A stretch of 32,000 nt of DNA from Haloquadratum walsbyi C23 (lineage in GTDB: Archaea; Halobacteriota; Halobacteria; Halobacteriales; Haloferacaceae), in contig NC_017459.1 in NCBI RefSeq assembly GCF_000237865.1, positions 840,001 through 872,000 on the forward strand, given 5' to 3'. Below the pieces are notes generated by a model. The model saw nothing but the letters and a program-made list of their open reading frames with translations, was not told where the DNA came from and did not search any database. Below, one piece after another: positions 1-32,000 of the stretch. Each line of letters starts with the position of its first letter. The first letter of the stretch is position 1. Made by a program: the position numbers and the translations under genes.

Positions 1-110
1 AAACAACCCGTGTGATCGTCACGCTTTCTGCACTCAGTGCAATTGCACTTGGGCTTGCTGCATCAGACCTTATCAGCATATTAGAACCGGCATTGGAGGT
101 CTACTTCTAA
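1..110 (+). CDS. 3' end of a membrane-protein gene entering from upstream (probably another Mrp/Mnh antiporter subunit); partial
   Basis: Frame 3 is open from the window edge and reads TTRVIVTLSALSAIALGLAASDLISILEPALEVYF*, which is hydrophobic and helix-like. Its TAA (108-110) overlaps the next ATG (TAATG), suggesting operon-style coupling. Confidence 0.5.
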   Translation, partial: TTRVIVTLSALSAIALGLAASDLISILEPALEVYF

Positions 111-2206
111 TGGCTGAGATTATTTCACTAAGACCACTAATAGCGGTCATACTTCCAGCTATTGGTATTGCTGGGATCGTTCTCTCTCGTCGATATCAAA
201 ATATCCGAGAAGGAGCAACAATTATCACTGCTGTATCGACAGTCGCTATCATTGCAAGTCTTCTCCCTGCTGTTCTTGCCGGTAATGTTTATATTACCAA
301 TCTTGGGTCGTTCGTTCCTGGTGTTGCATTTACGCTCCGTGCAGATGCACTTGGAACGCTCTTTGCACTTCTTGCAAGCTTCCTGTGGGTCATCACGAGC
401 TTCTATAGCATTGGGTATATGCGCGGACTGGACGAACATGCGCAAACACGATATTTTGCATCGTTCGCAGGGAGTGTCAGCGCAGCAATTGGCGTTGCTT
501 TCGCATCAAATCTTATTATTTTATACATTTTCTACGAATTACTCACCGTTGCAACATATCCGCTCGTTACGCATGATGAAAGTGATGCAGCACGGGCAGC
601 AGGTCGAAAATACCTTGCGTACACCTTCGGTGGTGGCGTTGCCGTTCTTGCCGGTATTGTGCTTGTCTTCTGGTCAACTGGTACTGTTGCATTCACCTCT
701 GGAGGCATTGCTTCACTTGCCTCTATTGATCCACTGATTGCTCGTGGTGCATTTGCCCTTCTTGCCGGTGGATTTGGTGTGAAAGCAGCACTCATACCAG
801 TTCATTCATGGCTTCCAGATGCAATGGTTGCACCGACTCCGGTCTCGGGATTGTTACACGCCGTTGCAGTTGTTAAAAGTGGTGTCTTCGGCATTTCTCG
901 TCTTGTTCTTGATGTTTACGGTCCAGAAACAGTCGCACAACTAGGTGTTGGAGTCCCGCTAGCGGTCGTTGCAGCAATAACGATTGTTATTGCAAGCGTC
1001 ATTGCGTTGAGACAGGACAATCTTAAGCGACGGCTTGCATATTCAACAATCAGTCAACTTTCATATATCGTTCTTGGGCTTGGGCTATTCTCTCCAGAAG
1101 CACTCATTGGTGGGTTACTTCATATCCCTGCCCACGCGTTCATGAAATTAACACTATTTTTCTGTGCAGGTGCCATCCATGTTGAGACTCATACAGATAA
1201 TATCAGCAAGATGGCTGGCATTGGTCGGCGAATGCCGTTAACAATGAGTGCATTCGCTATTGCGAGTGTTGGAATGGCTGGATTGCCACTTGTCGCAGGA
1301 TTCGTGAGCAAGTGGTATCTACTTATTGGATCCGTTGATGCTGGGTATCCAATCTTTGCGATTGTGTTGCTCGGTTCAGGGATACTGAATATTGCATATT
1401 TCTGGCCGATTGTGTATCAAGCATTCTTCCAAACGGCGGCTGAGACGGATGCAAAACCAGTTGTCGAATTTTCGCTCGGTGGTCAATGGCACCCAATTCG
1501 AACCGATGGTCATGGACGTGAGTATGGTGATGAGCATACCGAAGAAACTGATGCTGATGCTGATGCTGATGATGGCGCCGACATCACCGCTGCAAGCGAT
1601 GCTGTCAATAATAAACAGTCAGACGATACTGGCAGTGAGTCCTCACAGCGGGAAACAGCGTTATCAGGTGACCCTAGCGATCCAAACGCAGAGACGGCAT
1701 ATGCCGTTGATATGTATCCGAGTGATCATACTACCGCTGACACAGAAGGCTCTGCGCAGCAGACCACTGCAGACACTATAGATGATACTGATGAATCTAT
1801 TGACCCCGATTCAGCATCCTCTGATAATGAAACCCTGAATACGGGAATGAATAGAGGACAAGACAGCACCGGCGTAGACGCTAGTTCATCGACAGACAGT
1901 TCATCTAAGTCTCCAACGCCAGATGCATCGCTTCTGAATACGCCTGAGACTGAAGTTGATGATAACACCGATACCAGCGCCAATATTGATCATCCTGATA
2001 TCGACGCACCAGACGACGATGACGCATATATGTCAGACCCTGTGTGGGACCGACGTACCATCTATACAGAAAGCACATGGTTCATGCTTGGACCAATTGT
2101 GATTGCTGTTACTGGTGCAGTGGCGCTTGGAATTATCCCACAGCAAGTTGTCTTTCTTTCATTGATTGAACAAGTTGTTACTGCGGCAACGGGGGTGATA
2201 ATATGA
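110..2206 (+). CDS. mrpD: Mrp/Mnh cation:proton antiporter subunit D-like protein (NuoL/M/N proton-conducting transporter family) with a large acidic insertion before the last TM helix
   Basis: 698-aa ORF. The first ~445 aa are polytopic membrane protein with family-typical motifs (HSWLPDAMVAPTPVSGLLHAVAVVKSGVFG, AYSTISQLSYIVLGLG, HAFMKLTLFFCAG). The start overlaps the previous stop and the stop overlaps the next start. Confidence 0.85.
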   Translation: MAEIISLRPLIAVILPAIGIAGIVLSRRYQNIREGATIITAVSTVAIIASLLPAVLAGNVYITNLGSFVPGVAFTLRADALGTLFALLASFLWVITSFYSIGYMRGLDEHAQTRYFASFAGSVSAAIGVAFASNLIILYIFYELLTVATYPLVTHDESDAARAAGRKYLAYTFGGGVAVLAGIVLVFWSTGTVAFTSGGIASLASIDPLIARGAFALLAGGFGVKAALIPVHSWLPDAMVAPTPVSGLLHAVAVVKSGVFGISRLVLDVYGPETVAQLGVGVPLAVVAAITIVIASVIALRQDNLKRRLAYSTISQLSYIVLGLGLFSPEALIGGLLHIPAHAFMKLTLFFCAGAIHVETHTDNISKMAGIGRRMPLTMSAFAIASVGMAGLPLVAGFVSKWYLLIGSVDAGYPIFAIVLLGSGILNIAYFWPIVYQAFFQTAAETDAKPVVEFSLGGQWHPIRTDGHGREYGDEHTEETDADADADDGADITAASDAVNNKQSDDTGSESSQRETALSGDPSDPNAETAYAVDMYPSDHTTADTEGSAQQTTADTIDDTDESIDPDSASSDNETLNTGMNRGQDSTGVDASSSTDSSSKSPTPDASLLNTPETEVDDNTDTSANIDHPDIDAPDDDDAYMSDPVWDRRTIYTESTWFMLGPIVIAVTGAVALGIIPQQVVFLSLIEQVVTAATGVII

Positions 2207-4119
2207 GTGAACTTTCTGTATTAATTTCTACTGTGGTATCCATATTTACGCTAACTGAGATGTGTATGCAATTAGCTCTCTCTGCTTTCGCTAATATCAC
2301 GTATACGATACTCCCAGCTGCTGCAGCACCGTCATTACCAACCATCGAGTTCGTAATTCCATTTCCGCCAGCATTTGCAATCCTCAGCATTGCGCTCATT
2401 GCGCCGTTTCTCTCTCGTCGAGTTGGTCATATACTCGGGGTAATTGTGACCGCTGGTGTTGCGGTTATCTCACTTGTTTCACCTGTTGGTGCACACTTAC
2501 CCGTTACATTTCTTGGATTTGATGCTGTATTATTCAATGTAGATGCATTCTCCCGAGTGATGGGCATTATCTTTGGAACCATTGGTGCAGCGGCAGTCCT
2601 CTATTCATACTCTTCACAAGCATCAAATCGGCAGACAGCCTTTGCGCTTGGCTATGTCGGGACGAGTATTGGCTCCGTGTTTGCCGGTGATTGGCTAACG
2701 CTTGTTTTCTTTTGGGAATTGATGGCTATCACCAGTACAGCGCTAGTCTGGGACTACGGCGGTGAAGCCGTTCGTGCTGGATTCAGATATGCTATTTATC
2801 ACGGTATTGGTGGAAGCTTATTGATTGCAGCCGTGATCTGGCATTATGTCGACGTCGGGTCATTCTTATTTACTGCAGCAAGTGGATTAACAGCGGGCAT
2901 TCCTGCTGCGCTTGCTGCTGTTGGTATTGGTGTGAACGTTGGATTCGTTGGGTTACATGTGTGGCTTCCAGATACATACCCTCGACCACACATCGCTGCA
3001 AGCGTCTTTCTCTCTGTTTATACAACAAAGACTGGTGTGTATGGTCTTGCCCGCGCGTTCCCTGATGGGAATGTTCTTATTGCATATATGGGTGCAGCAA
3101 TGGCTTTGGTTGGTGTTGTATATGCACTCTTACAAAATGATATGCGCCGATTGCTATCGTATCATATTCAATCACAAGTTGGATATATGGTCGCTGGGAT
3201 TGGCATTGGAACCGCTCTCGCAACAGCAGGCGCGTTTGCGCATATATTCAATCATATTCTATACAAAGCACTGCTGTTCATGACTGCTGGTGTTGTTGTC
3301 TCTCGCGTCGGTGAAGAAAATCTAAAATACCTTGGTGGACTCCGTCGATATCTCCCACTTACTGCATTAGCGTTTGGTATTGCGGCGCTATCAATTAGCG
3401 GATTTCCTGGATTTAATGGCTTCGTCAGTAAAGGAATGATTACTGCAGCAGCAGATAAAAAGAACTTTGATGGAATTTTCTATATACTACTTGCTGCCGG
3501 TGTCGGAACGTTCATGTCATTCATCAAATTTGGGTATTATGCATTTATCCGCTCAACTCCTGATTCAGGAGTGATTGCTGGAAGTGAAAATGCCGATACT
3601 GATATTATCTCATCAGCGATAGGTCAGCGTGTTGCAATGCTTAGCGTCGCAACGTTATGTATTTTATTTGGGCTATTCCCAGATGCACTCTTTGCACTTC
3701 TCCCAGGAAGTACCACTGATGCACATCCATTCACACTGGGGCATCTTACCGAAGGCATTGTGCTTGCCGTGCTTGGCATCATTGGGTTTGCACTCGTCAA
3801 ACGACCAATTTCTAATATTGGGAAGGTTCCTGATATTGATGCAGTGATTAATCCCGGAGCATTTTATCTTACTCGTGGACTTGTCCGTGGAACAACAGAG
3901 ATATTCGCGATTGTTGATAATGCTATTCAAGATATCGCAACGCGCTCGCTTGAGATTACCGCTAACCCGTATGGTTCAATCCGACAACCGGCGGCAATAC
4001 TGCTTCAGCGAGATCCAGATACGCTCACTGATGGAAGTTTGCAAGCAACGATTGGAACAAGTGTGCTTCTCGTTGTTGTTGTCCTTGTTATTGCGTTTAT
4101 TGGGACCATGTCTATGTGA
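2203..4119 (+). CDS. mrpD: second MrpD/NuoN-like antiporter membrane subunit
   Basis: 638-aa polytopic ORF with paralogous motifs (WLPDTYPRPHIAASVFLSVYTKTGVYG-type, LLSYHIQSQVGYMVAGIG, HILYKALLFMTAG). ATGA overlap with the upstream gene at 2203-2206. The exact start is uncertain because internal Met codons follow. Confidence 0.8.
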   Translation: MSELSVLISTVVSIFTLTEMCMQLALSAFANITYTILPAAAAPSLPTIEFVIPFPPAFAILSIALIAPFLSRRVGHILGVIVTAGVAVISLVSPVGAHLPVTFLGFDAVLFNVDAFSRVMGIIFGTIGAAAVLYSYSSQASNRQTAFALGYVGTSIGSVFAGDWLTLVFFWELMAITSTALVWDYGGEAVRAGFRYAIYHGIGGSLLIAAVIWHYVDVGSFLFTAASGLTAGIPAALAAVGIGVNVGFVGLHVWLPDTYPRPHIAASVFLSVYTTKTGVYGLARAFPDGNVLIAYMGAAMALVGVVYALLQNDMRRLLSYHIQSQVGYMVAGIGIGTALATAGAFAHIFNHILYKALLFMTAGVVVSRVGEENLKYLGGLRRYLPLTALAFGIAALSISGFPGFNGFVSKGMITAAADKKNFDGIFYILLAAGVGTFMSFIKFGYYAFIRSTPDSGVIAGSENADTDIISSAIGQRVAMLSVATLCILFGLFPDALFALLPGSTTDAHPFTLGHLTEGIVLAVLGIIGFALVKRPISNIGKVPDIDAVINPGAFYLTRGLVRGTTEIFAIVDNAIQDIATRSLEITANPYGSIRQPAAILLQRDPDTLTDGSLQATIGTSVLLVVVVLVIAFIGTMSM

Positions 4120-4465
4120 GTTGAGTATAGCTACTCATATATCTCCGTTCAAGGATTCAAGCTCACACACTCACGTTCTGCAAGAAAAAAAGCGACCGTC
4201 CTGAACCAAATGATCATAGAACAAGGGTAACACGACCTCAAGTTAACAAAAATCGCTATTATACTACCTGTAGAGAGTAGACTGTTTGTGAGGACTGGCA
4301 ACGGAATATACCATTTATTACTCTTTTCTGAGTGCTGTTACCGTTATTCAAACAGCGGATCGATCACAAGAGCATGAGATCTTATCATCTCAGCATTATT
4401 TTCATGGAGTGAGCGGCGTCACTAACAAGCGAGTCTGGTGATATCAGTCGCTCTATACGTCCTTT

Positions 4466-5623
4466 TTACTCATCGAATTTCTCAGCAAGTTTATTTGCAA
4501 TGCTTGCGCCAAGAACCTGCTTTGAATCATTAATCACTGTCGTTGAGTCATCGACAATAATTGCACGCGTCTCAGCGTCACCCATCACTGAGGCATTATT
4601 TGCGACGACGAATGAAAGATCAACCCGATCGCGAAGACTCTCCGCAACAGCAACCATCGATTCTTCATCACCTGATGTTTCAGCTTTAAATCCAACCATC
4701 GGAAGGTCTGGGTACGCATTCCGAACTCCATCAAGTAATTTTTCAGTTGGTTCTAACTCAAGCGTTCGCGGTTTGCCTGATCGGATCTTTTCTGGGGCAG
4801 TATCAACAGTATAATCGCTAATTGCAGCCGCACAAATAAGTGCATCTACTCCGGTATCAAGCATCTCAAACGTCGCAGACCGCATATCTGCAGTTGACTC
4901 AACTGATCGTGTTTGTGCATAGTGGACATCGTCTCCCGTATGAATAAGTGTAACCTCAGCGCCACGTATGTGGCATTCACGTGCAACAGCTCGACCTGTC
5001 CGCCCCGAAGATCGATTAGTAAGCACTCGGATAGGGTCAATTGATTCCTTGGTCGCACCTGCGGTCACGACAATATGCTGTCCAACGAGCGGTTGTGACC
5101 CGACAGTGCTCGCTACTGCGGTGATGATTGCGTCCTCTGTTGCAATCTTCGCCTTTTCTTCCTCGATACGTGGGGAGACAAACGTCACACCCCATGATTC
5201 AATTGTCTCAATTGCATCAAGCACTCCTGGGTGATCATACATCGGCTCATGCATTGCAGGGACAACGACTACTGGAACATCCGCACCAAGTGCCGTCGTT
5301 GCACATGTTGTTACTGGGGTATCATCGACTGCAGTAGCGATCTTTCCGACGGTGTTTGCTGTTGCTGGAGCAAGCAATAGCACATCAGCCCATCCGGACC
5401 GACCGCACAGTCCGACATGTTCGACCTGACCGGTTATTTCTGTCACAACCGGGTTCTCAGTGGCAAACTCAACAGCCCATGGATGGATAATCCCCTGTGC
5501 GCTTTCGGTCATTACCCCACGGACAGTCGCACCCTGTCGACGAAGCTCATGGGCAAGTTCAACCACTTTGACAGCGGCTATACTCCCCGAAATACCCAGT
5601 GCAACATTAACACCGTCCAACAT
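4466..5623 (-). CDS. coaBC: bifunctional phosphopantothenoylcysteine decarboxylase / phosphopantothenate-cysteine ligase
   Basis: 385 aa. N-terminal flavoprotein domain (VALGISGSIAAVK, VVVVPAMH) followed by a CoaB-type domain (VTAGATKESIDPIRVLTNRSSG, ICAAAISDY). ATG at 5621-5623. Confidence 0.9.
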   Translation of the reverse strand: MLDGVNVALGISGSIAAVKVVELAHELRRQGATVRGVMTESAQGIIHPWAVEFATENPVVTEITGQVEHVGLCGRSGWADVLLLAPATANTVGKIATAVDDTPVTTCATTALGADVPVVVVPAMHEPMYDHPGVLDAIETIESWGVTFVSPRIEEEKAKIATEDAIITAVASTVGSQPLVGQHIVVTAGATKESIDPIRVLTNRSSGRTGRAVARECHIRGAEVTLIHTGDDVHYAQTRSVESTADMRSATFEMLDTGVDALICAAAISDYTVDTAPEKIRSGKPRTLELEPTEKLLDGVRNAYPDLPMVGFKAETSGDEESMVAVAESLRDRVDLSFVVANNASVMGDAETRAIIVDDSTTVINDSKQVLGASIANKLAEKFDE

Positions 5624-5862
5624 TATTATATCATTTGACAGGCGTCGGCTAAAGCCTACGGTGTCAAATCGTAAAGTGTGAAGGACTATTTGCCTCTAAA
5701 ATTGTGAGAGTGTGCTCTGCTCTTTCTCCTCACTTTATTCCCATCATCATGACATCATACGCTGGCAGTATTCTTCACATCCTGAGTGTCAAGGCTGGAC
5801 CGGATTTTGGTAGTAAAAGTCCCATAACACTCATTCCGTTTCAGTGAGACTCATGAGATGCC

Positions 5863-6405
5863 GTGGATGAACTTGTTGTCAGCACTGTTGTGTACCGTCC
5901 TCAACATGAGGTATACGACTTTCTTATCAGATTCCCACGATACGCCAAATACTCAGATCATCTTCGCGAGGTACTCACACGACCAGACTCTGAGAGGTCA
6001 AACACACGATATGGACTGAAATTCGCATGGTGGAAACTGACGTACACCGTTGAATCGGAGGTGACTGATACAGATCGACCACATACCATTGACTGGCGTA
6101 TTATTAGAAATCTTAGTGCCCGTGGTCGATGGCGACTTAGGAAAATTGAGGATGATTCATTCCCTGTCACTGCGCCAGATACGGCTAATGCAGCTACCCG
6201 CGTCACGTTTGAGGCAGCCTATGACCCTGACTCAGCAAATCGAGGGAATATCAATCTTCCACGATTTGTCTCATTTGGATGGGTCATTGATCGACTTGAG
6301 CCTGCAATCCGGAAGGAAGCCAAAGAGACGGTGCAACGTGTTGTTACAGATCTTGAGGGTCGCTCACGACCGGTTGAACTCACAGTTGAGCACCACTCAG
6401 GCTAA
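5863..6405 (+). CDS. SRPBCC-superfamily protein (polyketide cyclase/dehydrase-like)
   Basis: 180-aa acidic ORF. The N-terminus (VVYRPQHEVYDFLIRFPRYAKYSDHL) resembles haloarchaeal SRPBCC proteins, judged from memory. GTG start, with no in-frame ATG nearby. Confidence 0.65.
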   Translation: MDELVVSTVVYRPQHEVYDFLIRFPRYAKYSDHLREVLTRPDSERSNTRYGLKFAWWKLTYTVESEVTDTDRPHTIDWRIIRNLSARGRWRLRKIEDDSFPVTAPDTANAATRVTFEAAYDPDSANRGNINLPRFVSFGWVIDRLEPAIRKEAKETVQRVVTDLEGRSRPVELTVEHHSG

Positions 6406-6452
6406 CCAGTCGATATACATACACGATATTAAACACTCAGAATTGATATCCC

Positions 6453-6541
6453 CCTCGGCGTGAACGCGGAGGAGTCCTGCGTGTGAGTGGTGGAGATTGC
6501 AGGGTTGCAAGGAGTTTGAGCAGTTAATCTGAAGGAGTATA
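6453..6541 (+). repeat. possible distant member of the same hairpin repeat family
   Basis: Hairpin CCTCGGCG-TGAA-CGCGGAGG (6453-6472) is ~16/21 identical to the 31584 hairpin. GTTAATCTG (6523-6531) and ..ATAAG follow, as in copy E. The short matches are individually weak. Confidence 0.3.
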
Positions 6542-6669
6542 AATAAGCCCCAACGCTTGTGATTGTGGGTGTTCATATAATGCGAAAGAGAAAAACCGCC
6601 AGGTCGGACACACTTTGAGAGAGCAATGAGAATCCAAGACCGACACGACTGTCAGACTGAGGGAATTCG

Positions 6670-8007
6670 ATGCACGTGATTATTGTCGGTGCAGGACAGG
6701 TTGGATCGAGTATTGCGGCTGATCTCGCACCATCGCATGATGTCATTGTTGTTGATTATGATGCTAGTCGCGTCGAAGAGCTGAATTACTCGCTGGATGT
6801 GCTCGGAACTGTGGGTGATGGAACCTCTGTAAGCACGCTTGAAGACGCAGGCATTGAGAAAGCTGATATGGTCATTGCCTCGACTGATGATGATGAGACA
6901 AACATCGTTGTTTGTTCGACAGTAAAGGCAGTCGCGGACGCATTCACGATTGCTCGTGTCAAAGACACTGAATATCTCCGGACGTGGCAACGCTCTAATC
7001 GCGCCTTCGGTGTTGATTTTATGGTTTGCACGAACCTTCTCACCGCAGAGTCACTTGCTCGTATGATTGGACTTCCTGCTGCTCGTGATGTTGACCCATT
7101 CGCAAACGGTGAAGTGCAGATGGCAGAGTTCGAACTGAGCGAAGCAAGTCCAATCGCTGGACAGACAGTCGCATCAGCAGACCAATTTGAATCATTAACA
7201 TTTGCATCAATTCTGCGTGATGGCGCTGTTGAGATGCCGCGTGGTGAGACAACGCTTCATTCGGCAGATCGTGTTGTTGTCATTGGTTCGCCTGAGAGTG
7301 TACAGGAATTTGCCAGCACTGTTGATCCAGAAGAAGCAGGAGCAGATCCCGAGGAAGTGGTTATTATCGGCGGATCAAAGATAGGATATCATGTCGCTCG
7401 ACTGCTTGAAGCACAGGGCATTACTCCTCGAGTTATTGAGCAAGCGGACGACCGTGCACGCGAACTCGCAGAAAAGCTCCCTGCGTCAATTGTGATGCAG
7501 TCTGACCCAACCGATATTGAATTTCTGGAGCGTGAGCGGCTTGGCGATGCGGATGTCGTTGTGACTGTACTTGATTCTGATGAGAGAAATCTCCTCGTCT
7601 CATTATTAGCCTCTTTGATGGGTGTTGAACGGACGATTGCTGTGATCAATACAACTGAGTATGTCGATCTGTTTGAGACGGTCGGTGTTGATGTTGGACT
7701 CAGTCCACGTGAGGTAGTCGCCGAGGAAATCACACGGTTCACCCGCGAAGGTGATGCTGAAAATGTTGCACTCATTGAGTCTGATAAGGCTGAAGTGCTC
7801 GAAATCGAGATCGATGAAGATAGCATACTTGTTGATCGACCGATCCGTGATGCGATCAATGACCTCCCTGATGGGATTGTCGTTGGTGCCATAACTCGTG
7901 ATGATGAATTTATTACTCCTCGTGGAGACACGATAATCATCGCTGGTGACCGCGTTGTTGTTTTTGTTGATACTGATGTGGTTGACACAGCAGCACCAAA
8001 GTTGTGA
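6670..8007 (+). CDS. trkA: Trk potassium uptake system NAD-binding subunit TrkA
   Basis: 445 aa with two Rossmann motifs (IIVGAGQVGSS at the N-terminus, VIIGGSKIGYHVA mid-protein). This gives the duplicated RCK_N/RCK_C architecture. It lies next to trkH. Confidence 0.9.
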   Translation: MHVIIVGAGQVGSSIAADLAPSHDVIVVDYDASRVEELNYSLDVLGTVGDGTSVSTLEDAGIEKADMVIASTDDDETNIVVCSTVKAVADAFTIARVKDTEYLRTWQRSNRAFGVDFMVCTNLLTAESLARMIGLPAARDVDPFANGEVQMAEFELSEASPIAGQTVASADQFESLTFASILRDGAVEMPRGETTLHSADRVVVIGSPESVQEFASTVDPEEAGADPEEVVIIGGSKIGYHVARLLEAQGITPRVIEQADDRARELAEKLPASIVMQSDPTDIEFLERERLGDADVVVTVLDSDERNLLVSLLASLMGVERTIAVINTTEYVDLFETVGVDVGLSPREVVAEEITRFTREGDAENVALIESDKAEVLEIEIDEDSILVDRPIRDAINDLPDGIVVGAITRDDEFITPRGDTIIIAGDRVVVFVDTDVVDTAAPKL

Positions 8008-8170
8008 AACGGTTCATATGTCATCCCCGGCTCATTCGTATTACTCTGTTCCTTGTGACGAAGAGATCAACTTACAGGGGTGAACACACAAAATCACTCT
8101 CATGCATTATGCCCACTAATCATTCCGAAAGCACTACACGAAGTGGGTGAGAGGTATAAATACACCTTTG

Positions 8171-9775
8171 ATGTCAGTCCGTGTCGAATATAAAGCTAGC
8201 ATCAGTCTTGTTGGGTCGGTATTAAAGTATCTTACCGTCCCGCTAGTCATTCCGCTAGTAGTCGCATTCTGGTACGGAGAGTCAATTGTGCCGTTTATCG
8301 CAACGATGATTCTCACGGGGACTGTTGGACTTATACTCGACCGAATCGACCCAAGCCCTGATATCCGCCCACGTGAGGGGTTGTTGATGGTCGCATTAAC
8401 ATGGATTGCGGTGACGATTGTCGGTGCCGTTCCATATCTTGTTGAGGCACATGGAGTTCCGTTTATTACCCCTGCAATTCATCCAGGCTCAACACTTGCG
8501 AACCCGATGAATGCACTTTTTGAAAGTATGAGCGGGTTCACCACGACCGGAGCGACTGTCCTTGGTGATATCTCGTTTTCTTCACATACTCGTTCAATCA
8601 TGCTATGGCGGCAGCTTACCCAATGGCTTGGTGGAATGGGAATTGTTGTGCTTGCTGTTGCGATCCTTCCAGAACTGTCAGTCGGTGGTGCACAACTGAT
8701 GGAGACAGAAGCACCTGGTCCTGGTATTGAAAAGCTCACGCCGCGAATCGCTGAGACGGCACGTGCACTCTGGGTTGCATATCTAGGATTAACTGTCATC
8801 CAGGCAGGTCTCCTCTATGGGCTTTTCATAACTGGTATAGATCCACAGATGACGCTCTACAACGCCGTCTCACACGCGCTGACGACAATGCCAACCGGTG
8901 GATTTTCACCTGAGGCGCGGAGTGTTGAGGCGTTCAGTGCGGCCGCACAATGGATTATCATTCCATTTATGATTGCTGCAGGAACCAACTTTGCGCTTTT
9001 CTGGCGCGCTGCCACCGGTGACCCTCGTCGATTATTTGATGATTCAGAATTCAAATTCTATCTTGGTGTTCTTGCAGCGCTCACCGCAGTATTAACTGGA
9101 ATTTTATTTTCGGCACAGAGCTTGATTATAACCCCGCCTGCTGGTGGTACGGTTGACGCAGCATATCTTGAATCACTCCGTTCAGCAGTCCCCGGACAGT
9201 TTGAGCCTGCACTTCGTGATGCCCTCTTTCAAATCGTTTCTATTGTCACAACAACTGGATACGCAAATGTTGATTTTAATGCGTGGCGAACACCAGCGCA
9301 GTATTTATTATTATTCGCGATGTTCATCGGTGGGTCTGCAGGGTCAACAGGTGGCGGAATTAAAATTGTTCGCTGGTATATCATTCTAAAGACAGTCCGT
9401 CGAGAACTTTTCACCACTGCACATCCTGAAGCTATTAGACCAGTCCGGCTTGGTGGAAAGCCGCTTGATGAACGAGCGATACGGGGAATCTACGCATTTA
9501 CACTATTATATCTTGTCACTTTCTTCGTTGGCGCCGGGTTATTAGCGTTTGATGCATTTCGGGTTGGCGCTGATATCACTACATTAGAACTTCTCTCAGC
9601 AACCGCAGCAACCCTTGGAAATGTCGGTCCAGGATTCGGGTTTGTCGGACCGATGGGGGGCTATCTGTCATTTTCACCTGTAAGCAAATCACTAATGATT
9701 ATACTGATGTGGATCGGTCGTCTAGAAATATTACCAGTTATTGTGCTTTTAACGCCCGAATACTGGCAACAATAA
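8171..9775 (+). CDS. trkH: Trk-type potassium transporter membrane subunit TrkH
   Basis: Polytopic membrane ORF with TrkH/KtrB-like selectivity-filter segments (MSGFTTTGATV, TTMPTGGFSP, VTTTGYANVDF, GGSAGSTGGGIK). The ORF track starts at GTG 8147. I prefer the first ATG at 8171 (MSVRVEYKAS...). Confidence 0.88.
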   Translation: MSVRVEYKASISLVGSVLKYLTVPLVIPLVVAFWYGESIVPFIATMILTGTVGLILDRIDPSPDIRPREGLLMVALTWIAVTIVGAVPYLVEAHGVPFITPAIHPGSTLANPMNALFESMSGFTTTGATVLGDISFSSHTRSIMLWRQLTQWLGGMGIVVLAVAILPELSVGGAQLMETEAPGPGIEKLTPRIAETARALWVAYLGLTVIQAGLLYGLFITGIDPQMTLYNAVSHALTTMPTGGFSPEARSVEAFSAAAQWIIIPFMIAAGTNFALFWRAATGDPRRLFDDSEFKFYLGVLAALTAVLTGILFSAQSLIITPPAGGTVDAAYLESLRSAVPGQFEPALRDALFQIVSIVTTTGYANVDFNAWRTPAQYLLLFAMFIGGSAGSTGGGIKIVRWYIILKTVRRELFTTAHPEAIRPVRLGGKPLDERAIRGIYAFTLLYLVTFFVGAGLLAFDAFRVGADITTLELLSATAATLGNVGPGFGFVGPMGGYLSFSPVSKSLMIILMWIGRLEILPVIVLLTPEYWQQ

Positions 9776-9832
9776 TACATTTTTCGCCATCATCAAGAGA
9801 CTACTCAGACGCTCACGAATGTGGTACGATAT

Positions 9833-11242
9833 TCATTCAACAGCCGCGGCTACTTGGATAATTATTTCTTCACCAAATGCAGGACCAATTGCTTGGAATC
9901 CAACTGGCAGTCCATCAACCTCTCCTGCCGGCACTGATATTGCGGGAAGATTGGCAAGATTGACTGGGACGGTATTTGCATCCATTAAATATAGCTTGAG
10001 AGGGTCCTCAAGACTCTCACCAATCGCAGGTGGGAGCACAGGCATTGTGGGCGTTGCCAAGACATCAGCTTTCTCGAAGGCTGTCTCAAAATCCTGCTTT
10101 ACCCATTCGCGTGCGTCCTGGGCTTTGTCATAATATTTCTCATGATATCCGGCCGATAGTGCATATGTTCCCAAAAGGATACGACGCTTGACCTCCTCAC
10201 CAAATCCAACATCGCGTACTGCAGCAAAACTATCATTCCAATTTCCGTCATCGACATTGACATCGACGTTTGGTATTGTTTCATTTGAGTTCTCGGTCGC
10301 TCCACCACCGGGTCCGTATCGGACTCCATCAAACCGTGCGAGATTTGATGATGCCTCTGACATCGCAATCACATAATATGCCTGCACTGCATGCTCGAGT
10401 GAATCGAGTGAGACTTCAACAATCTCAATACCCTGGGATTCAAGCTCAGCAATCGCCGCGCGGAACGTCTCAACGACGCGATCATCAGCCCCATCGAGCA
10501 AATCAGTCACAACGCCAACGGTCATCCCAGAAACATCTTCGTCGGCGGCTGCTGCATACGTTTTTGCCGTCGCTGGGTGTGATGTTATTGTATCTGAGTC
10601 TGAATCTGAGTCTGGTGGATTGATATCACTGATTGATGTTTCACCATTATCGAATCGTGTCGTGGCATCGTGTGGATCAGGACCTGAAATAACGTCAAGC
10701 AGTTCGGCTGCCTCCTGAACAGTTGATGCGATTGGTCCAATCTGCTCAAGTGAGTTCGCGTATGCAATGAGCCCGTATCGTGAGACGAGCCCATACGTTG
10801 GTTTGATTCCAACAACACCACAGAATGCTGCCGGATTACGAACTGAACCGCCTGTATCAGAACCAAGCGCAACATCTGCAGCACCACTGGCGACAGCCGC
10901 TGCGGATCCACCGGAGGATCCACCAGGAACGTGATTAGTATCAACTGGATTCTTTGTTGGTCCATACGCAGATGTTTCGGTTGTTCCACCCATTCCGAAT
11001 TCATCCATATTGGTTTTTCCAACAATCGTCGCCCCCGCTTGTTTCAGCCGTTCCACCACGGTCGCATCATATGGAGGGACATAATCCGATAGCATTGCTG
11101 ATCCACAGGTCGTCCGTACACCAGCAGTGCTAATATTATCTTTAACTGCAACTGTTACTCCATCCAGCGGTAATGCGGTTTCTGTATCGGACTCAATCTC
11201 TGGATTGACTTGTTTGGCAGTAATAAATGTATTTAGATCCAT
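9833..11242 (-). CDS. gatA: aspartyl/glutamyl-tRNA amidotransferase subunit A
   Basis: 469 aa with the amidase signature ([27 protein letters not shown]). The start lies 2 nt after the gatC stop. Confidence 0.92.
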
Positions 11243-11244
11243 TC

Positions 11245-11523
11245 CTACGATACCCGTGGACCTTTGAATTGCCCATCCTCAGTCTCGGGTGCATTCTGGA
11301 GTGCTTCTGATTGATCAAGACTTCCGGTAACCTCGTCACGACGCATCACATTGACAAGTTCCGGCTCATGTTCGACTGCTGGGACTTCATCAAGCGCATC
11401 AAAATATGCGAGTATATCAGCAAACTGTGTAGTAAACGCGTTAATCTCCTCTTCAGTAAGATCAACCCGCGCCAACTCTGCAACATGCTCAACCTCATCG
11501 GTGTCGACGGCTGAATCGCTCAT
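11245..11523 (-). CDS. gatC: aspartyl/glutamyl-tRNA amidotransferase subunit C
   Basis: The 92 acidic C-terminal residues of the 178-aa track ORF, starting at ATG 11521-11523 (MSDSAVDTDEVEHVAELARVDLTEEEINAFTTQFADILAYFDALDEV...). This is typical GatC. The upstream 86 codons are Arg/Pro-rich and lie in a GC-rich non-coding block. Confidence 0.85.
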   Translation of the reverse strand: MSDSAVDTDEVEHVAELARVDLTEEEINAFTTQFADILAYFDALDEVPAVEHEPELVNVMRRDEVTGSLDQSEALQNAPETEDGQFKGPRVS

Positions 11524-11744
11524 ATATCTGCGGTACCGTGGATTACGAGTAAGGGTTTCGGTATGTTTGACATCTTCCCCGGAAGGGCGAGGACTCTCTC
11601 GTGGGACAGCACGCCGACTGTGTGTCCCCGGAGGCACCCTGACTGGGACCACCGGAGTCTCGGCTATGGTCCGTGAGTACCGTGTCGGGTCACCAGAGCT
11701 GGCGTGGTGTGCTTGATACTGATTAAGCCGAATAGTTTTATCGA
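11524..11744. repeat. GC-rich, stem-loop-dense non-coding block abutting the gatC start codon (candidate inserted element or structured RNA)
   Basis: 41/60 G+C in 11581-11640, against an AT-rich flank from ~11930. Both strands are stop-free but encode basic, non-halophilic peptides. Hairpins: GGGACA...TGTCCC 11603-11628, GGACCA...TGGTCC 11646-11672, CCC-GGAA-GGG 11578-11587. Confidence 0.4.
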
Positions 11745-12190
11745 CGGTGTCGAAAGATGCATTTTCAGCGACTCCAGTCATTGATACGGATCGCCACGGT
11801 GGTAAAGACTCGAAGTAATCACTATGAGTGCCTGCTTACACCTCACAGACCGTACCATCGACCCGGCTCAACCATGGTAGGTGAGTAGAATACTTGACAC
11901 AGGGGTGCCCTTTATTGAGCTGTGAGTATTTGAGTAATCATCTCATTGAATCAAATAACATCCAGAGTTACTGATCTAGAATTGTTGTACTTCATTTCAC
12001 AGACGTCAGATCATATGTAATTATTCGTGATTTGACAAGTTCTTTTTATTCTGAATTAGATATGTCTTGTTTCGGGGTAAAGAGCCATTGAGTTCAGAAA
12101 AATCGTCTCAGCCGGCCGCCAGATATATATCATATTCGAGCAATCTTATTCTTAGAGAAACGAACTGTTTATCGCGTTCTCTCAACTGTT

Positions 12191-13231
12191 ATGACTAACA
12201 ATAGTCACCAATCCCCTGCTGTCACGCGCGCACGCGCGAGGAGGTCAGACGAACGCACGGAGACTGCTCAACAAGATGCGGATACAACTGTGTCTGATGA
12301 GACGACACGGTCTGCAGAATCTACAGAGACAGTCCGCTGTCCAGAATGTGAGTCGACTCAACTTATCACAGATGATGAACGTGGTGAGACAGTCTGTGCA
12401 GACTGTGGACTTGTTGTTGATGAAGATTCAATTGATCGTGGACCAGAGTGGCGTGCTTTCGATAGTGCTGAGCGTGATCAAAAGTCTCGTGTTGGCGCCC
12501 CAACGACAAATCTGATGCATGATAAAGGCTTGTCAACAAACATTGGCTGGCAAGACAAAGACGCATACGGAAACTCTTTGTCATCAACTCAGCGACAAAA
12601 GATGCAGCGGCTTCGAACATGGAATGAGCGATTCCGCACTCGGGATTCAAAGGAACGGAATCTCAAGCAGGCACTTGGTGAGGTCGACCGAATGGCATCA
12701 GCGCTTGGGCTTCCTGAAAATGTTCGTGAAACGGCTTCTGTGATTTATCGTCGTGCGCTTGATGAAGAACTACTGCCTGGTCGATCAATTGAGGGTGTTG
12801 CGACTGCATCGTTGTATGCTGCTGCTCGACAAGCTGGGACGCCGCGATCACTTGATGAAATTACAAATGTCTCACGAGTGGGTCGCGACGAAATTGCGCG
12901 CACATATCGGTATGTCGTGCGTGAACTCAAACTCCAAATCAAGCCGGCTGATCCAGAGCAGTATGTGCCGCGATTTGCCTCGGATCTTGACCTCTCAGAT
13001 GAAGCTGAACGGCGTGCTCGTCAACTTCTTCGTAGTGCAAAAGAGCAAGGTGTCCATTCGGGGAAATCCCCGGTTGGTCTTGCAGCAGCGGCTGTGTATG
13101 CTGCATCATTACTCATCAATGAAAAAGTAACACAAAAAGAGGTCAGCAGTGTCGCAAATATCTCTGAGGTAACAATTCGGAATCGATATCACGAGCTGCT
13201 TGAAGCGGAAGAACAACTTTCTACCGCGTAA
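12191..13231 (+). CDS. tfb: transcription initiation factor IIB (TFB)
   Basis: 346 aa. Zn-ribbon CPEC...CADC after an acidic N-terminal extension, B-reader/linker (GPEWRAF), and two cyclin-like repeats. Confidence 0.92.
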   Translation: MTNNSHQSPAVTRARARRSDERTETAQQDADTTVSDETTRSAESTETVRCPECESTQLITDDERGETVCADCGLVVDEDSIDRGPEWRAFDSAERDQKSRVGAPTTNLMHDKGLSTNIGWQDKDAYGNSLSSTQRQKMQRLRTWNERFRTRDSKERNLKQALGEVDRMASALGLPENVRETASVIYRRALDEELLPGRSIEGVATASLYAAARQAGTPRSLDEITNVSRVGRDEIARTYRYVVRELKLQIKPADPEQYVPRFASDLDLSDEAERRARQLLRSAKEQGVHSGKSPVGLAAAAVYAASLLINEKVTQKEVSSVANISEVTIRNRYHELLEAEEQLSTA

Positions 13232-13239
13232 ATTATTTA

Positions 13240-13244
13240 TTTTT
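13240..13244 (+). terminator. oligo-T tract downstream of tfb
   Basis: T5 run 9 nt after the tfb TAA, inside TTTATTTTT. Archaeal terminators are typically oligo-T. Confidence 0.3.
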
Positions 13245-13509
13245 ACTCGCTTGTTTTCTCTCTTATACAAGGGTGACTTCGCCCGCAAAGATACCGATTC
13301 TAGTATATTTTATCCGCTTCATCACATCTTATCTAGGCCGTGATCATTAGAAATCGAAAATTGATGTCGAATTAGTTTATTATGTATCCGTGTTGAATTA
13401 TCAATCCTAGATACAAAGAAGATGCCCAATCAGTAAGCTACGGGAACTATCACTACTGTATAAGCGCCGGAAGCATCTGAATCAAGTATCTCACGATAGA
13501 GTATATACT

Positions 13510-14001
13510 ATGGAGACCACGCGACATTTTACAACAACCGTCTATATTGTTGAGGATGACGCAACAGCGTTACATCATCATGAAAGACTCGGGATTCGCA
13601 TCCCACCAGGAGGTCATATCGACCGTGATGAACTCCCACATGAAGCGGGACTCCGCGAAGTGTATGAGGAAACCGGGCTCGATGCAGAACTTATCCATAC
13701 GCCAGCGGCAACGTCGGTTGATGCACCTGCTGGACAGGCGCTTCCGCAGCCACGGTATCAGATGCTTTATGATGTCACTACGCATGAAGATGGAACAGTG
13801 GGTCATCAACATATTGATCATGTGTATTATGCCCGGGTTAATAGCCGCTCAATTACTCCAAGTGAGCCCGATGAAGCTCCAGCATCGGCGTGGCAGTGGT
13901 ATGATAAAGCGGATCTGACGACAAGCAACCTTGATGCTGACACCATTCAATTAGCACATGAGGCTATCAATGCTGCACAAGAATATGACGAGATATCATA
14001 A
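13510..14001 (+). CDS. NUDIX hydrolase
   Basis: 163 aa containing a Nudix box (GGHIDRDELPHEAGLREVYEETGL). Confidence 0.8.
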   Translation: METTRHFTTTVYIVEDDATALHHHERLGIRIPPGGHIDRDELPHEAGLREVYEETGLDAELIHTPAATSVDAPAGQALPQPRYQMLYDVTTHEDGTVGHQHIDHVYYARVNSRSITPSEPDEAPASAWQWYDKADLTTSNLDADTIQLAHEAINAAQEYDEIS

Positions 14002-14157
14002 TCATCTCTTTCATATTCTCTTCAGCACTAGATCTCATATAGTATATGACGGTCGAGATAAATCTATATTGCTATGTCAATAGTAAACAAAGCATTCATA
14101 ACCATCTGATTCGACCTAAATCCAACGTATGATTCATCAGTTTTTAATTATCAAATA

Positions 14158-15453
14158 TCACTTGATTAATGAATGGACATATTTCTGAATATGATGGTCC
14201 ATTCGTCGTTTGAATCCATCCTGTCGGGCAAGTCGATCAAGTTCACGTGAAACATATGTTCCATACTGAACCGCTTTCTTCGATGCTGTGCGCACAGACT
14301 CCGGAACGATTCCATCAGCGGCCATCCTAAGTGCAATTTTTCGCTGATCACCACAAACAAGTAGCGATTCTGGTAGTGTGAGTGCCGACTCGACAATACT
14401 GTCATGAAGAAATGGCGTTATAGGTTCGACACCGCCGGCTCGAATAGCAAGCATATCGCGCTCGGCTTGCTTTGGCACCGTATTAACTAATTCTCGTTGG
14501 GCACCACGGATTGTTGTTGCGTTCACTCGTGGATCAGTTGGTGCCTTCTGCACCTTCGCGTATCCGCCAAACAGTTCATCAGCGCCCTGTCCAAGTGCAA
14601 GTCGGTCAAACCCGTCCGCGGCGACGCGTCGTGCAACGATGAAGAGTGGAACTGTGATCGCGAGATCCATTGGATTCGTCCGTCCAATTGCGGAAACGAG
14701 CTGTGGAATCGCCTCGATAATATCCGTATGTGAGATTTCAATCACATGGAGGTCTGCATTTCGATCCATAGCAGAAAGAGCCTCCTGTGCCGCGGTAATA
14801 TCATGACATCCATCAAATCCAGCAACATAACACGGTGCGTTTGGACGTCCAGCAGCAACTACTGCGGAATCGATCCCGCCTGAGAATGCAATTGCTGTTG
14901 ATTTATTTGAATTATCCGTTGTCTGCTTTTGTGTCTGTGTGATGATTGCCTTTTTCACACGCCTATATGCTTCATCATTATCAGTCGTTACCGGTGGCTT
15001 GGGAAGTGACCAATACCGAGCAATGTCGAGATGTCTAATTTCAACATCGACAGCAGCTGTATTCCCCTGTTGATCGCTATTCGCATCATCAATACTGGTG
15101 TTATTATCCGTATAGATGATGTTATCATCAGATATAGCTCTCTGAGATGGATCATATACTGCTCCAGGCGGTAGCGTTGCAGGCGCTTCAAGCGAGAGTG
15201 GGTTGAATGCCCAATCAGGCATCACACCGTGTGAAGATTGTGTAGCCGTTTCAAGAAATATCGGCTGACGACCAAGCACATCACGGACAAGCATCCCATC
15301 AATGTACCCCGCGAATCCGCCTGTCCCAGCCAATGCGATAGTATCGCTAATTGCATCATGAACCGTCTCCGTTGACGCTCCACGGAGTATAGACTCATTC
15401 TTCGTTGATGATTGTGGCTGTCCTGGTGGGTTTGTTGATGGTTCTGACACCAT
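14158..15453 (-). CDS. asparagine synthase-like PP-loop ATP pyrophosphatase lacking the N-terminal catalytic Cys
   Basis: PP-loop motif AFSGGIDSAVVAA and AsnB C-terminal-like region (LGQGADELFGGY). The ORF-track start at 15456 is TTG, so I use ATG 15451-15453. It lies 3 nt downstream of the PHP gene stop. Confidence 0.78.
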   Translation of the reverse strand: MVSEPSTNPPGQPQSSTKNESILRGASTETVHDAISDTIALAGTGGFAGYIDGMLVRDVLGRQPIFLETATQSSHGVMPDWAFNPLSLEAPATLPPGAVYDPSQRAISDDNIIYTDNNTSIDDANSDQQGNTAAVDVEIRHLDIARYWSLPKPPVTTDNDEAYRRVKKAIITQTQKQTTDNSNKSTAIAFSGGIDSAVVAAGRPNAPCYVAGFDGCHDITAAQEALSAMDRNADLHVIEISHTDIIEAIPQLVSAIGRTNPMDLAITVPLFIVARRVAADGFDRLALGQGADELFGGYAKVQKAPTDPRVNATTIRGAQRELVNTVPKQAERDMLAIRAGGVEPITPFLHDSIVESALTLPESLLVCGDQRKIALRMAADGIVPESVRTASKKAVQYGTYVSRELDRLARQDGFKRRMDHHIQKYVHSLIK

Positions 15454-15456
15454 CAA

Positions 15457-16140
15457 TTACACCAACTCGGAGAGTGTTCGCATAATCCGTCGTTTGACAC
15501 CACCACTAAACTGTTTGAATGATACTCGCCATGGGGTTTTTGTTCCAATGACACTTGTCTCACCAGCGACGATTGCATTCAGAATTCCATCAACAGATTG
15601 GGTTTCGGTTGCAACTTCTGTGACTGCTTGCCCAACCATTTCGCTGATATGTGCATCACTTCCAGCAGTCATCGCAATATCATGAGTCTGTGCAAATTTC
15701 TTGGCCTTTCGATTTGCTCGCCCGGTCAGAAGCCGAGAATTATACACCTCAATCGCGTCGGCTGCGGTTAATTGCGCTGTGGCAATCTCAGCCGCAACAC
15801 CATGGCGTGCTGATTGAAACGGGTGAGGGACAACAGCAATTCCTCCTTGAGATCGAATTCGAGTTACTGTTTCATCATATGAGAGCCCAGCGGGGACCTG
15901 CTCTGTGATACCGAAACCAAGCACATGCCCTGCTGCTGATGAAACCTCCATCGCCGGAATCCCGATTAAATCGTACTCTGATGCAAGTTCGGCTGCACGC
16001 AGACTTGCATCAATCTCGTCATGATCCGTCACGGCAAGAGCATCAAGACCAATCGCTGCTGCTTGCTCCAACAGTAGCTCAACTGGGTCGTGACCATCAT
16101 ATGACAGCGACGAGTGGGCGTGGAGCTCGACCGATAACAC
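15457..16140 (-). CDS. PHP-domain metal-dependent phosphoesterase
   Basis: 227 aa with PHP motifs (ELHAHSSLSYDG, AVTDHD, VPHPF, GSDAH). GTG start at 16138-16140. Confidence 0.8.
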   Translation of the reverse strand: MLSVELHAHSSLSYDGHDPVELLLEQAAAIGLDALAVTDHDEIDASLRAAELASEYDLIGIPAMEVSSAAGHVLGFGITEQVPAGLSYDETVTRIRSQGGIAVVPHPFQSARHGVAAEIATAQLTAADAIEVYNSRLLTGRANRKAKKFAQTHDIAMTAGSDAHISEMVGQAVTEVATETQSVDGILNAIVAGETSVIGTKTPWRVSFKQFSGGVKRRIMRTLSELV

Positions 16141-16245
16141 ATATTATTGTAACTAACGAGATATAAAAAACGCCCCGGTCCATCCAGAATATGATACATA
16201 TTAAATTAAGCAATTCAAATATATGAATTGATACATCAAAAGGTA

Positions 16246-16254
16246 TTATCTATA
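16246..16254 (+). promoter_or_regulatory. TATA-like box for a probably leaderless purL transcript
   Basis: TTATCTATA is centred ~25 nt upstream of the purL ATG (16275). This matches haloarchaeal TATA spacing for leaderless mRNAs. Confidence 0.3.
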
Positions 16255-16274
16255 GCTTCCCAAACAGCAGATGA

Positions 16275-18452
16275 ATGACCCTGTCGGACTCAGATCTTGA
16301 ACTCATTACGACCGAACTCGGACGTGAGTTGACACCCGCAGAAGCTGCATTATTCGAAAATCTATGGAGTGAACACTGTGCGTATCGATCCTCACGTCCT
16401 CTGCTTCAGTCATTCACCACAGGTGATGATTCCGCCAATGACGAGGGAGCGGAGCACGTGGTCATTGGTCCTGGTGACGACGCAGCGGTAGTTCGCCTTC
16501 CACGTGTCGATGAAGCGTCTGAGACACCGATTTATATTACGATGGGTATCGAAAGTCATAATCATCCCTCATATGTTGATCCGTATGATGGGGCTGCGAC
16601 CGGCGTTGGAGGAATTGTGCGTGATACATTATCTATGGGCGCTTACCCGATAGCACTCGCAGATAGTCTTTACTTTGGTTCATTTGACCGTGAACGGACT
16701 CAATATCTTCTTGATGGAGTTGTTGAGGGAATCGCTGATTATGGGAATGCCATCGGTGTACCGACTGTTGCCGGAAGTGTTGAATTCCATAATAAATATA
16801 CAGGCAATCCACTAGTTAATGTCGCCTGTATTGGGTTACTCACTGATGAACGACTCGTCACTGCGGAGGCACAGTCACCGGGCAACAAACTCGTTTTAGT
16901 TGGGAATGCAACTGGTCGAGATGGTCTTGGTGGCGCCTCATTCGCTAGTGAAGACCTTTCTGAAGATGCTGAGACGGAAGATAGACCAGCTGTGCAGGTT
17001 GGTGATCCATATACAGAAAAACGGCTTATCGAGGCAAATGAAGAACTCATTACAGCGGAACTTATTCAATCAGCACGTGATCTTGGTGCTGCTGGACTTG
17101 GTGGTGCCTCCTCAGAACTTGTTGCGAAAGGCGGTCTTGGTGCTCGTATTAATCTTGAACGTGTCCATCAGCGCGAGCCGGCGATGAATGCAATAGAAAT
17201 CCTGCTTGCGGAATCACAAGAACGGATGTGTTATGAAGTCCATCCAGACGATGTTGAGACAGTGGGCGACATTGCAGCGAAATACGATCTTGGATACGCT
17301 GTCATTGGCGAGATACGCGATGGAAATTATGTCTGCACATTTGGCGATGAGACTGTTGTTGATGTTCCAGCGGGATTTCTCGCAGATGGTGCCCCGATGA
17401 ACGACCTCTCAGCGACGGAACCGCCAACACCAGAGGAATCAACATTTCCCGCGATCGACGCAGCAACCGCATTTAATACAATTATAAGCACTCCCAATAC
17501 GGCATCAAAACGCTGGATATATCGACAATACGATCATGAGGTTGGTCTGCGAACGGCGATGCGTCCAGGTGACGATGCTGCACTCATTGCGATCAGGGAG
17601 GCGGGCGTTGGTCTTGCACTCTCATCTGGAGCCGTTCCAGCATGGACAGAATCTAATCCATATAAAGGCGCTCAAGCAGTCGCACTTGAGAATGCAACAA
17701 ATGTCGCAGCAAAGGGAGCGACTCCAATTGCTGCGGTTGACTGTCTTAATGGCGGAAATCCAGAGAAACCAGCCGTCTATGGTGCATTCAAAGACATTGT
17801 CCAAGGTCTTGCAGATATGTGTCACACACTTTCGATTCCGGTCGTCGGTGGAAACGTATCACTATACAATGACTCGACATCCGGACCGATTCCTCCGACG
17901 CCAACACTTGCGTTGGTAGGGACAAAATCGACATTTGATGCCCCACCGGCAGCGCTCACCGGAGATGGAACACTTCTGTTGGTTGGTCATCAAAGTAACA
18001 ACCTCGGTGGATCAGAGCTCCTTGCACAAATCGGTGGGACAGATAAGTTTCCAGTGCTGCCATCAAATCCAACAGCAGTTGTTGATTCGCTCGCGCGTGT
18101 CGCGAATCACCCATCAACACTCGCAACTCACGATGTGAGCACCGGCGGTCTTGCGGTGACGCTCGCTGAATTAATCACCTCGGATGCTGGTGCGAGGGTG
18201 ACAGTTCAAAATAAGACTTCGCTGTTCACTGAGACGCCAGGTCGTGCAGTCATCGAAACGACTGATCCAGATGCTGTTCGACACATATTCGAGGGTGTTG
18301 CACCAGTCGTTTCGCTTGGTGACACGACAACAGATGGAACTCTCACAATCAATATTGATGACGAAGATACGGCTAATGAGTCTCCAGCAGTGACAACTGA
18401 TGCAGCAACAGTCGCCAAACAGCGACGCATTCTCGAGGACGCATTAGAGTAG
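16275..18452 (+). CDS. purL: phosphoribosylformylglycinamidine synthase subunit II
   Basis: 725 aa with typical PurL N-terminus ([22 protein letters not shown]) and duplicated PurM-like domains ([16 protein letters not shown]). Confidence 0.93.
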
Positions 18453-18499
18453 TCTCATAATACAAAATGCAACAACACAATTTAATATGTCGGATGATC

Positions 18500-18664
18500 T
18501 CACGCTAGAAGAAGTGGAATCCCAAAAATAATGCCAATTCCAATGATGGTAATTATTATACCTGTCGTAACAGCACTCATACCGAATGGCTGCATCGGTG
18601 ATGTAATACGCATCTGATCATTGGTGTCGGTTGAATGATCATCAGTAATCGTGTGTTCATTCAT
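18500..18664 (-). CDS. possible small single-pass membrane protein (54 aa), below the ORF-track cutoff
   Basis: Hand translation gives MNEHTITDDHSTDTNDQMRITSPMQPFGMSAVTTGIIITIIGIGIIFGIPLLLA*. It has an acidic N-terminus plus one hydrophobic helix. ATG at 18662-18664, TGA at 18500-18502. Confidence 0.35.
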   Translation of the reverse strand: MNEHTITDDHSTDTNDQMRITSPMQPFGMSAVTTGIIITIIGIGIIFGIPLLLA

Positions 18665-18985
18665 CACTCTCTCATTGTGAGTCGGTCATAAATATACTCT
18701 CGGCTTCAGTATCTTTCACGATATCAATAATTATATATAAAATTTATAAATTCACACGCGATAATATCCGCCGATGATGTCTCTGTGCAGAGCGTAAGTG
18801 CCCGTCAGGCGCAGTCTAGCTCTGGTGACAGAGTCATGAAAACTAAACCGAGAAGAACGACATCGATAATTCATAATATAGAGCGATGGTGTCTGCCTAC
18901 AGTGTGAAGATCGTGGGATTGCGCCTGTTCAGAACGTAATAGTCGAAACGGTCAAACACGTCATCGGTAAATACATACTCATCGG

Positions 18986-19798
18986 ATGTTGACAAAACGA
19001 ATTATCCCATGTATTGATGTTGATCTTGATGAGGATGGAAACCCAGCCGTTTATACTGGAATAAACTTCGAAGATCTCGAGTATACTGGTGATCCGGTGG
19101 AAATGGCAAAACAGTATAATATGGCTGGTGCTGATGAATTTGTCTTTCTTGATATCACTGCTTCCGCTGTAGGTCGTGAAACGATGCTTGAGACAGTTTC
19201 CCGTGTTGCTGATGAGATATTCATTCCATTAACTGTTGGCGGCGGTATCAGGACTCGTGATGATATAAAGAGCACACTTCGCGCCGGAGCAGATAAAGTA
19301 TCGATTAATACCGCAGCATTGGAAACCCCGGAACTGATCACCACCGGCGCATCTGCGTTTGGATCACAGTGTATTGTTATTTCAGTTGATGCCCGTCGTC
19401 GGTTCGATGAACAAGGTGAGAATTATCTCTCTGTTGACGGGGAATCATGTTGGTTTGAGTGTACAGTCAAGGGTGGTCGCGAAGGAACTGGTATTGATGT
19501 TCTTGAATGGGTAACTGAAGCTGAAACTCGGGGAGCCGGTGAGTTATTTATCAATTCAATCGACGCTGATGGCACACAAGATGGATATGATATTCCATTG
19601 ACGAGCGCGGTGTGTGATGCCGTTTCAACGCCTGTTATTGCCTCCTCAGGGTGCGGTAGTCCAGCCGATATGCATGAGGTATTTACTGAAGCTGACGCGG
19701 ATGCAGGGCTTGCAGCCTCAATTTTCCACTTTGGTGAATATAGTATTGAGGCGACAAAGGAGTATCTTGATGAGCGTGGTGTACCCATTCGAAGCTAA
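18986..19798 (+). CDS. hisF: imidazole glycerol phosphate synthase cyclase subunit
   Basis: 270 aa, TIM-barrel HisF motifs (KRIIPCIDV, LTVGGGIR, GADKVSINTAA, GAGELFINSIDADGT). Confidence 0.93.
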   Translation: MLTKRIIPCIDVDLDEDGNPAVYTGINFEDLEYTGDPVEMAKQYNMAGADEFVFLDITASAVGRETMLETVSRVADEIFIPLTVGGGIRTRDDIKSTLRAGADKVSINTAALETPELITTGASAFGSQCIVISVDARRRFDEQGENYLSVDGESCWFECTVKGGREGTGIDVLEWVTEAETRGAGELFINSIDADGTQDGYDIPLTSAVCDAVSTPVIASSGCGSPADMHEVFTEADADAGLAASIFHFGEYSIEATKEYLDERGVPIRS

Positions 19799-20039
19799 GT
19801 TATCAGCATCGCCACTACATTCTCATTTGATTATCACGCAATTACCGATTGTGACCGTCATTGTCACCACACTCACGATTATGATGCGAAATCTCTCTGC
19901 TGATTGAAGAATATCGTAAGTCAATTGATTGTCTCAGTACGCGTTGGGTACGATTACAATCATAACGTAACCTCTCATGACATTTTCACTATGTGAAATT
20001 ACACGTTTGCAAATATCTGAAAATCCGCTGATAGAAATA

Positions 20040-20330
20040 TTAAACCGCTGCTGTAAATGCGCTTGTAAAGTCATCAACTGTTGTCTGTACCTGTCGTGAC
20101 GCATCGCCGAGCGCATCGAGCGGATCAACATCTGCATCAGGTTCTGTTTGGATTGAGAGGACTGGCTCAGTCTGTCCTCCTGATTGCTCGGGATTAACAT
20201 CATATGTCGCGGCTGCAACCCCATCTGTCTGGAGCAAGGCTCCCTTTATTACATTCATGAATGTATGGTCCTCGCCAGCCACTTCAATACGGAGTTCAGT
20301 GTCCGTTCGTTCGATGACCCGTAATTCCAT
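20040..20330 (-). CDS. rpoL: DNA-directed RNA polymerase subunit L (Rpo11)
   Basis: 96 aa, [33 protein letters not shown]... This is a typical archaeal RpoL N-terminus with an acidic tail. Confidence 0.88.
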
Positions 20331-20382
20331 ACCTACCTTTTCTGATGATGGTGTTTCAATATTTCGTCTTTACGGAGAGTTG

Positions 20383-20389
20383 AAAAAAA
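20383..20389 (-). terminator. T7 tract (minus strand) following the relic stop codon of the MBL-hydrolase gene
   Basis: A7 on the plus strand, so T7 on the minus strand. It lies ~10 nt downstream of the left copy of the 16-nt repeat that mimics the MBL gene end. Confidence 0.35.
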
Positions 20390-20398
20390 GCCTCGTCT

Positions 20399-20414
20399 TT
20401 CAGGGCGGAGATGA
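20399..20414. repeat. left copy of the 16-nt direct repeat flanking the GC-rich block
   Basis: TTCAGGGCGGAGATGA compared with TTCAGCGCGGAGAGGA at 20870-20885 (14/16 identical). On the minus strand it reads TCA TCT CCG CCC TGA. Confidence 0.55.
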
Positions 20415-20869
20415 ATTCGACAATCCTCTACAACCGATATTATCAATTATCCCGGCGTCGTATCCTGCGGTAATCGGAAGACTCAGGCTCACTTCCCGTT
20501 GATATTGACGATTCCATACCTACCGCTGGCACCCCCGGTGGGGAGTACCTGGTTGAGATTCATTCGCCGTCTTCACACTACACCTACCGTTACTGGAGAC
20601 GGTCGGCAACGACCATGCAAACGGGGGGAGGGGGCGACAGCACACCAACACACGTCCCGTTCGCAGTTGCCCGGTATTCGGACGCCTCTGCTCAGACGAT
20701 ATCAAGGACGGGATAAGCGGATAGCGCGTCCTTCTCGGACGCTAGATAGATCATACCCCCGCTTTGAGGGTCGACGTGAGCGCACGAACTCGGTATTCAC
20801 CACGCGAGGTGAAGACGTTGCCTTCGTGGGGCGCCGGACGGCCCAACGCCCATGAAGGAATCCTTGCGC
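20415..20869. repeat. 455-nt GC-rich structured non-coding block between the MBL-hydrolase stop codon and its presumed original terminator (candidate non-autonomous insertion)
   Basis: 39/60 and 36/60 G+C in 20581-20640 and 20641-20700, against 22/60 in 20341-20400. Only Arg/Pro-rich ORFs are present. Hairpins include GGTCG-GCAA-CGACC 20601-20614 and AAGGACG...CGTCCTT 20704-20733. The block is bracketed by the 16-nt direct repeat. Confidence 0.5.
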
Positions 20870-20885
20870 TTCAGCGCGGAGAGGA
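20870..20885. repeat. right copy of the 16-nt direct repeat (the real 3' end of the MBL-hydrolase CDS)
   Basis: TTCAGCGCGGAGAGGA. On the minus strand this reads TCC TCT CCG CGC TGA, the last four codons plus the stop. Confidence 0.55.
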
Positions 20886-21914
20886 TGTCAAAAGTATTGT
20901 CTCAATATCAATATCACTCGCGATTTCGGGATTAATAATTCGATATTGTTGGCTATGTCCTCTACGCACGGGATCGACTCTTGTATCATTCTCAACCCGT
21001 TCTACAATTCCAGATTCAATAAGGCACATCAGATGGGCGAATGCTTCTCCAGGACCGTGGAGAATATGAATTGTATCAAGTTCACCAAATAATGCAGCAC
21101 TCACGTTCCACACATCTGTGGTACCGTGTTCAGTGAGGACGTCATATAATCGCTGTGTCCGTTTGACATGATGCGTACAAATTGTATCAACCCGGGGTGC
21201 TGGATTAATAATACGTTCCCTGTGACCAGGCCATATATGTTCAAGTTCCATCTTGGATAAGCGATCAAGACTATTGAGATATGTGCTAACTGGGGACTCA
21301 ACTCGAAGGTCCGCACCGCCGATATTTGGTGTATATTCCGGAAGAACAACATCGCCAACAAATGCGAATTTCTCTTTTTTATCACTATAGTGATATCCAA
21401 CGTGACCTGCTGTGTGTCCAGGTAGATGCTTGACTGTCAATTCGATATCTCCAGCAGAGATCGTTTCTCCATCGGTCACGGGGTCGACATCAACTGATTC
21501 ACCACCGATCCCGTTGAACCGATCAAGAAACGATAGTAACTCATCTTGCTTTGCTGCTGGAACACCCCATTCCTCAAGTCGCTGCTGTCGTACCTCTCGT
21601 CGTTTTGTTGAATTCTTTCCAGTTGCAATTAGGTCTGCGTCATCAGCGTGTGCACGGACTGTGGCCCCTGAGACATCCTGAATCTCTCCTGCGAGACCTG
21701 TGTGGTCAGCGTGCCAGTGTGTTAAAAGAATTTGATCGATTGATGACAATGAGACCCCAGCAGTGGTAAGTTCAGCCTCAAGTTCTGCTCGCGTCTCTGT
21801 GGTTGCAATACCAACATCAATCAGCGTGGTGACATTGCCGTCCAATAAATATGCGTTATTATTTCCCTCGAATACTGCGTTTCCAAGTTGGATTTGACGG
21901 ACGTCGACTGTCAT
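20871..21914 (-). CDS. MBL-fold metallo-hydrolase with a C-terminal extension
   Basis: 347 aa with the HxHxDH motif (THWHADHTG) and downstream His/Asp ligand regions (LPGHTAGH, FVGD). Confidence 0.85.
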   Translation of the reverse strand: MTVDVRQIQLGNAVFEGNNNAYLLDGNVTTLIDVGIATTETRAELEAELTTAGVSLSSIDQILLTHWHADHTGLAGEIQDVSGATVRAHADDADLIATGKNSTKRREVRQQRLEEWGVPAAKQDELLSFLDRFNGIGGESVDVDPVTDGETISAGDIELTVKHLPGHTAGHVGYHYSDKKEKFAFVGDVVLPEYTPNIGGADLRVESPVSTYLNSLDRLSKMELEHIWPGHRERIINPAPRVDTICTHHVKRTQRLYDVLTEHGTTDVWNVSAALFGELDTIHILHGPGEAFAHLMCLIESGIVERVENDTRVDPVRRGHSQQYRIINPEIASDIDIETILLTSSPR

Positions 21915-22519
21915 GTGCGCATTATTGAAGATGCAAGCCTAAAACCTCGCCCTTCAGCACAGGATGGACGTCAAATAACATAGTCTGAATATCACATCAA
22001 TATCTGTGTATTCTACCTGACTCGGTATATTATAATGACGGAGGTGATGATCGGTGCAACCACAGTCAGTTGTGTGTGCATGATCAAGACGGAGACCTGT
22101 GTAGGACTCCGTTCATGATCAATTGACTGCAGAGAGCACCAGTCTTGCAGTCCGTCAGTGACGCTCTTGTCAAATGGACATTGAGCGTCAAAACTAAATT
22201 CGATATTTTTGCTCAAAAGGATACTGATAGAATCAAATAACGACCGAAGAAACAAAAAGATACGTAAACATTTATTTAAGCCGAAAATAATTGACGAAAT
22301 TAAATTAATGGTCTCAACAGATTGGTTCATTATATCCAATCATACAATACCATCGATAACTCAATCGTCACAGCGAATTACAGTTTGATATCTTCGTCCG
22401 CGTGAACGCTTATCAGCGGTCCGGAGGTCGTGGTGTTGGACCTACTCAGCATATGATGTTTACATTGCAGAACGACAGTTTCAGTCGTGTAAGAAGCTCA
22501 ATAGGTGTTCACCAGTTAA

Positions 22520-22999
22520 TTACAACTCAACACCAGAAGGGATTAGACTATGTGAGCGAAGAAGCTTCCCATCAGCATCGTATACGAGAAATGTCTCTTT
22601 ATGATAGACGACAGCCTCAGTTCCTTCGATATATAATTCAACGCGGTATCTCCCGCCCTCAGTATCAACACTACCGTCGTGACCATATTCTCGGGCAGCT
22701 CGAATGAATGATAAGACGCTGTCAGCTGACTCATTTAGTTCAAGAATAAAATCACCGGTGATTCGGTTTGTTACACTCACTACACCACTTGCATCTGGAT
22801 CCTCGACTGAACCCTGCAATCGGAATGCAACGTCTGTCTCATCGGCATCAAGATACTCCCCATTAGGGTCTGTCAATTGCGATTCAAGTACATCAGTTGG
22901 ACCATCAAAATCAATCCTGACCTGTGGTTCACGGGGGTCCGTATCGTTATCTACCCAGGCAACATCGGTCACATCCAGTTCAAAGTAATCCCGCCTCAT
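22520..22999 (-). CDS. conserved acidic haloarchaeal hypothetical protein (DUF5793-like, from memory and unverified)
   Basis: 159 aa from ATG 22997-22999 (MRRDYFELDVTDVAWVDNDTDPREPQVRIDFDGP...), strongly acidic. The 48 upstream codons of the track ORF are basic and Cys-containing, so they are probably not translated. Confidence 0.7.
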   Translation of the reverse strand: MRRDYFELDVTDVAWVDNDTDPREPQVRIDFDGPTDVLESQLTDPNGEYLDADETDVAFRLQGSVEDPDASGVVSVTNRITGDFILELNESADSVLSFIRAAREYGHDGSVDTEGGRYRVELYIEGTEAVVYHKETFLVYDADGKLLRSHSLIPSGVEL

Positions 23000-23158
23000 T
23001 CCGTGTCTCTTGATTTGAGACGGGCGAGTATGAACGTAACGTTCGCTCAATCTCATAATACATATATTTACCTCGCCACTCATCACTCGATTATAACGAC
23101 TGCAAATTGTTTGTGGAATTGCTGTTACACTCTGATTACGCAATCGTATGATACATAA

Positions 23159-24796
23159 TTACCCTTCCCCAACCATCCGTTCTTCACCCTCCCACTCAGA
23201 CTCGCGAAGTTCATATTTTTGAATCTTCCCAGTCGCGGTTCGCGGTAACTCATTGACAAACTCGATCTCACGCGGTATTTTATACCCCGCGAGCATCCCT
23301 TTACAGTGCTCGATCAATTCTGATTCGCTCACATTTGACGTCTGTGGGTTCGCAGTTACCGGAACAACGAATGCCTTTGGTGATTCACCCCACTCCTCAG
23401 ATGGCACGGGGATAACAGCAACATCACTCACAGCTTCATGACTAAATAGTGTATCTTCTAATTCAATGCTTGAAATATTCTCACCACCCGAAATAATAAT
23501 ATCCTTCTTACGATCCTGAATCTCAATAAACCCATTCTCATCTACAACTGCCAAATCACCCATGTGATAATAGCCATCAATCCGATCGCTAAATGCTGTT
23601 TCCGTCTGTTCGGGCTTCTTCCAGTAGCGGTCCATCACCTGATTACCGCGGACCACAATCTCACCAATCGATTCGCCGTCCCACGGGACCCTTTCACCAG
23701 TTTCATCAACGACAGTAACCTCAGTCCCGAGATATCCAATTCCCTGTTTTTTCTTCAAACCAAATCGGTTATCACTATCATCAAGTCGCCGATCGACGTC
23801 TGATGTTGTAATGAGCGGTCCTGTTTCAGTCGCGCCATACACATGCAGGAGATCCCAGCCAAACTCTTCCTCAACCGTCCTGATTGTTGCCTCTGGTGGT
23901 GCAGCACCCGCGGTTGCTGCACGCACTGATGCATCACCAGTTGTTTTCACACCACCCTCGCTATCATACCGATCCATTAACATATTCAGCACCGTCGGAG
24001 CAGCACAAAGATATGATACGTCCTCAGATCTGATTGTATCAAAAATCCATTCGGCATCAATACCCCGGGTGCAGACGTGTTTTCCTCCAAGTCCGGTTAT
24101 AGCATATATGTGCCCCCACCCATTGACATGAAACATTGGGAGTGTCCAAAGATATACATCGCCGTCAGAAATTTGTTGATGTATTGAAACATACTGTGCA
24201 TGCAGCGTTTCCGTTCGATGCGTGCGACAGACTCCTTTTGGGTCACCGGTGGTTCCAGACGTATAATTTATTGTTACAACTTCATCCTCACTCATGCTTG
24301 GACGGCTATATTCGGTCGACTGAGCGATAATATCATCAAATTCGTGCCATTTACCCTCAGTGTTTGTTTCTGAAATATCATTTGTAATGAACGTCTCTGT
24401 TGGCACGTCATCTCGAATTGTATCAATTTTCTCAGCATACTCATGATCAGCGTAGACAACGGAAACATCAGCATCTGAGAGGATATACTCATAATCCTCA
24501 GCAATAAGTCGATAATTAAGCGGTGTATGGATACCTCCGATTTGGAATGTTCCGTATGCGGCTTCAAGATGATAATGAGTGTTTGGGTCGAGCACTGCAA
24601 CGCGATCACCCTTTTCAACACCCATCCGTCTAAGCGCTGCGGAAAATCCATCTGCGCGGGTCCCAAGCTCATCATACGTATATCGACTTCCATCGGTTCC
24701 GACAACCGCCTCGCAGTCGCCATAATATCTGCGTGCCCGGTCAAGGAAATCTGTAACCAATAATGGTTTTTGCATTGCCAGATATTCTGTATACAT
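23159..24796 (-). CDS. AMP-dependent acyl-CoA synthetase/ligase
   Basis: 545 aa with adenylate-forming motifs (YTSGTTGDPKG, YGATETG, GDLAVVDENGFIEIQDRKKDIIISGGENI, PRTATGKIQK). The start could instead be the Met 7 codons downstream. Confidence 0.88.
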   Translation of the reverse strand: MYTEYLAMQKPLLVTDFLDRARRYYGDCEAVVGTDGSRYTYDELGTRADGFSAALRRMGVEKGDRVAVLDPNTHYHLEAAYGTFQIGGIHTPLNYRLIAEDYEYILSDADVSVVYADHEYAEKIDTIRDDVPTETFITNDISETNTEGKWHEFDDIIAQSTEYSRPSMSEDEVVTINYTSGTTGDPKGVCRTHRTETLHAQYVSIHQQISDGDVYLWTLPMFHVNGWGHIYAITGLGGKHVCTRGIDAEWIFDTIRSEDVSYLCAAPTVLNMLMDRYDSEGGVKTTGDASVRAATAGAAPPEATIRTVEEEFGWDLLHVYGATETGPLITTSDVDRRLDDSDNRFGLKKKQGIGYLGTEVTVVDETGERVPWDGESIGEIVVRGNQVMDRYWKKPEQTETAFSDRIDGYYHMGDLAVVDENGFIEIQDRKKDIIISGGENISSIELEDTLFSHEAVSDVAVIPVPSEEWGESPKAFVVPVTANPQTSNVSESELIEHCKGMLAGYKIPREIEFVNELPRTATGKIQKYELRESEWEGEERMVGEG

Positions 24797-24965
24797 TCAT
24801 CATAAATAATACGGTTTATACAACCAGTCAACCAGTTGAGTATATGTCTAAGAAGAAACACATATTATCTATTTTTATTACCCAAAATTATAATTATAAT
24901 GTGCAGTCGTGATTTCCCCGCACTCACGGAACCGTTTTAGGCGCAACGATATAATAAATCACCAA

Positions 24966-26522
24966 ATGACGCGGGTGATTCATACCGGCGACACCCACAT
25001 CGGGTACCAACAGTACCACTCGCAAATACGACGCGAGGACTTTCTTAATGCATTTAACCAAGTCATTACTGACGCGTGCGATGCTGATGTCGACGCGGTT
25101 ATTCATGCAGGTGATCTCTTTCATGACCGCCGCCCATCGCTGACAGATCTTCTTGGAACAATTGATATCCTTCGAGATTTGCGCGAGGCTGATATTCCAT
25201 TTCTTGCTGTTGTTGGCAATCACGAATCGACTCGTCACGGACAATGGCTTGATTTGTTTGAGCGACTTGGACTTGCTGAACGACTTGATAACTCACCGCG
25301 ATACATCAATGATAATCTTGCACTCTATGGGCTTGATCACGTTCCACCATCTCGACGAGAGGAACTTACATATGAATTTAACCCACATGAGGCTACTCAC
25401 GCCGCCCTTGTTAGCCACGGACTATTCACCCCTTTTGCACACGCAGACTGGGAGACAGAAACGGTGCTCACGACTGCATCAGTTGATTTTGATGCATTGC
25501 TGCTTGGAGATAACCATGCTCCCGGCGTTGAGACGGTTGAGGACGCTTGGGTAACTTACTGTGGTTCCACAGAACGAACAAGTACAGTTGAGGAATCTGC
25601 CCGCGGATATAATCTTGTTACATTCGATACTGACGTTGATATTCGCCGTCGAAGTCTCGAAACGCGCCCATTTGTGTTCGTCTCTGTTGATCTTGCCACA
25701 GGCGAGGGAGCTGAGCGGGTCTGTGACCGCCTTCGTGAATACGACCTTGGCGATGCTGTTGTTGTCATTGAAATTACTGGTGACGGTGACTCCGTTCCGC
25801 CAGCCACGATTGAGACGTTCGCGACTGACCATGGTGCACTCGTTGCTCGTGTTACTGATCGCCGTGAGCATCCTGAAGAGGGGAATATAGATACCACTGT
25901 CTCATTTGCCGACCCAGATGCTGCTGTTGAACAACGAATCCGAGAGCTTGATCTCTCGACTGCAGCACACGACATTGATACCATGATTCGTTCAGATAGC
26001 ATTTCTGATTCGAATATCCGAAATACAGTCACTGAGGAAATCTCAGAGCTACTAACTAACGAGTCACTTGATGCATTTACTCAAACATCTTCAGCAGACA
26101 CAAACACATTTAACAAAACAACCCCGACAAGTCCCGAAGGCACACAGTCAGATTCATCGATATCGTCGGCTGATTACACAACGAACCCACCATCATCGAA
26201 TAAAGAAACGGAAAATCATACACCGTTTGTCCAACAGCCACAATCGACGGTCAAAGATGACGATACAGATATCAAGATTGACTCAGATGATATGTCGAAC
26301 GATGAAAACATGGATATTATCGCGGATACCAACCGTTTCACAAATATATCCCAAGATGCAAATACAGACACAGACACAACCGCGAACATCGGTTCAGACT
26401 CAAATGCAGAGCCCAGTATAGATAGAACTGAAGAAACAGAGCTATCTGACGATGAATCGGATACATCTGAAACTGACGAATCTAATTCTGCATCAAGTCA
26501 ATTCACTATGGAGGATTTTTAG
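24966..26522 (+). CDS. mre11: DNA double-strand break repair nuclease Mre11 with a long acidic low-complexity tail
   Basis: Phosphoesterase motifs HTGDTHIG, HAGDLFHD, VVGNHE and GDNH. I chose ATG 24966 (MTRVIHTGD...) over the upstream GTG at 24909. The stop is directly followed by the rad50 ATG (TAGATG). Confidence 0.9.
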   Translation: MTRVIHTGDTHIGYQQYHSQIRREDFLNAFNQVITDACDADVDAVIHAGDLFHDRRPSLTDLLGTIDILRDLREADIPFLAVVGNHESTRHGQWLDLFERLGLAERLDNSPRYINDNLALYGLDHVPPSRREELTYEFNPHEATHAALVSHGLFTPFAHADWETETVLTTASVDFDALLLGDNHAPGVETVEDAWVTYCGSTERTSTVEESARGYNLVTFDTDVDIRRRSLETRPFVFVSVDLATGEGAERVCDRLREYDLGDAVVVIEITGDGDSVPPATIETFATDHGALVARVTDRREHPEEGNIDTTVSFADPDAAVEQRIRELDLSTAAHDIDTMIRSDSISDSNIRNTVTEEISELLTNESLDAFTQTSSADTNTFNKTTPTSPEGTQSDSSISSADYTTNPPSSNKETENHTPFVQQPQSTVKDDDTDIKIDSDDMSNDENMDIIADTNRFTNISQDANTDTDTTANIGSDSNAEPSIDRTEETELSDDESDTSETDESNSASSQFTMEDF

Positions 26523-29219
26523 ATGCGCTTTGATCATATTACCCTCGAGCATTTTAAGCCGTACGCAGACGCGAGTTTAGATCTCCAAGACGGTGTGACA
26601 ATCATCCATGGACTAAATGGCAGCGGGAAGTCGTCATTACTCGAGGCCTGTTTTTTTGCACTTTATGGTGCACGTGCACTTGATGAAACGCTTGATGACA
26701 TTGTCACAACTGATGAAGATGATGCAACGATTGAACTCACTTTTTCACATGCTGGATCACAATATCATATCAAGCGGCGACTCCGGCGAAGTGGCGATCG
26801 AATACAGACAGCTCAATGTACACTTGATGGTCCGGATATAGAAATTGATGGAGCGACCGACGTCAGAGCATTTATCACCGATATTCTTCGGATGGACGCT
26901 GAAGCCTTTGTTAACTGTGCGTATGTGCGCCAAGGGGAGGTAAATAAACTTATTAATGCAACTCCGACGCAGCGACAGGCAATCATTGACGATCTTCTTC
27001 AACTTGGTCGACTTGAGATGTATCGTGAGCGTGCGTCCGATGCCCGACTTGGCGTTGAGGACATTCTTTCTGAGCAACGTGGTGCTCAAACCGAGATTAA
27101 AACACAAATCGAGCGAAAAGAGGACGCCAATTTGCATGAAAAGCTCAATGAATATGAGGCTGCCCGAGCAGATATCGATGCAGAAATTGAACGATATGAG
27201 GAGAATAAAATACGGGCTCAAGAAACCCGAGATAACGCCAAAGAGATTCTAACGTCACATGAAGAAACACAAGAGGAACTCACAGAACTAGAAGCCGAAA
27301 TCGACGATCTTCGCATGACCATCGAAGAAGATGAGTCGACCCGCGCAGACTTTCGTGAAGCAATTGAAACAAAGACTGAACAGGTGGAGACACTCTCGTC
27401 AGCGCGTACTGATGCACTCTCATCTGCTGAGGTTACATCGGCTGATGCAGACACGCTCGCAGCACGTCGGTCTACTCTTGATGATAAGGAGTCCTCAATT
27501 CGTGACTCATTGCAGACAGCACGACAGCAGCAAACAATGTTTGAAAACCAAGCTGAGAGGCTAACTGAGCGGGTTGATGAACTTGAATCGCGCGCTGATG
27601 AGCTCCAAGAACAGGCTTCAGAAGCAGAAACCGCGGTCACGGAGGCGAAAGAACAAATTACAACTCAACAAAAAGCTCAAGCGGACATCGAAGAGCAAAT
27701 GACGTCGGTGCGTGAGCAGTTCAATAATTCGCCGGCAACTCTAGGTAAAGCGACAGAGTATCTTGAAATGCTTCAAGAAGAGCATGATGACATCCGCAAT
27801 GATCTTGCGTCTACTCGTGCATCACTTTCGACCGTCCAAGACCGCCGTAATGAAGCACAGACGCTTCAAGAAGCTGGTAAGTGCCCAACATGTGAACAGC
27901 CAATTGAGGAATCACCACATGTTGAGGCACTTGACGAGTATGACGTGCAGATTGAAACGCTTACTGAGCGTCTCAGTCAACTTGAAACAAAACAGAATAA
28001 AGTAAATAATAAAATTGAAGCCGCTGAGTCCCTCGTTGAATCTGAACGACAGTTTGAGACTCTCAAAGAACGAAAATCTCTCGCAAGTGAACGGATTGCA
28101 GACGCGCGTGAAGCGGTCAATGAGCAGACCGAGACAGCAGCATCACTCCGCGAGAATGCAGGCGAGCTTGAGACAGAAGCGGATGAAAAACGGGATGCGG
28201 CAGCAACACAGATGTCAAATGCTGATTCAGAAGCTGAAAAAGTGGCTACATTGGAATCAAAGCTAGAGACAATCAATAATGCTCGCGATCAATTGGATAA
28301 TCTTGCGGAAATTCAATCAGAAATTGAGAACATAAGAGCAGAGATCGAGCGCCTCCGTGAGCGACGTGAGGAAATCGCAGATCGAAATGATGAGCGCCGT
28401 GAATATCTCCAAGCGAAGCGTGACCGTCATGCAGAACTCACTGCGGATGTCAACGAAGCACGAATTGAAAAAGCACAGAACAATCATGAAGAAGCGGTCT
28501 CATATCTTGAGGATGTTTCTGAGAAACTTGATGAATTACGCGACAAGCGTGACAATATCCAAAGTCAAATTGGAAGTGTCCGTGGAGAAATTGAAAATTT
28601 GGCTGAGCTTCGGGAAAAACATACAGCAATTAATGATCGCGTTAGTGCGCTTGAGACGCTTCATGAGCAAGTTGAAACCCTTTCATCAACATATCGAGAA
28701 CTGAGAGCCGACCTCCGTAAGCAAAATGTTGAAACGCTTGAGCGGATGCTAAATGAGGTATTTATGCTTATATACGATAATGACGCTTATTCTCGAATCC
28801 AACTTGATGATGCATATGAGTTGACTATCTTCCAGAAGGATGAAACTGCTCTCAATCCAGAGCAACTCTCAGGTGGTGAACGTGCACTATTTAATCTTTC
28901 ATTACGTTGTGCAATCTATCGACTATTAGCAGAGGGCATCGACGGAACAGCACCGATGCCACCACTTATATTAGACGAGCCGACTGTATTCCTTGATTCC
29001 GGACATGTTGGTCGACTTGTCGACCTTATCAAGGATATGCAGCGTCGTGGCGTCGCACAGATTCTGATTGTGAGTCATGATAAAGAACTCATTGCGGCGG
29101 CAGATCATCTTGTGACAGTTAAAAAAGACCCAACAAGCAATCGATCATCAATCACGCGGATTGATGACCCACAGCGGGCGGCGATCAGCGCTGCAAGCTC
29201 AAATAAAACACCGCAATAA
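26523..29219 (+). CDS. rad50: DNA double-strand break repair ATPase Rad50
   Basis: 898 aa. Walker A GLNGSGKSS, long coiled coil, zinc hook CPTC (27882-27893), signature LSGGE, Walker B LILDEPT. Confidence 0.93.
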   Translation: MRFDHITLEHFKPYADASLDLQDGVTIIHGLNGSGKSSLLEACFFALYGARALDETLDDIVTTDEDDATIELTFSHAGSQYHIKRRLRRSGDRIQTAQCTLDGPDIEIDGATDVRAFITDILRMDAEAFVNCAYVRQGEVNKLINATPTQRQAIIDDLLQLGRLEMYRERASDARLGVEDILSEQRGAQTEIKTQIERKEDANLHEKLNEYEAARADIDAEIERYEENKIRAQETRDNAKEILTSHEETQEELTELEAEIDDLRMTIEEDESTRADFREAIETKTEQVETLSSARTDALSSAEVTSADADTLAARRSTLDDKESSIRDSLQTARQQQTMFENQAERLTERVDELESRADELQEQASEAETAVTEAKEQITTQQKAQADIEEQMTSVREQFNNSPATLGKATEYLEMLQEEHDDIRNDLASTRASLSTVQDRRNEAQTLQEAGKCPTCEQPIEESPHVEALDEYDVQIETLTERLSQLETKQNKVNNKIEAAESLVESERQFETLKERKSLASERIADAREAVNEQTETAASLRENAGELETEADEKRDAAATQMSNADSEAEKVATLESKLETINNARDQLDNLAEIQSEIENIRAEIERLRERREEIADRNDERREYLQAKRDRHAELTADVNEARIEKAQNNHEEAVSYLEDVSEKLDELRDKRDNIQSQIGSVRGEIENLAELREKHTAINDRVSALETLHEQVETLSSTYRELRADLRKQNVETLERMLNEVFMLIYDNDAYSRIQLDDAYELTIFQKDETALNPEQLSGGERALFNLSLRCAIYRLLAEGIDGTAPMPPLILDEPTVFLDSGHVGRLVDLIKDMQRRGVAQILIVSHDKELIAAADHLVTVKKDPTSNRSSITRIDDPQRAAISAASSNKTPQ

Positions 29220-29298
29220 AAAAATCTGGATCGCTTATATACTAATAACTGAGTGGTTTATTCCGCATCTCCGGCGCCTCACGAACGACCACCTGTGA

Positions 29299-29733
29299 TT
29301 ATTTTGAAATCGACCGAAGTGATTCAATTGCGGTTTTAGTCATTTCTGTTGGTCCATATCCACGTTCACCATATATTTCTATCTCAGTAATGAGTCCTGC
29401 AGCGCGAAATTCAGCAAGTTGCCCATTGAGTTCTGATTCGCAGTAATCGTATGCATCGAGCATACTCACGACGCTGAGACCCTCCCGATCCGTGAGTTCA
29501 ATCAATAGTCCGAGTGCATCCTCGCCATGACTTGCAATAAGCACGGTTCGTACAGTCTCTGGGACTCCACTTGCAGCAGCAACAAGCGGTGAATCATCTG
29601 TGTCGGCAATCGTTAACTCCTCATTTGAGACGTATTTTTCCTCACCTGAACGTGGATCGCGGATGAGACTTGACTCACTTGACTCCTTGCACAGCAAATA
29701 TTGAGTGCCATCAGCATGATAGACAGTCCGCAT
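29299..29733 (-). CDS. hypothetical acidic protein (144 aa)
   Basis: Intact ORF with halophile-like acidic composition (MRTVYHADGTQYLLCKESSESSLIRDPRSGEEKYV...). I recognise no family motif. Confidence 0.55.
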   Translation of the reverse strand: MRTVYHADGTQYLLCKESSESSLIRDPRSGEEKYVSNEELTIADTDDSPLVAAASGVPETVRTVLIASHGEDALGLLIELTDREGLSVVSMLDAYDYCESELNGQLAEFRAAGLITEIEIYGERGYGPTEMTKTAIESLRSISK

Positions 29734-30156
29734 TCACAATAGGTAATCAATGAGACAGTATAAACCCATCTGACAAAACATCTCATTTCGAATTGCAAAT
29801 AATCAAACACCTCATATCCGAATTCAAATGTTAATATATATCTCAATTATTACAAATATGAGTATCGTTTCCGAATCCGAATCATCTGACTATCTATCTA
29901 TACCCGACTCACTCATCTGTTGGACTCGCGCACAAGGATAATTTTCAACATGAAATCCCGACTTCAGTACATCCATCTGTATCCAGGGAAAGAGCCCACA
30001 ATTTTAGTTGATTTGAGGCGCTAAGCCCCTCCTCAACGCCCGAACAGAGTGAGGGCGTAGGGAGGGGATACAGTGCCGCATAGTTTGGTTGCGCGTTCAT
30101 CGCTACGTTTACTTTACTACCCACACGGGTGAGTCTGGTAGTACGATGCTCACCAT

Positions 30157-30166
30157 GTCTCTAACA
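30157..30166. repeat. target-site duplication, left copy (GTCTCTAACA)
   Basis: Identical 10-mer at 30421-30430, immediately outside the two terminal inverted repeats. Confidence 0.8.
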
Positions 30167-30420
30167 CTGTCTCTTACCCATAGGTTCGTGGAGTCGTAAC
30201 CGGGCGTTTCAGACGCTCTCAGAGGTATTTTGAACGCAAAAAATCGAGGCGAGAAGCGACTCAGACAGTGATATCGGCTGTGGGGGTTATAGAACGCCGG
30301 TAATCAACTCCACTACAATTGTTCCAAAGAGGTGTTGAAACTGTAGATGCCGAGGATTTCAGTCGTGCTCGCCGATCCCGCTCCGCTACAATCCTGACTC
30401 GATTTGTGGGTAAGAGACAG
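30167..30420. mobile_element. 254-bp MITE (non-autonomous transposable element) with IS4/IS50-like termini
   Basis: Perfect 14-bp terminal inverted repeats: CTGTCTCTTACCCA (30167-30180) and TGGGTAAGAGACAG (30407-30420). Flanked by a perfect 10-bp direct repeat. There is no ORF inside. Internal long-range complementarity: ACCGGGCGTT 30199-30208 with AACGCCGGT 30293-30301. Confidence 0.85.
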
Positions 30421-30430
30421 GTCTCTAACA
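30421..30430. repeat. target-site duplication, right copy (GTCTCTAACA)
   Basis: See the left copy at 30157-30166. Confidence 0.8.
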
Positions 30431-30649
30431 GTAACAGTGTTCAAGCGCGACAAGAAGCGCGCACCGTCGTTGTGGCCGAGTGTCCATCTGGGAGGAGTGG
30501 GACACTCCGAACCACCTGTGAAGGGAAATCGCCTGCGGAGTCTGGAACCGCTGTGTCCACGTCGGGAACAAGTTCCAACACAGAGACAGGGAGCCCTGTC
30601 CTCACCAAGCGAGGGGCGGGGAGCCCCGAGCGCGGTAGGGCAGGGTAGT

Positions 30650-31135
30650 TCAGGAACTGCCATCTTTATTATTGGCTTGATCATCGACCTTGCGCGCATG
30701 ATCATCTGCCGTTGAGATAGGCTGAGTGGTGGTAGTAGTCTCTTCAGGGTTGGTGTCGTCATTGTTTGCATCACCGATATAATCATAGTACCGGGTGGTT
30801 AACCGGTATGTTCGATACGATGTAATGAGACCAAGAGCAATACTACCACTACCCCAACTCCACTGACCGCGAAACCCAATCAGAAGGATCCCGATTCCAA
30901 TTCCAGCTACCGCGATATTCGCAAACACAACAGCCACGATGAAAAACCGTGCTTGCTTACCACTAATCGTTTCTCCTGACGCTGCTAATCCGGACTCTTC
31001 ACCTGTCGTTTTCGTACTAGGAATATCAACCGATGGAATCGAGACAAGATCATTCTCTGGATCCCCCCACCGTGACTCTGGGTCATATTCGGTTGGTTCG
31101 TCAGGCCACTCATCACTATCAAATGGCATACACAT
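30650..31135 (-). CDS. hypothetical two-TM membrane protein with acidic N- and C-terminal regions
   Basis: 161 aa from ATG 31133-31135 (MCMPFDSDEWPDEPTEYDPE...) with two hydrophobic helices (FFIVAVVFANIAVAGIGIGILLIGF, GSGSIALGLITSY). The upstream GTG-initiated extension in the ORF track overlaps a repeat copy and is basic. Confidence 0.6.
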   Translation of the reverse strand: MCMPFDSDEWPDEPTEYDPESRWGDPENDLVSIPSVDIPSTKTTGEESGLAASGETISGKQARFFIVAVVFANIAVAGIGIGILLIGFRGQWSWGSGSIALGLITSYRTYRLTTRYYDYIGDANNDDTNPEETTTTTQPISTADDHARKVDDQANNKDGSS

Positions 31136-31184
31136 AGAAATATCCGAGGAATCAAAAGGAGTTCCTTCGGCAAAACCTCCGCTG

Positions 31185-31259
31185 TGAAGTACTCTAGGGG
31201 CAAGCCTCCATGTTTCACCATTCGGAGCTTTGCACCGCACCCAACAGGCGAATTTAGTT
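31185..31259 (+). repeat. diverged copy (A) of the hairpin-bearing intergenic repeat
   Basis: Aligns collinearly with 31576-31649 at roughly three-quarters identity by eye (GTGAAGTAC...CAAGCC...TTCACC...TGCAC.GCACCC..CAGGCGAATTTA.TT). Confidence 0.6.
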
Positions 31260-31288
31260 TAGTTAATATATGTAACGCTCAAAACTAA

Positions 31289-31477
31289 TCAGCAGTATTC
31301 ACTGAGTGTAATCGTCTCTGACGTCTCAACCCATGCAAGAGGGTTCTGTGGGTCATAGAATACGATCCCGTCGTCAACTTCATATGATTCGACATCGTCG
31401 AGTCCTCTTGCTTCACCCACTCGCGCTGGTACAGGCGGCGATTCATCCGTCTGTTCGGAGTCCGCATGGTCGGACAT
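31289..31477 (-). CDS. small acidic hypothetical protein (62 aa)
   Basis: MSDHADSEQTDESPPVPARVGEARGLDDVESYEVDDGIVFYDPQNPLAWVETSETITLSEYC. Halophile-like composition. A TATA-like GTATAAG lies ~30 nt upstream. Confidence 0.6.
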   Translation of the reverse strand: MSDHADSEQTDESPPVPARVGEARGLDDVESYEVDDGIVFYDPQNPLAWVETSETITLSEYC

Positions 31478-31503
31478 CGTGTTAATTGGTAGAGTATGGC
31501 ATG

Positions 31504-31513
31504 ACTTATACTA
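31504..31513 (-). promoter_or_regulatory. TATA-like element upstream of the 62-aa gene
   Basis: On the minus strand AGTATAAGTC is centred ~32 nt upstream of ATG 31477. Confidence 0.3.
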
Positions 31514-31575
31514 ATCGGTGCTATCCAGATATCTTTCTAAGGAGTATAGCAAGAGTTTCACTGGTCAGTTGACCC

Positions 31576-31742
31576 GTGAAGTACCTCGGGGTCAAGCCCC
31601 GAGGCTTCACCGTTTGGGGTCTGCACAGCACCCGCAGGCGAATTTAATTCCCTCCGACCTTCCCCGTGAGGGGTCGGCTGGAATTAACACCCGAACTCCG
31701 CGAGGAGTCCGTGGAGGTCGGCGGCTTCACTCTGCCCGTTGA
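31576..31742 (+). repeat. long copy (D) of the hairpin-bearing intergenic repeat
   Basis: Contains a 35-nt hairpin, GTGAAG-TA-CCTCGGGG-TCAAG-CCCCGAGG-CTTCAC (31576-31610). It then has a segment shared with copy A, a 44-nt near-palindrome (31644-31687), a second GGCTTCAC (31723-31730) and the tail CTCTGCCCGTTGA. Confidence 0.65.
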
Positions 31743-31921
31743 AACCCCCGTCGCACCACCATAGTAGCGGATTTTGAGAGCGGCCACATTTCCAAACTGT
31801 CAAACGACCAGCGAAGGAAATGAGGTCTTCATTTCCATACTTTGATGGGTTGTTTCTGGTGGTTGTCGCCATACCAACGCTAGAAATATTTAAATTTGTG
31901 GCATATAGTGACGGCATTCAC

Positions 31922-31961
31922 CCTCGGGGTCAAGCCCCGAGGCACTCTGCCTGTTAATCTG
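31922..31961 (+). repeat. short copy (E) of the hairpin-bearing intergenic repeat
   Basis: CCTCGGGGTCAAGCCCCGAGG (31922-31942) is identical to 31584-31604. It is followed by CACTCTGCCTGTTAATCTG, which matches the tail of copy D. Confidence 0.65.
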
Positions 31962-32000
31962 TAGATAAGTCGCGTACGCTACTCTCACAATACATAGTTT

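Follow-up and report, generated by a model that had tools for sequence, protein, structure and literature searches.

Palindrome-associated transposable elements (PATEs) were defined in Haloquadratum walsbyi by Dyall-Smith et al. (2011, PLoS One 6:e20968; PMC3119063). The tables of that study report more than 100 PATEs per H. walsbyi genome, with TTAC targets, ends that read ...GGATGTCAA, and types of 497-535 bp. The same study describes ISHwa24, a complete element whose ends are very similar to those of the element analysed here. For the insertion sequence IS608, cleavage occurs 3' of TTAC at a position 19 nt 5' of the left hairpin, and the right cleavage motif (CR) TCAA lies 10 nt 3' of the right hairpin (PMC3201880). 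The IS608 guide motif (GL) AAAG, located 5' of the left hairpin, guides TTAC (PMC3201880).

Noncoding RNAs are also associated with PATEs. VNG_R0052 is a PATE-derived ncRNA of Halobacterium salinarum (Gomes-Filho et al. 2015; PMC4615843), and a UUCA hairpin is common to sotRNAs and HgcC (PMC4615843). PATEs ‘often encode omega RNAs’ that are used in trans (PMC10055086). Furthermore, a 489-bp PATE present in Halorubrum lacusprofundi and in the virus HRTV-DL1 extends over the end of a gene and shows strong transcription at the 3' end of the element (PMC10544981).

We examined a window of 32,000 nt of H. walsbyi DNA (whole-window G+C content of 47.2%) in which a GC-rich block follows the gene for an MBL-fold hydrolase. 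The region matches H. walsbyi DSM 16790 (AM180088.1, locus L007, where the spacer between MBL and rpoL lies at about 840449-840967) and nine metagenomic contigs at 98% identity, and the MBL-fold hydrolase is 100% identical to protein P0001 of H. walsbyi. Look-ups of exact protein sequences retrieved a record for RpoL but none for the MBL and HisF products of the window. On the minus strand, the MBL gene (20871-21914, 347 amino acids as now encoded, assigned by the list of open reading frames, Pfam Lactamase_B and junction analysis) is followed by a 540-nt spacer with the GC-rich block, and then by its downstream neighbour rpoL (20040-20330, RNA polymerase subunit L/Rpb11-like, Pfam RNA_pol_L_2), with synteny retained in all loci.

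We conclude that the block is very probably a 518-nt PATE, namely a transposase-less IS200/IS605 derivative that inserted in the H. walsbyi lineage after its split from sister lineages and before the H. walsbyi strains diverged. IS605-like ends together with the lack of a transposase gene place the element in this class. This kind of element is already known, having been described first in H. walsbyi, and is not a new type of integration. The locus itself is of little import, as it is one of the more than 100 catalogued PATEs per H. walsbyi genome.

Empty sites and the point of insertion

A preliminary description of this locus presented the block as a 455-nt element (20415-20869) of 60-65% G+C that is packed with stem-loops and flanked by a 16-nt duplication of the end of the MBL gene. 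The block is indeed GC-rich relative to the adjoining 60-nt flanks (36.7% and 31.7%), but its G+C content is 57.4% for 20415-20869 and 59.5% for 20500-20869, slightly under the range given. The two 16-mers (20399-20414 and 20870-20885) are identical at 14 of 16 positions, and matches of at least 14/16 were reached in 0 of 500 boundary shuffles and in only 1 of 320 equally spaced pairs in the window. As described, the right 16-mer contains the present MBL stop codon (TGA, 20873-20871, minus strand). The left 16-mer likewise reads S-S-P-P-stop and is followed by a T7 tract at 20383-20389, features that had been taken as the original stop and terminator. This real, non-random direct repeat and the SSPP-stop followed by a T-run favour the proposal that integration of an element immediately behind the MBL stop duplicated approximately 16 bp, through att-site recombination or a casposon-like integration.

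The sister lineages give a different account of the site. MBL homologues are present in two sister Haloquadratum lineages at 79% and 72% identity, and the corresponding loci (L015 and L011) have the same synteny. In both, the MBL stop lies 25 nt before the rpoL ATG, and therefore these are empty sites, whereas this distance is 540 nt in the window and in 10 H. walsbyi contigs. Both sister genes terminate ...GAG ACG AAA TAC TGA aacac. The gene-end string of the sisters, AGACGAAATATTGAAACACC, is retained on the minus strand of the window (20370-20351), where it sits downstream of both the left 16-mer and the T-run. Here the displaced old end of the MBL gene, now non-coding, can be read at 20356-20373 (minus strand) as GTA AAG ACG AAA TAT TGA, or V-K-T-K-Y-stop, and has AGACGAAATAYTGAAACA in common with the corresponding MBL gene ends in L011 and L015. 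The old stop (TGA, 20358-20356) is located such that this displaced end is 25 nt upstream of the rpoL ATG.

Because the old gene-end string lies beyond the left 16-mer and the T-run, the insertion must have occurred within the old coding sequence, and both 16-mers arrived with the insert. In silico removal of exactly 20374-20891 restores an MBL protein of 346 amino acids that ends ...IETILVKTKY. The sister proteins are also 346 amino acids long and end ...LFVETKY and ...FLSETKY. The empty sites and this exact excision indicate that host bases were neither duplicated nor lost at the junction. Thus, the search recommended previously for empty sites and for additional copies was productive in both respects, with empty sites in the sister lineages and copies elsewhere. 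However, the empty site predicted under the duplication proposal, ...CCGCGCTGAAAGACGAGGCTTTTTTT, is not the one found, which instead reads ...ATACTTGTAAAGACGAAATATTGA.

These findings leave the duplication proposal with almost no credence. The empty sites of L011 and L015 carry neither 16-mer, and only an empty site with TCNTCTCCGCNCTGAA would revive this reading. The old stop is downstream of the supposed left copy, and both motifs border each copy of the family, at loci that are unrelated, as well as a complete tnpB element (see below). The T-run is within the left end of the element and is interrupted in other strains, so neither it nor the left 16-mer represents the old terminator or stop. 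Since the border repeats belong to the inserted DNA and are missing from the empty sites, att-site or casposon-like integration need not be invoked. The locus provides a worked example of how end repeats of the IS200/IS605 type can be mistaken for a target duplication.

The insertion does lie, as proposed, at the very 3' end of the MBL gene, except that the element entered the old coding sequence five codons before its end rather than after the stop. The TTAC target fell in MBL codons 342-343, and the last four codons plus the stop were displaced 518 nt downstream. As a result of the insertion, the C-terminus of the MBL protein changed, with ...VKTKY lost and ...LTSSPR gained. The final six codons (LTSSPR) and the stop of the present gene are the antisense of the right end of the element, and the present stop itself is the antisense of the TTCA tetraloop in its right hairpin.

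The element entered 43-44 nt upstream of the rpoL ATG. A conserved AAATATT at positions -34 to -28 relative to this ATG may be a TATA box, and an insertion at -43/-44 spares it, which may explain why an insertion so near the essential rpoL gene was tolerated. The locus is a second worked example, in which an insertion recodes a protein C-terminus with a stop derived from a hairpin loop and leaves the putative rpoL promoter region untouched. The insert is carried by all 10 other H. walsbyi contigs and is absent from L011 and L015. Its presence in all H. walsbyi strains and not in the sisters indicates that the insertion preceded the ~2% divergence of these strains but followed their separation from the sister lineages.

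Ends, relatives and mobility of the element

An alignment of copies, another step proposed in the preliminary description, establishes both the termini and the target. TTAC directly precedes the window copy and all 17 of the other aligned family copies, and every aligned copy terminates ...GGATGTCAA, at unrelated loci. From this flank and this end, the element in the window corresponds to 20374-20891 on the plus strand, which is 518 nt (522 with TTAC) and replaces the earlier limits of 20415-20869. These boundaries agree with the empty sites, the excision and the family homology, and the element is a non-coding PATE that is antisense to MBL and rpoL. The TTAC (20370-20373, plus strand) is transposon-adjacent host DNA that was part of the old MBL codons GTA-A, read on the minus strand. 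More broadly, TTAC precedes 27 of 35 elements that have the same right end and for which the left end was found. A 19-mer from the right end is present in at least 120 stretches of haloarchaeal genomes, and its few bacterial matches are near the number expected by chance.

Both ends carry a subterminal hairpin. The left-end module (20387-20410, plus strand) comprises AAAG (20387-20390), which is invariant or nearly so in alignments of the family, followed by the hairpin CCTCGTCT/TTCA/GGGCGGAG at 20391-20410, which is supported by covariation of helix 2. The right end (20857-20891, plus strand) reads GGAA-TCCTTGCGC/TTCA/GCGCGGAGA-GGATG-TCAA, with the hairpin (helix 24, which folds as single-stranded DNA) at 20861-20882 and the terminal cleavage motif TCAA at 20888-20891. 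Both hairpins have a TTCA loop followed by a G-rich 3' arm, and they are oriented alike. The left 16-mer consists of the TTCA loop and the 3' arm of the left hairpin, and the right 16-mer is the equivalent portion of the right hairpin. The 16-mers are therefore direct repeats that recur at every copy. By inspection, the element termini (GGAGAG... and ...GTCAA) are not inverted repeats. The A7/T7 tract at 20383-20389 within the left end reads T6CT in other strains, and relatives carry GAGGAGAAAG at this location. We discounted an apparent third occurrence of the motif (TCTCCG...AAAGACGA, 20381-20363), since other strains have TTTCCC in place of TCTCCG.

The layout of these ends is that of the IS200/IS605 group: insertion 3' of a specific tetranucleotide, no target duplication, direct subterminal palindromes, and the arrangement of the left cleavage motif CL (TTAC, external to the element), GL (AAAG) and CR (TCAA, the final 4 nt). 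As with IS608 of Helicobacter pylori, the prototype of this group, insertion is 3' of TTAC with no gain or loss of DNA, the element ends in TCAA, and AAAG is located 5' of the left hairpin. The asymmetric spacing is also similar, with left cleavage ~17-19 nt from the hairpin (17 nt in the window element) and right cleavage ~9-10 nt from it. In contrast to IS608, which is ~1.8 kb and carries tnpA and tnpB, the window element lacks both genes, and beyond the short motifs the sequences are unrelated.

The closest known elements are the H. walsbyi PATEs, specifically HqIRS54, the HqIRS56-type subtypes (497-535 bp) and the complete ISHwa24, which share TTAC targets and GGATGTCAA 3' ends. Like these PATEs, the window element has no transposase, no ITR and no target duplication, has similar near-terminal palindromes of the IS605 type, and at 518 nt is within the catalogued size range. 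At least 17 dispersed copies exist elsewhere, as expected for a PATE. Unlike the Table S9 examples, its left and right ends are similar rather than identical. The 489-bp PATE of H. lacusprofundi and HRTV-DL1 is also comparable, at the level of description only, in being haloarchaeal, of similar size and at a gene end.

The previous judgement that the block contains no credible open reading frame is supported. Neither the element nor its relatives have a conserved ORF or a Pfam match, and the open frames are Arg-rich and differ between copies. A decayed protein gene was rejected because GC content by codon position gives no clear frame, and a TnpA-type IS200 element, which was considered because of the ~600-nt size, was rejected because there is no conserved ORF and no Pfam match. 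A TBLASTN search with the interior translation matched only the same short elements. The TnpB protein of Natronomonas pharaonis had no significant match in the insert, and a TnpB C-terminal peptide gave only short, weak matches in mixed frames. Neither tnpA nor tnpB is encoded in the window copy or its relatives. The element is therefore a non-autonomous derivative rather than an autonomous IS, and must be mobilised in trans.

By analogy with the biology of this family, a Y1 (HUH) TnpA supplied in trans would have excised the top strand as a single-stranded circle. The enzyme would have recognised the two subterminal hairpins together with the AAAG/TTAC and TCAA cleavage logic, and the circle would then have been joined to single-stranded target DNA 3' of TTAC without duplicating the target. 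Mobilisation in trans by TnpA would explain the small size of the element. Counting against this explanation, which we consider the best available, nearly all H. walsbyi tnpA genes are pseudogenes (PMC3119063).

Relatives of the element are distributed among Halobacteria. In BLASTN searches against plasmids, three Halorussus plasmids were found to carry full-length relatives (97% coverage, ~79% identity), and Haladaptatus to carry partial ones. In Halorubrum, Natrinema, Natronomonas, Halobaculum, Haloarcula and others, the same search of plasmids matched only the first 33-41 nt, at 88-94% identity. On N. pharaonis PL131, the conserved terminus is directly 3' of an annotated TnpB gene (Pfam OrfB_IS605 and Cas12f1-like_TNB). 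The complete 1585-nt tnpB element of this species (L022) matches the insert at 86% identity upstream and 87.5% downstream of tnpB, and nowhere else. Since the ends of the insert match L022 on both sides of tnpB, the top strand of the element is the plus strand of the window. No further copies were found within the 32-kb window, and the element had no match in the ‘phages’ collection (haloviruses).

These relatives bear on whether a full-length IS with tnpB (or with tnpA and tnpB) had inserted here and was then shortened at this site to 518 nt through internal deletion. Core deletions in IS605-type elements are frequent in H. walsbyi (PMC3119063), the 3' ~155 nt of the family is homologous to the 3' ends of tnpB elements, and the window copy does carry deletions. 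However, the interior of the window element is not that of a tnpB-carrying IS. Among the 35 copies for which the left end was found, 22 are 1.4-1.9 kb and 13 are short, and the interior is common only to short elements and is absent from all 22 long elements sampled. An interior motif recovered 13 further elements from metagenomes, nine of which are complete (612-624 nt) and follow TTAC with different flanks. The 17 other aligned copies are 604-624 nt long, share this interior, and are located at unrelated loci in several genera, which defines a full size of ~615 nt. A profile search added further full or cut copies of the family. Reduction in place is consequently very unlikely. Relative to the ~615-nt form, the window copy differs by only two deletions, and it therefore most simply arrived as a ~615-nt PATE.

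RNA structure of the element family

A family structure was derived from an alignment of 18 sequences. The consensus fold has an energy of -166 kcal/mol on the top strand versus -122 kcal/mol on the opposite strand, and comprises 142 pairs in 24 helices. Of the aligned cells, 96.1% are paired versus 89.1 ± 0.3 in shuffles, and 40 pairs are changed on both sides versus 25.8 ± 2.6 in shuffles. The covariation score is 0.259, compared with 0.137 for shuffles and 0.05-0.07 for slid registers, although derivation of the structure from these same sequences favours it over the slid controls. None of 500 shuffles reached any of the observed measures. When the same pairs are evaluated on the opposite strand, pairing falls to 86% because G·U pairs become A·C. 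Helices 9, 12, 14, 17 and 18 each exhibit three or more pair types.

These results modify the earlier view that the block is packed with stem-loops. Folding of the window copy as a single sequence is no better than shuffles (MFE z = -1.3 and -1.2 for the two strands). The structure is instead a property of the element family on the plus strand, of which the window copy retains 90 of 142 pairs.

Two regions of the family structure can be distinguished in addition to the left end. A family-conserved central domain (20383-20672, plus strand), which is seen only in short elements, is supported by an nhmmer profile match, by alignments and by helices 5-13. None of the tnpB-carrying elements sampled has a counterpart of the central ~250 nt of the family, which also matches no Rfam family. 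A 3' module (approximately 20737-20891, plus strand), which includes helices 21-24, is homologous to the 3' end of tnpB-carrying elements. With nhmmer, the portion of the family model at ~460-615 (the last ~155 nt) matches 22 other loci with E values of 1e-8 to 1e-17. Nine of these 22 loci have an ORF of 426-449 amino acids on the same strand, with 54 nt between its stop and the right end. One of these ORFs (L090) was scanned against Pfam and is TnpB (OrfB_IS605 and Cas12f1-like_TNB).

In searches for known structured RNAs, neither the window nor any of nine relatives had an Rfam match that reached its gathering score, and RNase P RNA and SRP RNA were rejected. No tRNA or tmRNA was found. The best sub-threshold match is HgcC (RF00062), with 22.4 bits and E = 0.008 on the plus strand at 20724-20903, far under the gathering score of 50. 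Intron RNAs would be expected to have a terminal G, or to have GUGYG...AY ends. A group I or group II intron (IStron-like) was set aside, as Rfam gave no intron match and the GG...TCAA ends are unsuitable.

As in sotRNAs/omega RNAs, VNG_R0052 and HgcC, the right-end hairpin at the 3' end of the element has a UUCA tetraloop. The likeness to HgcC is limited to this hairpin motif, and its presence in both sotRNAs/omega RNAs and HgcC explains the weak HgcC match. VNG_R0052 is short and joins a left end to a right end, whereas the family to which the window element belongs has ~500 nt of additional structured interior.

As judged from sequence comparisons, the 3' module appears to qualify as an omega/sotRNA region by its position on the top strand, its homology to tnpB 3' ends and its conserved scaffold structure. 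Given the homology of the 3' ~155 nt to tnpB 3' ends, the ~615-nt family most likely encodes a guide RNA scaffold of the omega/sotRNA type that would be used in trans by TnpB. For any such RNA made from the window copy, the flank at 20892-20911 (plus strand), which is antisense to the 3' coding region of MBL, would correspond to the guide portion, as suggested by its position and by the architecture known for these RNAs (PMC10055086). However, the central domain has no counterpart in tnpB elements, and so applying ‘omega RNA’ to the whole structured RNA exceeds the evidence. We raise only tentatively, and with more doubt than belief, the notion that the family goes beyond fused IS ends with an ordinary omega RNA and represents a large RNA of ~24 helices, tightly held at 604-624 nt in different genera. 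Such an RNA could be a trans-acting guide of unusual length or else an independent structured RNA that spreads via IS605 ends. A ~615-nt family that is found across Halobacteria, has a covarying top-strand structure and has no Rfam model is a reasonable candidate for Rfam and for a trans-acting guide RNA of TnpB.

Decay of the H. walsbyi copy

The window copy has diverged from the family in several ways. It has two alignment gaps, one of 22 nt at columns 105-126 and another of ~81 nt at columns 337-417 (after about 20672). These two deletions account for the loss of 36 of the 142 family pairs and substitutions for another 16, leaving the 90 noted above and several helices broken or deleted, whereas other family copies keep 125-142 pairs. 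As single-stranded DNA, its left hairpin has a folding energy of -1.4 kcal/mol, versus -9.8 kcal/mol for the relative at L151.

A function selected by the host might nonetheless be considered, such as a structured 3' UTR for MBL, a regulator or insulator of rpoL, or an active plus-strand guide of the omega type. The insert is fixed in all 11 sequences of the H. walsbyi lineage, and it retains an intact right-end hairpin as well as 90 of the family pairs. In addition, PATE-derived RNAs are expressed in other haloarchaea, and one of these affects growth (PMC4615843, PMC10544981). Nevertheless, we consider a host-selected function to be unlikely. The element is absent from the sister lineages, and among H. 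walsbyi strains it varies about three times more than the MBL coding sequence (variable columns of 4.6% for the element, 1.6% for MBL and 0.3% for rpoL). Moreover, the structure that is conserved in the family lies on the strand antisense to MBL, the single-sequence fold is equivalent to shuffles, and 52 of 142 pairs have been lost.

The deletions, broken pairs, drift towards AT, variation among strains and weak left hairpin together suggest that the window copy is most likely an immobile, near-neutral fossil that would be transcribed at most as an antisense part of the MBL 3' UTR. Its private substitutions comprise 34 GC>AT changes versus 6 AT>GC changes, a bias expected for unconstrained DNA in a genome of 47% G+C. 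Correspondingly, the G+C content of the element is 56.6% in the window versus 60-67% in relatives, with 47% for the host. The block also serves as a worked example of a GC-rich island in a low-GC genome that is imported mobile DNA drifting to the composition of its host.

Gene ends at the MBL-rpoL junction

The TTCA tetraloop in the right-end hairpin of the decayed 518-nt PATE (20374-20891, plus strand), when read in antisense, is the current TGA stop codon of the MBL-fold hydrolase (MBL) gene (20870-20873, minus strand). Similarly, the final six codons of this gene, encoding LTSSPR, are the antisense of the 3' arm of the hairpin and the element terminus. The displaced former end of MBL, which reads VKTKY-stop, resides in the 43 nt of native DNA that remain 5' of rpoL (20331-20373, minus strand). 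This same segment carries AAATATT at positions -34 to -28 relative to the rpoL ATG, and the motif is kept in both sister Haloquadratum lineages with empty sites at this junction. AAATATT may be the rpoL TATA box, which would then be situated within the former 3' end of MBL.

An A7/T7 run in the left end of the element (20383-20389) is found in the window only. It is absent as such from ten other H. walsbyi contigs, where one additional base breaks the T-run to yield T6CT on the minus strand.

Family copies at synteny breakpoints

Two copies of the PATE on Halorussus plasmids (loci L016 and L017, each at 4001-4598) are flanked on one side by the same genes, which encode an MFS transporter, a PAP2 phosphatase and an aryl-sulfate sulfotransferase, whereas the genes on the other side are unrelated. 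These copies therefore lie at a synteny breakpoint. Two metagenomic copies (L146 and L155) have a common right flank and different left flanks.

Further occurrences of the right-end motif

Among the matches listed, the 19-nt haloarchaeal right-end motif is also present in a few bacterial assemblies, namely the Stutzerimonas stutzeri MAG UBA2301 (L038, L054 and L072), Kitasatospora (L057 and L075), Scytonema (L065) and Endozoicomonas (L084). In the Stutzerimonas MAG, the motif lies about 20 nt or less from the end of three fetched stretches. Approximately 9 matches in 596 Gb are expected by chance, and the bacterial matches may reflect chance, contamination or an assembly-breaking repeat.

Two more right ends of the same type (L052 and L062) occur in the MAG 'Haloquadratum sp.' LUM.47 (~50% G+C). 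Both read ...GCGCTTGAGCGCGGRGAGGATGTCAA, with a TTGA loop in place of TTCA, and no intact tnpB-sized ORF was found upstream of them on the same strand.

A second PATE in the window

Another PATE, not related to the element at 20374-20891, is located at 31576-31965 on the minus strand and spans 390 nt counting its TCTAC target. Its two ends, GTGAAGTACCTCGGGGTCAAGCCCCGAGGCTTCACC ... GGCATTCACCCTCGGGGTCAAGCCCCGAGGCACTCTGCCTGTTAATCTGTAGA, fit the published HqIRS46 type. A solitary, degenerate copy of its right-end hairpin (31184-31225) lies 392 nt upstream of this PATE.
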